Shown here: in pieces, positions 1-64,000 of the stretch
Numbering within the stretch: the first letter of the stretch is position 1
How the letters are laid out: the number at the start of each line of letters is the position of its first letter
Sequence record: MZ501052
Source of the DNA: Escherichia phage AugustSocin
Direction: 5' to 3' (one strand)
DNA length: 64,000 nucleotides
Made by a program: the position numbers and the translations under genes
The notes under the pieces: generated by a model
What the model saw: only the letters and a program-made list of their open reading frames with translations
What the model was told of the DNA's origin: nothing
Databases searched by the model: none

Positions 1-2314
<2,314 letters not shown>

Positions 2315-2342
2315 TATTAAAGCATATTAAAGAGGATTAAAA

Positions 2343-4322
2343 ATGACTTTATTATCTCCGGGCATTGAGCTCAAAGAAACTACGGTTCAAAGCACCGTGG
2401 TTAATAACTCTACTGGTACAGCAGCTTTGGCCGGTAAATTCCAGTGGGGTCCTGCTTTTCAGATTAAACAGGTTACAAATGAAGTAGATTTAGTTAATAC
2501 TTTTGGTCAACCAACCGCTGAAACTGCTGACTATTTTATGTCTGCGATGAATTTCTTGCAGTACGGAAATGACTTACGAGTAGTTCGTGCTGTTGATAGA
2601 GATACCGCTAAAAACTCATCTCCGATTGCTGGTAATATTGAATACACAATTTCTACCCCAGGTAGTAACTATGCAGTTGGAGATAAAATCACGGTCAAAT
2701 ATGTTTCAGATGATATTGAAACTGAAGGTAAAATTACTGAAGTAGACGCAGATGGAAAAATTAAGAAAATTAATATTCCTACTGCAAAAATTATCGCTAA
2801 AGCAAAAGAAGTCGGTGAATATCCAACACTAGGTTCTAACTGGACTGCAGAAATTTCTTCATCTTCTTCCGGTTTAGCTGCAGTAATAACTCTTGGAAAA
2901 ATTATTACTGATTCCGGTATTTTATTAGCTGAAATCGAGAGCGCTGAAACTGCTATGACAGCAGTTGATTTTCAGGCAAATCTTGAAAAATATGGAATTC
3001 CAGGAGTAGTAGCTCTCTATCCAGGCGAATTAGGCGATAAAATTGAAATTGAAATCGTATCTAAAGCTGACTATGCGAAAGGCGCTTCTGCATTACTCCC
3101 AATTTATCCAGGTGGTGGTACTCGTGCATCTACTGCTAAAGCGGTGTTTGGATATGGACCACAAACTGATTCACAGTACGCTATTATAGTTCGTCGAAAT
3201 GATGCTATTGTTCAAAGCGTTGTTCTTTCAACTAAGCGTGGTGAAAAAGATATTTACGATAGTAACATCTATATCGATGACTTTTTCGCAAAAGGTGGTT
3301 CAGAATATATTTTTGCAACTGCACAAAACTGGCCAGAAGGCTTCTCTGGAATTTTAACTCTGTCTGGTGGATTATCATCAAATGCTGAAGTAACAGCAGG
3401 AGATTTGATGGAAGCTTGGGACTTCTTTGCTGACCGTGAATCTGTTGACGTTCAACTGTTTATTGCGGGTTCTTGTGCTGGTGAATCTTTAGAAACAGCA
3501 TCTACTGTCCAAAAACACGTCGTTTCAATTGGTGATGCTCGTCAAGATTGCTTAGTATTGTGCTCACCACCGCGTGAAACTGTAGTTGGAATTCCTGTAA
3601 CCCGTGCTGTTGATAACTTAGTCAATTGGAGAACTGCAGCAGGTTCATACACTGATAATAACTTTAATATCAGTTCAACCTACGCAGCAATTGATGGTAA
3701 CTACAAATATCAGTATGACAAATATAATGATGTGAATCGTTGGGTCCCATTAGCAGCTGATATTGCTGGATTGTGTGCAAGAACTGATAACGTATCTCAG
3801 ACTTGGATGTCTCCAGCTGGTTATAATCGTGGCCAGATTCTTAACGTTATTAAACTTGCTATTGAAACTCGCCAGGCTCAGCGCGACCGTTTATACCAAG
3901 AAGCTATCAACCCAGTAACTGGTACAGGTGGTGATGGTTACGTATTGTATGGTGATAAAACAGCTACTTCTGTTCCTTCTCCATTTGATCGTATTAACGT
4001 TCGTCGTCTGTTTAATATGTTGAAAACGAATATCGGACGCAGTTCAAAATATCGTTTGTTCGAATTAAACAATGCGTTTACTCGTTCTTCATTCCGTACA
4101 GAAACTGCTCAGTACTTGCAAGGAATTAAAGCTCTTGGCGGAATTTATGAATATCGTGTAGTTTGCGATACAACAAATAACACTCCGTCAGTAATTGATA
4201 GAAATGAGTTTGTTGCAACATTCTACATCCAACCGGCGCGCAGTATAAATTATATCCAGCTTAACTTCGTTGCGACTGCTACTGGTGCAGATTTCGATGA
4301 GTTAACTGGTCTTGCTGGTTAA
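2343..4322 (+). CDS. 18: contractile tail sheath protein
   Basis: 659 aa, T4 gp18 length; follows a TATAAATA late promoter. Confidence 0.95.
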   Translation: MTLLSPGIELKETTVQSTVVNNSTGTAALAGKFQWGPAFQIKQVTNEVDLVNTFGQPTAETADYFMSAMNFLQYGNDLRVVRAVDRDTAKNSSPIAGNIEYTISTPGSNYAVGDKITVKYVSDDIETEGKITEVDADGKIKKINIPTAKIIAKAKEVGEYPTLGSNWTAEISSSSSGLAAVITLGKIITDSGILLAEIESAETAMTAVDFQANLEKYGIPGVVALYPGELGDKIEIEIVSKADYAKGASALLPIYPGGGTRASTAKAVFGYGPQTDSQYAIIVRRNDAIVQSVVLSTKRGEKDIYDSNIYIDDFFAKGGSEYIFATAQNWPEGFSGILTLSGGLSSNAEVTAGDLMEAWDFFADRESVDVQLFIAGSCAGESLETASTVQKHVVSIGDARQDCLVLCSPPRETVVGIPVTRAVDNLVNWRTAAGSYTDNNFNISSTYAAIDGNYKYQYDKYNDVNRWVPLAADIAGLCARTDNVSQTWMSPAGYNRGQILNVIKLAIETRQAQRDRLYQEAINPVTGTGGDGYVLYGDKTATSVPSPFDRINVRRLFNMLKTNIGRSSKYRLFELNNAFTRSSFRTETAQYLQGIKALGGIYEYRVVCDTTNNTPSVIDRNEFVATFYIQPARSINYIQLNFVATATGADFDELTGLAG

Positions 4323-4338
4323 TACGGTGCATTCTAAA

Positions 4339-4356
4339 GGCCTGTTTCGACAGGCC
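4339..4356 (+). other. stem-loop between genes 18 and 19
   Basis: GGCCTG-TTTCGA-CAGGCC perfect 6-bp inverted repeat; no U-run, so more likely processing or stability element than terminator. Confidence 0.4.
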
Positions 4357-4357
4357 A

Positions 4358-4365
4358 TATAAATA
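4358..4365 (+). promoter_or_regulatory. late promoter (TATAAATA), upstream copy before gene 19
   Basis: exact TATAAATA just after a stem-loop. Confidence 0.5.
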
Positions 4366-4416
4366 CACTATATCCTTAATTCTTTAATTCTATATGCCCT
4401 AGGTTAAACATAGGGA

Positions 4417-4424
4417 TATAAATA
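4417..4424 (+). promoter_or_regulatory. late promoter (TATAAATA) for gene 19
   Basis: exact TATAAATA 14 nt before the gene 19 ATG. Confidence 0.6.
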
Positions 4425-4438
4425 CTACAGAGGCTAAT

Positions 4439-4930
4439 ATGTTTGTAGATGATGTAACACGAGCGTTTGAATCTGGTGATTTTGCTCGACCTAACTTATT
4501 CCAAGTAGAAATTTCTTATCTTGGACAAAATTTTACGTTTCAATGTAAAGCCACTGCTTTACCAGCTGGTATTGTAGAAAAAATTCCAGTCGGATTTATG
4601 AACCGTAAAATTAACGTGGCAGGCGATCGTACATTCGATGACTGGACTGTTACAGTAATGAACGATGAGGCACATGATGCTCGCCAGAAGTTCGTTGATT
4701 GGCAAAGCATTGCTGCTGGTCAAGGAAACGAAATTACTGGTGGAAAACCTGCAGAGTATAAAAAGAGCGCTATCGTTCGTCAATATGCTCGTGACGCTAA
4801 AACAGTAACAAAAGAAATTGAAATTAAAGGTCTATGGCCTACTAACGTGGGTGAACTTCAATTAGATTGGGATTCAAACAATGAAATTCAAACCTTTGAA
4901 GTAACTCTTGCTCTCGATTATTGGGAATAA
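4439..4930 (+). CDS. 19: tail tube protein
   Basis: 163 aa, T4 gp19-like; late promoter 14 nt upstream. Confidence 0.95.
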   Translation: MFVDDVTRAFESGDFARPNLFQVEISYLGQNFTFQCKATALPAGIVEKIPVGFMNRKINVAGDRTFDDWTVTVMNDEAHDARQKFVDWQSIAAGQGNEITGGKPAEYKKSAIVRQYARDAKTVTKEIEIKGLWPTNVGELQLDWDSNNEIQTFEVTLALDYWE

Positions 4931-4962
4931 AATGAATGGGGAGAAATCCCCATCCTGCTTAA

Positions 4963-6587
<1,625 letters not shown>

Positions 6588-6588
<1 letters not shown>

Positions 6589-6836
6589 TGGAAGGTTTAA
6601 TTGAAGCTATTAAATCAAACGACCTCGTAGCCGCTCGTAAATTATTTGCTGAAGCCATGGCTGCAAGAACGATTGATTTAATTAAAGAAGAAAAAATCGC
6701 TATCGCTCGTAATTTCTTAATCGAAGGTGAAGAACCTGATGACGAGGATGATGACGAAGACGAAGATAGTGATGATAAAGACGACAAAAAAGACAAAGAT
6801 TCTGATGAAGATGACGAAGACGAGGATGATGAATAA
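6588..6836 (+). CDS. 67: prohead core protein with polyacidic C-terminus
   Basis: 82 aa, TAATG overlap with gene 20 stop; C-terminal run of D/E residues. Confidence 0.8.
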
Positions 6837-7261
6837 TGCTTCTGATCCCTGAAACTCATGAATTAGTTCTCGAGAATGTCGAAGCACTTATTCCTGAAGC
6901 ACAGGGTCGCTTTGACGAATTGTCTTCTGCTTTAAATAAAGACGATATAAATACAATTGTCGAGAATATGCTTGATGATGAAACTGATTTAGCGGTTGCA
7001 TTAGCTTCTATTAATGAAAATATGCCGCTAAATGAATTTATCGTTAAACATGTTTCCGCCCGTGGTGAAATTACTCGCACTAAAGACCGCAAAACGCGTG
7101 AACGTAATGCATTTCAAACCACTGGGTTGTCTAAAGCAAAACGTAGACAAATTGCTCGTAAAGCTACCAAAACGAAGATTGCCAATCCAGCAGGTCAATC
7201 TCGTGCTCAGCGTAAGCGTAAAAAAGCTCTTAAACGCCGTAAAGCATTAGGATTAAGCTAA
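6836..7261 (+). CDS. 68: prohead core protein
   Basis: 141 aa, basic C-terminus, position between 67 and 21 as in T4. Confidence 0.8.
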
Positions 7262-7899
7262 TGAATGAACCCCAATTACTAATTGAAACTTGGGGTCAAC
7301 CTGGCGAAATTATTGATGGCGTACCAATGCTTGAATCCCATGATGGAAAAGACTTAGGTTTAAAACCGGGTTTATACATCGAAGGAATATTCATGCAAGC
7401 GGAAGTTGTCAATAGAAATAAACGTCTTTATCCAAAACGTATATTAGAAAAAGCGGTAAAAGACTATATTAATGAGCAAGTTTTAACTAAACAAGCTCTC
7501 GGAGAATTAAATCATCCTCCACGCGCTAATGTTGACCCGATGCAAGCCGCTATCATTATAGAAGATATGTGGTGGAAAGGAAATGACGTATACGGACGAG
7601 CTCGTGTTATTGAAGGTGACCATGGTCCTGGAGATAAATTAGCAGCTAATATTCGTGCCGGATGGATTCCAGGAGTTTCTTCTCGTGGATTAGGTTCATT
7701 GACTGACACAAATAAAGGTTATCGTATCGTAAACGAAGGATTCAAATTAACTGTAGGTGTTGATGCAGTATGGGGTCCAAGTGCTCCAGATGCATGGGTA
7801 ACTCCTAAGGAAATTACCGAATCACAGACGGCGGAAGCCGATACAAGTGCCGATGACGCCTATATGGCTCTCGCAGAGGCCATGAAAAAAGCGTTATAA
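7261..7899 (+). CDS. 21: prohead core protease
   Basis: 212 aa, T4 gp21 length and position. Confidence 0.9.
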   Translation: MNEPQLLIETWGQPGEIIDGVPMLESHDGKDLGLKPGLYIEGIFMQAEVVNRNKRLYPKRILEKAVKDYINEQVLTKQALGELNHPPRANVDPMQAAIIIEDMWWKGNDVYGRARVIEGDHGPGDKLAANIRAGWIPGVSSRGLGSLTDTNKGYRIVNEGFKLTVGVDAVWGPSAPDAWVTPKEITESQTAEADTSADDAYMALAEAMKKAL

Positions 7900-7902
7900 A
7901 TA
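7895..7902 (+). promoter_or_regulatory. late promoter (TATAAATA) for gene 22
   Basis: exact TATAAATA 27 nt before the gene 22 ATG. Confidence 0.6.
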
Positions 7903-7929
7903 TTATTATCTAAACAACAGGACTACAAA

Positions 7930-8739
7930 ATGCTTAAAGAACAACTGATTGCCGAAGCGCAGAAAATTGATGCTTCCGTTGCTCTTGATAGTATTTTCGA
8001 ATCAGTTAATATTTCTCCGGAAGCAAAAGAAACTTTCGGCACTGTATTCGAAGCTACCGTCAAGCAGCACGCCGTTAAATTAGCTGAATCTCATATCGCT
8101 AAAATTGCTGAAAAAGCAGAAGAAGAAGTAGAAAAAAATAAAGAAGAAGCCGAAGAAAAAGCTGAGAAGAAAATCGCTGAGCAAGCTTCTAAATTCATTG
8201 ACCATCTTGCAAAAGAATGGCTCGCTGAAAATAAATTAGCAGTTGATAAAGGCATCAAAGCCGAACTGTTTGAATCCATGCTTGGTGGATTAAAAGAGCT
8301 CTTTGTTGAACACAACGTTGTTGTTCCAGAAGAATCAGTTGATGTTGTAGCTGAAATGGAAGAAGAGCTGCAAGAACATAAAGAAGAATCAGCTCGTCTG
8401 TTCGAAGAACTCAATAAGCGTGACGCATATATCAATTATGTGCAGCGTGAAGTGGCATTGAGCGAAAGTACTAAAGATCTGACTGAGTCTCAAAAAGAAA
8501 AAGTCTCTGCTCTGGTCGAAGGTATGGATTATTCAGATGCATTCTCAAGTAAATTGAGTGCAATCGTAGAAATGGTGAAGAAATCTAATAAAGATGAAAG
8601 CACTATTACTGAGAGTATAAATACTCCTGATACTGAAGCAGCCGGACTGAATTTCGTCACTGAAGCTGTAGAAGATAAAGCTGCACAAGGTGCAGAAGAT
8701 ATTGTAAGTGTATATGCGAAAGTCGCATCTCGTTTCTAA
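7930..8739 (+). CDS. 22: prohead scaffolding core protein
   Basis: 269 aa, highly charged coiled-coil-like sequence, T4 gp22 position. Confidence 0.9.
   Translation: MLKEQLIAEAQKIDASVALDSIFESVNISPEAKETFGTVFEATVKQHAVKLAESHIAKIAEKAEEEVEKNKEEAEEKAEKKIAEQASKFIDHLAKEWLAENKLAVDKGIKAELFESMLGGLKELFVEHNVVVPEESVDVVAEMEEELQEHKEESARLFEELNKRDAYINYVQREVALSESTKDLTESQKEKVSALVEGMDYSDAFSSKLSAIVEMVKKSNKDESTITESINTPDTEAAGLNFVTEAVEDKAAQGAEDIVSVYAKVASRF
8616..8623 (+). promoter_or_regulatory. late promoter (TATAAATACTCC) inside the 3' end of gene 22, candidate P23
   Basis: exact TATAAATA followed by CTCC; I recall this context for the T4 gene 23 late promoter. Confidence 0.6.
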
Positions 8740-8757
8740 TTTTAAAGGTTAACACAA

Positions 8758-10323
8758 ATGACTATCAAAACTAAAGCTGAACTTTTGAACAAATGGAAGC
8801 CATTACTGGAAGGTGAAGGTTTACCGGAAATTGCTAATAGCAAACAAGCGATTATCGCTAAAATCTTTGAAAACCAGGAAAAAGATTTCCAGACAGCTCC
8901 GGAATATAAAGACGAAAAAATTGCTCAGGCATTCGGTTCTTTCTTAACAGAAGCTGAAATCGGTGGTGACCACGGTTACAATGCTACCAACATCGCTGCA
9001 GGTCAGACTTCTGGCGCAGTAACTCAGATTGGCCCAGCTGTTATGGGTATGGTACGTCGTGCTATTCCTAACCTGATTGCTTTCGATATTTGTGGTGTTC
9101 AGCCGATGAACAGCCCGACTGGCCAGGTATTCGCATTGCGTGCAGTATATGGTAAAGACCCAATCGCTTCCGGCGCTAAAGAAGCATTCCACCCAATGTA
9201 TGGTCCAGATGCAATGTTCTCTGGTCAGGGTGCTGCTAAGAAATTCCCAGCTCTGGCTGCTAGCACACAAACCGTTGTAGGTGATATCTATACTCACTTC
9301 TTCCAGGAAACTGGTACTGTGTATCTGCAAGCTTCCGCTGTAGTAACAATCGATGCTGGTGCGACTGATGCTGCTAAATTAGATGCTGAAATTAAGAAAC
9401 AAATGGAAGCTGGTGCACTGGTAGAAATCGCTGAAGGTATGGCTACTTCTATCGCTGAACTTCAGGAAGGTTTCAATGGTTCTACCGATAACCCATGGAA
9501 TGAAATGGGCTTCCGTATCGATAAGCAAGTTATCGAAGCTAAATCTCGTCAGCTGAAAGCTGCTTACTCTATCGAATTAGCACAGGACCTCCGCGCTGTT
9601 CACGGTATGGATGCTGATGCTGAACTGTCTGGTATTCTGGCTACAGAAATTATGCTGGAAATTAACCGTGAAGTTGTTGATTGGATTAACTACTCAGCTC
9701 AGGTTGGTAAATCTGGTATGACCCTGACTCCGGGTTCTAAAGCTGGTGTATTTGACTTCCAGGACCCAATCGATATTCGTGGTGCTCGCTGGGCAGGTGA
9801 ATCCTTTAAAGCTCTGTTGTTCCAGATTGACAAAGAAGCAGTTGAAATTGCTCGTCAGACCGGTCGTGGTGAAGGTAACTTCATTATCGCTTCCCGTAAC
9901 GTAGTTAACGTTCTGGCTTCAGTTGATACTGGCATTTCTTATGCTGCACAAGGTCTGGCTACCGGCTTTAACACTGATACTACCAAGTCAGTATTTGCTG
10001 GTGTTCTGGGTGGTAAATACCGCGTATATATCGACCAGTATGCTAAACAGGATTATTTCACTGTAGGTTATAAAGGTCCGAACGAAATGGATGCTGGTAT
10101 TTACTATGCTCCATATGTAGCTCTGACTCCGCTGCGTGGTTCCGATCCGAAGAACTTCCAACCGGTAATGGGATTCAAAACTCGTTACGGTATCGGTATC
10201 AACCCATTTGCAGAATCCGCTGCTCAGGCTCCGGCTTCTCGCATTCAGAGTGGTATGCCTTCTATCCTGAACAGCCTTGGTAAGAACGCTTACTTTAGAC
10301 GTGTATATGTTAAAGGTATCTAA
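8758..10323 (+). CDS. 23: major capsid protein
   Basis: 521 aa; near-identical to recalled T4 gp23 (MTIKTKAELLNKWKPLLEGEG...). Confidence 0.97.
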   Translation: MTIKTKAELLNKWKPLLEGEGLPEIANSKQAIIAKIFENQEKDFQTAPEYKDEKIAQAFGSFLTEAEIGGDHGYNATNIAAGQTSGAVTQIGPAVMGMVRRAIPNLIAFDICGVQPMNSPTGQVFALRAVYGKDPIASGAKEAFHPMYGPDAMFSGQGAAKKFPALAASTQTVVGDIYTHFFQETGTVYLQASAVVTIDAGATDAAKLDAEIKKQMEAGALVEIAEGMATSIAELQEGFNGSTDNPWNEMGFRIDKQVIEAKSRQLKAAYSIELAQDLRAVHGMDADAELSGILATEIMLEINREVVDWINYSAQVGKSGMTLTPGSKAGVFDFQDPIDIRGARWAGESFKALLFQIDKEAVEIARQTGRGEGNFIIASRNVVNVLASVDTGISYAAQGLATGFNTDTTKSVFAGVLGGKYRVYIDQYAKQDYFTVGYKGPNEMDAGIYYAPYVALTPLRGSDPKNFQPVMGFKTRYGIGINPFAESAAQAPASRIQSGMPSILNSLGKNAYFRRVYVKGI

Positions 10324-10349
10324 TCTCTAACGATAGAAACACAATTTTA

Positions 10350-10367
10350 GGGAACCTTCGGGTTCCC
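10350..10367. terminator. hairpin terminator between gene 23 and segD
   Basis: GGGAACC-TTCG-GGTTCCC followed by TTTTT on the plus strand; also lies just past the segD stop. Confidence 0.7.
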
Positions 10368-10372
10368 TTTTT

Positions 10373-11044
10373 CTATTTTATACGATAGCAATCAGGCATA
10401 TCATCCGCATTTATCCAATTGCGAATAGTTTTAGGACTAACTTTAAAATGCTCCGCTGCGTAATCAGGATTATCAAATTTAACGCCCTTTATACATATTG
10501 GAATAAATTTTTTAATACCACCAAGTTTTTCAGAAATAGCTTTACGATGTGAAATCGATATAGGTTTATTTTTTCGTGGATGAACATGTGTTTTATAGTA
10601 TTCATTGCGCCCTTTAACTCGCTTCGCAATAGTTTCATCAGATTGCTTAACGCCTGTTTTTGCCTTTGATATTTTTCGTTTAGCTTCCACAGTCATTCCT
10701 TCTTTTGTTCGTATTGATAACATATTACGATATGAAGGATCTTGCAAATGAACTATAACTGGATTTCCTCTGCCACCAATAGCAGCATTATAGGTATCAG
10801 TTCTCATAACGAATTCCTCATTGACTAGTAAAGCTTCCATTTTATACATCTCCTCAGATGAGGAGAAAGAATAAAGAATTTCTTTTTTAAAGTTATGAAT
10901 ACCATATTTTTTGATGGATTTTTTGATGTTTACTCCAGAACCCATATAACCATCGTTTTCGTCAAGAGTAGCATGAGCTCCGATGTAAATTTTTCCATTG
11001 ATGATATTAGTAATTTGATATATTAAATATTTCATTTTAAACAT
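10373..11044 (-). CDS. segD: GIY-YIG homing endonuclease (SegD-like)
   Basis: KYLIYQITNIINGKIYIGAH GIY-YIG motif; sits between 23 and 24 where I recall T4 segD; start placed at the third in-frame Met (223 aa), the track start at 11074 is an alternative. Confidence 0.75.
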   Translation of the reverse strand: MFKMKYLIYQITNIINGKIYIGAHATLDENDGYMGSGVNIKKSIKKYGIHNFKKEILYSFSSSEEMYKMEALLVNEEFVMRTDTYNAAIGGRGNPVIVHLQDPSYRNMLSIRTKEGMTVEAKRKISKAKTGVKQSDETIAKRVKGRNEYYKTHVHPRKNKPISISHRKAISEKLGGIKKFIPICIKGVKFDNPDYAAEHFKVSPKTIRNWINADDMPDCYRIK

Positions 11045-11099
11045 CGCTCCGTTTGTATATGAATATAATATCATATTACTTTGGTCTTGTAAATAACTT

Positions 11100-11107
11100 T
11101 ATAAATA
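11100..11107 (+). promoter_or_regulatory. late promoter (TATAAATA) for gene 24
   Basis: exact TATAAATA 27 nt before the gene 24 ATG. Confidence 0.6.
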
Positions 11108-11134
11108 GTATTATATTTCAACAAGGAAAATACA

Positions 11135-12418
11135 ATGGCTAAAATCAACGAACTTCTGCGCGAATCAACCACAACGAATAGCAACTCAATCGGTCGCCCA
11201 AATCTCGTTGCTTTGACTCGCGCTACCACTAAATTAATATATTCTGACATTGTAGCAACGCAAAGAACTAATCAACCTGTTGCTGCTTTTTATGGTATCA
11301 AATACCTTAACCCAGACAATGAATTTACATTTAAAACTGGTGCTACTTACGCTGGCGAAGCTGGATATGTAGACCGAGAACAAATCACAGAATTAACAGA
11401 AGAGTCTAAATTAACTCTCAATAAAGGCGATTTATTCAAATATAATAATATCGTTTATAAAGTATTAGAAGATACACCATTTGCTGATATTGAAGAAAGC
11501 GACTTAGAGTTAGCTCTTCAGATTGCAATTGTTCTTTTAAAGGTTCGTCTATTTTCTGACGCAGCGTCAACAAGCAAATTTGAAAGCTCTGATAGTGAAA
11601 TCGCGGATGCTAGATTCCAGATTAATAAATGGCAAACCGCAGTTAAATCTCGTAAACTTAAAACTGGCATCACAGTTGAATTAGCACAAGATTTAGAAGC
11701 AAATGGATTCGATGCTCCTAATTTCTTGGAAGATTTGCTTGCAACTGAAATGGCAGATGAAATCAATAAAGATATTCTACAGTCTTTGATTACAGTGTCA
11801 AAACGCTATAAAGTTACAGGAATTACTGATAGTGGATTCATCGATTTGAGTTATGCATCTGCTCCTGAAGCTGGTCGTTCATTATACCGAATGGTATGTG
11901 AAATGGTTTCGCATATCCAAAAAGAATCAACTTATACAGCAACGTTCTGTGTTGCTTCGGCTCGTGCCGCTGCGATTCTTGCTGCATCAGGTTGGTTAAA
12001 ACATAAACCAGAAGATGATAAATATCTTTCACAAAATGCCTATGGGTTCTTAGCTAATGGTTTACCGCTTTATTGCGATACTAACAGCCCATTAGATTAT
12101 GTAATCGTTGGCGTAGTAGAAAATATCGGTGAAAAAGAAATTGTTGGATCAATTTTCTATGCTCCGTATACAGAAGGTCTCGACTTAGATGACCCTGAAC
12201 ATGTAGGTGCATTTAAAGTTGTGGTTGATCCAGAAAGCTTACAACCGTCTATCGGTTTATTAGTTAGATATGCTTTATCTGCAAATCCTTACACCGTAGC
12301 AAAAGATGAAAAAGAAGCAAGAATAATTGATGGTGGAGACATGGATAAAATGGCGGGTCGTTCAGATTTGTCTGTTTTATTAGGTGTTAAATTACCAAAA
12401 ATTATTATCGATGAATAA
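11135..12418 (+). CDS. 24: capsid vertex protein
   Basis: 427 aa, gp23 paralog, T4 gp24 length. Confidence 0.95.
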   Translation: MAKINELLRESTTTNSNSIGRPNLVALTRATTKLIYSDIVATQRTNQPVAAFYGIKYLNPDNEFTFKTGATYAGEAGYVDREQITELTEESKLTLNKGDLFKYNNIVYKVLEDTPFADIEESDLELALQIAIVLLKVRLFSDAASTSKFESSDSEIADARFQINKWQTAVKSRKLKTGITVELAQDLEANGFDAPNFLEDLLATEMADEINKDILQSLITVSKRYKVTGITDSGFIDLSYASAPEAGRSLYRMVCEMVSHIQKESTYTATFCVASARAAAILAASGWLKHKPEDDKYLSQNAYGFLANGLPLYCDTNSPLDYVIVGVVENIGEKEIVGSIFYAPYTEGLDLDDPEHVGAFKVVVDPESLQPSIGLLVRYALSANPYTVAKDEKEARIIDGGDMDKMAGRSDLSVLLGVKLPKIIIDE

Positions 12419-12424
12419 AACAAA

Positions 12425-12440
12425 GGGACCTTTCGGTCCC
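12425..12440. terminator. bidirectional hairpin terminator between gene 24 and rnlB
   Basis: GGGACC-TTTC-GGTCCC flanked by A-run and T-run. Confidence 0.7.
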
Positions 12441-12447
12441 TTTTTAT

Positions 12448-13452
12448 TTAGCTCACCAACTCAATCCAAGCTGGACGAAGTACATCTTGTACCATTTTAA
12501 CTAATTCCTTTTTAATCAAAGAAGGATTATCTGCTTGAGTTAGAGTAATACCTTCACGAGAAGTTTCTTCCAAAATATCTTGAACAGTTAGCCCCATCAC
12601 CTTTCCAAAATCCTTTGGACCAATTTCGCCAATTTTAGAAATAACGTTATTTACGCGGTTCAGTGTAACGTAACAAGCTAAAATTCCCACCAATTTGTTA
12701 TCAGCTTCTGATAGCTCAACTTTAGCTTTAATAGGCTTATCAGACTTTTTCTTTTCACTAAATTTGGAATTCTTGCATTTAATTGCTACACGATTTCCAT
12801 TACGAAGCCAAGAAGGATAACAAGGTTTCAATACATATCCTTCAGCGGTAAATACTTCGCCTTTTGCTTCGGCATTCCAAACGCATTTATTTGCATCAAC
12901 TAATCCAGCATGGTCTACTGTAAAATTATAATCTTGGACGACAGAATCTAAATCATTTGGCAATTTAATAAGCTCTTCAAATTTACCGCGACCTAAAAGT
13001 GGAGCCATTTTAAATTTAAATGTGTTGCAGAATGATTCCATCATATAATCGTCGACATAAGTCACATCACCACTTTCTGTAGTGACAATAATGTCAAATA
13101 CATAAAAATCTTTATCGCCATAATCGACATTCTTCTGAATGCCAGGTCCAGCGAATTCGCCAAAGACTTGATAAGATACAACTGCTGAAGTTTCCATAAT
13201 ATCTTGTACTGCTTTAATGGAATCAGCGTAATTCTTTAGAATAATTTCATACCCAAAGAAATCTTCAGCAGGAAGAATCGGTCCAGTACGTTTAGCGCAA
13301 GTTACTTTATCACGCTCAATAATCAATGAGAAATTTGTGCCGTGAATCTTTTCACGAGCTACCCATTCGCCGCCAGTCAATCCCAAGCTGTAAAGTTTTT
13401 CAATAAATTTAGAGTTGTAATGATTTTCAAGACTGCTATACTTTTTAAACAT
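12448..13452 (-). CDS. rnlB: RNA ligase 2
   Basis: 334 aa; matches recalled T4 Rnl2 ([42 protein letters not shown]...). Confidence 0.95.
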
Positions 13453-13461
13453 AATTAATCC

Positions 13462-13740
13462 TCAAAATGTAATTTCTAACCAATCACCATCACGCTGATC
13501 ACTATTGACTTTAAAGCTAAATCCTTCTTTTCTAAGCCAATCACCAATTTCTTCAGTAATCAATTTATCGCGAGCAGTACAATAATAACTAAAATGTGTT
13601 TTACCTTGTTCAGCTGCTTTATTAGCAAGTTCCGAAAAATCTTTAATAAAACACTCTAGCTTAAACTGTTTACTTTTAAGTGCTTTTTCGCGTAATTGAT
13701 TAGCAAAAGATTCATTTTCATAAAGATCATACTGTTCCAT
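13462..13740 (-). CDS. hypothetical protein (T4 24.2 position)
   Basis: 92-aa ORF tightly packed after the next ORF. Confidence 0.6.
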   Translation of the reverse strand: MEQYDLYENESFANQLREKALKSKQFKLECFIKDFSELANKAAEQGKTHFSYYCTARDKLITEEIGDWLRKEGFSFKVNSDQRDGDWLEITF

Positions 13741-13942
13741 TTTTCACCTTTTTATTGATATGTCTTTTTCTATAGACAACTTTTTCTCGAGTTTCAAACT
13801 TATTCTTAGCAGTCATAGCTCGAGCCCATAATACAGCCACTTCTTTCGCCTGTAAGTTTAATTCACGAGCAATTTCAATGAATGACTTTCCAGACTCATG
13901 AAGAGTAAACACCACAACCTCAGTTCTCATAATCAATCTCAT
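13727..13942 (-). CDS. hypothetical small protein, possible helix-turn-helix (T4 24.3 position)
   Basis: 71-aa ORF; segment SGKSFIEIARELNLQAKEV resembles an HTH; start uncertain. Confidence 0.5.
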   Translation of the reverse strand: MRLIMRTEVVVFTLHESGKSFIEIARELNLQAKEVAVLWARAMTAKNKFETREKVVYRKRHINKKVKNGTV

Positions 13943-14010
13943 GTTATCGAGTTGGTGCCATTATATACATCATTTTCTGAGTGTGTTTTGTGTGCTTTCA
14001 AAATGAAGAA

Positions 14011-14026
14011 AGGGGCCGAAGCCCCT
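14011..14026 (-). terminator. hairpin terminator after hoc
   Basis: AGGGGC-CGAA-GCCCCT, U-rich on the minus strand after the stem. Confidence 0.6.
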
Positions 14027-14031
14027 TATGA

Positions 14032-15162
14032 TTATGGATAGGTATAGATGATACCAGTTTCTAAAGCAGTTTTATGAATGATGTATCCATTACGTGATTC
14101 TTGGACATCAACTTCTGGATAGTCTTTCATCATCTTCTGAAGAGTGTAACGATGCAGGTAGTATTTACTATCTGGATCTTCAGTTTTCCAATCTTTACCT
14201 TCTTCAGTCATTTTTTGGATTTCATCCATGACCCACCAACCGCACCAGATGTAAGCTGAGCTACGGTGTGGAAGAGGATGAACATAAGGTAATTCACCTT
14301 CTGGTTCTGGAGCAACTTTATCAGTCACTTGAACTTGACCTTCTGCCGTAATAGTTTTGCTATCATAATCAGCAGCAGTAACAGTCGCAGTAACTTCAAT
14401 AGTTTGACTTCCAATAGATGAGGTATCGACAGTATATACGTTAGTTGACCCTTCTACAGGAGAAGAATCTTTCTTCCACGAGTAAGTAATTTGTGCTTCT
14501 TCTGGAGCATCCGTAACATTAGCAGTAAATGTAGCCGAAGCATCTTGCTGAACGTTAATAGAAGGAGGAGTCAATGTAACCTGTGGATTCATTGTCTTCT
14601 TATTAACTGTCAATGATACTTCATTAGAAGTAACTTCCTTTTCATTGTAATTTTCTGCTGTTACTTGGGCTACGCATTTAATTCTTTTTACTCCACTTGT
14701 AGTTGGAGTATAGCTAAATGTAGAGCTAGTTTCTCCACCAACTTGTGAATCATCTACATGCCACTGATATGTAGCATTTGCGCCCGATGGCTGCGAAGCT
14801 AAAGTAGCGGTAAATTCAACAGCTGTTCCGATTACTCCTTCCGGAGGACTATTAGGAGTTACAGCTAAGGTAGTCGTTTGTGTCTTATTTTGAACTGTGA
14901 TAGTTGTACTAATTTCAGCTGTTTCTGGACTACTATCGGCAACTTGATTTGTTGCAACTACTTTAATAGTCTTTTGACCGGCAGGTCCTTTTAATACATA
15001 ACTAAAAGTTGCTTCAGCCCCATCTTGTGGAACATCATCTACAGTCCAAGCATAGGTAATAGTTCCACCTCCAGTTTCACCACTGGGTGTAGCAGTAAAC
15101 TGCTGAGTCTGATCTATAACTCCAGTAGGTGTTTTAGGAGTTATATCAACTGTAAAAGCCAT
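14032..15162 (-). CDS. hoc: highly immunogenic outer capsid protein Hoc
   Basis: 376 aa, T/S-rich repeated segments consistent with Ig-like domains; T4 Hoc length. Confidence 0.9.
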   Translation of the reverse strand: MAFTVDITPKTPTGVIDQTQQFTATPSGETGGGTITYAWTVDDVPQDGAEATFSYVLKGPAGQKTIKVVATNQVADSSPETAEISTTITVQNKTQTTTLAVTPNSPPEGVIGTAVEFTATLASQPSGANATYQWHVDDSQVGGETSSTFSYTPTTSGVKRIKCVAQVTAENYNEKEVTSNEVSLTVNKKTMNPQVTLTPPSINVQQDASATFTANVTDAPEEAQITYSWKKDSSPVEGSTNVYTVDTSSIGSQTIEVTATVTAADYDSKTITAEGQVQVTDKVAPEPEGELPYVHPLPHRSSAYIWCGWWVMDEIQKMTEEGKDWKTEDPDSKYYLHRYTLQKMMKDYPEVDVQESRNGYIIHKTALETGIIYTYP

Positions 15163-15171
15163 AAGTTATCC

Positions 15172-15852
15172 TTATTTTAATGTTACGAAAGAAGAATTGC
15201 GTGTTTCACGAATTAAAACTGATCCGTCACGGTTAATGTAATAAATTAAGCTAAATAGAGTTTGGTGTGCCGACGCGTGTTCAAAACTTGTTGGATGAGA
15301 TTTCCAATCCGGAGTTTCAGCAATCCATTGATAAATCCACCATGGAACAGTGCAGAATCCTGGATTTTTTCCAATCAACTGAAGATTCGGGCTAAAGTTT
15401 TCCGGAAGAGTAAATACAGACGGCTTTTCAGATTCAATAATCTCAGCTACAGCTTGTTCGAATTTTTCTTCAACAAAAGGAGTATCTTCAATCAAAACAT
15501 CGGTATTTTCAGGAATTTTATCCGTTTCTACTACTTCAATTTTAATGTCAGATTTAACTGGAGAATCAATCAGAAGTGCTGCTTCTGGATTGACTTCTTC
15601 ATCGTCATATTTTAATCCCTCTGCGGCATCAGCAGCATCAATTAAGTCTTTAATAGATAACCCATCAGTCTCTGGCATAGGTTCACTAGCGAGCTTCTGG
15701 AGGGCTTCTTCAATATCAACAACGATATTATCAAAAGATTTATTCTTTTTGACCTTTATACCAAACTGTTCAGCATATTCAGCTAATTTAGCTTTAGCTT
15801 CTTTGTTATCATCAAGAGCCTTCAGCTCTGCAATATAATCTTTATCTATCAT
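15172..15852 (-). CDS. inh: Inh, inhibitor of prohead protease
   Basis: 226 aa, position between hoc and uvsW as in T4. Confidence 0.8.
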   Translation of the reverse strand: MIDKDYIAELKALDDNKEAKAKLAEYAEQFGIKVKKNKSFDNIVVDIEEALQKLASEPMPETDGLSIKDLIDAADAAEGLKYDDEEVNPEAALLIDSPVKSDIKIEVVETDKIPENTDVLIEDTPFVEEKFEQAVAEIIESEKPSVFTLPENFSPNLQLIGKNPGFCTVPWWIYQWIAETPDWKSHPTSFEHASAHQTLFSLIYYINRDGSVLIRETRNSSFVTLK

Positions 15853-15865
15853 AATATTTCCTCAG

Positions 15866-15873
15866 TATAAATA
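15866..15873 (+). promoter_or_regulatory. late promoter (TATAAATA) upstream of segE
   Basis: exact TATAAATA 28 nt before the segE ATG. Confidence 0.5.
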
Positions 15874-15901
15874 TAGATATATTTATTACTCGGAAAATAG
15901 T

Positions 15902-16519
15902 ATGTACCACTTTGTATATGAAACAACAAATCTAATAAATGGTAAAAAGTATATAGGAAAACACTCTACTGATGACTTGAATGATGGTTACCTTGGTTCC
16001 GGTAAGGCAATTCAGCAGGCTATAAAGAAATATGGTGAAAACAATTTCTCTAGAACAATACTAAAAGAGTTTAAAACTTCCGAAGAAGCGTACATGTATG
16101 AAGAAGAAATTATAACTCCTGAAATAATAAAAAGCAAAAATTATTATAATATGAAACCTGGCGGAATTGGTGGAATTGTTATGACTACAGAGGTTATAGC
16201 AAAGATGAAAGAATCTTCCGCTAAGAGATTTGAAAACTCACCGGGCACGGTATTAGGTACAACTTGTTACACTAATGGAACTAAAAATATTTTTATTAAG
16301 CCTGGAGAACTTGTTCCAGAAGGATTTGTAAAAGGGATGGTTCATCCTAATAGAAAGTCCAGAAAAGGATGTAAAGTCAAACCGACTACCACAGGAACTT
16401 TTTGGGTCAATAATGGTGCAATAAATAAATTAATACAACCAGACGGTATTATTCCCGACGGATTTATTAAAGGTCGTCTCATGAAAAGAGATTCTAAAGG
16501 CAAATTTAGTAAGGCATAA
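15902..16519 (+). CDS. segE: GIY-YIG homing endonuclease (SegE-like)
   Basis: 205 aa; HFVYETTNLINGKKYIGKH GIY-YIG motif; immediately upstream of uvsW. Confidence 0.8.
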   Translation: MYHFVYETTNLINGKKYIGKHSTDDLNDGYLGSGKAIQQAIKKYGENNFSRTILKEFKTSEEAYMYEEEIITPEIIKSKNYYNMKPGGIGGIVMTTEVIAKMKESSAKRFENSPGTVLGTTCYTNGTKNIFIKPGELVPEGFVKGMVHPNRKSRKGCKVKPTTTGTFWVNNGAINKLIQPDGIIPDGFIKGRLMKRDSKGKFSKA

Positions 16520-16521
16520 TT

Positions 16522-18030
16522 ATGGATATTAAAGTACATTTTCACGACTTCAGTCATGTACGCATCGATTGTGAAGAGAGCACGTTCCACGAATTGAGAG
16601 ATTTCTTTTCGTTTGAGGCCGATGGATATAGATTTAACCCTCGCTTCAGATATGGCAACTGGGATGGACGAATCCGTCTTTTAGATTATAATCGTCTTCT
16701 TCCATTCGGCTTAGTCGGGCAAATTAAAAAGTTCTGTGATAACTTTGGCTATAAAGCCTGGATTGACCCACAAATTAACGAAAAAGAAGAATTATCAAGA
16801 AAAGATTTTGATGAATGGCTTTCTAAATTAGAAATCTATTCAGGAAATAAAAGAATTGAACCACACTGGTATCAAAAAGATGCAGTGTTCGAAGGATTAG
16901 TCAATCGTCGTAGAATTCTTAATCTTCCAACATCTGCAGGTAAATCTTTAATTCAGGCTTTGCTTGCGCGATATTATTTGGAAAATTATGAAGGTAAAAT
17001 TCTTATCATTGTTCCAACAACTGCCTTAACAACTCAGATGGCTGATGACTTTGTTGACTATCGTTTATTCAGTCATGCAATGATAAAGAAAATTGGTGGC
17101 GGAGCATCAAAAGATGATAAATATAAAAATGATGCACCGGTCGTTGTTGGTACATGGCAAACTGTAGTTAAACAACCGAAAGAATGGTTCTCACAGTTTG
17201 GAATGATGATGAATGATGAATGTCATCTTGCTACAGGAAAAAGTATTTCATCTATCATATCAGGTTTAAATAACTGCATGTTCAAATTCGGTTTGTCTGG
17301 TTCATTACGTGATGGCAAAGCCAATATCATGCAGTATGTTGGAATGTTTGGTGAAATATTTAAGCCAGTAACGACTTCTAAATTAATGGAAGATGGACAA
17401 GTAACTGAGCTAAAAATTAATAGTATTTTTCTTCGCTATCCCGATGAGTTCACTACTAAATTAAAGGGAAAAACTTATCAAGAAGAAATAAAAATTATTA
17501 CTGGGCTTAGTAAAAGAAATAAATGGATCGCTAAATTAGCTATTAAGCTTGCGCAAAAAGATGAAAACGCTTTTGTCATGTTTAAACATGTATCGCATGG
17601 TAAAGCTATTTTCGATTTAATTAAAAATGAATACGATAAAGTTTATTACGTATCAGGGGAAGTTGATACCGAAACCCGCAATATAATGAAAACCTTAGCT
17701 GAAAATGGTAAAGGAATAATTATAGTAGCTAGTTATGGTGTATTTTCTACTGGTATTTCAGTTAAAAATCTGCATCACGTTGTTTTAGCGCACGGTGTTA
17801 AATCAAAAATCATTGTATTACAAACAATCGGTCGTGTATTACGTAAGCATGGTTCTAAGACAATAGCAACAGTCTGGGACCTCATAGATGACTGTGGTGT
17901 TAAGCCAAAATCTGCTAATACGAAAAAGAAATATGTTCATTTGAACTATCTTTTAAAACACGGCATTGATCGTATTCAGCGCTACGCAGATGAAAAATTC
18001 AATTACGTAATGAAAACAGTTAATTTATAA
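16522..18030 (+). CDS. uvsW: UvsW DNA/RNA helicase
   Basis: 502 aa, helicase motifs (PTSAGKS, MNDECH), T4 UvsW length. Confidence 0.95.
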   Translation: MDIKVHFHDFSHVRIDCEESTFHELRDFFSFEADGYRFNPRFRYGNWDGRIRLLDYNRLLPFGLVGQIKKFCDNFGYKAWIDPQINEKEELSRKDFDEWLSKLEIYSGNKRIEPHWYQKDAVFEGLVNRRRILNLPTSAGKSLIQALLARYYLENYEGKILIIVPTTALTTQMADDFVDYRLFSHAMIKKIGGGASKDDKYKNDAPVVVGTWQTVVKQPKEWFSQFGMMMNDECHLATGKSISSIISGLNNCMFKFGLSGSLRDGKANIMQYVGMFGEIFKPVTTSKLMEDGQVTELKINSIFLRYPDEFTTKLKGKTYQEEIKIITGLSKRNKWIAKLAIKLAQKDENAFVMFKHVSHGKAIFDLIKNEYDKVYYVSGEVDTETRNIMKTLAENGKGIIIVASYGVFSTGISVKNLHHVVLAHGVKSKIIVLQTIGRVLRKHGSKTIATVWDLIDDCGVKPKSANTKKKYVHLNYLLKHGIDRIQRYADEKFNYVMKTVNL

Positions 18031-18042
18031 GGGCTTCGGCCC
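18031..18042 (+). other. intercistronic hairpin between uvsW and uvsW.1
   Basis: GGGC-TTCG-GCCC immediately after the uvsW stop. Confidence 0.45.
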
Positions 18043-18055
18043 TTTGGAGAAAAAG

Positions 18056-18289
18056 ATGTTACTAGAATTTAAACAATTTCTTTATGAAGCTTCTATTGAT
18101 GAATTTATGGGTAAAATTGCCTCTTGTCAAACATTAGAAGGTTTAGAAGAACTTGAAGCTTATTATAAGAAAAGAGTCAAAGAAACTGAATTAAAAGACA
18201 CTGATGACATCTCTGTGAGAGATGCTTTGGCAGGAAAAAGAGCTGAATTAGAAGATTCAGACGATGATGAAGTAGAAGAAAGCTTTTAA
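18056..18289 (+). CDS. uvsW.1: UvsW.1 small acidic protein
   Basis: 77 aa from ATG at 18056 preceded by GGAG; the track start at 18044 is a TTG. Confidence 0.7.
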   Translation: MLLEFKQFLYEASIDEFMGKIASCQTLEGLEELEAYYKKRVKETELKDTDDISVRDALAGKRAELEDSDDDEVEESF

Positions 18290-18345
18290 ATTAAAAAAAG
18301 GCCCAACCGAAAAGGAAGGGCCAAAACTATAGACTAAAGGTCACA

Positions 18346-18513
18346 CTATAGCAAAAGTTGTGTTTCATTTAATTGTTCTTCCGAACTTTCTGAAACTGGT
18401 AGTTCTTTAATGTAATTATAGCAAGGCCCAGGATGTACAGGACCTTTGTCTGTTTCAACAACCAATGCAGAATCGATTGGAGTTTTACAGACAACACAAA
18501 TCTTATCTGACAT
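18346..18513 (-). CDS. small hypothetical protein (uvsY.-2 position)
   Basis: 55-aa ORF translated by hand (MSDKICVVCKTPIDSALVV...), preceded by GAGGAG and a TATAAATA late promoter; below the ORF-track size cutoff. Confidence 0.45.
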   Translation of the reverse strand: MSDKICVVCKTPIDSALVVETDKGPVHPGPCYNYIKELPVSESSEEQLNETQLLL

Positions 18514-18538
18514 GATTGTCTCCTCTGAATTATATATC

Positions 18539-18546
18539 TATTTATA
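18539..18546 (-). promoter_or_regulatory. late promoter (TATAAATA on minus strand) before the uvsY.-2-like ORF
   Basis: plus-strand TATTTATA; minus-strand reading TATAAATAGATATATAATTCAGAGGAGACAATCATG. Confidence 0.5.
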
Positions 18547-18636
18547 ACCCCATCTTAAAGCGCATTTCTTGTACACGCTTTAAACATGCTTCCATTTCTG
18601 CTAAAAGTCTAAATACTTCTTTATAATTTGTCATAT

Positions 18637-18864
18637 TTACCCCATATCTCTCATATGCATATCAATGCCCATATCTTTAGAATAAAAATATTCATCAAGA
18701 TATCCGGCAAATTTTCCTTTAACATAAAGGACATCTTCACCACACGGGTGGTCGGCCAGGATACGAATATCCTGACGCTTAAGATTATGCTTTTTCATTA
18801 AGAATTGAATCTCAGTTTCAAATTCTTCTTCATAATTAAAAGCATCATCAATGTTATATCTCAT
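18637..18864 (-). CDS. hypothetical protein (uvsY.-1 position)
   Basis: 75-aa ORF abutting the uvsY stop. Confidence 0.6.
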   Translation of the reverse strand: MRYNIDDAFNYEEEFETEIQFLMKKHNLKRQDIRILADHPCGEDVLYVKGKFAGYLDEYFYSKDMGIDMHMRDMG

Positions 18865-19277
18865 TATTTTCCAGCCTCAAATGCCCGCATGTCTTGAATA
18901 TGCTTAATAGCAAATCCGCGTGATTTGATAGCATCAAGAGCTCCGCTACAGAAATCTAATAAAATTCCCCAATATTGTAATGAAGTATCAACCTTTAAAA
19001 CATCCTTATCAGCTGATAGAACTGTTTTCATTTCTGATTTCTCGTAACGATCCATACTAAATTCATCACCATCTCCTCGTCCCGAGTAGTAGTCTAATTT
19101 AGCTTTAAGAGCAACTTTTTTCTGTGCTTCAATTCTAAGCATTTCCTTTTTAATACTTGAATGCTTATTAAGCCATTTACTATATAACATCACATTATTA
19201 GCTGCTTCATACTGCAATTTAGTCGAATCTATAAACACATCTTTCTTCAATTCTTCTTGAAGATCTTCTAATCTCAT
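18864..19277 (-). CDS. uvsY: UvsY recombination mediator
   Basis: 137 aa, T4 UvsY length; MotA-type middle promoter upstream. Confidence 0.95.
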   Translation of the reverse strand: MRLEDLQEELKKDVFIDSTKLQYEAANNVMLYSKWLNKHSSIKKEMLRIEAQKKVALKAKLDYYSGRGDGDEFSMDRYEKSEMKTVLSADKDVLKVDTSLQYWGILLDFCSGALDAIKSRGFAIKHIQDMRAFEAGK

Positions 19278-19317
19278 ATTGTTCTCTATTCAATTGTTAT
19301 TGGATGGACTTAGATTC

Positions 19318-19344
19318 ATTATACCACGTTTATACGTGAAGCAT
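19318..19344 (-). promoter_or_regulatory. MotA-dependent middle promoter for uvsY
   Basis: minus strand reads ATGCTTCA (MotA box), 13 nt, TATAAT; box overlaps the gene 25 stop. Confidence 0.6.
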
Positions 19345-19742
19345 TATACTCTATTACTGGAAGCCAGTTGTAGTTTTATCTGCTCAATATCATCAGGGTT
19401 ATCGATGACTGAAAAGCGTATTTCTACTATCAAAGTATAATCATCATAAACCGGTATTACATTAACTGCTAATTTATCAATACGTGGCTCATAGTTTCTT
19501 ACTGCGCTTTCGATATTACGCTCAACCGTGTCAGCAGTAAGAGGAGTCATATTCTCAAAAAGTTGGTCAGATAAATCGCATCCAAATTCAGGGTCAAACG
19601 GTCTTGAACCTTTTCTTGTTGTAATAATTCCTAAAAGACTATTTTTAATTGACCTTAATCCAAGTGATCTTGAAACGTCTTTGTTCCAATCCATTTTCAT
19701 CTCTGGGTCAATATCAGAATAAAGCTTATTAATATTTGCCAT
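19344..19742 (-). CDS. 25: baseplate wedge protein
   Basis: 132 aa, T4 gp25 length and position. Confidence 0.9.
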   Translation of the reverse strand: MANINKLYSDIDPEMKMDWNKDVSRSLGLRSIKNSLLGIITTRKGSRPFDPEFGCDLSDQLFENMTPLTADTVERNIESAVRNYEPRIDKLAVNVIPVYDDYTLIVEIRFSVIDNPDDIEQIKLQLASSNRV

Positions 19743-20368
19743 TACAATAGCTCAAAGAATTCTTTGAGTCCTCTTATTACATGAGCGTGGGTTTTTCCAC
19801 ACTCTGGACATTTAATTGGAACAGCCAAATAAACAGTAGGCTTTAAAAGCATATCTTTTATAGCTACAATATCTGACTCTGTGATGATAGAATATAAATC
19901 TTCCAATTCTTTTTCATTTAAGTCTTCAACTGGAATGCTTTCACCGTTAGCATGAATCGTTTCTATACATGATACTATCATGTGGGCTATATTTTTATCA
20001 TCAAAAATTTTAGGGTAATGGAATTTAATTTTAATGTCACCCAGTGTATACCAGAGGTCTTCTGGTGCATCTATTTGTGTATGTAATAGATTTATATGGG
20101 TTGGTATTTCAGTTCCACAGGTGCACTTCCAGGAGTTTTCGTGATTAACTTCTCCAAGAGAATGCGCCCATAAATGAATCAGTAATAGTTCTGATTCTTG
20201 GCGGTTTAAATCTTTTGCATTTGTGCAGTCTTTGATTAGCTTTTTAACAATTACTTCTACGGAACCATTATTTTTGGCAGTAATAAGTTCTAGATATTCT
20301 TTAAGAGTAAATGCACGACAGTTGATTATTTTAGAACCAACTCTCACGTCAAATTTGTATTCATACAT
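19742..20368 (-). CDS. 26: baseplate hub protein
   Basis: 208 aa, T4 gp26 position; divergent from gene 51. Confidence 0.9.
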
Positions 20369-20389
20369 ATTTAGCTCCTTTATTTATCA

Positions 20390-20397
20390 TATTTATA
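20390..20397 (-). promoter_or_regulatory. late promoter (TATAAATA on minus strand) for gene 26
   Basis: plus-strand TATTTATA 22 nt upstream of the gene 26 start; overlaps the gene 51 promoter. Confidence 0.5.
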
Positions 20398-20401
20398 AAT
20401 A
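20394..20401 (+). promoter_or_regulatory. late promoter (TATAAATA) for gene 51
   Basis: exact TATAAATA 17 nt before the gene 51 ATG. Confidence 0.55.
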
Positions 20402-20418
20402 GAATAAAAGGAGCATCT

Positions 20419-21171
20419 ATGGCAAACATTATTCGTTGTAAATTACCTGATGGTGTTCATCGTTTTAAACCATTTACGGTAGAAGATTATCGAGATTTTT
20501 TGTTAGTTCGAAACGATATAGAACATCGGTCACCACAAGAACAAAAAGAAGTAATTGCTGATTTAATTGCTGATTATTTTGGAGACTATCCAAAGACTTG
20601 GCAACCATTTATATTTTTGCAGGTATTTGTAGGTTCAATAGGTAAAACTAAAGTACCAGTCACATTTGTATGTCCAAAATGTAAAAAAGAAAAGACAGTT
20701 CCATTTGAAATATATCAAAAAGAATTAAAGGAACCTATTTTTGATGTAGCTAATGTTAAAATTAAATTAAATTTTCCTTCTGAGTTTTATGAAAATAAAG
20801 CAAAGATGATTACTGAAAATATTCATTCTGTTCAAGTAGATGAAATGTGGTATGATTGGAAGGAAATTAGTGAATCAAGTCAAATAGAACTTGTTGACGC
20901 CATCGAGATAGAAACATTAGAAAAAATTCTCGATGCAATGAATCCTATTAATTTAACATTGCACATGTCGTGTTGTGATAAGTACATTAAAAAATACACT
21001 GATATAGTAGATGTGTTTAAGCTATTAGTTAATCCAGATGAGATATTTACTTTTTATCAAATTAATCACACGCTTGTAAAAAGTAATTATAGCTTAAATT
21101 CAATAATGAAAATGATTCCTGCCGAGCGCGGATTCGTATTAAAACTGATTGAGAAGGATAAACATCAATGA
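20419..21171 (+). CDS. 51: baseplate hub assembly protein
   Basis: 250 aa, T4 gp51 position. Confidence 0.9.
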
Positions 21172-22340
21172 GTATGTTACAACGTCCTGGATATCCAAAT
21201 CTCAGCGTTAAATTATTTGAGAGTTATGACGCTTGGAGTAATAATAGATTTGTTGAATTAGCTGCTACTATTACCACATTAACTATGCGTGACTCTCTTT
21301 ATGGTCGAAATGAAGGAATGCTACAATTTTATGATTCTAAAAACATTCATACAAAAATGGATGGAAATGAAATAATTCAGATTTCTGTAGCTAATGCAAA
21401 CGATATTAATAATGTTAAAACACGAATTTATGGATGCAAGCATTTTTCCGTGTCAGTAGATTCAAAAGGCGATAACATCATTGCTATTGAATTGGGAACT
21501 ATTCATTCTATAGAAAATCTTAAATTTGGTAGACCATTTTTCCCTGATGCCGGTGAATCTATAAAGGAAATGCTTGGCGTAATTTATCAAGATCGTACAT
21601 TATTAACTCCAGCGATAAATGCTATTAATGCTTATGTTCCTGATATTCCATGGACTAGCACATTTGAAAACTATTTGTCATATGTAAGAGAAGTTGCTCT
21701 AGCGGTAGGAAGCGATAAGTTCGTATTTGTATGGCAAGACATCATGGGAGTTAACATGATGGACTATGATATGATGATAAATCAAGAACCGTATCCAATG
21801 ATTGTAGGTGAGCCAACTTTAATAGGTCAATTCGTCCAAGAATTGAAATATCCATTAGCATATGATTTTGTTTGGTTGACTAAATCAAACCCGCATAAAC
21901 GTGATCCAATGAAAAATGCTACTATCTATGCTCATTCATTTTTAGATTCTTCATTACCAATGATTACTACAGGAAAGGGTGAAAACTCTATTGTAGTGTC
22001 AAGGTCAGGTGCTTATTCTGAAATGACTTATAGAAATGGATATGAAGAAGCTATTCGTCTTCAGACTATGGCGCAGTATGATGGTTACGCTAAATGTTCT
22101 ACTGTCGGTAATTTTAACTTGACTCCTGGCGTTAAAATTATTTTTAATGATAGTAAAAACCAATTTAAAACAGAATTTTACGTTGATGAAGTTATTCACG
22201 AATTATCAAATAATAATTCCGTAACTCATCTTTATATGTTCACTAATGCAACGAAACTGGAAACAATCGACCCAGTTAAGGTTAAAAATGAATTTAAAAC
22301 TGATACTACCACTGAAGAAAGTAGTTCTTCCGATAAGTAA
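21168..22340 (+). CDS. 27: baseplate hub protein
   Basis: 390 aa; matches recalled T4 gp27 ([17 protein letters not shown]...). Confidence 0.95.
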
Positions 22341-22821
22341 TAAAGAAGTTTCTATTCCTAAGATGGGTCTTAAACATTATAACATTTTAAAAGATGTTAA
22401 AGGTCCTGATGAAAATTTAAAGCTTCTTATTGATTCTATTTGTCCAAATTTATCACCGGCAGAAGTTGATTTCGTTTCTATTCATTTGCTAGAATTTAAT
22501 GGAAAGATTAAATCTCGTAAAGAAATAGATGGTTATACTTATGATATTAATGACGTTTATGTATGCCAAAGATTGGAATTTCAATACCAAGGAAATACAT
22601 TTTATTTTAGACCTCCTGGAAAATTTGAACAATTTTTAACTGTAAGCGATATGTTATCCAAATGCTTGCTTAAGGTCAATGATGAAGTTAAAGAAATTAA
22701 TTTTCTTGAGATGCCAGCATTTGTTTTAAAATGGGCAAATGATATTTCTACAACTTTAGCAATTCCTGGCCCTAATGGTCCAATAACCGGAATTGGCAAT
22801 ATTATTGGATTATTTGAATGA
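22288..22821 (+). CDS. 28: baseplate hub distal subunit
   Basis: 177 aa from ATG at 22288 ([10 protein letters not shown]...), T4 gp28 length; the track start at 22246 would overlap gene 27 by 95 nt. Confidence 0.8.
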
Positions 22822-24590
22822 AAAAGCCACAAGAAATGCAAACGATGCGTAGAAAAGTTATTTCAGATAATAAACCAACACAGGAAGCGGCTAAATCCGC
22901 TTCTAACACTTTATCTGGACTTAATGACATATCTACGAAATTGGATGATGCTCAAGCTGCCTCTGAATTAATAGCTCAAACTGTCGAAGAAAAATCGAAT
23001 GAAATAGTTGGAGCAATTGATAACGTTGAAAGCGCAGTAAGTGATACTACTGCCGGTTCTGAGTTAATTGCTGAAACTGTTGAAATTGGCAACAATATTA
23101 ATAAAGAAATCGGTGAATCGCTCGGAAGCAAATTAGATAAATTAACAAGTTTACTGGAACAAAAAATTCAGACAGCTGGAATTCAGCAAACTGGAACGAG
23201 TTTAGCAGTAGTCGAAAATGCTATTCCTGTTAAAGTCGTCGAGGATGATACAGCTGAATCTGTGGGTCCTTTATTACCGGCTCCTGAAGCAGTTAATAAT
23301 GATCCTGATGCTGATTTTTTCCCTACTCCTCAGCCAATTGAACCAAAACAAGAGTCTCCAGAAGAGAAGCAAAAAAGAGACGCATTTAACTTAAAAATAT
23401 CTAATGCATTAGATAAATTAACAAAGACAGTTGATTTCGGATTTAAGAAATCTATTTCAATTACTGATAAAATATCTAGCATGCTATTTAAGTATACCGT
23501 CAGTGCTGCTATTGAAGCTGCTAAAATGGTTGCATTGATAATGGCTGTTGTTATTGGAATAGACCTGCTGATGGTTCATTTTAAATACTGGTCAGATAAA
23601 TTTTCAAAAGCCTGGGATTTATTTGGTACTAATTTTACTAAATTCTCTAGCGAAACTGGAACATGGGGTCCTTTATTACAGAGCATCTTTGATTCTATTG
23701 ATAAAATTAAACAACTTTGGGAAGCTGGAGATTGGGGCGGATTAACAGCAGCTATTGTTGAAGGGCTTGGAAGTGTTCTTTATAATTTAGGAGAGCTTAT
23801 TCAATTAGGTATGGCTAAATTATCTGCTGCAATTCTTCGAGTCATTCCTGGCATGAAGGATACTGCTGATGAAGTAGAAGGAAGAGCATTAGAAAATTTC
23901 CAAAATTCTACTGGAGCATCTCTTAATAAAGAAGACCAAGAAAAAGTAGCAAATTATCAAGATAAACGAATGAATGACGATCTTGGCCCAATAGCAAAAG
24001 GATTAGACAAAATTGCGAACTGGAAAACTCGTGCATCTAACTGGATTCGTGGTGTAGATAATAAAGAAGCATTGACTACTGACGAAGAACGTGCAGCAGA
24101 AGAAGAAAAATTAAAACAACTTTCACCAGAAGAAAGAAAAAATGCTTTAATGAAAGCTAATGAAGCTCGTGCTGCGATGATTCGTTTTGAAAAATACGCT
24201 GATTCAGCTGATATGAGCAAAGACTCGACAGTTAAATCAATTGAAGCTGCTCATGAAGACCTTAAAAAACGAATGAATGATCCGGATTTAAATAATTCAC
24301 CAGCGGTTAAAAAAGAACTTGCTTCTAGATTTGCTAAAATTGATGCCACTTATCAAGAGCTCAAGAAAAATCAACCTGAAGCAAAACCTGAAACTTCTGC
24401 TAAATCACCAGAAGCAAAACAGGTCCAGGTGATTGAAAAGAACAAAGCACAACAAGCTCCTGTTCAACAAGCATCTCCTTCAATCAATAATACTAATAAT
24501 GTTATTAAGAAAAATACTGTCGTTCATAACATGACACCTGTCACAAGCACAACTGCTCCTGGTGTATTTGGCGCGACGGGAGTTAATTAA
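22818..24590 (+). CDS. 29: baseplate hub / tail length determinator
   Basis: 590 aa, T4 gp29 length, internal hydrophobic segment. Confidence 0.9.
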   Translation: MKKPQEMQTMRRKVISDNKPTQEAAKSASNTLSGLNDISTKLDDAQAASELIAQTVEEKSNEIVGAIDNVESAVSDTTAGSELIAETVEIGNNINKEIGESLGSKLDKLTSLLEQKIQTAGIQQTGTSLAVVENAIPVKVVEDDTAESVGPLLPAPEAVNNDPDADFFPTPQPIEPKQESPEEKQKRDAFNLKISNALDKLTKTVDFGFKKSISITDKISSMLFKYTVSAAIEAAKMVALIMAVVIGIDLLMVHFKYWSDKFSKAWDLFGTNFTKFSSETGTWGPLLQSIFDSIDKIKQLWEAGDWGGLTAAIVEGLGSVLYNLGELIQLGMAKLSAAILRVIPGMKDTADEVEGRALENFQNSTGASLNKEDQEKVANYQDKRMNDDLGPIAKGLDKIANWKTRASNWIRGVDNKEALTTDEERAAEEEKLKQLSPEERKNALMKANEARAAMIRFEKYADSADMSKDSTVKSIEAAHEDLKKRMNDPDLNNSPAVKKELASRFAKIDATYQELKKNQPEAKPETSAKSPEAKQVQVIEKNKAQQAPVQQASPSINNTNNVIKKNTVVHNMTPVTSTTAPGVFGATGVN

Positions 24591-24598
24591 GGAATAAT

Positions 24599-25693
24599 AT
24601 GGCAATTGTTAAAGAAATAACTGCTGATTTAATTAAAAAGTCCGGTGAAACAATTTCAGCCGGACAGAGTACTAAATCAGAAGTAGGAACTAAAACATAC
24701 ACAGCCCAGTTTCCAACTGGGCGTGCTAGTGGTAATGACACTACAGGGGACTTCCAGGTAACAGATCTATATAAGAATGGATTATTATTTACTGCATACA
24801 ATATGTCATCTAGGGATTCTGGAAGTCTTAGAACGATGAGATCTAACTACTCTTCTTCATCTTCGAGTATTTTACGTACAGCCAGAAACACTATCAGTAA
24901 TACAGTATCAAAACTATCAAATGGACTAATATCAGATAATAATTCAGGAACAATAAGTAAAGTTCCTGTTGCAAATATTCTTTTACCTAGATCTAAATCT
25001 GACGTCGATACGTCATCACATAGATTTAATGATGTTCAAGATAGTCTTATTACAAAAGGCGGAGGTACTGCTACTGGTGTGCTAAGCAATATGGCTTCAA
25101 CCGCAGTATTTGGAGCGTTGGAAAGTATAACACAAGGTATAATGGCTGATAATAATGAACAGATCTATACAACAGCTAGAAGCATGTACGGCGGTGCTGA
25201 AAATAGAACTAAAGTGTTCACCTGGGATTTAACTCCGCGCTCAACAGAAGATTTAATGGCTATTATTAATATCTATCAGTATTTTAACTATTTTTCTTAC
25301 GGTGAAACTGGTAAATCTCAATATGCTGCTGAAATAAAAGGATATTTAGATGAGTGGTATCGTTCTACATTTATTGAACCATTAACGCCAGAAGACGCGA
25401 TTAAAAACAAGACGTTATTTGAAAAAATGACATCGAGTTTAACGAACGTTCTTGTAGTTTCAAACCCGACAATTTGGATGGTGAAAAACTTTGGTGCAAC
25501 TTCTAAATTTGATGGAAAGACTGAAGTATTCGGTCCATGCCAAATACAGAGTATTAGATTTGATAAAACACCAAATGGTAACTTTAATGGATTAGCTATT
25601 GCTCCTAACCTTCCAAGTTCTTTTACACTCGAGATTACTATGAGAGAGATTATTACGTTAAACCGTGCTTCTTTATATACGGGGACTTTCTAA
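24599..25693 (+). CDS. 48: baseplate tail tube cap
   Basis: 364 aa, T4 gp48 length and position. Confidence 0.9.
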   Translation: MAIVKEITADLIKKSGETISAGQSTKSEVGTKTYTAQFPTGRASGNDTTGDFQVTDLYKNGLLFTAYNMSSRDSGSLRTMRSNYSSSSSSILRTARNTISNTVSKLSNGLISDNNSGTISKVPVANILLPRSKSDVDTSSHRFNDVQDSLITKGGGTATGVLSNMASTAVFGALESITQGIMADNNEQIYTTARSMYGGAENRTKVFTWDLTPRSTEDLMAIINIYQYFNYFSYGETGKSQYAAEIKGYLDEWYRSTFIEPLTPEDAIKNKTLFEKMTSSLTNVLVVSNPTIWMVKNFGATSKFDGKTEVFGPCQIQSIRFDKTPNGNFNGLAIAPNLPSSFTLEITMREIITLNRASLYTGTF

Positions 25694-26658
25694 TGTATTC
25701 TTTAGAGGAATTTAATAATCAAGCAATAAACGCAGACTTCCAACGTAATAATATGTTCAGCTGTGTTTTTGCTACAACTCCATCAACTAAAAGCTCATCG
25801 TTAATAAGCTCAATTAGTAACTTTGCTTATAATAACTTGGGTCTAAATTCAGATTGGTTGGGATTAACTCAAGGTGATATTAATCAGGGAATTACCACGC
25901 TAATTACCGCTGGCACACAAAAACTAATAAGAAAATCGGGAGTCAGTAAATATCTTATTGGAGCTATGAGTCAGCGTACTGTTCAGAGTTTATTAGGCTC
26001 ATTTACAGTTGGTACATATTTAATTGACTTCTTTAATATGGCATATAACTCATCTGGATTGATGATATATTCAGTAAAAATGCCAGAGAATAGATTATCC
26101 TATGAAACTGACTGGAACTATAATTCTCCTAATATTCGTATAACTGGGAGAGAATTAGACCCTTTGGTTATTTCATTTAGAATGGATTCAGAAGCATGTA
26201 ACTATCGTGCAATGCAAGACTGGGTTAACGCTGTTCAAGACCCAGTAACTGGATTACGCGCTTTGCCACAAGATGTCGAGGCAGATATTCAGGTTAATCT
26301 TCATTCTCGCAATGGATTACCTCATACTGCGGTGATGTTCACAGGATGCATTCCAATATCAGTGAGCGCTCCTGAGTTATCATATGATGGAGATAACCAA
26401 ATAACTACATTTGATGTTACTTTTGCGTACAGAGTGATGCAGGCTGGAGCAGTTGATAGGCAAGCTGCGCTTGAATGGCTTGAATCTGCTGCTATAAATG
26501 GTATTCAAAGCGTTCTCGGAAATAGTGGAGGTGTTACTGGACTATCTAATTCGCTTTCACGACTTAGTAGATTAGGAGGGACTGCTGGAAGCATTTCAAA
26601 CATTAATACTATGACAGGAATTGTTAATTCGCAGAGTAAAATATTAGGAGCAATATAA
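25693..26658 (+). CDS. 54: baseplate tail tube initiator
   Basis: 321 aa, T4 gp54 position. Confidence 0.9.
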   Translation: MYSLEEFNNQAINADFQRNNMFSCVFATTPSTKSSSLISSISNFAYNNLGLNSDWLGLTQGDINQGITTLITAGTQKLIRKSGVSKYLIGAMSQRTVQSLLGSFTVGTYLIDFFNMAYNSSGLMIYSVKMPENRLSYETDWNYNSPNIRITGRELDPLVISFRMDSEACNYRAMQDWVNAVQDPVTGLRALPQDVEADIQVNLHSRNGLPHTAVMFTGCIPISVSAPELSYDGDNQITTFDVTFAYRVMQAGAVDRQAALEWLESAAINGIQSVLGNSGGVTGLSNSLSRLSRLGGTAGSISNINTMTGIVNSQSKILGAI

Positions 26659-26662
26659 CAAT

Positions 26663-26680
26663 GGGGACCTTTCGGTCCCC
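26663..26680. terminator. hairpin terminator after gene 54
   Basis: GGGGACC-TTTC-GGTCCCC followed by ATATTTTTAT; also just past the minus-strand 96-aa ORF. Confidence 0.65.
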
Positions 26681-26686
26681 ATATTT

Positions 26687-26977
26687 TTATTTACGGAATG
26701 AAATGAAAGCAGAAACTGAAGCAACTAAACTGTCTTCAATATAAACTTCAATTTTTACCGGAGCTTCTGACTCGAATTTACCTGTTACTACACCTTGGAA
26801 AATACTTTCAGTTTGTTCTGGCTTTGAAAAATTTTCAGAAGGAAAAATTCCGAACTTTTTATCTGTTCCAAAAATTTTGATAAATTCATCATAAACTGCT
26901 TCATTGAAAGCGTTATCAGCGGGAATAACGCCTTCAACGACGAGTTCTTGACCTAAAAAGCGCAAAGAAGATTTCAT
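26687..26977 (-). CDS. hypothetical protein downstream of the alt genes
   Basis: 96-aa ORF preceded by a strong sigma70-like promoter and GAGGA ribosome-binding site. Confidence 0.55.
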   Translation of the reverse strand: MKSSLRFLGQELVVEGVIPADNAFNEAVYDEFIKIFGTDKKFGIFPSENFSKPEQTESIFQGVVTGKFESEAPVKIEVYIEDSLVASVSAFISFRK

Positions 26978-27008
26978 TTTGTGTTCCTCATGTTATGTCA
27001 GTAAGATT

Positions 27009-27037
27009 ATTATAACACAACACGAGGGACTTGTAAA
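27009..27037 (-). promoter_or_regulatory. sigma70-type early promoter before the 96-aa ORF
   Basis: minus strand GTTTACA, 17-nt spacer, TATAAT; inverted repeat GTCCCTC.../...GAGGA spans the spacer and ribosome-binding site. Confidence 0.6.
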
Positions 27038-29095
27038 CTACATTTTGAACTTTTTAGACATTCCGTTGATGTTAACCAAAGAAGCTAAGATTTGAGAAAC
27101 TTCGTTTTCCTCTTCTTTTGATTCTTCTACAAGGAATTGATTAAATCCAGCCATTGGACGAACTTCACCAGTTTCCATCAGATGGTCGCCATCATATACT
27201 GATTCTTCTAATTGTTCAGAAGGAGGAACGATTGTACCTTCGATTAGATACTTGTTATAAGCAGTTTCTTTCATCATGTACGTACTTACTTTATTAATCT
27301 TCAGTAAAATTCCACGCGGCAAAATAACTTCAGCTTCGGATGGAAATCCTGATAAATGACCTGGAACGATAACTTTAACTCGTTCAGCTCCTTTAATTAC
27401 CATACCTACATTAGTTTCAGCGTCTTCATTCGCATATGTAGAATGACTACCCATATGCATTAAATCTTCAGCATCAACTGAACCTTCTCCTTCACCAGAA
27501 AATACTGCTCCGGAATCATCTAAGGCCATATAATTTTTACCATATTCACCGAAGATATTTGGCTTGAGTGAAGTAGATACAAAGTTCTTGAAATAGAACA
27601 TTTTATTTTCTATATTATGACGTAAAGTTTTAAAGGTAACTTCTTGCCCACGATAAAGAGTAGTTCCTGGAGGAAGAACTGAACCTTTAGAAAATGCAGA
27701 ATCCAGCGTCTCAATATGTTTAATAGCTCGTTCCATATATTCTTCACGGGTAGAATCAGGTTTACCTAGAAGGAACGAGTTCATTTCAACATATGAATCT
27801 GCGCAATAATCTTCAATTACATCAGACTCAGCCTGAGTTAATCCTTTTGGAGTTACTTCAGTGCTTGCATATTCATATGCCTGAGCAGCAGATTCATCAA
27901 TTAATTTATAAATTCCATTCATTACAAATTGAATAATAGCTGTCTTTTCATCTGGTGTAGCTTTAGAACCTTTAACTAAATCATTGACAATTTTCTTAAT
28001 AACATCAAAGCTATTAGAAATATTAATGTCAGCAAGATCGCTTAAAATTTTATCAGTTTTATAATCAAAGAATTCTTTATTCTTTAAATATTCTTGAGAA
28101 CCTTGATATGTTATATCGCTCTGCGGCTTGATAGATGGATCGCGTAAACGTGCATGGGCCAATGCAATATGATTTCGGAAGCTTTCGAGTTCATAATCAC
28201 TAGATTTAAAACGAGAAGCACTTCTCATACCACCGATAGCTCCTTTGCTAAAGTTTGAACCAACCTGAATAACGCCAGAGTTCATTGGTCCTTCTGCTTT
28301 ATATACCGGAACTTTAGATTCAAACTCTTGATATTTCTTAGCAGCGAAGCTATCACCCTGAAGTGAAGCATCAACAGTAGAATATTGAGCTTGTGCTGCT
28401 AATCGACGACTAATTTTAGTTTTCTGAATAACAGCTTGATCCGTGCGCTTATCATTTTCTAAAGCAATAGAAGCAGCAACAGCAACAGCTTTAGGAACAG
28501 CATTACCTGTTTTAACGTCTACATAAACATCACCAACCTTTGATTCAACTTTTGTGAATAACTCGGTTGAAATAGGAGGTACACCTGGAATGTCTTCTAA
28601 ATTGGCATTTTTACGGTAAACCATAATATATGCGTACTTTTTATCATAATCCCAGATTTCCTTTAAAAGAACATATCGACCTGCTCCTTTAGTACGTACT
28701 AAACGGTCAGCAATAACTTGCATTTGCCGAGCAGCGCCATTTGTTTTACTTTTTAGTACGCGGAATAAGCATGCATCAATTTTATACTGTTTCATTGTTT
28801 GAAGAGCAGTATCAAAAACAGCATTAATGACGCCAATTGGATTTCCACCCAAGTTTTTAAGCTTAACTAATGATAGTTTCTCATTAACACCTATCATTAC
28901 GATATGCATCATTTTGTCGCCTGGCTTAACGTTTTTATTCGTATCACCGCCAGAGGTGTATGTACAAAATCTAAATCCAGGAAGCACGCTTTCTTCACCT
29001 GCTTGAATAGCAAAAATTTGAGGTATTTTATGCTTAGGATTTAAGTTAACAACCGGCGCCGAAGCGCCGTCAAATAATTCTGTAATAAGTTCCAT
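27038..29095 (-). CDS. Alt-like ADP-ribosyltransferase paralog
   Basis: 685 aa; N-terminus MELITELFD and first ~200 aa similar to the adjacent alt; R (YRGQ), STS (FVSTSL) and E-x-E (SEAEVILPRG) motifs present. Confidence 0.8.
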   Translation of the reverse strand: MELITELFDGASAPVVNLNPKHKIPQIFAIQAGEESVLPGFRFCTYTSGGDTNKNVKPGDKMMHIVMIGVNEKLSLVKLKNLGGNPIGVINAVFDTALQTMKQYKIDACLFRVLKSKTNGAARQMQVIADRLVRTKGAGRYVLLKEIWDYDKKYAYIMVYRKNANLEDIPGVPPISTELFTKVESKVGDVYVDVKTGNAVPKAVAVAASIALENDKRTDQAVIQKTKISRRLAAQAQYSTVDASLQGDSFAAKKYQEFESKVPVYKAEGPMNSGVIQVGSNFSKGAIGGMRSASRFKSSDYELESFRNHIALAHARLRDPSIKPQSDITYQGSQEYLKNKEFFDYKTDKILSDLADINISNSFDVIKKIVNDLVKGSKATPDEKTAIIQFVMNGIYKLIDESAAQAYEYASTEVTPKGLTQAESDVIEDYCADSYVEMNSFLLGKPDSTREEYMERAIKHIETLDSAFSKGSVLPPGTTLYRGQEVTFKTLRHNIENKMFYFKNFVSTSLKPNIFGEYGKNYMALDDSGAVFSGEGEGSVDAEDLMHMGSHSTYANEDAETNVGMVIKGAERVKVIVPGHLSGFPSEAEVILPRGILLKINKVSTYMMKETAYNKYLIEGTIVPPSEQLEESVYDGDHLMETGEVRPMAGFNQFLVEESKEEENEVSQILASLVNINGMSKKFKM

Positions 29096-29098
29096 GAT

Positions 29099-31192
29099 TT
29101 ATCCTTGAACGAACTTGTAAGGCATGTTTGTAATATCTATGCAAGACGCAATAATTCCAAGAGATGATTCTACTTTCTGTTTAATATTTGATGAAACAAA
29201 TGATGCAAAGTCAACTCTGTCTTCTATTTCAATATCACCTGTCATTGCAACCAATTCACCAGTTTCCATTAAATGGTCTCCATCATAGATTACCGATTCG
29301 GTGAGCTCTTCCGTGGTCATAACTTCAGCTTGAATGAGTTTTGTATTATTAGATGTTGTTCCGTCATTATTAGAAGCATCGGTTATTTTATTAACTTTGA
29401 CCATCAATCCACGCGGTAGAATAACTTCAGCTTCTGTTGCTATTCCGAGACTTCCTGGATATACAACATTAACTTTATGAGCTCCATCAATTGCCCATCC
29501 TATTTGAACTTTAACATATTCAGGATTTTCTTTATACGCTCTTATTTCGTTTGGATTAATAGTTATTCCTTCTTCATTTTTATCAACTGTTAATTCATTG
29601 CGAGCTTCTGGTTCTAAAAGACCAATACCAGCATGTGTGATTCCAAAACGTCCAAAAATGATAGGAGTTAAAGAAGTAGATACAAAATTTCTGAAGTAGA
29701 ACACTTTATTTTTAACTAACGCTTCATATATAGGAGCAGTCATACTTTGAGCACGATAAACTGTAATGCCTTCTGGTATACGGTCACCATTTTCAAAAGC
29801 TGAATCTAAGTTATTTATAGCAGATTCAATTTCTTTTTCACTCATTACATCGTATCGTTCTGGATTGTAACGACCTAAAAGAAGATTATTGATGTCAGTA
29901 TATCCTGAACCGCAATATTCTCTAATGCCACGCTTTTGTGATGGAGTATATTTAGAACCATCGCGGGCAATAGTAATATCAATCATTGGACCAGCACCAA
30001 TTCCAGAAAAACTGTAAATCATTCGTTTGAGGAATTTAGTTTTTGCTGCGTTCCAGGAATTTTTAGTTATTTCTTCCCAGACTTCATCTGGTTGTCCTTT
30101 ACGATTTTTATTATGATTAGCAAGCCATTTATCTTTATAATCTTCAAAGAATTGATTTACAGCTGCTGCGTATTTCTCTAAACATTTTATTGAAGTAGTT
30201 GGTTCATTTTTAATTGCATTAAAAATTACTTCTTTAATTTTTTCTGAAACTTCACCGACTTGACTCATTGGAAAGAATTTATAATCATAGTGAAGTTCAT
30301 CTGCCGTTCCTTCAGCAATAATTTTTGCTGCCTTTGTTTTAGAAGCTAATGAATTAATTCCAATTTTCATTTCTTCTGCTTCGGGAATTAAAGGTGCAGT
30401 AGCTGGTTTATTAAAATTGGCTGCTGTAGATTCATACTTCTGGAATAATTCACTTTCAAATCTAGAAGATTCCAATGACTGACTTTGTGCAATTGCTCTA
30501 CGGGAAATTTTAACTTTAACGATTACAGCTTGGTCAGAACGTTTATCATTTTCTTGTGCAATAGATGCTGCAATTGCTTCATTTTTAGTTACTTGAGCTC
30601 CAGTATCTTTATTGATATAAACATCACCGACCTTCGATTCAACTTTAGTAAAGAGTTCAGTGCTAATTTCTGGAACTCCTGGAATGTCTTCTAATGATAC
30701 ATTTTTGCGATGTATAAGAATATATGCATACTTTTTATCGTAATCCCAGAGTTCCTTAAGAAGGACGTATCTGCCACCTGAACGACTACGGATAAGTCTA
30801 TCAGCAATAACTTGAATTTGTCGAGCTTGGCCAGCAGTTTTAGACTTAAGAATACGAAGCATGCAGGCATCAATTTTATATTGACGCATCGTTTGCATTG
30901 CAACAGTAAAAACTGAATTGATATAATTAATTGGGCTTGGACCAAGACCTTTTAATTTAGCAATTGAGCCTTTAGCAGTTAATGTAAAAGGAACAATATG
31001 CATCATTTTATCGCCCATCTTTAAATCGCGATTAGTATCACCTCCAGATGTATAGGTACATAAACGAAAGCCTGGTTGTTCAATTGCATCATCAACATGA
31101 ACTGAAAAAATTTGTGGTATTTTCTTCTTTGGATTTAAGTTTGTAATCGGAAGAGTAGTATCTTCGTCAAATAATTCTGTAATAAGTTCCAT
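29099..31192 (-). CDS. alt: Alt ADP-ribosyltransferase
   Basis: 697 aa; N-terminus MELITELFDEDTTLPITNLNPKKK as I recall for T4 Alt; YRAQ, FVSTSL and TEAEVILPRG motifs. Confidence 0.85.
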   Translation of the reverse strand: MELITELFDEDTTLPITNLNPKKKIPQIFSVHVDDAIEQPGFRLCTYTSGGDTNRDLKMGDKMMHIVPFTLTAKGSIAKLKGLGPSPINYINSVFTVAMQTMRQYKIDACMLRILKSKTAGQARQIQVIADRLIRSRSGGRYVLLKELWDYDKKYAYILIHRKNVSLEDIPGVPEISTELFTKVESKVGDVYINKDTGAQVTKNEAIAASIAQENDKRSDQAVIVKVKISRRAIAQSQSLESSRFESELFQKYESTAANFNKPATAPLIPEAEEMKIGINSLASKTKAAKIIAEGTADELHYDYKFFPMSQVGEVSEKIKEVIFNAIKNEPTTSIKCLEKYAAAVNQFFEDYKDKWLANHNKNRKGQPDEVWEEITKNSWNAAKTKFLKRMIYSFSGIGAGPMIDITIARDGSKYTPSQKRGIREYCGSGYTDINNLLLGRYNPERYDVMSEKEIESAINNLDSAFENGDRIPEGITVYRAQSMTAPIYEALVKNKVFYFRNFVSTSLTPIIFGRFGITHAGIGLLEPEARNELTVDKNEEGITINPNEIRAYKENPEYVKVQIGWAIDGAHKVNVVYPGSLGIATEAEVILPRGLMVKVNKITDASNNDGTTSNNTKLIQAEVMTTEELTESVIYDGDHLMETGELVAMTGDIEIEDRVDFASFVSSNIKQKVESSLGIIASCIDITNMPYKFVQG

Positions 31193-31228
31193 GTTATCCT
31201 CTCTAGTGTTTATTCTATTTATAAAATT

Positions 31229-31247
31229 AAAGGCCCGAAGGCCTTTA
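31229..31247 (-). other. intercistronic hairpin upstream of alt
   Basis: AAAGGCC-CGAAG-GCCTTT between the 61-aa ORF and the alt start. Confidence 0.45.
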
Positions 31248-31248
31248 A

Positions 31249-31434
31249 TTAATAGAGAGCTAAAAGAGTACGATATACTTCAAACTTTGGACCTTTTTCA
31301 TATGGATCAAATCTTTCCGTGAATTCATCATATGCTAGTTTATCTGGGAATTCAAGAATAACCTGCGATACCGCAGTGGAAACATCTCCACCTTCTTTTT
31401 GAGCCACGACAATTGTTTCTAAGTAAGCTTTCAT
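31249..31434 (-). CDS. hypothetical small protein
   Basis: 61-aa ORF whose start overlaps the ligase stop. Confidence 0.5.
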   Translation of the reverse strand: MKAYLETIVVAQKEGGDVSTAVSQVILEFPDKLAYDEFTERFDPYEKGPKFEVYRTLLALY

Positions 31435-32894
31435 AAACCAGTTACCTCATGAAAATCGCCAAATACATCTTCGAACGTATTAGCTTTAGTTTTATCTTCA
31501 CGTAAACGAATTGCAATTGGAAGAAATAGCTTAACGTAATCAGTACGTCCATCTAATTTTACCCAGCCGTTGCATTCGCACTCTAGAATTTTTCCAATAT
31601 AATAATTTTGGTTTTCCATAATGCGAGTACGATCAAGTTCATGCGATTTTATACCGGCTTTATCTTTTAAGCCTGAACCAGCATTTACTTTAATTTTTCC
31701 ACACTCTGATTCAAGAATGAAACCACCTGCTTTAGTAGGGTCTTTACGGTGAGGATAAATTCCTACAATTTTTAAATCAACATCAATTACTTCTTTAAAT
31801 TTATAAAGATTTTTTGAACGAGCATTTTCCCATAATCCATCGATATTTTTAAGAATAATACCTTCAAGACCTTGGTCAATATACTTTTTATAAATTACCT
31901 TAGCTTCATCTAGGTTATTTACTACTTGGTTTTCAATTAAAATTACTTTATCATAGCCTGATGTCATTTGTTCTAGTTTAGAAAAACGTACATCATATTT
32001 TAAACGAAATGCTGGAAGACCATATATTTCTACTAATGGAACATAGTCCCAGACCTGAAACTTCATGCATTGTGCTTCTTTTTCAGAAATGGTTCCCTTT
32101 AAAGATTTATTAGCGATTCCATTAGAAGTAGTACGTGATTCAGCTACTTCGGCGAATTCTTTAGCTTTACTAATTTCAGGATAAGCATCAAAAAGAAAAT
32201 CTAGGCCTTCTGGTTCCTTTTTAACTTGCTCATGGTATACCAATTCGCCATCAATTAACACACCTTCTGGATGAATCTGGCGAGCTTCTGCAGTCATTTT
32301 GATTAACTCTTCCTTGAGAAGATCTAATCCTAGATATTCATTACCAGCTCGTGATAAAAGACGAACATCATCTAATTCATCACCTCTGACTTCAGCAAAA
32401 CAGCGAGCTCCATCAGCTTTTAGCTGTGCAAAGGCTGGAAATTTGATATTCTTATTAATGCCTTTTTCGTCATAAGAACTTGCTAGCATTTGAGGTTGTT
32501 CAGGAATTAAACCTGGCCAAACTTTGTTTGCAATAGATACTGATGCACCGCATTCAAGGTCTCGCATCATCACCCGACGCAAAACTTCAACATCATCTTT
32601 TTTACCGTCAGTAATATATCCAGTTAATTCCTCAATTGCCGCATTTCCAGTCAATTTCCGAGTAGCTAACGTGAATTCAATGAAGTCAAGCATATCGGTA
32701 AGAGTCAACATTCCAAAACTCTGGGTAGTAATACCCGGTTTAGGCCATTTCTTGATATAATACTGTAACCCACGAGAATAAGTCAGACGATATACTCGTT
32801 TAAGCAATTCATTATCTTTATTCTTTTCAAGAATTGCTTGCTTCTGCTTAGTTGAACCAATAGATGCTATTTCGTTCAGAATTTTAAGAATCAT
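31431..32894 (-). CDS. 30: ATP-dependent DNA ligase
   Basis: 487 aa; matches recalled T4 DNA ligase (MILKILNEIASIGSTKQKQAILEKNKDNELLKRVY...). Confidence 0.97.
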   Translation of the reverse strand: MILKILNEIASIGSTKQKQAILEKNKDNELLKRVYRLTYSRGLQYYIKKWPKPGITTQSFGMLTLTDMLDFIEFTLATRKLTGNAAIEELTGYITDGKKDDVEVLRRVMMRDLECGASVSIANKVWPGLIPEQPQMLASSYDEKGINKNIKFPAFAQLKADGARCFAEVRGDELDDVRLLSRAGNEYLGLDLLKEELIKMTAEARQIHPEGVLIDGELVYHEQVKKEPEGLDFLFDAYPEISKAKEFAEVAESRTTSNGIANKSLKGTISEKEAQCMKFQVWDYVPLVEIYGLPAFRLKYDVRFSKLEQMTSGYDKVILIENQVVNNLDEAKVIYKKYIDQGLEGIILKNIDGLWENARSKNLYKFKEVIDVDLKIVGIYPHRKDPTKAGGFILESECGKIKVNAGSGLKDKAGIKSHELDRTRIMENQNYYIGKILECECNGWVKLDGRTDYVKLFLPIAIRLREDKTKANTFEDVFGDFHEVTGL

Positions 32895-33160
32895 TGTTCA
32901 TCCTTTAGAGTTTGGTTTACAGCTCTATTATAAATCAATTCATCATTAAGCTCAGTCAAAGACCTGTGATACGTGGTTCTAACTTTATTTCCTTGCATCC
33001 AGTGCTTGACATAAATGAAACCTTGCTCTACACATTTTTTAAAAATTCGTTCGTCTTTTTGAGCTCGGAATTCTGGATTGCATCTAAAAAATTGATTTAC
33101 GTGACCGTAATCACGTGTAGTATTACCTTCATTTTCATAAATAGTGTGAACGACAAACAT
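32891..33160 (-). CDS. hypothetical protein (30.1 position)
   Basis: 89-aa ORF overlapping the gene 30 start. Confidence 0.6.
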   Translation of the reverse strand: MFVVHTIYENEGNTTRDYGHVNQFFRCNPEFRAQKDERIFKKCVEQGFIYVKHWMQGNKVRTTYHRSLTELNDELIYNRAVNQTLKDEQ

Positions 33161-33996
33161 TAGAATGCTCCTTGGAAAATATTATCACCACTAGTAGGTC
33201 TATTATACAAATACTCTATGCCACCGGGTTTAATATAGTTCCATGTCTGAAACGGATGCGTCTGATATGGATGATATAGATTATAAGGATTAAATCCAGG
33301 AGTTCTCCAGGTAGTGTTCCAAGGAAAAGAATCGTTTTTAATCATCTTTTCAATTACATCTTTTATAGCTTTTTCACTATCAAAACTTTCTTTATTTTCA
33401 TTCGATGGAAAAAGCTTATTCTCTACATCATTCCATGTATAAACTCGCTGTGCAGTTTTTGGAATATTGTCACGCTCTCCTCGAGCCATCCAATAAACAG
33501 GAACATTTAATATTTCACTCGCATGATCGCAGTGGTGAGCGAGATCGTCAATATAACAAATTACGTTATATTTCTCTTTTGCCTTTTTGAACAACTCTTC
33601 TTTTGAAGAATCATGACCACACATCAATACTTCTGAGAAGGCACCAGGAAAAAGAGCATTCAAATTGAATTGACGATTCAGCAGAGCGTCAATAGAATCA
33701 CCCAGTGCTGTAACAGCTACAAAATTATAATCTTCTTTTAATTTGTTAATTACACACAGGGCATCTTTATATGGAGACAAATAGCGAATAAAATCTGAAC
33801 GATTATACTTTTCGATTAATTTAACACCAAGTTCTTCATCGCAATTAAAGAGCTTACCAGGAGAAATAAATTTTTCGTCCTGAATCATTTTTAAAATATG
33901 TTCCAACGGAAGATTATATTTTTGGGCAAAATAAGGAAGGCCTGATTGCCAGCTTAAACATACACCATCAATATCAGTCAAAATAGTAGGCTTCAT
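33160..33996 (-). CDS. HAD-superfamily phosphatase-like protein, 5'(3')-deoxyribonucleotidase-like N-terminus (30.2 position)
   Basis: 278 aa; N-terminal ILTDIDGVCLSW resembles HAD motif I (DxDGV); later YIDDLAHH fits an acidic HAD motif. Confidence 0.65.
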   Translation of the reverse strand: MKPTILTDIDGVCLSWQSGLPYFAQKYNLPLEHILKMIQDEKFISPGKLFNCDEELGVKLIEKYNRSDFIRYLSPYKDALCVINKLKEDYNFVAVTALGDSIDALLNRQFNLNALFPGAFSEVLMCGHDSSKEELFKKAKEKYNVICYIDDLAHHCDHASEILNVPVYWMARGERDNIPKTAQRVYTWNDVENKLFPSNENKESFDSEKAIKDVIEKMIKNDSFPWNTTWRTPGFNPYNLYHPYQTHPFQTWNYIKPGGIEYLYNRPTSGDNIFQGAF

Positions 33997-34457
33997 AGAG
34001 AGTCTCTTAATAGGTTTAACACATCAATAAATTCAACTTCGGTTAGTATTGTATCATCTTTTGTTAGACCACTAGCCATGCTATGCTTCAAAATTTTTCC
34101 TTTTGAGGCTTGTAAGGCATCACGAAACCCCTTGTTTTGGATCGCTGCTTCAAAATATGCATTTGTATACAATTCTTTCCACGCTGGGGAGTATCTTGAA
34201 AATGGAACTCCGAGCCAGAAGAGGGTCCCACGGTCCGCAGCTCTTGCATAAGACCTTCCAGCTTGTTGGGCGGCAAGCCCGGATAACCCAAATATACGTC
34301 TTTGCTGCTCAACATTTTTCACCTTGCATCCTTGGAGGAATCCTTCAAGACCTCCGAATTGAATACCATCCATGACGAAAGGCCATTGGGCGAAATTACT
34401 TAATGCGCATGATGGCCATCTAAAATTGCTTCTAATCTCTAACTCAGACATTTTCAA
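33993..34457 (-). CDS. NADAR-family (YbiA-like, DUF1768) protein (30.3 position)
   Basis: 154 aa; LSNFAQWPFVMDGIQF...EGFLQGCKV resembles the E. coli YbiA segment FSNFAAWPIKVDGKTW...EHYFQAQKF. Confidence 0.7.
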   Translation of the reverse strand: MKMSELEIRSNFRWPSCALSNFAQWPFVMDGIQFGGLEGFLQGCKVKNVEQQRRIFGLSGLAAQQAGRSYARAADRGTLFWLGVPFSRYSPAWKELYTNAYFEAAIQNKGFRDALQASKGKILKHSMASGLTKDDTILTEVEFIDVLNLLRDSL

Positions 34458-34650
34458 TACTTATAATTTCAACATCAGCCCAATGACCATAGCAAGGAAG
34501 ACGAAATTCAACTGGCCAGTTAGGGTCCTTTTCTAATATAATAGACTTAACTTGTGGTTCTTCATGTTCATCAGTATATGGATTTTTATCTGTTACTTTA
34601 TATGTGACCTTAATGTATTGAATTCCAAAAATCTTATTAATTATATTCAT
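34444..34650 (-). CDS. hypothetical protein
   Basis: 68-aa ORF with overlapping start and stop to neighbours. Confidence 0.5.
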   Translation of the reverse strand: MNIINKIFGIQYIKVTYKVTDKNPYTDEHEEPQVKSIILEKDPNWPVEFRLPCYGHWADVEIISIENV

Positions 34651-34844
34651 ACTAATTCCTTTAATCCGTAAATAGGAGACAATTCATCACCCATACGAAG
34701 GTCTTCATTTCCATCTACCCAGGAAACAATATAAGCCTCTTTTATTTGAACACCACTCCATTTAAATGGAGGTAGAACCTTAGAAATTAATCCAGGTATA
34801 CCAACTCCCTTTAATTCAACAGTTTGACCTAAAAAGAATTTCAT
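34647..34844 (-). CDS. hypothetical protein
   Basis: 65-aa ORF, translationally coupled. Confidence 0.5.
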   Translation of the reverse strand: MKFFLGQTVELKGVGIPGLISKVLPPFKWSGVQIKEAYIVSWVDGNEDLRMGDELSPIYGLKELV

Positions 34845-35131
34845 TAGAACCTCATCTGAAAACCATGCGATTTAACATTACCGCCGCCAATATCAGAAAT
34901 ATTAATTTCACGCGCAATCGAAGGATCGATGTCAATTTCACGATTAAGTTTAGCGATAGCTAAAGTATCACGCCCATTTACAGTACGGAACTCTAAAGGA
35001 CAAACCACATCAACGTAATTTTTAATCGATTCACTGGTAGGTTGCAAATGAGCAGGAAGGTCTTTGGGCGCCTTTGAGAAAACCACTTCACAGAAATTTT
35101 TACGGGTATCAAAATAAGTAGTCATAAACAT
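34844..35131 (-). CDS. hypothetical protein
   Basis: 95-aa ORF; GAGGAAAA ribosome-binding site after an intercistronic hairpin. Confidence 0.55.
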   Translation of the reverse strand: MFMTTYFDTRKNFCEVVFSKAPKDLPAHLQPTSESIKNYVDVVCPLEFRTVNGRDTLAIAKLNREIDIDPSIAREINISDIGGGNVKSHGFQMRF

Positions 35132-35147
35132 AGTATTTTCCTCAGTA

Positions 35148-35163
35148 AGGGGCCGAAGCCCCT
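35148..35163 (-). other. intercistronic hairpin
   Basis: AGGGGC-CGAA-GCCCCT, identical 16-mer to 14011-14026. Confidence 0.45.
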
Positions 35164-35172
35164 CATTTTATT

Positions 35173-35550
35173 TTAAATATCAAATTCATTAAGAACTACA
35201 TCAAAGATTGCTTCAAGATGCTCAGGTTTAGCTCTGTTACTCAGAATATGACGAATCCAAGTTTTAACCAAAAGCTTGCGATTATCACCATTCCAGCAAG
35301 GATGAGTCCCTAAATCGCGTTGACGAAAATCATCATCCAGAGCGATTTTAAAGTTGGAACCTTCCATTGTGATTGAAACCGTGATGCCATTTTCAAATCG
35401 CATATAAACGTAATTAGGAGTCATATACTGTTCAATTTCGCATACTGATCCATTTTGATGTTTCCAAAGGCAAATAGTATCAATAGAACCTGCAATACCA
35501 TTAGAAACATATTTACGTTCAAAGTTGATGTAGTTCATTTTATTCTCCAA
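35173..35550 (-). CDS. hypothetical protein
   Basis: 125-aa ORF with its own early-type promoter. Confidence 0.6.
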   Translation of the reverse strand: MENKMNYINFERKYVSNGIAGSIDTICLWKHQNGSVCEIEQYMTPNYVYMRFENGITVSITMEGSNFKIALDDDFRQRDLGTHPCWNGDNRKLLVKTWIRHILSNRAKPEHLEAIFDVVLNEFDI

Positions 35551-35574
35551 GATGTTTAATTGCGGTACAGGTAT

Positions 35575-35603
35575 ATAATATCATATCCTGTACCAAAGTA
35601 AAC
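35575..35603 (-). promoter_or_regulatory. early-type promoter for the ORF at 35173-35550
   Basis: minus strand GTTTACT, 16 nt, TATTAT; flanked by inverted repeat GGTACAGG/CCTGTACC. Confidence 0.45.
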
Positions 35604-35605
35604 AA

Positions 35606-35938
35606 TTATTTTACTACTTTCCAGTGTTGCATGTCAAGTTTACCGACTTTTTTCATCTTCTCAATTAAGCGTTCGGCACGTTGGCGAGCTGTAACATAAT
35701 GCCATTCGCCTAATTCATTTTGTTCAATTTTTCCAACGATTACTGTATTCAATTCATAAATCCAACCAGTAAAGAAATTATGAACTTGAATTGTAAAGGT
35801 GAAATCTGTTCCCATACCTTCTGTTGTTTCTACTTCAATAATATCACCTTCAACTGCCATTAAGAACCACATAGTTTCATCATATTTACCATTGAAGCAT
35901 TTAGTTTTAACTGCAGCGTTCAGATTAATCGTTTTCAT
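35606..35938 (-). CDS. hypothetical protein
   Basis: 110-aa ORF with its own early-type promoter. Confidence 0.6.
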   Translation of the reverse strand: MKTINLNAAVKTKCFNGKYDETMWFLMAVEGDIIEVETTEGMGTDFTFTIQVHNFFTGWIYELNTVIVGKIEQNELGEWHYVTARQRAERLIEKMKKVGKLDMQHWKVVK

Positions 35939-35965
35939 TTTATTCTCCTTTGTTTGTGTAAAATA

Positions 35966-35994
35966 ATACTATCACAAAGGAACCATACTGTAAA
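35966..35994 (-). promoter_or_regulatory. early-type promoter for the ORF at 35606-35938
   Basis: minus strand GTTTACA, 17 nt, TAGTAT, then AAAGGAG and ATG. Confidence 0.45.
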
Positions 35995-36024
35995 CAACTT
36001 TGTGCAATCTTTGGAAAATAAAAA

Positions 36025-36044
36025 AGGACTCCCGAAGGAGTCCT
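36025..36044 (-). terminator. hairpin terminator after the small basic ORF
   Basis: AGGACTCC-CGAA-GGAGTCCT followed by a U-run on the minus strand. Confidence 0.6.
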
Positions 36045-36048
36045 CAAC

Positions 36049-36225
36049 TTATGCTTTCTGCTTACCAAAACGAGAAGCATCATCTCGAAGAACCGCACGT
36101 GCTCGGCGCATGATCTTCTCAACAGTTTGATTGATACGAGAGTTCGACCCACGCTTGTAGCCAGCGCGTTTAGAATCACCAACTTTCTTTTCAACTGCTT
36201 TCTTTGCTTTAACTTGTTTTGCCAT
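36049..36225 (-). CDS. small basic protein (30.9 position)
   Basis: K/R-rich ORF; start placed at MAKQVKAKK (58 aa), the track start at 36267 is an alternative; followed by a hairpin and U-run. Confidence 0.5.
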   Translation of the reverse strand: MAKQVKAKKAVEKKVGDSKRAGYKRGSNSRINQTVEKIMRRARAVLRDDASRFGKQKA

Positions 36226-36470
36226 TATAAATTCTCTTTTAAATGAAAATGCAGGACTTATTGGCATTGCCTGCGCAAGCCCTCAAGGGGAACATAGGTT
36301 TTTGGGTATTTAACGACCAGGATAACCATAAACCCGTCATCATTCACATTCAAGAGGTACACCATAAAACTGCCGGGGTCTTAAAACTATAATGATTCGC
36401 AAATCATTAATCAGACAGTTCGATGGCTCCTCGATTTTAGCTCACACTAAGGCAGTGAATCTCCAATAAA

Positions 36471-36719
36471 TTACTTCAATGTTACCACAAAGTGACGAAC
36501 TGCTTTTCGCGCAGCAGAAGCCAGAGGCTTAGCATACTTAAGTTCATCTTTTTCCTGAAGCTCAGCAGCTAATGCAGTTTGAGCAGGATTCAAATGTTTG
36601 AAATAACGCAGGATTTCAAGAGCTTCGGCTTCAACATCAATAGATGCGCCATAGTTTTCGTGACCATTATTCCATGCGTTTCGTTGCAGTTCAAGAGCGT
36701 GTTGTAATTGTTTAATCAT
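36471..36719 (-). CDS. rIII: rIII lysis-inhibition accessory protein
   Basis: 82 aa; matches recalled T4 RIII (MIKQLQHALELQRNAWNNGHENYG...). Confidence 0.9.
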   Translation of the reverse strand: MIKQLQHALELQRNAWNNGHENYGASIDVEAEALEILRYFKHLNPAQTALAAELQEKDELKYAKPLASAARKAVRHFVVTLK

Positions 36720-36858
36720 TTAAAAATTCTCGTTAGAGATTAAAACTCGGTAGTCACGTTCTTCTGAATTTCATCTTCTTTCGACAGATCTCTCAGTTGT
36801 AGACTACCACGTAGAATTGTTCGGTTAACTTATTATTCCGACACCCAATTCATATTAT

Positions 36859-36866
36859 TATTTATA
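36859..36866 (-). promoter_or_regulatory. candidate late promoter between gene 31 and rIII
   Basis: plus-strand TATTTATA; far (about 140 nt) from the rIII start, so weak. Confidence 0.3.
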
Positions 36867-37202
36867 TCACTTATAAAGACACGGAATAGCTTTATAGTGA
36901 CAAGTAACGAATTTTTGTTTAATTTCTTTTGGCTGCTTAAGACCCAGAGCTACAAAAGGATGCGGAACATTTCGAATTTGACCAACTGGAAGAGAAGTCA
37001 AATCACCGACTTCGCAGAAACCTTCAGGAACATCAGGACCAACAGAGTGAACTACACACAGTTCAGGAACTTCACCTTGGACACGTTTACCAATAATAAG
37101 TCCTGATTCTGTAACTTCTTCATCACCGGCTTGCGCAGGTTCAGAAACTAAAATAACATATTCACCGACAGCACGAATTGGTAGCTGTTGTACTTCAGAC
37201 AT
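36867..37202 (-). CDS. 31: gp31 co-chaperonin (GroES analogue)
   Basis: 111 aa; matches recalled T4 gp31 ([22 protein letters not shown]...). Confidence 0.95.
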
Positions 37203-37258
37203 CGTTTTTCCTTTTTGTTAACAGATGAATTAATAATAACAAATAATTCTTAAAGCAT

Positions 37259-37567
37259 TTATTTACCAATAAATTGGAGTAAATGCTCAACTTTCATACC
37301 ATTAACAGAAATCAATTTGTCAATAGAAAAACCTCGCCATGCACCGAGTTCAACATCAAATATCGGAATCATATCAGTAGATTCTTTCCGAGTAGATTCA
37401 GTCAATTTACCGGTTTGCATAGTTGGCATAAAGTCAGCATCACGAGTGCCTTTCATAGTACGAATAGTACCATCAGACTTTTCAAAAACCACGTTTGAAA
37501 TACCCATGGACAATTTAGTTTTCAAAATTTCACGAATTGCTACTTTCTGTTCAGTTGTCAATTTCAT
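37259..37567 (-). CDS. hypothetical protein (31.1 position)
   Basis: 102-aa ORF. Confidence 0.6.
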   Translation of the reverse strand: MKLTTEQKVAIREILKTKLSMGISNVVFEKSDGTIRTMKGTRDADFMPTMQTGKLTESTRKESTDMIPIFDVELGAWRGFSIDKLISVNGMKVEHLLQFIGK

Positions 37568-37804
37568 TTATTTACCTATTACAGTTTTAATATGGGTTGT
37601 TCCACGTTCTTTAAGAGTGGAAAGCAATTTTTGGCATTTTTCTAAATCAGATTTCCAACTATACGGTCTATCAATACAAACCCATTCTGACTTATAATAC
37701 TGCTTCCATTTAGAGAAAAAATATTTCTTATACTCTACAGCAAATGAAATGTTCTCGTTAGAATAAGAACTAATTGCTGTGAGCTGTACCAAACGAAATT
37801 TCAT
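37568..37804 (-). CDS. hypothetical protein (31.2 position)
   Basis: 78-aa ORF. Confidence 0.55.
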   Translation of the reverse strand: MKFRLVQLTAISSYSNENISFAVEYKKYFFSKWKQYYKSEWVCIDRPYSWKSDLEKCQKLLSTLKERGTTHIKTVIGK

Positions 37805-38385
37805 TATTCACCACAGAATTCGTTGATATTTTCCCAATTTAACTTATTTAAGTTTTTCTTAGGAACATTAAACACTTCAATACCCGCATTTCGCAGAATA
37901 TCATCCCAGCCAGGTTTATTTTTATCGTATGTTTCGCAATAAACCAACTTTTTAATTCCAGATTGAGCTATCGCTTTTGCACAATCTGGGCAAGGAGAAA
38001 GTGTTACATACATAGTAGCACCTTCAATTGAAGAACCATTTCGCGCAGCAAACAAAATCGCATTTAGTTCAGCATGAATTTCATTTTTAGACGACCATTC
38101 AGAGTGAGCGCTACGGTGTTCTTTCGCCAAGACAAAGCGATCAGTTGAACCAAATGATACGCATTCAGGCTTATGGCCTTGAATGATAGTGTGTTTAGGC
38201 TTATTCAACAACCAACCTTGCTCAGCAGCATAATCACAACAGTTCACACCTCCTGCGGGTGAACCATTATATCCGGTAGAAATAATACGTCCATTCTTTT
38301 CAATTACTGCTCCTACCTTCCAGGAGCAACATTTTGATTCTTGTGATACTAAATATGCAATTTGAAGTACTGTACTCGCTTTCAT
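37804..38385 (-). CDS. cd: dCMP deaminase
   Basis: 193 aa; zinc-binding deaminase motifs HAELNAI and PCPDCAKAI. Confidence 0.9.
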   Translation of the reverse strand: MKASTVLQIAYLVSQESKCCSWKVGAVIEKNGRIISTGYNGSPAGGVNCCDYAAEQGWLLNKPKHTIIQGHKPECVSFGSTDRFVLAKEHRSAHSEWSSKNEIHAELNAILFAARNGSSIEGATMYVTLSPCPDCAKAIAQSGIKKLVYCETYDKNKPGWDDILRNAGIEVFNVPKKNLNKLNWENINEFCGE

Positions 38386-38720
38386 TTCATAATCACCAGA
38401 TAAGCAGATTTAGCAGTTTCAACACGATAAATTTCGTGACGAAGTTTAGTTATACTTTTAATAACAGAACTAATTATATTCTGCCCATCTTTAAAGCGGT
38501 TTTTCTTATCAATAAAAATTGCGCCAACCATCTTTTTGTGAAGCTCAACTGGATACTTCGTCACAATAATAGCATCATATACAGAAGGATGAATACTATT
38601 TACTAGAGTGTCATTCATTAAAGTTATTCTAATGAACTGTGCTGTTTCAGAGTCAAGCGCTCTATGATCGCCAGTATCATTTTCAAGACAATTATCAATT
38701 ATATCAGTTAAATTCATCAT
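38382..38720 (-). CDS. hypothetical protein (cd.1 position)
   Basis: 112-aa ORF. Confidence 0.55.
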   Translation of the reverse strand: MMNLTDIIDNCLENDTGDHRALDSETAQFIRITLMNDTLVNSIHPSVYDAIIVTKYPVELHKKMVGAIFIDKKNRFKDGQNIISSVIKSITKLRHEIYRVETAKSAYLVIMK

Positions 38721-38953
38721 AGTACGCCATACACCCTTTGTGCTTCAACTAATCCATCAAAATCCAATTTGAGATGTGTTATTTGATCACCATCACCTGG
38801 ATTCACAATTACTAATACTGAACGAGGAGTTTCGGTAATAACACGAACCGATGTTTCAGGAAATCGTTCAGAAACCTTATTTACCAATTCCTGAGCAAAT
38901 AGTTTAACTTTTTCTTGGAATTCTTTAACAGTAATTGGTTTTTCACTTAGCAT
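38717..38953 (-). CDS. hypothetical protein (cd.2 position)
   Basis: 78-aa ORF. Confidence 0.55.
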   Translation of the reverse strand: MLSEKPITVKEFQEKVKLFAQELVNKVSERFPETSVRVITETPRSVLVIVNPGDGDQITHLKLDFDGLVEAQRVYGVL

Positions 38954-39015
38954 TTCAATTTCCTCATTTGTTTTGGTAGAGCTATAATATCACAACTCTA
39001 CCAAAAAGTAAACTA

Positions 39016-39297
39016 TTAAATTGCCTTGAATTCTGATGTCTGTGATTCAAAGCGAATATCGCCTTTGATGACTAGCTCAGCATCAAGACCAAATACGACA
39101 ATGATATGCGCGGAACCCGGATACAGCGTAATTGCAATAGAATCCACCTGGTCTGGAAGCAAAGTATTCAATACATGAGTCACTTGAGCATGAATTCGAA
39201 GCTCGGCTGCGTTATCAAGCTTTTCAAACATATTATTAGCGATAATTTGACTAAACACTACTTCTACGATTTTAGAATAAGTCGGAAACATATTCAC
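39016..39297 (-). CDS. hypothetical protein (cd.3 position)
   Basis: 93-aa ORF. Confidence 0.55.
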   Translation of the reverse strand: MNMFPTYSKIVEVVFSQIIANNMFEKLDNAAELRIHAQVTHVLNTLLPDQVDSIAITLYPGSAHIIVVFGLDAELVIKGDIRFESQTSEFKAI

Positions 39298-39486
39298 CTC
39301 ACATAATTTTCTTCAAGCCAATTAATAACATCCAACGCATTATCAAAAGTTGAACCATCTACTATTTCTTCTGTTTCATAATCAAGAATATCTAAGTCTA
39401 CTCTTCCATCAACAATAGGCCATAAACAAAATAGATATTTCTTTTCTTTTTCAATTTTATCACAAAGTTGATAAATCTTTTCTATG

Positions 39487-39494
<8 letters not shown>
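39294..39494 (-). CDS. hypothetical protein (cd.4 position)
   Basis: 66-aa ORF. Confidence 0.5.
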
Positions 39495-40884
<1,390 letters not shown>

Positions 40885-40888
<4 letters not shown>

Positions 40889-41115
40889 TTATTTTTCTCA
40901 ACCAATGATTGAATATAATCATGCAGGTCTTTAGATGCTTTACCCCACTTATTTTGATATTCATTTTTGAGATTAGCGCGTGATTGAGCTAATAAAACAT
41001 CATTAGTTGGAGGTAAAGATTCTAATCGTTGAATCTGTCGTCCATAAATCATTGCAGCCATCTCGGATTCATAAATTAATCCTTTTAGATGTTCAAATTG
41101 ATACCATGAAATCAT
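40885..41115 (-). CDS. hypothetical protein
   Basis: 76-aa ORF. Confidence 0.5.
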
Positions 41116-41411
41116 TTACATTTATCCTCTTTTAGCTCTTGACGATAATAACATATCATAGTTTTCTGGTCATGTACATATCGTTTTACATCATTAAGCC
41201 AAATACGAAATTCCTGAGAATCTTCAAATGGCATACCTACCCAAGCTTTACCATCAATAACTTTAACTTGCCAAGATAGTTTAGCTTCGTCATATGACTT
41301 TATTTGCACAGGCCAATTAGGATGAACTGTTTCTTTCTTTACTTCTAGAGGCTTTGTCGAACAACCAACTAGAAGACCAATAGATAATATTACTACAGAT
41401 AATTTAATCAT
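41112..41411 (-). CDS. outer-membrane lipoprotein, putative o-spanin
   Basis: 99 aa; signal peptide with lipobox LLVGC; follows the i-spanin-like gene with a 4-nt overlap. Confidence 0.65.
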   Translation of the reverse strand: MIKLSVVILSIGLLVGCSTKPLEVKKETVHPNWPVQIKSYDEAKLSWQVKVIDGKAWVGMPFEDSQEFRIWLNDVKRYVHDQKTMICYYRQELKEDKCK

Positions 41412-41761
41412 TTAGAAAGGTCCTGGATGTCTTCTGCGAACTTGTTGAAGGAGTTGTTGATTTGTTTTTCAACCAATCCTGGCTTACGAGCCACCACATC
41501 CGCCTTCTTTGCATCTTTGCGCAGTTTTTCATTTTCACGCTCAATAGCAGCAATCGCCTCACGATTTTTATTATTCATCGCATCAATATAATTATACTGA
41601 ATTCGCAAATTATTTAATGCTAAGGCGTTTTCATTGGCCGTTTTTGTAATTTCTACAACAGACGTTTCTAATCTTTCCACCTTATTTTTTAAAATAATAG
41701 ATGTTCCGCCAAATGCTATTACAAGTAATAGCAATCCAGCTGTAAAATTACTTACATGCAT
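41408..41761 (-). CDS. putative i-spanin (N-terminal transmembrane helix plus coiled coil)
   Basis: 117 aa; hydrophobic segment FTAGLLLLVIAFGGTSIIL then charged helical region. Confidence 0.65.
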   Translation of the reverse strand: MHVSNFTAGLLLLVIAFGGTSIILKNKVERLETSVVEITKTANENALALNNLRIQYNYIDAMNNKNREAIAAIERENEKLRKDAKKADVVARKPGLVEKQINNSFNKFAEDIQDLSK

Positions 41762-42255
41762 AAAGTTTTAATAACCTCTATAATATCGTCTTGAGAAAGA
41801 CCGTTAATTAAAATGTGATGTTCAGCCGGAGATTTAGAAATTTTAAAGCACGCCGCAACATCTTCTGCCATATCCGATGCGCTACGATTTGGATTACTAA
41901 TTCCAAGACGATGCTTTCCTGTCAAAGGATTAACGATGATATAACATTTGCAGCTATTGATATGAACATTAGGTTGAGTCTGATTAATAAACACTTCACA
42001 ATCATACTTAGCGAGTTGATTTTCTAAAAAGACTTTCATCTCCTCAACCGCATCAGGAAGCATATCACGGGCTTGCTCAAGACGACGATTTCGATATTCT
42101 TTAATGGTCGTTTTCCGCTTGACTTGCTTAGCTAAATCTTTCTTAAGATCGGTGATATATCCAACTCGACGATTTCCTTTGAATACAGAAATCCCATCTG
42201 TAGTATCACCGTATGCTTCAACGACCATTTCAGTAGTAATAAGCTGCAAATCCAT
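41752..42255 (-). CDS. alc: Alc, inhibitor of host transcription
   Basis: 167 aa from the second Met; matches recalled T4 Alc; early promoter upstream. Confidence 0.85.
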   Translation of the reverse strand: MDLQLITTEMVVEAYGDTTDGISVFKGNRRVGYITDLKKDLAKQVKRKTTIKEYRNRRLEQARDMLPDAVEEMKVFLENQLAKYDCEVFINQTQPNVHINSCKCYIIVNPLTGKHRLGISNPNRSASDMAEDVAACFKISKSPAEHHILINGLSQDDIIEVIKTLCM

Positions 42256-42286
42256 CATAAAGTCCTCATGTTATGTCAGTAAGACT

Positions 42287-42315
42287 ACTATAACACAACA
42301 TGAGGGACTTGTAAA
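42287..42315 (-). promoter_or_regulatory. sigma70-type early promoter for alc
   Basis: minus strand GTTTACA, 17 nt, TATAGT, then GAGGA and the alc ATG; near-identical over about 50 bp to 26985-27037. Confidence 0.6.
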
Positions 42316-42319
42316 CAGC

Positions 42320-43907
<1,588 letters not shown>

Positions 43908-43914
43908 AATAAAA

Positions 43915-43930
43915 TGGGCCTTGCGGCCCA
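43915..43930 (-). other. intercistronic hairpin between nrdB and denA
   Basis: TGGGCC-TTGC-GGCCCA. Confidence 0.45.
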
Positions 43931-43934
43931 CTCC

Positions 43935-45113
43935 TTAAAAGTATTTTTTAAAACTCATCATAACTTTATCATCAACATCATTATCAATCTGTGCAACAAG
44001 ATAAGATGACAGTTCTACTTCTTGCGGCGCGGATTGAACATTATCAGAATTAAGGTATTCACGAATCCAAGGATATGGATGTTTAACCGGAGCATCGGTA
44101 ATCGGGCATGGAAGACCACACTGTTTCATACGAGATACAGTTAAGTAATCAATAAAGCTCCACATGCTATTTGTATTTAATCCAGGAACATCGCCATCTT
44201 TAAATAAATGAACTGCCCAATCTTTTTCTTGGCGGTTAACTTCCATGAAAATATCAACTGCTTCTTGTTCACACTCTTTGGCAATTTTAACCCATTCATC
44301 GCCATCAGTACCAGATTGAAGTTGACGAATAATATATTGTGTACCTTTAAGATGAAGCTGCTCATCACGTGCAATAAATTTCATAATCTTCGCATTACCT
44401 TCCATGATTTCCATGTTCTTATGGAAGTTGAAAGTACATGCAAAGGATACATAAAAACGAATAGCTTCCAGAGCATTGATAACGTGCAGACAGAGATAAA
44501 GCGACTTCATCAGGTCTCGTTTACATTCTTCCAAATGAGTGAGACTGTTTGAATATGCTTCTAAATCATATTCATTTTCAGCAAAATAACTAAAGTTTTC
44601 TTTGGCGTTTTCCCAAATACGTGTCTTGTCCAGAACATCATCATAATAACGACCAATAGATTCAGCACGTTTCATGATAGCTTTATCTAATACAATCTCA
44701 TCAAATACCCTTGACGGATCAGTATAAAGATTTCGCATAATATGAGTGTATGAACGACTGTGAATAGTTTCACTAAAAGTCCATGTAGCAACCCATGTAT
44801 CAAGGCTTGGGTCTGAAATCAATGACATAAGTACAGCAGACGGTGCACGACCCTGAATGCTATCCAGAAGTGATTGATACTTCAGATTATTAGTAAAAAT
44901 ATTCTGCTGATATTGAGGAAGCTTATTAAACTGTGCAGCATCCATCATTAAGTTTACTTCTTCAGGACGCCAGAAAAATGACAACTGCTTTTCGGTTAAA
45001 TCTTCAAAAACTTTATGACGTTGAATATCATAACGCGCAATACCAAGACCTGAACCAAAAAACATAGGTTCTTTTAAAACATCAACTGGATTTGTATTAA
45101 AAACTGTGCTCAT
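43935..45113 (-). CDS. nrdB: ribonucleotide reductase small subunit
   Basis: 392 aa, uninterrupted; di-iron ligand context conserved. Confidence 0.95.
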   Translation of the reverse strand: MSTVFNTNPVDVLKEPMFFGSGLGIARYDIQRHKVFEDLTEKQLSFFWRPEEVNLMMDAAQFNKLPQYQQNIFTNNLKYQSLLDSIQGRAPSAVLMSLISDPSLDTWVATWTFSETIHSRSYTHIMRNLYTDPSRVFDEIVLDKAIMKRAESIGRYYDDVLDKTRIWENAKENFSYFAENEYDLEAYSNSLTHLEECKRDLMKSLYLCLHVINALEAIRFYVSFACTFNFHKNMEIMEGNAKIMKFIARDEQLHLKGTQYIIRQLQSGTDGDEWVKIAKECEQEAVDIFMEVNRQEKDWAVHLFKDGDVPGLNTNSMWSFIDYLTVSRMKQCGLPCPITDAPVKHPYPWIREYLNSDNVQSAPQEVELSSYLVAQIDNDVDDKVMMSFKKYF

Positions 45114-45164
45114 AAATTTTCCGCTTAGTTAATAGTTGGTGACTCGTCCGTGAGTCAAATTATA

Positions 45165-47429
45165 TCATAATTTACAGGATGAACAATCTTCAGCTTTTGG
45201 AGTTTCTATTTCATAATCATCAGTACCAGAACCGTCACGGGTATTATGATAATAGAAATTTTTTCCGCCAAAATACCAGAAATACAAAAGGTCATCAATC
45301 ATTATTGACATTGGAACCTTGCCTTTAGGGAAGATTTGGGGGTCATAGTATGTATTCGCCGAAGCTGATTGACAAACCCATTTCAGCATAATAGCTACCT
45401 GCGTAAGATAAGGTTTATTACCTTTCTTAGCTAATTTCCATGTATAATCATAAAGGTCTATGTTATGCTCAATATTGGGCACGACTTGATTAAAGGAGCC
45501 CTCTTTTGATTCTTTAACAGAGACTGGTCCACGTGGAGGCTCGATACCGTTTGTACTGTTAGAAACTTGGGAAGATGACTCACATGGCATAAGTGCTGAT
45601 AATGTGCTATTACGGATGCCAAAGAGCTTAAGGTCTTCCCGCAGCGACGACCAGTCACAAACGTATTTTGGAGCTGCGATTTGGTCAATCTTTTTATTGT
45701 ACCAGTCGATAGGTAATTCGCCTCGAGACCAACGAGTGTCTGAATAATATTCACAAGGTCCTTTTTCTTTGGCGAGTTTAATGGATGCTTTAATGAGTCC
45801 ATACTGTAATCTCTCAAATAGTTCATGTGTTAAATCGTTAGCATCTTCATAAGAAGCAAAGTTACTTGCCAACCAAGCTGCATAGTTAGTAACACCTACA
45901 CCGAGGTTACGACGCTTTTTAGCTTTTTCTGCTTCAGGAACTGGATATCCTTGGTAATCCAAAAGATTATCAAGAGCACGAACCTGGACTTCTGCCAATT
46001 CATTAATTTTATCTTGGTCTTGCCAGTCAAAATTATCCAGTACGAATGCAGAGAGAGTACACAATCCAATTTCAGCATCAGGACTATTCACATCATTTGT
46101 TGGAATAGCAATTTCACAGCACAAGTTACTCTGACGAATAGGTGCCTTTTCACGAATAAACGGAGTATAGTTATTCGTATTATCAATGAACTGTACATAA
46201 ATCCTTGCTGTTCCTGAGCGTTCAGTCATGAGCAATTCAAATAGTTCACGAGCTTTAATACGCTTTTTACGAATATTAGGGTCTTTTTCTGCGGCTTCAT
46301 ACAATTCACGGAAACGGTCTTGGTCTTTAAAATAAGAATAATAAAGCTCTCCGCCCATTTCATGGGGACTGAACAAAGTAATGTAATCGTTCTTTCCAAA
46401 ACGTTCCATCATCAAATCATTCAGTTGAACACCATAATCCATATGACGAATGCGGTTTTCTTCTACGCCTTTGTTATTTTTCAAAACAAGAAGATTTTCA
46501 ACTTCCAAATGCCAAATAGGATAATAAGCAGTAGCAGCGCCGCCACGAATTCCACCCTGTGAGCATGATTTAACAGCAGTCTGAAAATGTTTCCAAAAAG
46601 GAATAACACCAGTATGGCGTACTTCACCCATGCCAATCTTAGAACCTTCAGCACGAATCATACCAACGTTAATACCAATTCCAGCGCGTTTAGAGATATA
46701 TTCAACAATTGAAGCGGAAGCCTTATTGATAGACTTTAATGAATCACCTGCCTCAATAACAACGCATGAACTAAACTGCCGGGTTGGAGTACGGCAACCA
46801 GCCATAATAGGAGTTGGCAATGAAATCTGTCGAGTAGATACTGCTTCATAAAAACGGATAACGTGTTTTAATCTATCAACAGGTTCATCTTGATGCAATG
46901 CCATTCCAATAGTCATAAATGCAAACTGTGGAGTTTCATAAATTTGACCAGTGGTTTTATCTTTAACTAGATATTTTTCTTTTAATTGCATCGCCCCGGA
47001 ATAAGTAAATTCCATATCCCGCTCGTGCTTAATTTTTGATTCTAAAAATGTAATTTCTTCTGCAGAATATTTTGACAACAATTCAGGGTCGTATTTACCT
47101 TCATTTACACAGTAAGAAATATGGTCAATAAATGAACGTGGTTCATACTGCCCATAAACATGCTTACGAAGAGCAAACATTAAACAGCGTGCAGCTACAT
47201 ATTGATAATCAGGTTCTTCAACCGAAATAGAATTCGCAGCGGCCTTAATGACAATAGTCTGAATATCATCAGTTGTCATTCCATCACGGAGATAAGATTT
47301 AATATTTTCATATAATTCATAAGGATCTACTGATGTTCCTTCAGCTGCCCAAGATAAAACTTTAATAATTTTTTGTGGGTCAAAGCTCTGAGAAACACCA
47401 CTACTTTTGATAACATTAATTAATTGCAT
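45165..47429 (-). CDS. nrdA: ribonucleotide reductase large subunit
   Basis: 754 aa, T4 NrdA length, C-terminal CSSCKL tail. Confidence 0.95.
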   Translation of the reverse strand: MQLINVIKSSGVSQSFDPQKIIKVLSWAAEGTSVDPYELYENIKSYLRDGMTTDDIQTIVIKAAANSISVEEPDYQYVAARCLMFALRKHVYGQYEPRSFIDHISYCVNEGKYDPELLSKYSAEEITFLESKIKHERDMEFTYSGAMQLKEKYLVKDKTTGQIYETPQFAFMTIGMALHQDEPVDRLKHVIRFYEAVSTRQISLPTPIMAGCRTPTRQFSSCVVIEAGDSLKSINKASASIVEYISKRAGIGINVGMIRAEGSKIGMGEVRHTGVIPFWKHFQTAVKSCSQGGIRGGAATAYYPIWHLEVENLLVLKNNKGVEENRIRHMDYGVQLNDLMMERFGKNDYITLFSPHEMGGELYYSYFKDQDRFRELYEAAEKDPNIRKKRIKARELFELLMTERSGTARIYVQFIDNTNNYTPFIREKAPIRQSNLCCEIAIPTNDVNSPDAEIGLCTLSAFVLDNFDWQDQDKINELAEVQVRALDNLLDYQGYPVPEAEKAKKRRNLGVGVTNYAAWLASNFASYEDANDLTHELFERLQYGLIKASIKLAKEKGPCEYYSDTRWSRGELPIDWYNKKIDQIAAPKYVCDWSSLREDLKLFGIRNSTLSALMPCESSSQVSNSTNGIEPPRGPVSVKESKEGSFNQVVPNIEHNIDLYDYTWKLAKKGNKPYLTQVAIMLKWVCQSASANTYYDPQIFPKGKVPMSIMIDDLLYFWYFGGKNFYYHNTRDGSGTDDYEIETPKAEDCSSCKL

Positions 47430-47746
47430 AAGTCCTCAACTTGAAAATCGTCTTTAAACAATCGGTTAACTATATGAGCTATTATATCACCATGACACGG
47501 CTTTGGTTTACATGTGCATCCTAGCCTCATTCCACGTAAAGGCTCTAAATGTGCTTTAGTTATTTCTCCGGATTTAATTCGACGTATAAAATCTTTTTTG
47601 AATAATTCAATGGCAGCCTCCCGGCTGCCAGCATCTTTACCGACGTAATTTCCCCAAAATGTACCACGGTGAATATTAACATCAAAGTCGGATTTATATT
47701 TATTCACTACCCGGCATAGACGGCCCGCGCGGTTGTAAGTGTTCAT
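47420..47746 (-). CDS. hypothetical protein (nrdA.1 position)
   Basis: 108-aa ORF. Confidence 0.55.
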
Positions 47747-47975
47747 ATTGTTCTTCCGTTAAAACAGTAATATCGTAGTAACAGTCAGAAGAAGTTTTAA
47801 CTGTGGAAATTTTATTATCAAAATACTCACGAGTCATTTTATGAGTATAATATTTTTTGCCATAAATGATAATAGGCTGATTTGGTCCTGGAACTTCTAA
47901 CTCACTTGGATTAGGAAGTGTAAAAAGAACTACACCAGAAGTATCTTTAAATCGTAAAATCATATATCCTCGCAA
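47700..47975 (-). CDS. hypothetical protein (nrdA.2 position)
   Basis: 91-aa ORF; overlaps the next ORF by 47 nt, so its true start may be internal. Confidence 0.5.
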
Positions 47976-47983
47976 TAATAAAA

Positions 47984-48844
47984 TTACACCGCCATCTTTC
48001 CTTTAATAGGAGGATGTGATTCATAGTTGTTAAGAACAAAATTATGAGGCTTTGCAAATTGACTCAACCAAAATACCTGCGATTCTGTGTCCCATTCATC
48101 AAATTCATCTGGAAATTTTAATTGTAATTCGCATAAATCCATAGGTTCACGACATAAAATTTCTTTACATTGTTCTACGTGATTCATATAGATATGAGTA
48201 TTACCACCAGAAAATATCAAATCTCCCGGAATAAGATTACACATCTTAGCTACAATATGAACTAACGTAGCATATGATGCAATATTAAATGGAAGACCGA
48301 GGAAAACATCTACCGAACGTTGATACCACTGAAGGTCAAGGTATCCATTACGCACATTAAACTGATAGAACATATGACAAGGCGGTAATGCCATATATTT
48401 AAGTTCAGCTGGATTCCACGCAGAAACAATTTGACGCCTATCATTTGGCAGTTTTTTAATACGATCAACAACTTCTATAATTTGGTCTACACCGCCAAAA
48501 TCACGCCACTGTTTTCCATAAATTGGACCAAGTTCACCGCTATGGTATCCTAAATCTTTTGCTTGATTTTCGTAATTTTCATCCCAGACTGTTTTGCCTT
48601 GAATTAATGAATCATGTTGAATTAATCGTAAATCATTGACATTTGTGCTTCCTGATAAAAACCAAAGCAGCTCAGCAATGCAAGCTTTCCAGGCGAGCTT
48701 CTTAGTTGTTACCGCAGGAAAACCTTTAGTTAAATCCCAGCGCAATTTAGTACCGAACAAAGCAATTGTTCCTGTGCCTGTTCGGTCATCGGTTTCATAG
48801 CCATTTTCAAAAATGTCTTTAATTAAATCTTGGTATTGTTTCAT
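47984..48844 (-). CDS. td: thymidylate synthase
   Basis: 286 aa, continuous reading frame, no intron. Confidence 0.95.
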
Positions 48845-48889
48845 TTAGTACCTTATATAAATTATAATACATTTTATGAAGCTAAATAA

Positions 48890-49249
48890 TCAATACGGTT
48901 TAGCATCAAATTTTCTCTCAATTTCAGGTGTGAAATATAATTCTTTGCCACGTTTGGAAAAGCGACCAATAATATGATAATTATTCTCATCAAACGTGAT
49001 ATTACCAATATCCATAGCTTTCAACCAAATATCGATATTTCTATCCAGCTTTATGTCAAAATTCCAATACGGAGAACTATTACCGAAAATACTGCAAGCG
49101 GATTCAGTGAAACAACTACTATAAATCTTGTCTTTAGGAACTACTAATTGATAGACGCCTTTAATAAACTGAGGACCTTGCCATTTTGGCTGTTTCGCGT
49201 CTTTTTCTAATAGAATAGGGTAATAATTAAAATTCATATTTTCCGCCAC
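48890..49249 (-). CDS. hypothetical protein between frd and td
   Basis: 119-aa ORF, 8 nt after the frd stop and 45 nt before the td start. Confidence 0.6.
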   Translation of the reverse strand: MAENMNFNYYPILLEKDAKQPKWQGPQFIKGVYQLVVPKDKIYSSCFTESACSIFGNSSPYWNFDIKLDRNIDIWLKAMDIGNITFDENNYHIIGRFSKRGKELYFTPEIERKFDAKPY

Positions 49250-49257
49250 GCGTTATT

Positions 49258-50084
<827 letters not shown>

Positions 50085-50095
50085 ATTATCTCCTA

Positions 50096-50428
50096 TTAAA
50101 AAGGATCAGGAACATATCCGCTAGCTTTAATCATTTTAATTAACGTTAACATTCCTTTGTTAACTGCTCGTGAGATTTCATCAAAAACTTCATCACTAAA
50201 AAGTTCTAACACGCCCTTCTGAACTTTTAATTTACAGCCAACAATTTCTTCATCGCCTATAGTAAATTCATTACCACCAATTCCACCGAAAAACTTAATT
50301 ACACCAGTTAACTGTCTTCCACGAGAATATGGGTCGTGTGATAAAGTAATATGAGTCACCCCGGGTACAGTTTTAAATTGGCAGCGAATATTTACTTGTG
50401 AAATTCCAGTTACATGAATGTCAGACAT
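50096..50428 (-). CDS. hypothetical protein
   Basis: 110-aa ORF. Confidence 0.55.
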   Translation of the reverse strand: MSDIHVTGISQVNIRCQFKTVPGVTHITLSHDPYSRGRQLTGVIKFFGGIGGNEFTIGDEEIVGCKLKVQKGVLELFSDEVFDEISRAVNKGMLTLIKMIKASGYVPDPF

Positions 50429-50438
50429 AATATTTTCC

Positions 50439-50681
50439 TCAAATAGACTTTTTCACAATTTTCCAATCAGCTTTAAACTGATCGACGTCAGAATGATAAA
50501 TCCAGAATCCTGCGCTTTCTCCATCTTCATAAAGAGGACATCCATCGCATTCATCTTCCCATCCCATATCACGTAAAAGATGTTCAGCTTTTTCAACAAG
50601 TTCAGAATCTTTACCGATGATATTAAAATACCATTTACCTTTAACTTCTGAATCTTTGATGCTCTGGCGTTGTAATCTCAT
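50439..50681 (-). CDS. hypothetical protein
   Basis: 80-aa ORF with early-type promoter and AAGGAG ribosome-binding site. Confidence 0.5.
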   Translation of the reverse strand: MRLQRQSIKDSEVKGKWYFNIIGKDSELVEKAEHLLRDMGWEDECDGCPLYEDGESAGFWIYHSDVDQFKADWKIVKKSI

Positions 50682-50706
50682 TTTATTCTCCTTAGTTGAT
50701 AGGGTA

Positions 50707-50735
50707 ATAGTATCACACTACTACCCTTCTGTAAA
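50707..50735 (-). promoter_or_regulatory. early-type promoter for the ORF at 50439-50681
   Basis: minus strand GTTTACA, 17 nt, TACTAT, then AAGGAG and ATG. Confidence 0.45.
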
Positions 50736-51116
50736 CTACTTTTTGAAAGTTTTTCGCAAAAGTTCAATGATTTCATCTACATTGTTTTCGTCAACAATGC
50801 AGTGAATTTTTGTTACGCCAGAAACCTTGTCTTTGACTTCATCTTCTTCAGAAGTCGGTTCTTTATACTCACGAAAACAATGAAATTCATCTTCGCAAAT
50901 TTCTAAAAGTCTATCTTTGAGGTAAAAATGCTTTCCATTTGCGCATTCAATGTGTTTTACTGCTTTATATCCATTAGCGACGGAAACTTCTTTAACTTCA
51001 AACCATCCGCCATTATCTCGAATAGCTTTAACGATTGATGAATTAGAACGTGGGCTATAATTAATAAATGTATCAATAAGTCTTGGAACAAGTTCATACT
51101 TTTTACCGGTATACAT
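50736..51116 (-). CDS. hypothetical protein
   Basis: 126-aa ORF after a hairpin and GAGGAAA ribosome-binding site. Confidence 0.55.
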   Translation of the reverse strand: MYTGKKYELVPRLIDTFINYSPRSNSSIVKAIRDNGGWFEVKEVSVANGYKAVKHIECANGKHFYLKDRLLEICEDEFHCFREYKEPTSEEDEVKDKVSGVTKIHCIVDENNVDEIIELLRKTFKK

Positions 51117-51136
51117 TACGTTTCCTCATTTTGATA

Positions 51137-51152
51137 GGGGCTTGATAGCCCC
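51137..51152 (-). other. intercistronic hairpin
   Basis: GGGGC-TTGATA-GCCCC with TTGATA direct repeats on both sides. Confidence 0.4.
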
Positions 51153-51159
51153 TTGATAA

Positions 51160-51390
51160 TTATTGTTCAATCAATCCCATGTAAAATTCTGCGTCTTCAG
51201 AATCCATGCCATCACAATATTCATTAGCCATAAAGCGGGTAAGGTCTTCAAGAGGACCTTCAATGACAATAGAAAAATTGCAATAATTGGGATCATCATG
51301 AATACTTGTGATACTAAGTTCAGGATAACGATTACGAATAATCTCTTCAATATATTCAAAATCAACGATGTCAATATCAACTTTAGCCAT
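51160..51390 (-). CDS. hypothetical acidic protein (frd.3 position)
   Basis: 76 aa from MAKVDIDIV, preceded by AAGAGGAAAA; the track N-terminal extension would overlap the promoter. Confidence 0.5.
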
Positions 51391-51433
51391 ATCATTTTCC
51401 TCTTTAATCATCAGCAGTATTGCCGATAGTTGT

Positions 51434-51462
51434 ATAGTACCATAAAGCTTTATGCTTGTAAA
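51434..51462 (-). promoter_or_regulatory. early-type promoter downstream of the gene 32 terminator
   Basis: minus strand GTTTACA, 17 nt, TACTAT, before the AAGAGGAAAA ribosome-binding site of the 76-aa ORF. Confidence 0.45.
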
Positions 51463-51495
51463 CTGTTTTGTGAAAAAATTTTTGAAATAAAAAAA

Positions 51496-51514
51496 GGGGA
51501 CCTCTAGGGTCCCC
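51496..51514 (-). terminator. gene 32 transcription terminator
   Basis: GGGGACC-TCTAG-GGTCCCC followed by UUUUUUUAUUU on the minus strand, 22 nt after the gene 32 stop. Confidence 0.75.
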
Positions 51515-51536
51515 AATTAATTAGTAATATAATCTA

Positions 51537-52445
51537 TTAAAGGTCATTCAAAAGGTCATCCAGGTCCGTGTCATCAGCACTAGATGAACTGCCAGAGCTT
51601 GAGCTCATAAAATCATCTTCAGTTTTTGTATTGAAGTCATCAACATTGAATGCATCCAAATCATCAGCAACTTTATCAGCTTTCTTAGCAGCAGTTGCTG
51701 CGGCACCGCCCATTACAGCAGTTCCCATAACTTGACCGAATTTAGTATTCAGTTCTTCAAACGATTTGAATTTATCTTTAGAAGTCATTTCAGAAAGGTC
51801 AACCATTTGTTCGAACAGTTCTTTCTGGAAAGATTCATCGTCAATGTTTGGAATCGCAGATTGATTCAGGAATTTAGATTCGTCGTAGTTACTAAAACCA
51901 GAAACTTGTTTAACTTTCAGTACAAAGTTAGCACCTTCCCACGGACAAGTTACATCAACCGGGGTTTCACCCATTTCAACATCAACCGCAATCATCGCGT
52001 TGATTTTATCCCAGATTTTCTTACCGAAGCGGTATTTAAATACTTTACCTTCATTTTCTGGAGCAGCTGGGTCTTTTACTACAAGAATGTTAGCCCAGTA
52101 AGAAGTTTTACGTTTAACAAGACCATACTCTTTATTGTCAGTGTTATACAAATCATTTTTACTGATGTACTGACATACTGGACAAGAATCGTAATCACCG
52201 TAGGTAGATGAGCATGTTTCGATATACCATTTACCATTTTTCTTGAAACCGTGATTTACAAGAAGTGCGAATGGTGCTTGTTCATCATTTTTAGACGGAA
52301 GAAAACGAATTACTGCTTGACCGTTACCCGCATTATCGAGTTTCAGTTTCCACTCGCCTTTATCTTCAGAAGAAAAACCACCTTTATTTCCAGCCAGTTT
52401 AGCCATTTGTGCAGCGAGTTCAGCAGTAGATTTACGTTTAAACAT
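51537..52445 (-). CDS. 32: single-stranded DNA-binding protein gp32
   Basis: 302 aa; matches recalled T4 gp32 ([37 protein letters not shown]...), acidic S/D-rich C-terminus. Confidence 0.97.
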
Positions 52446-52515
52446 TTTTATTTCCTTTTTAATTTAATTAACAGTTGGTGCTATGACACTTTACCTCATA
52501 GCTGGCATAATTCAC
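52446..52515 (-). promoter_or_regulatory. gene 32 mRNA leader (autoregulatory operator: hairpin/pseudoknot region plus A/U-rich tract)
   Basis: minus strand reads GCUAUGAGGUAAAGUGUCAUAGCACCAACUGUUAAUUAAAUUAAAAAGGAAAUAAAAAUG, as I recall for the T4 gene 32 leader. Confidence 0.6.
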
Positions 52516-53130
52516 AATACTCTGGGTCTTCGAGAGGTATCCAACCTGAGTTGAAATACTTTACCATCGATTTAGCAGTTGTATCAGTTATATTTATATT
52601 ACCTTTAACTCTTCGCCATCCAGGAGTTTTACCGTACAGATTAGAGGATAATAATAACACATAATTCTCGTAAGCAATATGAGATAATTTCCAAGACTCT
52701 ATATTAGCTCGTGATGTTTTCCAAGGTCTAAAATCGTCACGGTTCATATAATTAGCCAATCTCATATGCTCTCTAACTTCCGGGTCTTTGGCTGGATGAG
52801 TTTCACCACTCACACCAAATCCGCCGCCAGCATATACCAGATTAAAATAGTCTGGATTATCTCTGGCATTTACTTCAAGTTGGTATTTTCGCTCTGCTTC
52901 AATAACATCCAAATCATCATCAATTTGAATTATTTTAACGCTCGGTTTTTGAAGCATTACCGCATTTAAAAATCTTTTTTGTTTGCACGAACTCCAGTAT
53001 TCCTTTCCGGAAGAGTCATATATTATTCCATTCTCAAATGAGCAATTTAATTTACTGCCGATATAGTATAGTACGGCGGAGTCTTATTTTTGACACGGTC
53101 TTCAAATGTAAACCAATATACTATATTCAT
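52496..53130 (-). pseudogene. frameshifted gene between 59 and 32, possibly a disrupted homing endonuclease (segG position)
   Basis: ATG at 53130 opens a 27-codon frame (MNIVYWFTFEDRVKNKTPPYY...) that stops at 53047; a second frame open from 53083 (..VLYYIGSKLNCSFENG..) continues to 52496; the frames switch at a tandem ACTAT-ACTAT (about 53062-53071). Confidence 0.55.
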
Positions 53131-53131
53131 A

Positions 53132-53785
53132 TTAATACTTGCAAGATTTCACAGTTTCAATGAAAACACTTTTAGCTTTCTGTGAATCAATATTTAAAAT
53201 TTTTCTATAAGCCTTTAACTTTATAGAATAATTATTCCAGACTAAATTATCAGTCTGTTCATCATGTTTATCAATTAAATTTAAAAACGAATCAAGCAAG
53301 ATAAACGTCTCAAACGAAATTATGTTCGATTGCAGAAGTTTAAAAATATAACTTGATTGAACTTTTGGATTATATTCAAAAATTTCTTTAAAAGCAGAAA
53401 CTTCAACTTTTTTACTAAAATAATAAATATTGCGAATATCTTCTTCAAACTTAAATTTAATTTGCTTTAAGCGTCCGATATATTCACGATAAAACACAAG
53501 TGCATCAGCGTCAGAGATGTCACCAATCCAAGCATCTTGGTTAGCAACCAAATTACTTATAAAGATTAAAGCAAGTTCCTTTAATTTATATTTTTCTGAT
53601 AACTTCTGAAAAAAATACTTATCCCTTCGCTTTTGATAAGCGGCATCAGACACCCGCATGCACCAATTATACTTAATAACATCATACTTTCCATTCATAT
53701 GCTGTTTTATCATTAAGTATAATTTATAAACTGATTTACCATCAATGTATCTTTCACCACCAGCAGGCATGCGGAGTTTAATCAT
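53132..53785 (-). CDS. 59: helicase loader gp59
   Basis: 217 aa; matches recalled T4 gp59 (MIKLRMPAGGERYIDGKSVYKLYLMIKQHMNGKYD...). Confidence 0.95.
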   Translation of the reverse strand: MIKLRMPAGGERYIDGKSVYKLYLMIKQHMNGKYDVIKYNWCMRVSDAAYQKRRDKYFFQKLSEKYKLKELALIFISNLVANQDAWIGDISDADALVFYREYIGRLKQIKFKFEEDIRNIYYFSKKVEVSAFKEIFEYNPKVQSSYIFKLLQSNIISFETFILLDSFLNLIDKHDEQTDNLVWNNYSIKLKAYRKILNIDSQKAKSVFIETVKSCKY

Positions 53786-54120
53786 AGTAGAAAATCTAAT
53801 GTATTAGTTTTTTCACAACGAACAACAGAAGGACGTAAAAGATTTTCGTCAATGGCTTCTGACTGAATTTTTTCAATTATACCTGAAGGAATAAATTTAG
53901 CAAATTGAGTTTCAGGAATAGAGTTTTCTTCCAAGAATGCTGTCGTAGCTTCAAGATAACTCATTCCAAACTCTTCTACCATTTTTTCAATAATAAATCC
54001 ATTTTCTTGACGATCAAGAAGCTTTGCTATTTCATCCTTTTCTTTCTTAATTGAAAGTTCTTTTTCTGAAAGACCGGTCTCATCGACCGGACGAATATCA
54101 TTTAGAGAAAACTGTGTCAT
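53782..54120 (-). CDS. 33: late transcription co-activator gp33
   Basis: 112 aa from MTQFSLNDIRP, matches recalled T4 gp33. Confidence 0.9.
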   Translation of the reverse strand: MTQFSLNDIRPVDETGLSEKELSIKKEKDEIAKLLDRQENGFIIEKMVEEFGMSYLEATTAFLEENSIPETQFAKFIPSGIIEKIQSEAIDENLLRPSVVRCEKTNTLDFLL

Positions 54121-54367
54121 AAAGTTCAACTACCTCTTCAGTTTCAGCTTCAAACACATCACGATTATCTTTATGATACAAAGCTAACAGACGATTAAAC
54201 ATCTTACCATCAACGCCAAGTTCATCTTTAGCACGAATTCGAATATCTTTAATCAATTCATTATAACCGGAAATTTTCAGTTTATGATCAGATGCTTCTT
54301 TAATAAATTTAGCCAAGTCTTCGCCATGGATAGCTTCATCAAATTCAACCATTTCTTTTTTAGCCAT
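54098..54367 (-). CDS. dsbA: double-stranded DNA-binding protein
   Basis: 89 aa, T4 DsbA length and position. Confidence 0.85.
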   Translation of the reverse strand: MAKKEMVEFDEAIHGEDLAKFIKEASDHKLKISGYNELIKDIRIRAKDELGVDGKMFNRLLALYHKDNRDVFEAETEEVVELYDTVFSK

Positions 54368-54375
54368 TATTCACC

Positions 54376-55293
54376 TCAAAATTCATTAATGCTATTAGTT
54401 AATTTAGAAAGACCCGCTTTTACAAAATATGAATAAATTTTGCCACGCGGTGGTAATTTATATGAATTATAGTAATTCACAATGTTTGAAGCAATATTAT
54501 CAGGAATATAATCAAAATCAATTAGAACTAAATTTTCTTTATAACGATTATATTCAGATTCTGTGAGAAGCACCTTAGCTTGCTCACGGTCATTAGCAAT
54601 AGCTTCAACGATTGAAGTTTTCATTGAAGGAGTTCGTTCACCTTCAACTTTGGTAAACCAAAAGTCAGATCGTACTTTAACTGAAGCAACGTTATCCTTT
54701 TTATCGCCTTTAAGGATTTTAGTCATACAGTCAATTTCAGCAGAACCGCTTTTAATTTTAACCCATTTCTTATGCATCGGTGACCATTGCTTAACATTTG
54801 GGTATTTGTGAAGCTGTGTAAAGTCACCATCCGACGAAATGATTAAAATTTTATGTCCTTCTAAAGAGAACTTTTTAACAAGAACAGCAATGTGGTCATC
54901 TGCTTCATACTTATCGATATCCATAACAATGTATGGCATATAAGCTTTCAATTCATCTATAACTTTATGACTGGATTCAAAATAACCTTCCCAGTCCCAA
55001 GTAGATTCTTCTCGTGCTTTTCCACGGTTTTTCTTATAATAATACGCGAAATCACGACGCCAATATCCAGATTTCGCATTATCAATACACAGTACAATTT
55101 TAGTGTATCCAAGAGTTTTTGCTTTTTTGACATTAAACTTAATTGAGTTCAATATCAAATGACGAACCATTGATAAATTAATTTTTTCTTTATCTGGAAA
55201 GTTTACCAAAGCAGTTGAAAGCGCAATTTGACTAAAGTCAATAAAGCAAATTCCTTCTTTGTAATCTTCATCCAGCATCATTTCTAAATCCAT
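54376..55293 (-). CDS. rnh: RNase H (5'-3' exonuclease / flap endonuclease)
   Basis: 305 aa from MDLEMMLDED, matches recalled T4 RNase H. Confidence 0.95.
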   Translation of the reverse strand: MDLEMMLDEDYKEGICFIDFSQIALSTALVNFPDKEKINLSMVRHLILNSIKFNVKKAKTLGYTKIVLCIDNAKSGYWRRDFAYYYKKNRGKAREESTWDWEGYFESSHKVIDELKAYMPYIVMDIDKYEADDHIAVLVKKFSLEGHKILIISSDGDFTQLHKYPNVKQWSPMHKKWVKIKSGSAEIDCMTKILKGDKKDNVASVKVRSDFWFTKVEGERTPSMKTSIVEAIANDREQAKVLLTESEYNRYKENLVLIDFDYIPDNIASNIVNYYNSYKLPPRGKIYSYFVKAGLSKLTNSINEF

Positions 55294-55355
55294 ATGAACC
55301 TCGTTCAATTAGTGAGATTTCTATTATATACCATCCAAATCTTAAAGTAAACAAG

Positions 55356-55363
55356 TATAAATA
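55356..55363 (+). promoter_or_regulatory. late promoter (TATAAATA) for gene 34
   Basis: exact TATAAATA 34 nt before the gene 34 ATG. Confidence 0.6.
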
Positions 55364-55397
55364 CTTATTATTGAAAACACAATAGGAGCCCGGGAGA

Positions 55398-58300
55398 ATG
55401 GCCGAGATTAAAAGAAAGTTCAGAGCAGAAGATGGTCTGGACGCAGGTGGTGATAAAATAATCAACGTAGCTTTAGCTGATCGTACCGTAGGAACTGACG
55501 GTGTAAACGTTGATTACTTAATTCAAGAAAACACAGTTCAACAATATGATCCAACTCGTGGATATTTAAAAGATTTTGTAATCATTTATGATAACCGCTT
55601 TTGGGCTGCTATAAATGATATTCCAAAACCAGCAGGAGCTTTTAATAGCGTACGATGGAGAGCGTTACGTACTGATGCAAACTGGACAACTGTTTCGTCA
55701 GGACCTTATCAATTAAAATCAGGCGAATCGATTTCAGTTAACACCGCAGCGGGTAATGACATTACATTTACTTTGCCATCTTCTCCAATTGATGGTGATA
55801 CTATCGTTCTCCAAGATATTGGAGGAAAACCTGGAGTTAACCAGGTTTTAATTACAGCTCCGGTACAAAGCATTGTAAACTTTAGAGGTCAACAAGTACG
55901 CTCAGTACTAATGACTCATCCAAAATCACAGATAGTTTTAATTTTTAGTAATCGTCTGTGGCAAATGTATGTTGCTGATTATAGCAGAGAAGCGGCAGTT
56001 GTAACGCCAGCGAGTCTTTATCAAGCGCAATCAAACGATTTTATCGTGCGTAGATTTACTTCTGCTTCAGCAATTAATATTAAACTTCCAAGATTTGCTA
56101 ATCATGGCGATATTATTAATTTCGTTGATTTAGATAAACTGAATCCACTTTATCATACAATTGTTACTACATACGATGAAACGACTTCAGTACAAGAAGT
56201 TGGAACTCATTCCATTGAAGGCCGTACATCTATTGATGGTTTCTTAATGTTTGATGATAATGAGAAATTGTGGAGATTATTTGACGGGGATAGTAAAGCA
56301 CGTTTACGCATTATAACAACTAATTCAAACATCCGTCCAAATGAAGAAGTCATGGTATTTGGCGCGAATAATGGAACAACTCAAACGATTGAACTTCAGC
56401 TTCCAACTGATATTTCTATCGGTGATAATGTTAAGATTTCCATGAATTACATGAGAAAAGGACAAACAGTTAAAATCAAAGCTGCCGGTGAAGATAAAAT
56501 TGCTTCTTCAGTTCAATTGTTGCAATTTCCAAAACGTTCAGAATACCCACCTGAAACTAAATGGGTGACTGTTCAAGAATTAGTTTTTAATGGCGAAACC
56601 AATTATGTTCCAGTTTTACAGCTTGCTTATATCGAAGATTCCGATGGAAAATATTGGGTTGTACAGCAAAACGTTCCAACTGTAGAAAGAGTAGACTCTT
56701 TAAATAATTCTACTAGAGCAAGATTAGGTGTAATTGCATTAGCTACACAGGCTCAAGCTAATGCAGATTTAGAAAATTCTCCACAAAAAGAATTGGCAAT
56801 TACTCCAGAAACGTTAGCTAATCGTACTGCTACAGAAACTCGTAGAGGTATTGCAAGAATAGCAACAACTGCTCAAGTTAACCAGGATACTACATTCTCT
56901 TTTGCAGATGACCTTATCATCACTCCTAAAAAGCTGAATGAAAGAACTGCTACTGAAACTCGCAGAGGTGTTGCTGAAATTGCTACGCAGCAAGAAACTA
57001 ATGCAGGAACCGATGACACTACAATCATCACTCCTAAAAAGCTTCAAGCTCGTCAAGGTTCTGAATCATTATCTGGTATTGTAACTTTTGTATCTACTGC
57101 AGGTGCTACTCCAGCTTCTAGCCGCGAATTAAATGGTACGAATGTTTATAATAAAAACACTAATAACTTAGTTGTTTCACCTAAAGCCTTGGATCAGTAT
57201 AAAGCTACTCCAACACAGCAAGGTGCAGTAATTTTAGCAGTTGAAAGTGAAGTAATTGCTGGTCAAAGTCAAGAAGGATGGGCAAATGCGGTTGTAACGC
57301 CAGAAACGTTACATAAAAAGACATCAACTGATGGAAGAATTGGTTTAATTGAAATTGCTACGCAAAGTGAAGTTAATACAGGAACTGATTATACTCGTGC
57401 AGTCACTCCTAAAACTTTAAATGACCGTAGAGCAACTGAAAGTTTAAGTGGTATAGCTGAAATTGCTACACAAGTTGAATTCGACGCAGGCGTCGACGAT
57501 ACTCGTATCTCTACACCATTAAAAATTAAAACCAGATTTAATAGTACTGATCGTACTTCTGTTGTTGCTCTATCTGGATTAGTTGAATCAGGAACTCTCT
57601 GGGACCATTATACCCTTAATATTCTTGAAGCAAATGAGACACAACGTGGTACACTTCGTGTAGCTACACAGGTCGAAGCTGCTGCAGGAACATTAGATAA
57701 TGTTTTAATAACTCCTAAAAAGCTTTTAGGTACTAAATCTACTGAAGCGCAAGAAGGTGTTATTAAAGTTGCAACTCAGTCTGAAACTGTGGCTGGAACG
57801 TCAGCGAACACTGCTGTATCTCCAAAAAATTTAAAATGGATTGTACAGAGTGAACCTACCTGGGCAGCTACTACTGCGATAAGAGGTTTTGTTAAAACTT
57901 CATCTGGTTCAATTACATTTGTCGGTAATGATACAGTCGGTTCTACCCAAGATTTAGAACTGTATGAGAAAAATAGCTATGCAGTATCACCATATGAATT
58001 AAACCGTGTATTAGCAAATTATTTACCGTTAAAAGCAAAAGCTGCTGATAGTAATTTATTGGATGGTCTAGATTCATCTCAGTTCATTCGTAGGGATATT
58101 GCACAGACGGTTAATGGTTCACTAACCTTAACCCAACAAACGAATCTGAGTGCCCCTCTTGTATCATCTAGTACTGCTACGTTTGGTGGTTCAGTTACAG
58201 CAAATAGTGTACTAACGATTTCTAATACTGGAACAGCAACTCGATTGATTTTTGAGAAAGGACCTCAAACTGGAACAAACCCAGCCCAAACGATGACTGT

Positions 58301-59267
58301 TAGAGTGTGGGGAAATCAATTTAGTGGGGAATTAGATACAACACGTTCTACCGTATTTGAAGTTAGTGATGAAACATCTAGTCATTTTTATTCTCAGCGC
58401 AATAAAGCCGGAAATATAACATTTAATATCAACGGTACAGTAACACCGATAAATGTTAATGCTTCAGGAACATTGAATGCAAATGGCGTAGCAACATTTG
58501 GTAATTCAGTCACTGCAACTGGTGAAATTATTTCTCGAAGCGCAAATGCTTTCCGTGCTATTAACGGAAATTATGGTTTCATTGTTCGCAATGATGGATC
58601 AGTAACGAATTTTATGCTTACTGCATCGGGTGATCAGACTGGTGGATTTAATGGATTACGTCCTTTGGCTATTAATAATGCATCTGGTCAAGTAACGATT
58701 GGTGAAAGCTTAATCATCGCCAAAGGTGCTACTATAAATTCTGGTGGTTTAACTGTTAATTCGAGAATTCGTTCTCAAGGTACTAAAACTTCTGATTTAT
58801 ATACCCGTGCGCCAACATCTGATACTGTAGGATTCTGGTCAATTGATATTAATGATTCAGCTACTTATAACCAGTTCCCAGGTTATTTTAAAATGGTTGA
58901 AAAAACTAATGAAGTGACTGGTCTTCCATATTTAGAACGTGGCGAAGAAGTTAAATCTCCTGGTACACTGACTCAGTTTGGTAACACACTTGATTCGCTT
59001 TACCAAGATTGGATTACTTATCCAACAACTCCAGAAGCGCGTACCACTCGTTGGACCCGCACATGGCAGAAAACCAAAAATTCTTGGTCAAGTTTTGTTC
59101 AGGTATTTGATGGAGGTAACCCTCCTCAACCGTCTGATATCGGTGCTTTACCATCTGATAATGCTACAATGGGGAATCTTACTATTCGTGATTTCTTACG
59201 AATTGGTAATGTTCGCATTATTCCTGACCCAGTGAATAAAACTGTTAAATTTGAATGGGTTGAATAA
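55398..59267 (+). CDS. 34: long tail fibre proximal subunit
   Basis: 1289 aa, T4 gp34 length; repetitive T/S/G-rich fibre sequence; late promoter upstream. Confidence 0.95.
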   Translation: MAEIKRKFRAEDGLDAGGDKIINVALADRTVGTDGVNVDYLIQENTVQQYDPTRGYLKDFVIIYDNRFWAAINDIPKPAGAFNSVRWRALRTDANWTTVSSGPYQLKSGESISVNTAAGNDITFTLPSSPIDGDTIVLQDIGGKPGVNQVLITAPVQSIVNFRGQQVRSVLMTHPKSQIVLIFSNRLWQMYVADYSREAAVVTPASLYQAQSNDFIVRRFTSASAINIKLPRFANHGDIINFVDLDKLNPLYHTIVTTYDETTSVQEVGTHSIEGRTSIDGFLMFDDNEKLWRLFDGDSKARLRIITTNSNIRPNEEVMVFGANNGTTQTIELQLPTDISIGDNVKISMNYMRKGQTVKIKAAGEDKIASSVQLLQFPKRSEYPPETKWVTVQELVFNGETNYVPVLQLAYIEDSDGKYWVVQQNVPTVERVDSLNNSTRARLGVIALATQAQANADLENSPQKELAITPETLANRTATETRRGIARIATTAQVNQDTTFSFADDLIITPKKLNERTATETRRGVAEIATQQETNAGTDDTTIITPKKLQARQGSESLSGIVTFVSTAGATPASSRELNGTNVYNKNTNNLVVSPKALDQYKATPTQQGAVILAVESEVIAGQSQEGWANAVVTPETLHKKTSTDGRIGLIEIATQSEVNTGTDYTRAVTPKTLNDRRATESLSGIAEIATQVEFDAGVDDTRISTPLKIKTRFNSTDRTSVVALSGLVESGTLWDHYTLNILEANETQRGTLRVATQVEAAAGTLDNVLITPKKLLGTKSTEAQEGVIKVATQSETVAGTSANTAVSPKNLKWIVQSEPTWAATTAIRGFVKTSSGSITFVGNDTVGSTQDLELYEKNSYAVSPYELNRVLANYLPLKAKAADSNLLDGLDSSQFIRRDIAQTVNGSLTLTQQTNLSAPLVSSSTATFGGSVTANSVLTISNTGTATRLIFEKGPQTGTNPAQTMTVRVWGNQFSGELDTTRSTVFEVSDETSSHFYSQRNKAGNITFNINGTVTPINVNASGTLNANGVATFGNSVTATGEIISRSANAFRAINGNYGFIVRNDGSVTNFMLTASGDQTGGFNGLRPLAINNASGQVTIGESLIIAKGATINSGGLTVNSRIRSQGTKTSDLYTRAPTSDTVGFWSIDINDSATYNQFPGYFKMVEKTNEVTGLPYLERGEEVKSPGTLTQFGNTLDSLYQDWITYPTTPEARTTRWTRTWQKTKNSWSSFVQVFDGGNPPQPSDIGALPSDNATMGNLTIRDFLRIGNVRIIPDPVNKTVKFEWVE

Positions 59268-59275
59268 GAGGTATT

Positions 59276-60391
59276 ATGGAAAAATTTATGGCAGAGTTTG
59301 GACAAGGATATGTCCAAACGCCATTTTTATCGGAAAGCAATTCAGTAAGATATAAAATAAGTATAGCGGGTTCTTGCCCGCTTTCTACCGCAGGACCATA
59401 CGTTAAATTTCAGGATAATCCTGTAGGAAGTCAAACATTTAGTGCAGGTCTTCATTTAAGAGTTTTTGACCCTTCCACGGGAGCATTGGTTGATAGTAAG
59501 TCATATGTTTTTTCTACTTCAAATGATACAACATCTGCTGCTTTTGTTAGTTTCATGAATTCTTTTTCAAGCAATAGACTTGTTGCCATATTAACTAGCG
59601 GAAAGGTTAATTTTCCTCCTGAAGTAGTATCTTGGTTAAGAACGGCAGGAACATCTGCTTTTCCATCTGATTCTTTATTGTCAAGATTTGATGTATCATA
59701 TGCTGCCTTTTACACTTCTTCTAAAAGAGCTATCGCACTAGAGCATGTTAAACTGAGTAACAGAAAAAGCACAGATGACTATCAAACTATATTAGATGTA
59801 GTATTTGACAGTTTAGAAGATGTTGGAGCGACAGGATTTCCTAAAAGAACATATGAAAGCGTTGAGCAATTTATGTCAGCTGTTGATGGAACTAATAACG
59901 AAATTGCACGTCTACCTACAGCATCTGCAATAAGTAAACTTTCTGACTATAATTTAATTCCTGGAGATGTTCTTTATCTTAAAGCACAATTATATGCTGA
60001 TGCTGATTTACTTGCTCTTGGAACTACAAATATATCTATCCGTTTTTATAATGCATCAAATGGATATATTTCCTCGACACAAGCTGAGTTTACCGGACAA
60101 GCTGGGTCTTGGGAATTAAAAGAAGATTATGTAGTTGTTCCTGAAAATGCAGTAGGATTTACGATATACGCACAGAGAACTGCGCAAGCGGGACAAGGCG
60201 GTATGAGAAATTTAAGCTTTTCTGAAGTATCAAGAAATGGCGGCATTTCAAAACCCGCTGAATTTGGCGTCAATGGTATTCGAGTTAATTATGTCTGTGA
60301 ATCTGCTTCACCTCCAGATATAATGGTACTTCCTACGCAAGCATCGTCTAAAACTGGTAAAGTGTTTGGGCAAGAATTTAGAGAAGTATAA
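59276..60391 (+). CDS. 35: long tail fibre hinge connector
   Basis: 371 aa; matches recalled T4 gp35 N-terminus (MEKFMAEFGQGYVQTPFLSESNSVRYKISIAG...). Confidence 0.9.
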   Translation: MEKFMAEFGQGYVQTPFLSESNSVRYKISIAGSCPLSTAGPYVKFQDNPVGSQTFSAGLHLRVFDPSTGALVDSKSYVFSTSNDTTSAAFVSFMNSFSSNRLVAILTSGKVNFPPEVVSWLRTAGTSAFPSDSLLSRFDVSYAAFYTSSKRAIALEHVKLSNRKSTDDYQTILDVVFDSLEDVGATGFPKRTYESVEQFMSAVDGTNNEIARLPTASAISKLSDYNLIPGDVLYLKAQLYADADLLALGTTNISIRFYNASNGYISSTQAEFTGQAGSWELKEDYVVVPENAVGFTIYAQRTAQAGQGGMRNLSFSEVSRNGGISKPAEFGVNGIRVNYVCESASPPDIMVLPTQASSKTGKVFGQEFREV

Positions 60392-60396
60392 ATTGA

Positions 60397-60414
60397 GGGA
60401 GCCTTCGGGTTCCC
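60397..60414 (+). terminator. hairpin terminator after gene 35
   Basis: GGGAGCC-TTCG-GGTTCCC followed by TTTTT; near-identical to the hairpin after gene 23. Confidence 0.7.
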
Positions 60415-60422
60415 TTTTTCTT

Positions 60423-60430
60423 TATAAATA
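60423..60430 (+). promoter_or_regulatory. late promoter (TATAAATA) for gene 36
   Basis: exact TATAAATA 23 nt before the gene 36 ATG, right after a terminator hairpin. Confidence 0.6.
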
Positions 60431-60453
60431 CTATTAAAATAAAGGGGCATACA

Positions 60454-61110
60454 ATGGCTGATTTAAAAGTAGGTTCAACAACCGGAGGCTCTGTCATTTG
60501 GCATCAAGGAAATTTTCCATTGAATCCAGCCGGTGACGATGTACTCTATAAATCATTTAAAATATATTCAGAATATAATAAACCGCAAGCAACTGATAAC
60601 GATTTCGTTTCTAAAGCTAATGGTGGTACTTATTTAAATAAAGTAATTTTTAATAAAGGAATGACTGTTCCTGGTGCTGGGTCAGGTGACAACGGTATTT
60701 TTGCCGGTCCTGGTGATAATGCCACATATGATACTACAAATATGGATATTGTTTCATGGTATGGTATCGGCTTTAAATCATCACAAGGAGCAGCAGGTAG
60801 AACTGTAGTAATTAACACACGAAACGGAGATATTAGCTCAAAGGGTGTAATTGAAGCATCACAAATACGCGCAACTTCGTTATCACCAGTAAATAATTAT
60901 GACCTTACGAGAAAAGATTATGTTGATGGAGCTATAAATATTGTTACAACAAATGCAAACTCTAGAGTATTACGCTCTGGAGACACTATGACAGGAAATT
61001 TAACTGCGCCAAACCTTTTTTCACAGAATCCTGCATCTCAACCCTCGCATGTTCCGCGATTTGACCAAATCGTAATTAAGGATTCTGTTCAAGATTTCGG
61101 CTATTATTAA
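60454..61110 (+). CDS. 36: long tail fibre distal connector
   Basis: 218 aa; MADLKVGSTTGGSVIWHQGNFPLNPAGDDVLYKSF as in T4 gp36; central part differs from my recollection of T4. Confidence 0.9.
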   Translation: MADLKVGSTTGGSVIWHQGNFPLNPAGDDVLYKSFKIYSEYNKPQATDNDFVSKANGGTYLNKVIFNKGMTVPGAGSGDNGIFAGPGDNATYDTTNMDIVSWYGIGFKSSQGAAGRTVVINTRNGDISSKGVIEASQIRATSLSPVNNYDLTRKDYVDGAINIVTTNANSRVLRSGDTMTGNLTAPNLFSQNPASQPSHVPRFDQIVIKDSVQDFGYY

Positions 61111-61128
61111 GAGGACTTATGGCTACTT

Positions 61129-64000
61129 TAAAACAAATACAATTTAAAAGAAGCAAAACGGCAGGTCAACGTCCAGCTGCTTCAGTATTAGCCGAAGGTG
61201 AATTGGCTATAAACTTAAAAGACCGTGTACTTTTTACTAAAGATGACCAGGGAAATATTATTGATTTAGGTTTTGCTAAAGGCGGTAGTATTGACGGGAA
61301 TGTTATTCATAAAGGCAATTATAACCAAACTGGAGATTATACTTTAAACGGTACATTCACCCAGACTGGTAATTTTAATTTAACCGGTATTGCTCGAGTA
61401 ACTCGTGATATTATTGCTGCTGGGCAGATTATGACTGAAGGCGGAGAACTTATTACAAAAAGTTCAGGTACATCACATGTTCGTTTTCATGATTCAGCTG
61501 ACCGTGAACGTGGAATCATTTTTTCTCCTGCTAATGATGGATTAACTACACAAGTAATTAACATCAGAGTTCAAGATTACAAAGCCGGTTCAGAAAGCAC
61601 TTTCGCTTTTAATGGAAATGGTTTGTTTTCTTCCCCGGAAGTTTTTGGGTGGAAATCTGTATCAACTCCGGTAATTTATACCAATAAAGTTATCACCAAT
61701 AAAAAAGTTAAAGATGATTATGACATCTATTCGATGGCAGACAATGTTCCATTGTCTGAAAGCACTACTGCTATTAATCATCTACGTGTCATGCGCAATG
61801 CAGTCGGTTCTGGTATTTTCCATGAAGTTAAAGATAATGATGGAATAACTTGGTATAGTGGAGATGGATTAGATGCTTATCTGTGGTCATTTACCTGGAG
61901 CGGCGGAATTAAATCAAGTCACTCAATTTCCATCGGTTTAACACCCGGACCTAAGGATTACTCAATATTAGGACCGTCTAGTATCGCTTTAGGAGATAAT
62001 GATACTGGATTTAAATGGCATCAAGACGGATATTATTTCAGTGTTAACAATGGCACAAAAACGTTTTTATTTAGTCCAAGCGAAACAACTAGCCTAAGAA
62101 AATTTGTAGCTGGATATTCTACTAACGGAACCGATTTAACTACTCCTCCAACTGAAAATTATGCTCTTGCTACTGTAGTGACATACCATGATAATAACGC
62201 GTTTGGGGATGGTCAGACTCTTTTAGGATATTATCAAGGCGGTAACTATCATCATTATTTCCGCGGCAAGGGCACTACAAACATTAATACTCACGGCGGG
62301 TTGTTAGTTACTCCAGGCAATATTGACGTTATTGGTGGTTCTGTTAATATCGATGGTAGAAATAATGCTTCTACAGCGATGTTTAAAGGTAACACAACAG
62401 GTAGTAGTTCTGTGGATAACATGACAATTTCTGTGTGGGGTAATACATTTATTAATCCAAGCGAAGGCACCCGCAAAAATGTCATGGAAATTTCCGATGC
62501 AACTAGCTGGATGAGCTATATTCAAAGACTTACTACTGGTGAAGTAGAAATGAACGTTAACGGTTCATTTGAATCATCTGGTGTTACTGCTGGAAATAGA
62601 GGAGTTCACACAACAGGCGAAATTTCATCTGGAGCAATGAATGCGCTTCGCATTTGGAATGCAGATTATGGAGCCATTTTTAGACGTTCAGAAGGAAGTC
62701 TTCATATTATTCCAACTGCTTACGGTGAAGGCAAAAATGGTGATATCGGTCCACTTCGTCCATTTAGTATTGCTTTGGATACTGGTAAGGTTGTTATTCC
62801 AGATTTAGAATCAAGTTATAACACGTTTGCTGCAAATGGTTACATTAAATTTGCTGGTCATGGGGCTGGTGCCGGCGGTTATGATATTCAGTATTCACAA
62901 GCTGCTCCTATTTTCCAAGAAATCGATGATGCTGCTGTAAGCAAATATTATCCTATTGTTAAACAGAAGTTTTTAAACGGTAAAGCCGTTTGGTCTTTAG
63001 GTACTGAAATTAATTCAGGTACTTTTGTTTTACACCATTTAAAAGAAGATGGGACACAAGGACATACATCAAGATTTAATGCTGATGGTACAGTTAATTT
63101 CCCCGATAACGTTCAGGTCGGCGGCGGTGAAGCTACTATTGCTCGTAATGGTAATATTTTCTCAGATATTTGGAAATCGTTTACTTCTGCGGGAGAAACC
63201 ACAAATATTCGCGATGCAATAGCTACTCGTGTTTCTAAAGAAGGCGACACGATGACTGGTAAATTGACTTTATCAGCAGGCAATGATGCTCTCGTTTTAA
63301 CTGCAGGCACGGGCGCTTCATCGCACATCCGTAGTGATGTAGGTGGTACAAGTAATTGGTATATTGGTAAAGGCGGTGCCGACAATGGTCTAGGTTTTTA
63401 CAGTTATGTTACACAAGGCGGTGTATATATAACAAATAACGGAGAAATATCACTTTCTCCTCAAGGACAAGGAACATTTAATTTTAATAGAGACCGCCTC
63501 TATATAAACGGTACACAATGGACCGCACATCAAGCTGGTGACTGGGCTAACCAATGGCGTCAAGAAGCACCGGTATTTGTAGATTTTGGTAATGTCGGTA
63601 ATGATAGTTATTATCCTATTATTAAAGGAAAATCCGGTATTACTGATGAAGGATACATATCTGGTGTAGATTTTGGTATGCGACGCATTACTAATACATG
63701 GGCACAAGGTATTATCCGTGTAGGTAATCAGGAAAACGGTTCCGACCCACAAGCTATCTATGAATTTCACTCTAATGGTACTTTTTATGCTCCGAGCTTA
63801 CTTAAGAGCGGTAGAGTATCAGCTGGTGGTGGTGACCCTGCATGGGGCGGGCCGTGTATTGTACTTGGAGATAACGATACCGGTTTGCTTTGGGAAAACG
63901 ATGGTATTTTCAACGCATATGCAAACGGCCAAGGTGTGTTTAGTTTTAGACCTGGTTTAGCTCAGACATTCGGTGGTGTTAACTTCCACTGTAATGCAGG
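61129..64000 (+). CDS. 37: long tail fibre distal subunit, 5' partial (continues beyond the window)
   Basis: ATG at 61129 opens a frame that stays open to the window end (MATLKQIQFKRSK...AINLKDR...DLGFAKGG); not in the ORF track because no stop is present. Confidence 0.85.

What the first reader, a model, noticed from the sequence alone, without database searches (positions are those of the whole stretch)
27038..31192. Two tandem Alt-like ADP-ribosyltransferase genes, both with catalytic motifs
Adjacent minus-strand ORFs of 697 aa (29099-31192) and 685 aa (27038-29095) are separated by 3 nt. Both start MELITELFD and share the first ~200 residues closely, diverge in the middle, and both keep an Arg motif (YRAQ / YRGQ), FVSTSL, and E-x-E within xEAEVILPRG. 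Both therefore look catalytically competent. I recall T4 Alt as a virion-packaged, injected enzyme that modifies host RNA polymerase, and the shared N-terminus suggests both could be packaged. I am not certain whether reference T4 has the same second copy under an alt.-N name, so this may be a known arrangement.
Basis: partly seen in the sequence, partly recalled or inferred. Interest (0 to 1): 0.45.

Follow-up and report, generated by a model that had tools for sequence, protein, structure and literature searches.

The report
Two tandem Alt ADP-ribosyltransferase genes
This T4-like phage carries two adjacent, intact genes for Alt-type enzymes that the virus probably injects to modify host proteins; this is the usual, already annotated layout in T-even phages (T2, T6 and about 400 others), and laboratory T4 is the exception because it deleted most of the second gene.

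Summary
Copy A is 29099-31192(-), 697 aa. Copy B is 27038-29095(-), 685 aa. They lie 3 nt apart and are 42% identical: 68% in residues 1-238, 13% in the middle, 38% in the catalytic domain.

Both pass Pfam ADPrib_exo_Tox and keep the R / S-T-S / E-x-E residues in aligned, family-invariant columns. A model of B matches C3/iota/Vis toxin folds.

Copy B is a working gene. It is intact in all 10 phages compared, with dN/dS 0.045.

Both copies keep the two prohead-protease (gp21) cleavage motifs mapped experimentally in T4 Alt (ITE-6 and L-x-E near residue 630), so B is probably packaged and injected too. This is inferred, not shown.

It is not new. About 400 GenBank phage records, including T2 and T6, hold B, and many annotate both genes as Alt-like. 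Papers from 2006 and 2026 describe such paralogs.

T4's alt.-1/alt.-2 is the wreck of copy B: a 1,699-bp deletion between two 9-bp repeats, plus a 1-nt frameshift.

Extras found here: copy A's catalytic cassette is swapped between phage genera, and natural single-gene A/B fusions exist (phage PST). B's targets remain untested.

The parts
29099..31192 (-). Copy A, 697 aa. It is the positional and sequence ortholog of T4 alt (Alt-like ADP-ribosyltransferase, T2/T6-type central cassette).
   Evidence: ORF. It is 71% identical to T4 Alt overall: 100% in aa 1-244, about 96% at the C-terminus and 27-64% in between. Pfam PF03496 E 1e-37. PHROG 802 E 8e-273. dN/dS 0.052 over 9 phages.
27038..29095 (-). 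Copy B, 685 aa. It is a second Alt-like ADP-ribosyltransferase, the intact form of the gene whose remnant is T4 alt.-1/alt.-2.
   Evidence: ORF. Pfam PF03496 E 2e-20. PHROG 802 E 1e-256. dN/dS 0.045 and intact at 685 codons in 10 of 10 phages. AF2 model plus Foldseek matches to Vis, CDTa, C3 and iota. T4 alt.-1/-2 DNA is 95.7% identical to B nt 1-348.
30479..31192 (-). Copy A N-terminal module (aa 1-238; Pfam PF26846 Tevenvirinae_ADPRT). It includes the 6-residue propeptide MELITE, with the predicted gp21 cut after E6.
   Evidence: 100% identical to T4 Alt over this region. ITE-6 processing of T4 Alt is reported in PMC5694885. dN/dS 0.003.
28382..29095 (-). Copy B N-terminal module (aa 1-238), 68% identical to A's. 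It has the same MELITE propeptide and is the presumed packaging/delivery module.
   Evidence: The domain folds confidently on its own (pLDDT 84, pTM 0.82). Natural A-N/B-body fusions show the two modules are interchangeable.
29312..29956 (-). Copy A ART catalytic domain (aa 413-627): R480, S505-T-S507, E587-x-E589.
   Evidence: The PDB sequence hits to CDTa and iota Ia align the Arg and the ExE. It is 95-96% aa identical to Dhakavirus alta but 66% to T4 Alt.
27221..27850 (-). Copy B ART catalytic domain (aa 416-625): R482, S507-T-S509, E587-x-E589.
   Evidence: Foldseek probability 1.00 to Vis, CDTa, Certhrax, C3bot, VIP2 and iota. dN/dS 0.040 in this region.
29102..29296 (-). Copy A predicted C-terminal propeptide (aa 633-697), after LTE-632.
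   Evidence: It aligns with T4 LTE-619, the mapped gp21 site.
27041..27202 (-). Copy B predicted C-terminal propeptide (aa 632-685), after LEE-631. It contains the conserved YDGDHLMETGE.
   Evidence: The L-x-E motif lies at the position equivalent to T4 LTE-619. E631 is invariant in A2. Residues 629-685 are disordered in the model (pLDDT below 50).
31216..31223 (-). T4-type late promoter TATAAATA, 23 nt before the ATG of copy A and followed by the Shine-Dalgarno sequence GAGAGGA. It probably drives an A-B bicistronic late mRNA.
   Evidence: Function is inferred from the consensus and its position only.
31229..31246 (-). Hairpin AAAGGCC-TTCG-GGCCTTT followed by a T-rich run. It is a terminator-like structure between alt.1 and the late promoter.
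   Evidence: Seen in the sequence. RNA fold -17.7 kcal/mol, z -5.7.
29096..29110 (-). A-B junction: ..CAAGGATAAATCATG. The Shine-Dalgarno sequence (AAGGA) for B lies inside the last codons of A, and the intergenic gap is 3 nt.
   Evidence: alignment. The same junction is kept upstream of T4 alt.-1.
28748..28756 (-). Upstream copy of the 9-bp direct repeat CTAAAAAGT (B nt 340-348). It is the left end of the deletion that created T4 alt.-1/alt.-2.
27049..27057 (-). Downstream copy of the 9-bp direct repeat CTAAAAAGT (B nt 2039-2047). It is the right end of the T4 deletion, 1,699 bp from the first copy.
27009..27037 (-). Sigma-70-type promoter TTTACA-17-TATAAT (11 of 12 matches, with TG) directly after B's stop codon. 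It probably serves alt.-3.
   Evidence: This is a consensus match only.
26687..26977 (-). alt.-3 homolog (96 aa, DUF5498), the downstream neighbour.
   Evidence: Pfam PF17602 E 5e-64. T4 synteny.
31249..31434 (-). alt.1 homolog (61 aa, Pfam Phage_blade), the upstream neighbour. The DNA ligase gene 30 follows at 31431-32894.
26661..26682 (.). Bidirectional terminator-like hairpin between gene 54 (+) and alt.-3 (-). It closes the minus-strand unit.

Best explanation
The window comes from a Tequatrovirus (T-even phage). It carries the common two-gene form of the alt locus.

Copy A is the ortholog of T4 alt. Copy B is an old paralog of it.

Both encode three-part proteins:
(i) a conserved N-terminal module of about 240 residues, preceded by a 6-residue propeptide;
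(ii) a helical middle region that differs almost completely between A and B;
(iii) a C3/iota-type R-S-E mono-ADP-ribosyltransferase domain with an E-x-E (arginine-specific type) motif, followed by a C-terminal propeptide.

Proposed mechanism:
- Both genes are transcribed late from the TATAAATA promoter in front of A. B is translated from its own Shine-Dalgarno sequence on the same mRNA.
- Both precursors enter the prohead core through the shared N-terminal module and propeptides.
- The prohead protease gp21 trims them after E6 and after L-x-E (E632 in A, E631 in B), giving products of about 70 and 69 kDa.
- Both are ejected with the DNA and ADP-ribosylate arginines of host proteins using NAD+.
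- Their target sets differ, because the middle region and the 76-78-residue segment between the STS and ExE motifs are unrelated.

What is shown here: gene structure, homology, motif conservation, purifying selection, conservation of the cleavage motifs, and the distribution across phages.

What is inferred: co-transcription, packaging, cleavage, injection, enzymatic activity and distinct targets.
For: Homology and motifs.

Fold: the AF2 model of B has pLDDT 73 (80-90 in the ART region), and Foldseek matches Vis, CDTa, C3, VIP2 and iota with probability 1.00.

Functional constraint: B has dN/dS 0.045 overall and 0.040 in the ART domain, at dS 0.19, and is intact in 10 of 10 phages. A has dN/dS 0.052.

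Age: A versus B N-module dS is 1.46, so the duplication is old. A- and B-type orthologs exist in Dhakavirus as alta and altb.

Packaging logic:
- T4 Alt is a head protein of about 40 copies, cut by gp21 at ITE-6 and LTE-619 (PMC9026906 and PMC5694885).
- Both motifs are kept in A and B, and the two glutamates are at least 90% conserved family-wide.
- The model's disordered ends (residues 1-11 and 629-685) coincide with the predicted propeptides.
- My mass calculation reproduces the published 68.2 kDa for mature T4 Alt.
- Natural in-frame fusions of A's N-terminus to B's body, with four different crossover points, include the cultured phage PST.

Expression: a late promoter lies 23 nt before A, none lies directly before B, the gap is 3 nt, and a Shine-Dalgarno sequence precedes B.
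Against: - The papers and libraries I could search hold no protein-level evidence (virion mass spectrometry or activity assay) for copy B.
- T4 and about 91 related records lack B. PST and ECML-134 lack A's body. Neither copy is therefore essential, and alt itself is non-essential in T4 (PMC9026906).
- Distinct target specificity is inferred only from sequence divergence.
- A second TATAAATA inside A (29812-29819) could be a chance match.
Confidence: 0.6

Rival explanations
1. Copy B is a functional ADP-ribosyltransferase, but it is redundant with copy A. It is packaged in the same way and modifies the same main target (RNA polymerase alpha Arg265). It would serve as a dose increase or a backup rather than as a second specificity.
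For: The two belong to the same family, with the same E-x-E type motif and the same N- and C-terminal processing motifs. T4 lost B with no known defect. T4 already shows overlapping specificity between Alt and ModA on alpha Arg265 (PMC2988021).
Against: The middle region is 13% identical and the ART domain 38% identical. The 76-78-residue STS-to-ExE segment is unrelated. Both paralog lineages are kept as separate types across two genera and are each under strong purifying selection in hundreds of genomes. That is not expected for simple redundancy.
Confidence: 0.2
2. Copy B is an active enzyme but is not a virion protein. It acts inside the producing cell late in infection, or it is made but not packaged.
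For: No proteomic evidence for B in virions was found. B has no late promoter of its own directly upstream. T4's other ARTs, ModA and ModB, are not packaged (PMC5512222).
Against: B keeps the whole Alt-specific N-terminal module, the MELITE propeptide and the C-terminal L-x-E site with the YDGDHLMETGE propeptide. These are the features that distinguish the packaged Alt from ModA and ModB. In PST, the only Alt protein is a fusion of A's first ~100 residues to the rest of B (the remainder of B's N-module plus its effector body). B lies 3 nt behind a late gene.
Confidence: 0.12
3. Copy B is a decaying duplicate or a catalytically dead pseudo-enzyme on its way to the state seen in T4.
For: T4 and about 91 records carry only a frameshifted, truncated remnant, so loss does happen.
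Against: B is intact at exactly 685 codons in 10 of 10 diverse phages, with dN/dS 0.045 at dS 0.19. R, S-T-S and E-x-E are all invariant. The variable middle is at least 95% conserved in about 400 records.
Confidence: 0.03

Closest known systems
Bacteriophage T4 Alt (gpAlt, NP_049811), the head-packaged, injected NAD+:arginine mono-ADP-ribosyltransferase
   Same: Copy A is its ortholog. It sits in the same position between alt.1/gene 30 and alt.-3/gene 54, is 100% identical over residues 1-244 and about 96% at the C-terminus, and has the same motifs and gp21 sites. Copy B shares the architecture, the N-module (67%), the propeptide and cleavage motifs and the catalytic residues.
   Different: Copy A's central and catalytic cassette is a different allele, 27-64% aa identical to T4's and 95% identical to the Dhakavirus alta ART domain. 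Copy B is only 41% identical overall, with an unrelated middle region. T4 retains only its first ~348 nt, as alt.-1/alt.-2.
T4 alt.-1 / alt.-2 (NP_049810, NP_049809), annotated as 'an old duplication of the first part of gene alt'
   Same: Their DNA is 95.7% identical to nt 1-348 of window copy B, and the T4 sequence then continues into B's last ~20 nt and the alt.-3 promoter. PHROGs built on these fragments match B far better than A.
   Different: In T4 the gene is broken by a 1-nt deletion and by a 1,699-bp deletion between two CTAAAAAGT repeats that are both present in the intact gene here. So the T4 ORFs are a deletion remnant of a full-length paralog, not a partial duplication.
Second Alt-like genes annotated in T2 (PV648364), T6 (NC_054907), RB32-type phages, wV7, ime09 ('alt.-2'), Sf25 ('distinct from Sf25gp49 and T4 Alt') and 6phi13/SHFML-11 (PMC13600099)
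   Same: This is the same gene at the same position, 96-99.7% aa identical in the variable region. The 2026 paper reports the same pair at 43.29% identity.
   Different: Nothing of substance. This window is one more instance, 99.5% identical to vB_EcoM-UFV05/06/09/10/11 over the locus.
C3 exoenzyme / iota Ia / CDTa / VIP2 / Vis family of bacterial R-S-E ADP-ribosylating toxins (Pfam PF03496)
   Same: They share the catalytic fold and the R, S-T-S and E-x-E motifs.
   Different: Sequence identity is only 14-19%. The Alt proteins carry a phage-specific N-terminal module and a helical middle region, and they have a 67-78-residue insertion between STS and ExE. Delivery is by virion ejection, not by a binary-toxin pore or secretion.
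T4 internal proteins (IPI-III) with a capsid targeting sequence, and polymorphic toxin loci
   Same: They show a similar logic: a conserved delivery or targeting part joined to variable cargo, with cassettes exchanged by recombination (the A cassette is shared with Dhakavirus, and A/B fusions occur). The capsid targeting sequence concept is described in PMC9026906.
   Different: Here the cargo is always an ART. 57 of 61 representatives carrying the N-module have PF03496, and no other Pfam family appears. The conserved part is a folded 240-residue domain rather than a 10-residue peptide. This is an analogy only, not membership.

Membership tests
R-S-E (C3/VIP2/iota-like) mono-ADP-ribosyltransferases, Pfam PF03496 ADPrib_exo_Tox | Significant match to the family profile, above the curated cut-off (23.4 bits) | tested here: met
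   A scores 129.9 bits (E 1e-37) and B scores 73.5 bits (E 2e-20).
R-S-E (C3/VIP2/iota-like) mono-ADP-ribosyltransferases, Pfam PF03496 ADPrib_exo_Tox | Catalytic Arg (aromatic-R on strand 1), S-T-S motif and E-x-E in the ARTT loop, in aligned columns | tested here: met
   A has R480, S505-T-S507 and E587-x-E589. B has R482, S507-T-S509 and E587-x-E589. These are invariant in 20 sequences and at least 90% conserved in 61 representatives. The Arg and the ExE of A align to CDTa and iota Ia.
R-S-E (C3/VIP2/iota-like) mono-ADP-ribosyltransferases, Pfam PF03496 ADPrib_exo_Tox | ART fold | tested here: met
   The AF2 model of B (pLDDT 73; ART region mostly 75-90) matches Vis (E 7e-8), CDTa, Certhrax, C3bot, VIP2 and iota with Foldseek probability 1.00 and target TM up to 0.63. 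This is a predicted structure, not a solved one. A was not modelled.
R-S-E (C3/VIP2/iota-like) mono-ADP-ribosyltransferases, Pfam PF03496 ADPrib_exo_Tox | NAD+-dependent transfer of ADP-ribose to a protein arginine | not testable with these tools
   This needs an enzyme assay.
T4 Alt family (PHROG 802; Pfam PF26846 Tevenvirinae_ADPRT + PF03496) | Full-length architecture: Alt-specific N-terminal module plus C-terminal ART | tested here: met
   PHROG 802 matches end to end for A (E 8e-273) and B (E 1e-256). PF26846 is precomputed on B-type homologs. The N-module profile finds only 73 representatives, and 57 of the 61 full-length ones scanned have the ART domain.
T4 Alt family (PHROG 802; Pfam PF26846 Tevenvirinae_ADPRT + PF03496) | Conserved genome position between gene 30/alt.1 and alt.-3/gene 54, next to the baseplate genes | tested here: met
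   The same order is seen in T2, T6, ime09, wV7, Sf25, PYps55T and others.
T4 Alt family (PHROG 802; Pfam PF26846 Tevenvirinae_ADPRT + PF03496) | gp21 prohead-protease processing sites (ITE-6 and LTE-619 in T4 Alt) | tested here: met
   The motifs are present: ITE-6 in both copies, LTE-632 in A and LEE-631 in B. The reference sites come from PMC5694885. Actual cleavage was not testable.
T4 Alt family (PHROG 802; Pfam PF26846 Tevenvirinae_ADPRT + PF03496) | Late expression | tested here: inconclusive
   TATAAATA lies 23 nt before A's ATG. B has none directly upstream and is assumed to be co-transcribed. No transcript data were available.
T4 Alt family (PHROG 802; Pfam PF26846 Tevenvirinae_ADPRT + PF03496) | Presence in the mature head and ejection into the host with the DNA | not testable with these tools
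   No virion proteomics covering copy B was found in the searchable papers.
T4 Alt family (PHROG 802; Pfam PF26846 Tevenvirinae_ADPRT + PF03496) | ADP-ribosylation of RNA polymerase alpha Arg265 ('alteration') | not testable with these tools
   This is known for T4 Alt only (PMC2988021). It is untested both for the T2/T6-type cassette of A and for B.

The most novel reading that the evidence does not exclude
Most T-even phages, unlike laboratory T4, inject two different arginine ADP-ribosyltransferases. Copy B would have its own host target set, possibly including host defence or translation factors rather than RNA polymerase alpha. The alt locus would then behave as a polymorphic effector locus: a genus-specific delivery module joined to ART cassettes that are swapped between genera, duplicated (up to three in WG01), fused (PST) or deleted (T4), according to the host. 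If so, the T4-based picture of early host takeover by 'alteration' is incomplete for the group as a whole.
Probability: 0.4. Interest if true: 0.5.

Novelty: already known. Interest (0 to 1): 0.25.

Why it matters
In itself this is ordinary: a correctly read, already annotated gene pair in a phage that is 99.5% identical to sequenced isolates.

It is still useful to know that T4, the model phage, is the degenerate case. About 400 GenBank phage records, including T2 and T6, keep a second, strongly conserved Alt-type enzyme, and I found no report that it has been tested biochemically.

All knowledge of injected ADP-ribosylation comes from T4. A distinct second injected enzyme would therefore add an unstudied layer of immediate host takeover or counter-defence.

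The locus also gives a clean natural example of modular effector evolution: cassette exchange, unequal crossover and microhomology deletion.

Tried and rejected
- PDB sequence search with B gave no hit. With A it gave only weak CDTa and iota hits. No Alt structure is solved.
- NCBIfam has no model for either protein.
- Literature searches for virion proteomics or biochemistry of a second Alt found only descriptive mentions (PMC1524935, PMC13600099). One attempt failed on term syntax.
- I tested whether the N-module is a general delivery domain fused to non-ART cargo, and rejected the idea. 57 of 61 representatives carry PF03496 and no other Pfam family appears. Three of the four exceptions show degenerate ART motifs on inspection.
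- I considered recent gene conversion as the reason A and B share their N-termini, and rejected it. Synonymous divergence there is near saturation (dS 1.46).
- I considered that the single-gene A/B chimeras in metagenome contigs are assembly artefacts. This is rejected for at least one junction type, because the cultured phages PST and ECML-134 match the single-gene locus in one uninterrupted piece (the crossover itself was mapped in PST only).
- The TATAAATA inside A (29812-29819) was not pursued as a B promoter. It lies 717 nt upstream of B, and such octamers are expected about 9 times by chance in the window.
- The third fold search and the remaining homolog searches were not used, as they would not have changed the verdict.

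Full report
OBSERVATION. Copy A is 29099-31192 (697 aa) and copy B is 27038-29095 (685 aa). A's TAA and B's ATG are separated by 3 nt. Both begin MELITELFD. BLASTP gives 42% identity over the full length (E 6e-161). By region, identity is 68% in residues 1-238, 13% in 239-415, 38% in the catalytic domain and 42% in the C-terminal tail. Both pass Pfam ADPrib_exo_Tox well above the curated cut-off: A at E 1e-37 and B at E 2e-20. Both match PHROG 802, 'Alt-like RNA polymerase ADP-ribosyltransferase', end to end.

The catalytic residues align column for column with T4 Alt:
- A: R480, S505-T-S507, E587-x-E589.
- B: R482, S507-T-S509, E587-x-E589.
- T4 Alt: R478, S503-T-S505, E574-x-E576.

They are invariant in a 20-sequence family alignment. 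They are at least 90% conserved across 61 representatives clustered at 50% identity.

CONTEXT. The window is a Tequatrovirus. The locus 26600-31500 is 99.5% identical to Escherichia phages vB_EcoM-UFV05/06/09/10/11, and 356 GenBank phage records cover at least 80% of it. The gene order is 29, 48 and 54 on the plus strand, then alt.-3 (DUF5498), copy B, copy A, alt.1 and DNA ligase 30 on the minus strand. This is the T4 order.

A T4-type late promoter, TATAAATA (31223-31216), lies 23 nt before A's ATG. It sits just after a strong hairpin (31246-31229; -17.7 kcal/mol, z -5.7) that follows alt.1. B has no such promoter directly upstream. It does have its own Shine-Dalgarno sequence (AAGGA) inside A's last codons, so co-transcription with A is the simplest reading. 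This is inferred. Directly after B's stop codon lies a near-consensus sigma-70 promoter (TTTACA-17-TATAAT), which probably serves alt.-3.

WHAT REFERENCE T4 HAS. T4 (NC_000866) carries one full alt gene (682 aa) followed by two small ORFs, alt.-1 and alt.-2. The record's note describes them as an old duplication of the first part of alt.

Copy A is the T4 alt ortholog at 71% identity. Copy B is only 41% identical to T4 Alt.

At the DNA level, the T4 alt.-1/alt.-2 segment is 95.7% identical to nt 1-348 of copy B, with a single 1-nt deletion that shifts the frame. It then continues at 96.3% identity into B nt 2039 onwards and the alt.-3 promoter. The two blocks overlap by the 9-mer CTAAAAAGT. 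In the intact gene this 9-mer occurs at both ends of the missing segment (window 28748-28756 and 27049-27057, 1,699 bp apart). PHROGs built from the T4 fragments match B far better than A (2e-40 and 3e-38 against 1e-21 and 2e-19).

So T4's alt.-1/alt.-2 is the remnant of a full-length copy B, lost by a deletion between short direct repeats plus a frameshift. It is not a partial duplication of alt.

DISTRIBUTION AND PRIOR KNOWLEDGE.
- B's variable middle region is at least 95% identical in about 400 phage records, including classical T2 (PV648364) and T6 (NC_054907). Both records annotate two 'Alt-like RNA polymerase ADP-ribosyltransferase' genes.
- ime09 labels the gene alt.-2. Sf25 notes that it is 'distinct from Sf25gp49 and T4 Alt'. 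wV7 refers to RB32ORF194c.
- Only about 91 records share T4's truncated junction.
- Nolan et al. 2006 (PMC1524935) already recorded alt paralogs next to alt in T4-like phages, including T4 alt.-1/alt.-2 and a full-length duplicate in 44RR.
- A 2026 paper (PMC13600099) describes exactly this pair, at 43.29% identity, in 6phi13 and SHFML-11, and only speculates about divergence of function.
- Dhakaviruses carry two copies (IME08 alta and altb) or three (WG01).

The arrangement is therefore known and annotated. I found no experimental work on the second copy in the searchable literature.

IS COPY B A WORKING GENE? Across 10 Tequatroviruses B is always 685 codons long with no stop. The mean dS is 0.19 and dN/dS is 0.045. 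By region, dN/dS is 0.019 in the N-module, 0.079 in the middle, 0.040 in the ART domain and 0.058 in the C-terminal tail. Copy A of the same type gives 0.052.

An AlphaFold2 model of B (mean pLDDT 73, mostly 75-90 in the middle and ART regions) matches solved R-S-E toxins with Foldseek probability 1.00. The matches are Vis, CDTa, Certhrax, C3bot, VIP2 and iota Ia. The E-x-E form of the ARTT motif is the arginine-specific type in this family; this point rests on established knowledge of C3 and iota toxins. B is thus very likely an active arginine mono-ADP-ribosyltransferase, although activity itself was not testable.

IS IT PACKAGED? T4 Alt is a component of the prohead core, at about 40 copies per head, and is ejected with the DNA (PMC9026906). 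Mass spectrometry showed that gp21 cuts it at ITE-6 and at LTE-619, giving a 68.2 kDa product (PMC5694885).

Both window copies keep ITE-6. A keeps LTE-632, and B has LEE-631 at the equivalent place, just before the shared YDGDHLMETGE. Both glutamates are at least 90% conserved across the family.

The disordered ends of the B model (residues 1-11 and 629-685) coincide with the predicted propeptides. My mass calculation reproduces 68.2 kDa for T4 Alt and predicts 70.1 kDa for mature A and 69.1 kDa for mature B. The two would co-migrate on gels.

These points make packaging and processing of B likely. I estimate about 0.7, but it is not shown.

UNEXPECTED EXTRAS.

(1) Copy A is a mosaic.
- Against T4 alt, its flanks are 95-99% identical in DNA, but nt ~720-1880 are only 38-72% identical.
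- Against Dhakavirus alta the pattern is reversed. A nt ~1250-1875, the ART domain, are 86-98% identical in DNA (95-96% aa), while the flanks are only 40-66% identical.
- PYps55T combines a T4-type A with an intact B.
- So the catalytic cassette of A exists in at least two alleles, and one of them has recently been exchanged between genera.

(2) The N-module groups by genus. A and B are 68% identical to each other but only 42-47% identical to the Dhakavirus copies. The middle, ART and C-terminal parts group by paralog type across genera. A-versus-B synonymous divergence in the N-module is near saturation (dS 1.46), so any homogenisation is not recent.

(3) Natural A/B fusions exist. These are single Alt genes with A's promoter and the first part of A's N-terminus joined in frame to the rest of B. 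They show four different crossover points: about nt 155, 300, 550 and 665. The ~300 junction is in the cultured Yersinia phage PST. ECML-134 also matches the single-gene locus in one uninterrupted piece, so these are not merely assembly artefacts. They show that the two N-modules are interchangeable, and that unequal crossover between the tandem paralogs is a recurrent way of losing A's body.

Five locus states were seen:
- A + B, the majority (window, T2, T6).
- A (T4-type) + B.
- A (T4-type) + B remnant, as in T4.
- A/B fusion (PST, ECML-134).
- Two or three copies in Dhakavirus.

MECHANISM AND RIVALS. My best reading (confidence 0.6) has four steps:
- The two genes are co-expressed late.
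- Both products enter the prohead through the shared N-module and propeptides.
- Both are trimmed by gp21 and ejected with the DNA.
- Both ADP-ribosylate host arginines, with different target sets. The basis for different targets is that the middle region and the 76-78-residue STS-to-ExE segment are unrelated.

The rivals are:
- Redundancy with A (0.2).
- An active enzyme that is not packaged (0.12).
- A decaying pseudo-enzyme (0.03), which purifying selection and invariant motifs contradict.

VERDICT. The arrangement is already known and widely annotated, and this window is one more instance of it. What remains open is the biochemistry of copy B. The T4 literature could not address it, because T4 lacks the gene.

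Noticed in passing
window 28748-28756 and 27049-27057 (-); L001 (T4 NC_000866) 6066-6451: T4 alt.-1/alt.-2 derives from a full-length copy B by a 1,699-bp deletion between two CTAAAAAGT direct repeats, plus a 1-nt frameshift. The T4 RefSeq note ('duplication of the first part of gene alt') therefore describes the history imprecisely.
   Followed up: yes
window 29312-30470 (copy A central and ART region); L011 2148-4229 (WG01), L012 2139-4229 (IME08 alta): Copy A is a mosaic. Its flanks are 95-99% nt identical to T4 alt, but its ART region is 86-98% nt identical to Dhakavirus alta and only 38-72% identical to T4. This indicates recent exchange of the catalytic cassette between genera, and at least two cassette alleles within Tequatrovirus.
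   Followed up: partly
L016 902-2962 (Yersinia phage PST NC_027404); L013, L014 and L015 at 5001-7061: Natural single-gene A/B fusions carry A's promoter and part of its N-terminus joined to B's body. They have four different in-frame crossover points (about nt 155, 300, 550, 665), consistent with recurrent unequal crossover between the tandem paralogs. ECML-134 also matches the single-gene locus in one piece; its crossover point was not mapped.
   Followed up: yes
L011 244-6356 (Escherichia phage WG01, Dhakavirus): WG01 has three tandem Alt-like genes (631, 693 and 707 aa). The first has a middle and C-terminal region unlike either the A type or the B type (13-23% identity).
   Followed up: no
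window 28382-29095 and 30479-31192; matrix: The N-terminal module groups by genus (A and B are 68% identical, but only 42-47% identical to Dhakavirus copies). The rest of each protein groups by paralog type across genera. This suggests either past concerted evolution of the N-module or co-evolution with each genus's prohead core. The cause is unresolved.
   Followed up: partly
proteins P0183 (541 aa) and P0182 (1142 aa): These are rare proteins that carry the Alt N-module without a Pfam ART hit. P0183 shows no visible R/STS/ExE motifs and might carry a different cargo. P0182 has a degenerate ART-like region followed by an extension of about 600 residues.
   Followed up: partly
window 27009-27037 (-) and 26687-26977 (-): A near-consensus sigma-70 promoter (11 of 12 matches, with an extended -10 TG) lies directly after B's stop codon and in front of alt.-3 (DUF5498). 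A conserved small gene of unknown function is thus probably expressed early, right next to two late genes. The same promoter is kept in T4.
   Followed up: no
one search hit H169, MG010123.1 'Staphylococcus phage SAJK-IND' 31683-31896: A record labelled as a Staphylococcus phage holds a 214-bp stretch that is 96.7% identical to the T4 alt.-3 region. This probably reflects contamination or misassembly of that record.
   Followed up: no
L004 6998-7186 and 8646-8912 (T6 NC_054907): The T6 RefSeq record names the alt.1 homolog a 'siderophore-interacting protein' and carries other odd 'similar to' notes. These look like annotation transfer errors.
   Followed up: no

Follow-up and report, generated by a model that had tools for sequence, protein, structure and literature searches.

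In phage T4 the frd and td genes are directly adjacent, overlapping by 4 nt (ATGA), and the T4 record shows no ORF between them. A small gene occupies this junction in several other T-even phages. It is named td.1 in the T6 record AY262134.2 (ABI48938.1), and its counterparts are AR1_242, a 'conserved hypothetical protein', in Escherichia phage AR1 (Tequatrovirus), EcT2_00240 in T2 and RB32ORF229c in RB32, where the record describes it as 'flanked by 9 bp repeat'. The 64,000-nt stretch of Escherichia phage AugustSocin (MZ501052) analysed here, hereafter the window, contains the same gene: the four relatives share its length of 348 nt, 97-100% of its amino acids, its position between frd and td and its 9-nt flanking repeat, with no substantive difference. 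Over the 751 bases that surround the ORF, the window and AR1 share 99.9% identity, and tblastn found td.1 in 554 phage records, in 362 of them at an identity of at least 90%.

The ORF is therefore td.1, a known gene annotated in hundreds of genomes. The original prediction had described the T4 arrangement correctly and had proposed that the junction be compared across T-even genomes, a comparison that places td.1 in AR1, T2, T6 and RB32 and shows it to be absent from the T4 type. It had also named an annotated copy in T4 as a refutation; T4 has none, but T2 and T6 do. Since AR1_242, T6 td.1 and RB32ORF229c were annotated already, the ORF is not novel, and with the gene named in a T6 GenBank record its discovery value is small.

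The gene lies on the minus strand, as do its upstream neighbour frd (dihydrofolate reductase, 49258..49839) and its downstream neighbour td (thymidylate synthase, 47984..48844). All three run in the same direction and are tightly packed. The gaps of 8 nt from the frd stop and 45 nt to the td start had been given exactly, and td is indeed uninterrupted, encoding 286 aa without an intron. The sequence of the 119-aa ORF (48890..49249, minus strand), which opens with GTG in the ORF listing, had likewise been quoted correctly, but its start had to be revised. Judging from the sequence, td.1 likely begins at the ATG at 49237 and not at the GTG at 49249, which makes it a CDS of 348 nt (48890..49237, minus strand) encoding 115 aa plus the stop. 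The GTG is merely the first possible start past an in-frame TAA. The ATG, in contrast, is the start annotated in AR1, T6, T2 and RB32, from which no database annotation differs; a weak GGA Shine-Dalgarno precedes it, and homologues likewise open with MNFNYY, in agreement with this start. The four extra in-frame codons, GTG GCG GAA AAT (49238..49249, minus strand), are, on the sequence and the annotated starts, probably a 5' leader that holds the weak Shine-Dalgarno and is not coding. A mini-ORF, ATG AAA TAA (49261..49253, minus strand), overlaps the frd stop (ATGA) and lies in the td.1 frame, 24 nt upstream of the td.1 ATG. On a metagenomic contig that carries a 63%-identical copy, the frd stop overlaps directly with the start codon of td.1.

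We then looked at the constraint acting on the gene. Between the window and PTK, a Mosigvirus-like phage, 31 synonymous and 9 non-synonymous changes separate the td.1 copies (dN/dS of 0.04); the ratio is 0.05 against RB32, and the T2 copy differs by 15 synonymous changes and no non-synonymous one. The constraint is as tight as that on td. The dN/dS values for frd against PTK and RB32 were not used, since the ungapped comparison crosses indels there and makes them unreliable. On this conservation pattern td.1 is a genuine protein-coding gene under strong purifying selection, and the presence of the ORF in 554 records, with dN/dS ratios of 0.04-0.05 and the 15 to 0 changes against T2, bears out the claim that it is a real gene. 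Had the ORF arisen by chance in AT-rich spacer DNA and remained untranslated, a weak Shine-Dalgarno would be expected, and this is what the sequence has; but a dN/dS of 0.04, conservation down to about 30% identity with length and motifs kept, and a confident structure prediction give this reading a vanishingly small probability, and the conservation pattern refutes it.

The family to which td.1 belongs is small and confined to T4-like phages, with 22 cluster representatives found at E <= 0.001 among 1.8 billion proteins, 2 of them spurious. Residues 8-115 of the 119 match the profile of PHROG 1928 ('unknown function') at E 9.5e-36, and a family profile built here matches the window protein at E 2e-40. 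Copies with 93% identity are found in PTK (classified as Mosigvirus) and JQD51 (unclassified Tevenvirinae). More distant relatives, at 28-46% identity, also sit at the frd/td junction, in Jiaodavirus (Mineola), Kanagawavirus (Kosakonia 305, PEi26), Roskildevirus (FBB1), Moonvirus (CF1) and other Klebsiella phages. The order frd, td.1 homologue, td was found in all 27 of the loci that we annotated by profile searches, which cover at least six named Tevenvirinae genera. Three apparent multi-domain relatives were discarded: P0026 and P0028 are spurious repetitive sequences, and P0012, an NCBI protein of 195 aa, is a chimera. Residues 1-161 of P0012 correspond to the C-terminal region of a phage nucleotidyltransferase (phrog_388) and its last ~35 residues are the C-terminus of the Jiaodavirus td.1 homologue, an arrangement that could reflect either a disrupted gene in a Klebsiella phage or an assembly artefact.

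In 14 of the 27 loci an adjacent second copy is present. By hhalign it proves to be a genuine paralogue (probability 99.2%, E 8e-20), both copies matching PHROG 1928, and it stands beside frd and td in 124 records, including those of CC31, Melville, STP4-a, phiR1-RT and CHI14. This paralogue, found in Kanagawavirus, Moonvirus and other genera, shares with td.1 its slot and the motifs QxKW, HG[IL]Y and GRFxKxGSxxxF, but in the paralogue subgroup the QKKW motif is followed by an additional insert (WALV...PTID). Tequatrovirus has a single td.1 copy, and no paralogue was found elsewhere in the window. Between genera, identity to AR1 is 28-45% for Td.1, 43-49% for Frd and 69-78% for Td. The divergence of Td.1 thus tracks that of Frd more than that of Td, which is what vertical inheritance combined with faster evolution would produce. 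Gene order is highly conserved among T4-like genomes in general, and the constant position of td.1 is therefore weak evidence that its function is tied to Frd and Td.

The indel that distinguishes T4 from the window leaves a simple molecular mark, 417 bp flanked by copies of TAAATGAAA. The left copy of this 9-nt direct repeat (49256..49264, minus strand) contains the frd stop TGA (49260..49258) and the right copy (48839..48847, minus strand) contains the td start ATG (48844..48842); the copies are 417 bp apart, and a 9-mer pair so placed arose in 1.8% of shuffles. The cassette that they delimit (48848..49264, minus strand), absent from T4-type and RB69-type genomes, consists of one repeat copy, the leader, td.1 and the 45-nt spacer. 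In-silico removal of 48848..49264 reproduces the T4 junction except for one flanking mismatch. The T4 arrangement thus equals the window minus the repeat-bounded 417 bp, so that T4 looks derived. With a 58-nt T4 junction probe, full matches were obtained in 32 records only (T4, laboratory derivatives and a few isolates), and in 340 others, those of td.1-bearing phages, only the part from the right repeat copy onward aligned, with the alignment starting precisely there (query position 19). RB69 has the same clean ATGA frd/td junction as T4 (TATAAATGAAACAATACC; L032, 8384-8387), and 127 RB69-type Mosigvirus records share this T4-like junction without td.1. A Mosigvirus-like minority (PTK, JQD51) keeps the gene; there, owing to two additional A's, frd reads through the td.1 leader, is 12 codons longer and overlaps the td.1 start. 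As 32 T4-junction records and 127 Mosigvirus records do without it, td.1 is dispensable in nature.

Since td.1 is found in all more distant genera, its presence is by parsimony ancestral and the T4/RB69 state derived; the direction of the indel rests on this argument. The cassette was thus probably lost in T4-like and RB69-like lineages, and the loss could have occurred by recombination between the TAAATGAAA repeats or by exchange of a deleted allele. For the junction shared by T4 and RB69, both recurrent deletion at the repeat and allele exchange between genera would be adequate explanations. The original prediction had described an accessory gene slotted into a conserved operon. It was right insofar as td.1 is dispensable and absent from T4; the slotting-in is what did not hold, as the gene does not appear to have been inserted and its presence, seen in 27 of 27 loci with a divergence close in step with that of Frd, looks ancestral. 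T4 represents a minority state in Tequatrovirus (32 versus ~360 records) and is an incomplete reference for its own genus.

The opposite polarity deserves consideration, namely that an accessory or mobile cassette, td.1, entered between originally contiguous frd and td genes and spreads laterally among T-even phages, the 9-nt repeat being a target duplication or an insertion scar. Its main evidence comes from PTK, whose td.1 is closer to that of AR1 (dS 0.79) than is the flanking td (dS 2.06), with protein identities of 93-94% for Td.1 and ~81% for Td. The presence/absence polymorphism with identical breakpoints in two genera, the flanking 9-nt direct repeats and a promoter-like spacer that comes along with the gene would also fit. 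However, distant genera have homologues and paralogues in this very slot, diverged to a Frd-like degree, and there the gene overlaps frd and td and has neither repeats nor spacer. No transposase, integrase or nuclease motif is encoded. Moreover, TAAATGAAA is a common gene-start context, occurring 8 times on the minus strand of the window, and both flanking genes supply it naturally. We thus regard insertion as improbable and retain the ancestral presence of td.1; still, the same junction in two genera and the dS contrast in PTK imply that either the cassette or the allele without it has moved laterally to some extent. Protein identities in this region are mosaic as well: T2 is identical to the window in Td.1 (100%) and has 96% protein identity in Frd but only 89% in Td, whereas RB32 shows the reverse pattern (Frd 90%, Td 98%), which points to recombination breakpoints close to td.1.

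The td intron, present in 191 records, was considered as a possible cause of the loss, through I-TevI co-conversion, the junction being ~550 bp from the intron site. As a rule this link was rejected, since T6, RB3, RB6, PST and NBG2 carry both the intron and td.1. Given that T6, RB3, RB6 and PST hold both, the uninterrupted td of the window is incidental.

A different identity circulates in some records. Those of the BASEL phages AndreasVesalius and WilhelmHis describe Td.1 as a 'putative homing endonuclease', and the presence or absence of td.1 between conserved genes does recall the seg and mob genes. The BASEL label comes without a supporting note, however, and no GIY-YIG, HNH or LAGLIDADG match was obtained, even at E <= 10; the family has no invariant acidic, His or Tyr residue, no nuclease was found among the structural matches of the model, and the orthologues are syntenic across genera. 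Free-standing homing endonucleases of the Seg and Mob kind are built of two modules, a nuclease and a DNA-binding domain, and typically have ~200 aa or more, whereas Td.1 has 115 aa and one compact modelled domain. Like the seg (GIY-YIG) and mob (HNH) genes, td.1 is small and is present or absent between conserved genes in collinear genomes. In contrast to them, it has half the size, no nuclease motif and no DNA-binding module, and its orthologues keep their synteny from genus to genus, with purifying selection acting strongly on the gene; its distribution is polymorphic within Tequatrovirus and Mosigvirus, yet syntenic in many genera. That Td.1 is a free-standing homing endonuclease is thus extremely unlikely; with no motif, no fold and no note behind it, the idea is effectively refuted by the sequence and the label is unfounded.

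What the protein itself looks like was examined with a 27-sequence alignment and an AlphaFold2 model. Family members are single-domain proteins of ~95-120 aa, soluble and mildly basic, with a pI mostly of 8-9. In the alignment Q16, W19, G27, G91, K95 and G97 are invariant and N79, F93 and F102 nearly so, and the invariant columns include no D, E, H, C, S or Y. Td.1 carries the motifs that mark membership, QxKW, G[IV]Y and GRFxKxG...F. The model (pLDDT 91.9, pTM 0.85) is one compact domain made mostly of beta strands, with one helix at residues 68-76; the invariant residues are predicted to lie in two places, the QxKW motif, which forms a loop, and the GRFxKxG motif, which forms a beta hairpin. 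This model, at a pLDDT of 92, matched no solved fold, and comparison with the OB-fold domains of SSB, RPA, Teb1, HIN and S1 gave no significant similarity to the OB barrel. In agreement with the earlier statement that the ORF has no recognisable motifs, single-sequence and profile searches of Pfam, NCBIfam, PADLOC and PDB sequences gave no match to Td.1, leaving PHROG 1928 as the only one. In Pfam, the window protein had no match at E <= 10, and the other 26 members gave at E <= 1 only scattered single-member matches, none to a homing-endonuclease family. Td.1 proteins thus form a family under strong constraint that matches no solved fold and whose genes always lie between frd and td.

Taken together, these data lead us to propose, with a probability of roughly 0.8 for the statement as a whole, that td.1 is a genuine gene of the Tevenvirinae frd-td block, that it is ancestral there and that its product is most likely a binding module. 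As there are no invariant catalytic residues, Td.1 is probably a non-enzymatic binding protein. It would be translated from one mRNA with Frd and Td and would act as a binding module without enzymatic activity, either for a nucleotide or nucleic-acid ligand or for a protein that takes part in thymidylate synthesis. A target of one of these kinds is suggested by two motifs with aromatic and basic residues, QxKW and GRFxKxG, but as a specific mechanism we advance this only tentatively. The gene would improve fitness in nature and yet be dispensable, as T4 shows. A more pointed version, in which Td.1 is a structurally novel, non-catalytic factor of the thymidylate cycle that binds Td, Frd, mRNA or a nucleotide or folate and so tunes the dTMP supply, is doubtful; if it were true, such a factor would have been overlooked because the model phage T4 deleted td.1. 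T4 forms its dNTP-synthetase complex without td.1. As T4 lacks the gene, the family has stayed uncharacterised, and among the papers searched nothing relevant was found on td.1 or PHROG 1928.

A role unrelated to nucleotide metabolism was also weighed. Like many small early or middle T-even proteins, Td.1 could be a host-takeover or anti-defence protein, one that binds and blocks a host factor: it is small, with an orphan fold and no catalytic residues, it is dispensable in some lineages, and its gene lies among other small ORFs near frd that are absent from T4. Arms-race genes more often turn over quickly, however, whereas td.1 is under very strong purifying selection and its slot is stable and deeply conserved. 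The literature search found no link to a defence system, and PADLOC gave no match, though it covers defence rather than anti-defence proteins. We consider this role unlikely and favour a binding module belonging to the frd-td block.

The 45-nt spacer between td.1 and td could bear on the expression of td. A consensus scan of this spacer returned a candidate promoter, TTGATT-N18-TATTAT followed by TATAAT (48864..48893, minus strand), with 9 of 12 consensus matches, a score that is not above chance for the region. A promoter is annotated at the equivalent place in the Lutter record (L033, 462-494). PTK has a 13-nt spacer without a promoter-like site, and T4 has no td.1-td spacer at all. On its sequence, the sigma-70-like site is possibly an internal promoter for td. 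The spacer also holds a GCTTCA motif that resembles a MotA box.

Further small ORFs absent from T4 are found upstream of frd in the window, all on the minus strand: AR1_244 (49839-50084, 81 aa, phrog_3183) and AR1_245 (50096-50428, 110 aa, phrog_3566). For the latter the AR1 record gives 'no match in nr', but it is now found in 477 phage records. Downstream, both AR1 and the window continue with nrdA (window 45165-47429 and downstream) and then directly nrdB; they are without the mobE, nrdB.1 and I-TevIII genes of T4, which are further T4-specific mobile content in this cluster. The nearest parallels to td.1 in this part of the genome are frd.1/DUF5417, frd.2, frd.3, nrdA.1/DUF4326 and nrdA.2. 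These genes are present in T4, whereas td.1 is absent from it and has no sequence similarity to them; like td.1, however, they are short, co-oriented and tightly packed, and they are interleaved with frd, td and nrdA.

Follow-up and report, generated by a model that had tools for sequence, protein, structure and literature searches.

Between gene 59 and gene 32 of Escherichia phage AugustSocin (MZ501052), two short minus-strand reading frames are found where phage T4 carries a single gene, segG. The question raised by this locus is whether the frames represent two genes, one gene whose division is functional, one gene broken by mutation, or one intact gene with an error in its sequence. It was addressed within the window, that is, the whole stretch of 64 000 nt of this genome that was analysed; all coordinates refer to this stretch.

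Gene order and gene identity

The features of the locus are as follows:
53132-53785, minus strand: gene 59 (helicase loader), the intact upstream neighbour, 99.1% to T4 gp59, with its TAA stop at 53134-53132.
52496-53130, minus strand: segG (T4 gene 32.1), frameshifted; 635 nt versus 633 nt in the intact form, from alignment with T4, HY01, a51 and SsoM113.
53047-53130, minus strand: 27-codon N-terminal stub, MNIVYWFTFEDRVKNKTPPYYTISAVN, made up of MNIVYWFTFEDRVKNKTPPYY and the out-of-frame residues TISAVN.
52957-52496, minus strand: 153-codon ORF, equal to SegG residues 58-210.
51537-52445, minus strand: gene 32 (ssDNA-binding protein), intact; 302 codons, 98.3% to T4 gp32 in a single HSP.

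The gene order is 59 > segG > 32, with all three genes on one strand. The start codon of the stub (ATG, 53130-53128) overlaps the stop codon of gene 59 (TAATATG), and its own stop codon lies at 53049-53047; a second minus-strand frame is open from approximately 53083 and includes the 153-codon ORF. This two-frame layout had been described in the initial annotation, and all the coordinates given there proved correct when checked on the sequence.

Judged from its sequence, the locus represents segG, which T4-type phages carry between genes 59 and 32 and which encodes a free-standing GIY-YIG homing endonuclease. When two extra bases (TA, see below) are excised, the resulting ORF is identical to T4 SegG (NP_049855) in 209 of 210 residues and to SegG of HY01 and PEC04 in all of them, in agreement with the initial annotation, which placed T4 segG at this position. 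Comparison with other T-even phages gave the same synteny, with a 633-nt gene annotated at the corresponding place, and the fused protein was assigned to PHROG 7504 ("homing endonuclease", E=1.9e-133). In T4, segG (formerly 32.1) occupies the interval from gene 59 to gene 32; it is a mobile gene, and gene 32 is its target (PMC2988022, Table 1; PMC535899, Discussion). T4 SegG cuts site-specifically in gene 32 of segG-less phages, whose gene 32 homolog is the SegG target, and segG is preferentially inherited in crosses (PMC2988022, Table 1). The description of T4 SegG as a free-standing GIY-YIG homing endonuclease goes back to Liu et al. (2003, J Mol Biol 334:13), as cited in PMC2988022 and PMC535899.

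Curated profiles were blind to SegG: no Pfam family (including PF01541) and no NCBIfam family was matched at E<=1, and sequence and profile searches of the PDB with SegG gave no match. The SegG family is too divergent for the Pfam, NCBIfam and PDB profiles, and because none of these matched, the GIY-YIG assignment rests on fold, motifs and literature. A search of a large protein collection returned 29 SegG homologs (31-99% identity), in the alignment of which the expected Tyr...Tyr-Ile-Gly...Glu...Asn pattern is present; a loose GIY...YIG-like pattern had been noted in the initial annotation. Residues P19, Y22, I23, G24, S25, K26, C29, Y44, S47, E79, N96 and A100 are invariant in this alignment (Y22, I23, G24, E79 and N96 in 28 homologs), and Y5 and R12 are nearly so. 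The conserved GIY-YIG motif residues, namely the Tyr of GIY, the Tyr-Ile-Gly, the catalytic Glu and the Asn, are accordingly all present in SegG. As to the conserved Arg that follows YIG in the superfamily (R27 in I-TevI), no Arg after YIG is invariant among the homologs.

In the AlphaFold model of a 99%-identical database protein (P0001; pLDDT 90.8), an N-terminal alpha/beta domain (approximately residues 1-100) is followed by a helical C-terminal half, and the catalytic domain is predicted to adopt the GIY-YIG alpha/beta fold; the C-terminal half gave weak HTH-like matches and nothing more. The spacing of Tyr...Tyr-Ile-Gly...Glu...Asn in SegG is comparable to that in the catalytic domain of I-TevI (PDB 1LN0), the archetype of the GIY-YIG fold. 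SegG differs from I-TevI in that it is only 17% identical, has IVY instead of GIY as the first motif, and possesses a longer GIY-to-YIG spacer and a different C-terminal DNA-binding region; moreover, SegG is free-standing, whereas I-TevI is intron-encoded.

Nature and position of the lesion

The window was aligned with T4 (NC_000866.4), HY01, a51 and vB_SsoM_113, four relatives with intact or near-intact copies; in the aligned phages, the gene annotated as SegG / homing endonuclease has a length of 633 nt. A single site within the coding region carries an indel:
53063-53074, minus strand: site of the +2 nt (TA) insertion, inside TACTATACTATA; the intact form is TACTACTATA, codons Y20-Y21-Y22-I23.

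At this site, GTAC--TACTATATCGG in the four relatives corresponds to GTACTATACTATATCGG in the window; the intact form is likewise represented by TACTACTATAT and the window allele by TACTATACTATAT. The intact reading CCG-TAC-TAC-TAT-ATC-GGC encodes P-Y-Y-Y-I-G, and the placement of both extra bases is ambiguous within the microrepeat TAC-TAC-TAT-AT. An uninterrupted 210-codon frame is absent in the window, with the 27- and 153-codon ORFs lying in different frames; excision of TA yields a 210-codon ORF, which differs from that of HY01/PEC04 by one synonymous nucleotide and by no amino acid, and from T4 segG at 13 of 633 nucleotides and 1 of 210 amino acids (the conservative L57V, common to the window, HY01 and PEC04). 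As read from the alignment, the lesion is a 2-nt insertion, which is the parsimonious event. With this single lesion and otherwise one synonymous difference from HY01/PEC04, the event appears to be very recent. The 13 nucleotide differences but single amino acid difference from T4 indicate purifying selection on the intact copies or, alternatively, a very recent spread of these copies.

The initial annotation had identified both the gene and the frame break correctly, and had misdiagnosed the mutation: the break was ascribed to a tandem duplication of ACTAT, removal of one copy of which was expected to give a fusion protein of about 212 residues. The sequence ACTATACTAT does lie at 53072-53063 (minus strand), and deletion of one ACTAT does bring the frames into register, but the product has 209 residues and reads PPYYIG instead of PPYYYIG, with one of three conserved tyrosines lost. 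For the duplication to be the cause, the ancestor must have had a single ACTAT (CCGTACTATATCGG, PPYYIG). A -TAC variant reading PPYYIG is known from a mutant T4 clone, which makes a two-step path (-3, then +5) conceivable. Every intact natural copy examined, however, contains TACTACTAT, Y22 is invariant family-wide, and three tyrosines are present in HY01 and PEC04, the closest relatives of the window at a distance of 1 nt, such that a single +2 step is the more parsimonious path. The tandem itself is without statistical weight, as 79 perfect 5-mer x2 tandems occur in the window versus approximately 89 in shuffled sequence. An origin by 5-bp duplication is therefore considered very improbable.

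Distribution of segG and of the frameshifted allele

Megablast of the region returned 500 Tequatrovirus-type records, 141 of which cover the whole query, i.e., carry segG. SegG is at least 99% identical in 133 phage records; among the matches listed, all high-identity ones apart from that of the T4_7t1 mutant consist of one tblastn piece spanning residues 1-210. Contigs encoding an frd.2 protein identical to that of the window mostly lack segG and have a 99-nt spacer between genes 59 and 32:
approximately 1577-1675 in contigs L023, L024 and L028: segG-less spacer with TTGCTTA, TATAAATA and the T2-type pseudoknot sequence CTGACCAGCTATGAGGTCATACATCGTCATAGCACC.
Homology between segG-less and segG-bearing alleles resumes at CCAGCTATGAGGT. 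As is characteristic of a mobile gene, segG is thus present in some close relatives and absent from others, in which the empty site is defined.

The 153-residue product is called on 75 contig blocks, each call starting at an internal ATG (M58). That such calls might be truncated copies was considered and rejected, with an intact ORF present in 10 of 10 inspected contigs. The intact copies in public contigs are located as follows:
approximately 2830-3462 in contigs L005-L014 and L026: intact segG, with a 210-codon ORF in all 11.
The 153-residue calls are a systematic start-site miscall and no sign of a separate gene, and short public segG annotations of this length should not be read as truncations.

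The frameshifted allele of the window was searched for with a 91-nt query across the site. All 140 of the 140 GenBank phage records matched span 89 nt (best identity 97.8%), and the +TA allele was found in none of them, nor in any of the 11 inspected Logan/ENA/NCBI contigs. The two-frame layout is likewise conserved in no homologous phage among these 140 records and 11 contigs. When IMG/VR, the JGI metagenomes and the GTDB genomes were scanned for the exact pattern of the +TA allele, no match was obtained; these negatives are weak, because the intact pattern, used as a positive control in the first two collections, occurs there just twice (IMG/VR) and once (JGI metagenome contigs).

Other lesions of segG were encountered. 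In a51 (L003), an independent +TC follows GGAAATTA at approximately codon 149, and in IMGVR_UViG_3300045988_128797 (L016) the T-run of AGATTTTT, at approximately codon 53, is longer by one base (+T). The laboratory T4 mutant T4_7t1 (OL964745.1; L019, 401-1080) carries segG with four small deletions (-TAC, -AA, -TTA and -A) and has it annotated as two CDS; its -TAC deletion lies at the same TACTAC microrepeat, a site that may be indel-prone.

In phage homing endonuclease genes, frameshifts are a recognised hallmark, and degenerate examples include the defective I-TevIII of T4 and the frameshifted homing endonuclease genes of ICP1 (PMC10055350); a homing-cycle model has been put forward for such genes (PMC2988022, section 16). 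Like these, segG of the window is a selfish nuclease gene that is variably present among relatives and inactivated by a small indel, with independent damage to the same gene in other isolates. It differs from them in having a single, very recent lesion and no further decay, and in that an essential gene has its promoters embedded in the remnant, which would constrain the loss of this DNA.

Mutation or sequence error

A rival reading is that the phage carries an intact 633-nt segG and that the extra TA is a consensus error introduced by sequencing or assembly. Of more than 150 copies inspected, only that of the window has the allele, for which no independent sequence provides a second instance; the extra bases fall in a low-complexity TAC/TA microrepeat, and the otherwise pristine state of the gene, i.e., the absence of further decay, fits an artefact equally well. 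On the other hand, a 2-nt insertion outside a homopolymer is an untypical platform error, and independent segG frameshifts exist in other phages. The integrity of the surrounding sequence was assessed by tblastn of 87 T4 genes, translated from the corresponding part of T4, against the window. Approximately 75 have a counterpart, and every counterpart is a single full-length HSP, with the exception of segG and uvsW; segG is the only unexplained frame break in 64 kb, without a coherent alternative layout. This speaks against a generally indel-prone assembly, but not against one isolated error. One report (PMC11017572) describes many apparent bacterial pseudogenes as technical artefacts, which was counted in favour of an error. 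On balance, an artefact is regarded as unlikely, and this phage probably carries the known gene segG inactivated by a 2-nt insertion of its own, that is, an ordinary pseudogenised homing endonuclease gene.

For annotation, it follows that the locus should be entered as a segG pseudogene, or flagged for re-sequencing, and not as two hypothetical proteins. The gene segG itself is already known, and the significance of the finding reaches little beyond annotation; if the mutation is real, it adds one further natural case in which a phage homing endonuclease gene has reached the degeneration stage of its life cycle.

Consequences for the protein product

In the window, the catalytic motifs are not located on one polypeptide. 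The stub ends in ...PPYYTISAVN, with YIG destroyed, and retains only Y5 and R12 of the conserved motif residues; the 153-codon ORF retains E79, N96 and the helical C-terminal domain in the other frame, and lacks Y5, R12, Y22-I23-G24 and K26. With the insertion inside YIG and the motifs divided between the pieces, and given what these residues are known to do in GIY-YIG enzymes, neither the stub nor the 153-codon piece is expected to be an active nuclease.

The following course of events is proposed. The private insertion of TA into TAC-TAC-TAT-AT would shift the frame within the invariant Tyr-Ile-Gly motif, and translation from the ATG coupled to gene 59 would end after 27 codons, leaving the remaining 188 codons out of frame. 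Without an active endonuclease, SegG-driven homing and the exclusion of gene 32 markers would be lost in mixed infections, so that segG-less relatives should no longer have the gene 32 region of this phage forced upon them; the phage would presumably be otherwise unaffected, since segG is dispensable.

Two ways in which the split might be functional were also examined, namely a programmed -1 frameshift restoring SegG, and production of a 153-residue fragment, started at M58, as a nuclease-dead DNA-binding protein. A -1 shift would indeed bring the frame back. However, in a scan of the 84-nt stub, the usable overlap yielded no heptamer of the form X_XXY_YYZ, and A-site slippery strings occurred solely ahead of a frame-2 stop or at the frame-0 stop; with the slippery site missing and the layout not conserved in relatives, programmed frameshifting was rejected. 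As to the fragment, anti-SD pairing is slightly better at the internal ATG (-3.0 kcal/mol) than at the true start (-0.2 kcal/mol), and gene finders prefer this ATG even in intact genes. Real genes in the neighbourhood nevertheless pair far more strongly (-5.6 to -7.1 kcal/mol). A functional split is hence scarcely credible.

Just as slight is the chance that the frameshift was selected rather than neutral, and that it converted segG into a nuclease-dead module from which the DNA-binding half of 153 residues is made from the internal ATG. If this were true, the C-terminal half would bind either at gene 32 itself or at the promoters of this gene that lie inside segG, and the fragment would be a regulator or a protector against SegG of co-infecting phages.

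Putative gene 32 expression signals within segG

Under the preferred reading of segG as a pseudogene, the DNA of the gene may still serve its downstream neighbour. The following signals lie within or overlap segG:
52670-52677, minus strand: match to the MotA-box core, TTGCTTAC, with TTATTAT 13 nt later; putative site of the gene 32 middle promoter.
52591-52598, minus strand: match to the T4 late-promoter consensus, TATAAATA, 146 nt upstream of the gene 32 ATG; putative site.
52480-52502, minus strand: stem (GCTATGA...TCATAGC) of the pseudoknot in the gene 32 translational operator; the segG stop codon TGA (52498-52496) is part of its 5' arm.

Both TTGCTTAC and TATAAATA are invariant across the aligned phages; matches to the late consensus number 20 in the window, versus 8.9 expected. 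A scan of the region for sigma-70-type promoters gave a chance-level result (five found versus 4.1 expected). The literature places the middle and late promoters of gene 32 inside segG, an arrangement that promotes the retention of segG (PMC2988022, section 9), and describes an overlap of the pseudoknot with ORF 32.1/segG (PMC535899, Fig. 3 legend and Discussion). The overlap of the 3' end of segG with the gene 32 leader, already remarked upon in the initial annotation, is seen in the window as well, where the TGA lies in the GCTATGA arm. An Rfam scan of 52300-53300 returned no family, and the pseudoknot is apparently matched by none; because of this, its presence rests on sequence and literature. 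The window shares with T4 SegG the location between genes 59 and 32, 98% nucleotide identity, the embedded late-promoter match, the MotA-box-like site and the pseudoknot overlap, and differs from it in the +2 nt at codons 21-22 that split the ORF.

With the premature stop lying upstream of these signals, the expression of gene 32 should be protected from polar effects. The dead gene may have been kept because its DNA holds the middle and late promoters of gene 32 together with the 5' arm of the operator pseudoknot; it would then be a further case of a dead selfish gene held in place by embedded host promoters.

In the gene 32 operator (52446-52470, minus strand), one AATTA/UUAAA unit fewer than in T4 is found, in the unstructured part; this form is common to the window, HY01, a51, SsoM113 and the segG-less alleles.

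Other observations in the window

The set of homing endonuclease genes is unlike that of T4. In tblastn of T4 proteins, segD (100%) and segE (98.5%) were found to be intact, and mobE, nrdB.1 and I-TevI gave no match in the whole window. At 27047-29095 (minus strand), a full-length second alt-like paralog is present (41% to T4 Alt over residues 1-679), at the position of which T4 has only the remnants alt.-1 and alt.-2; the main alt gene (29102-31192) is only 71% identical to T4 Alt.

The uvsW region (16522-18290, plus strand) is broken near 18028-18060 into uvsW, ending in a TAA stop, and uvsW.1, with a GGGCTTCGGCCC hairpin and a GGAG...ATG restart between them. The T4 RefSeq entry has a fused uvsW of 587 residues, relative to which the window contains one extra T. 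The arrangement of uvsW and uvsW.1 looks like a coherent two-gene layout and not like damage.
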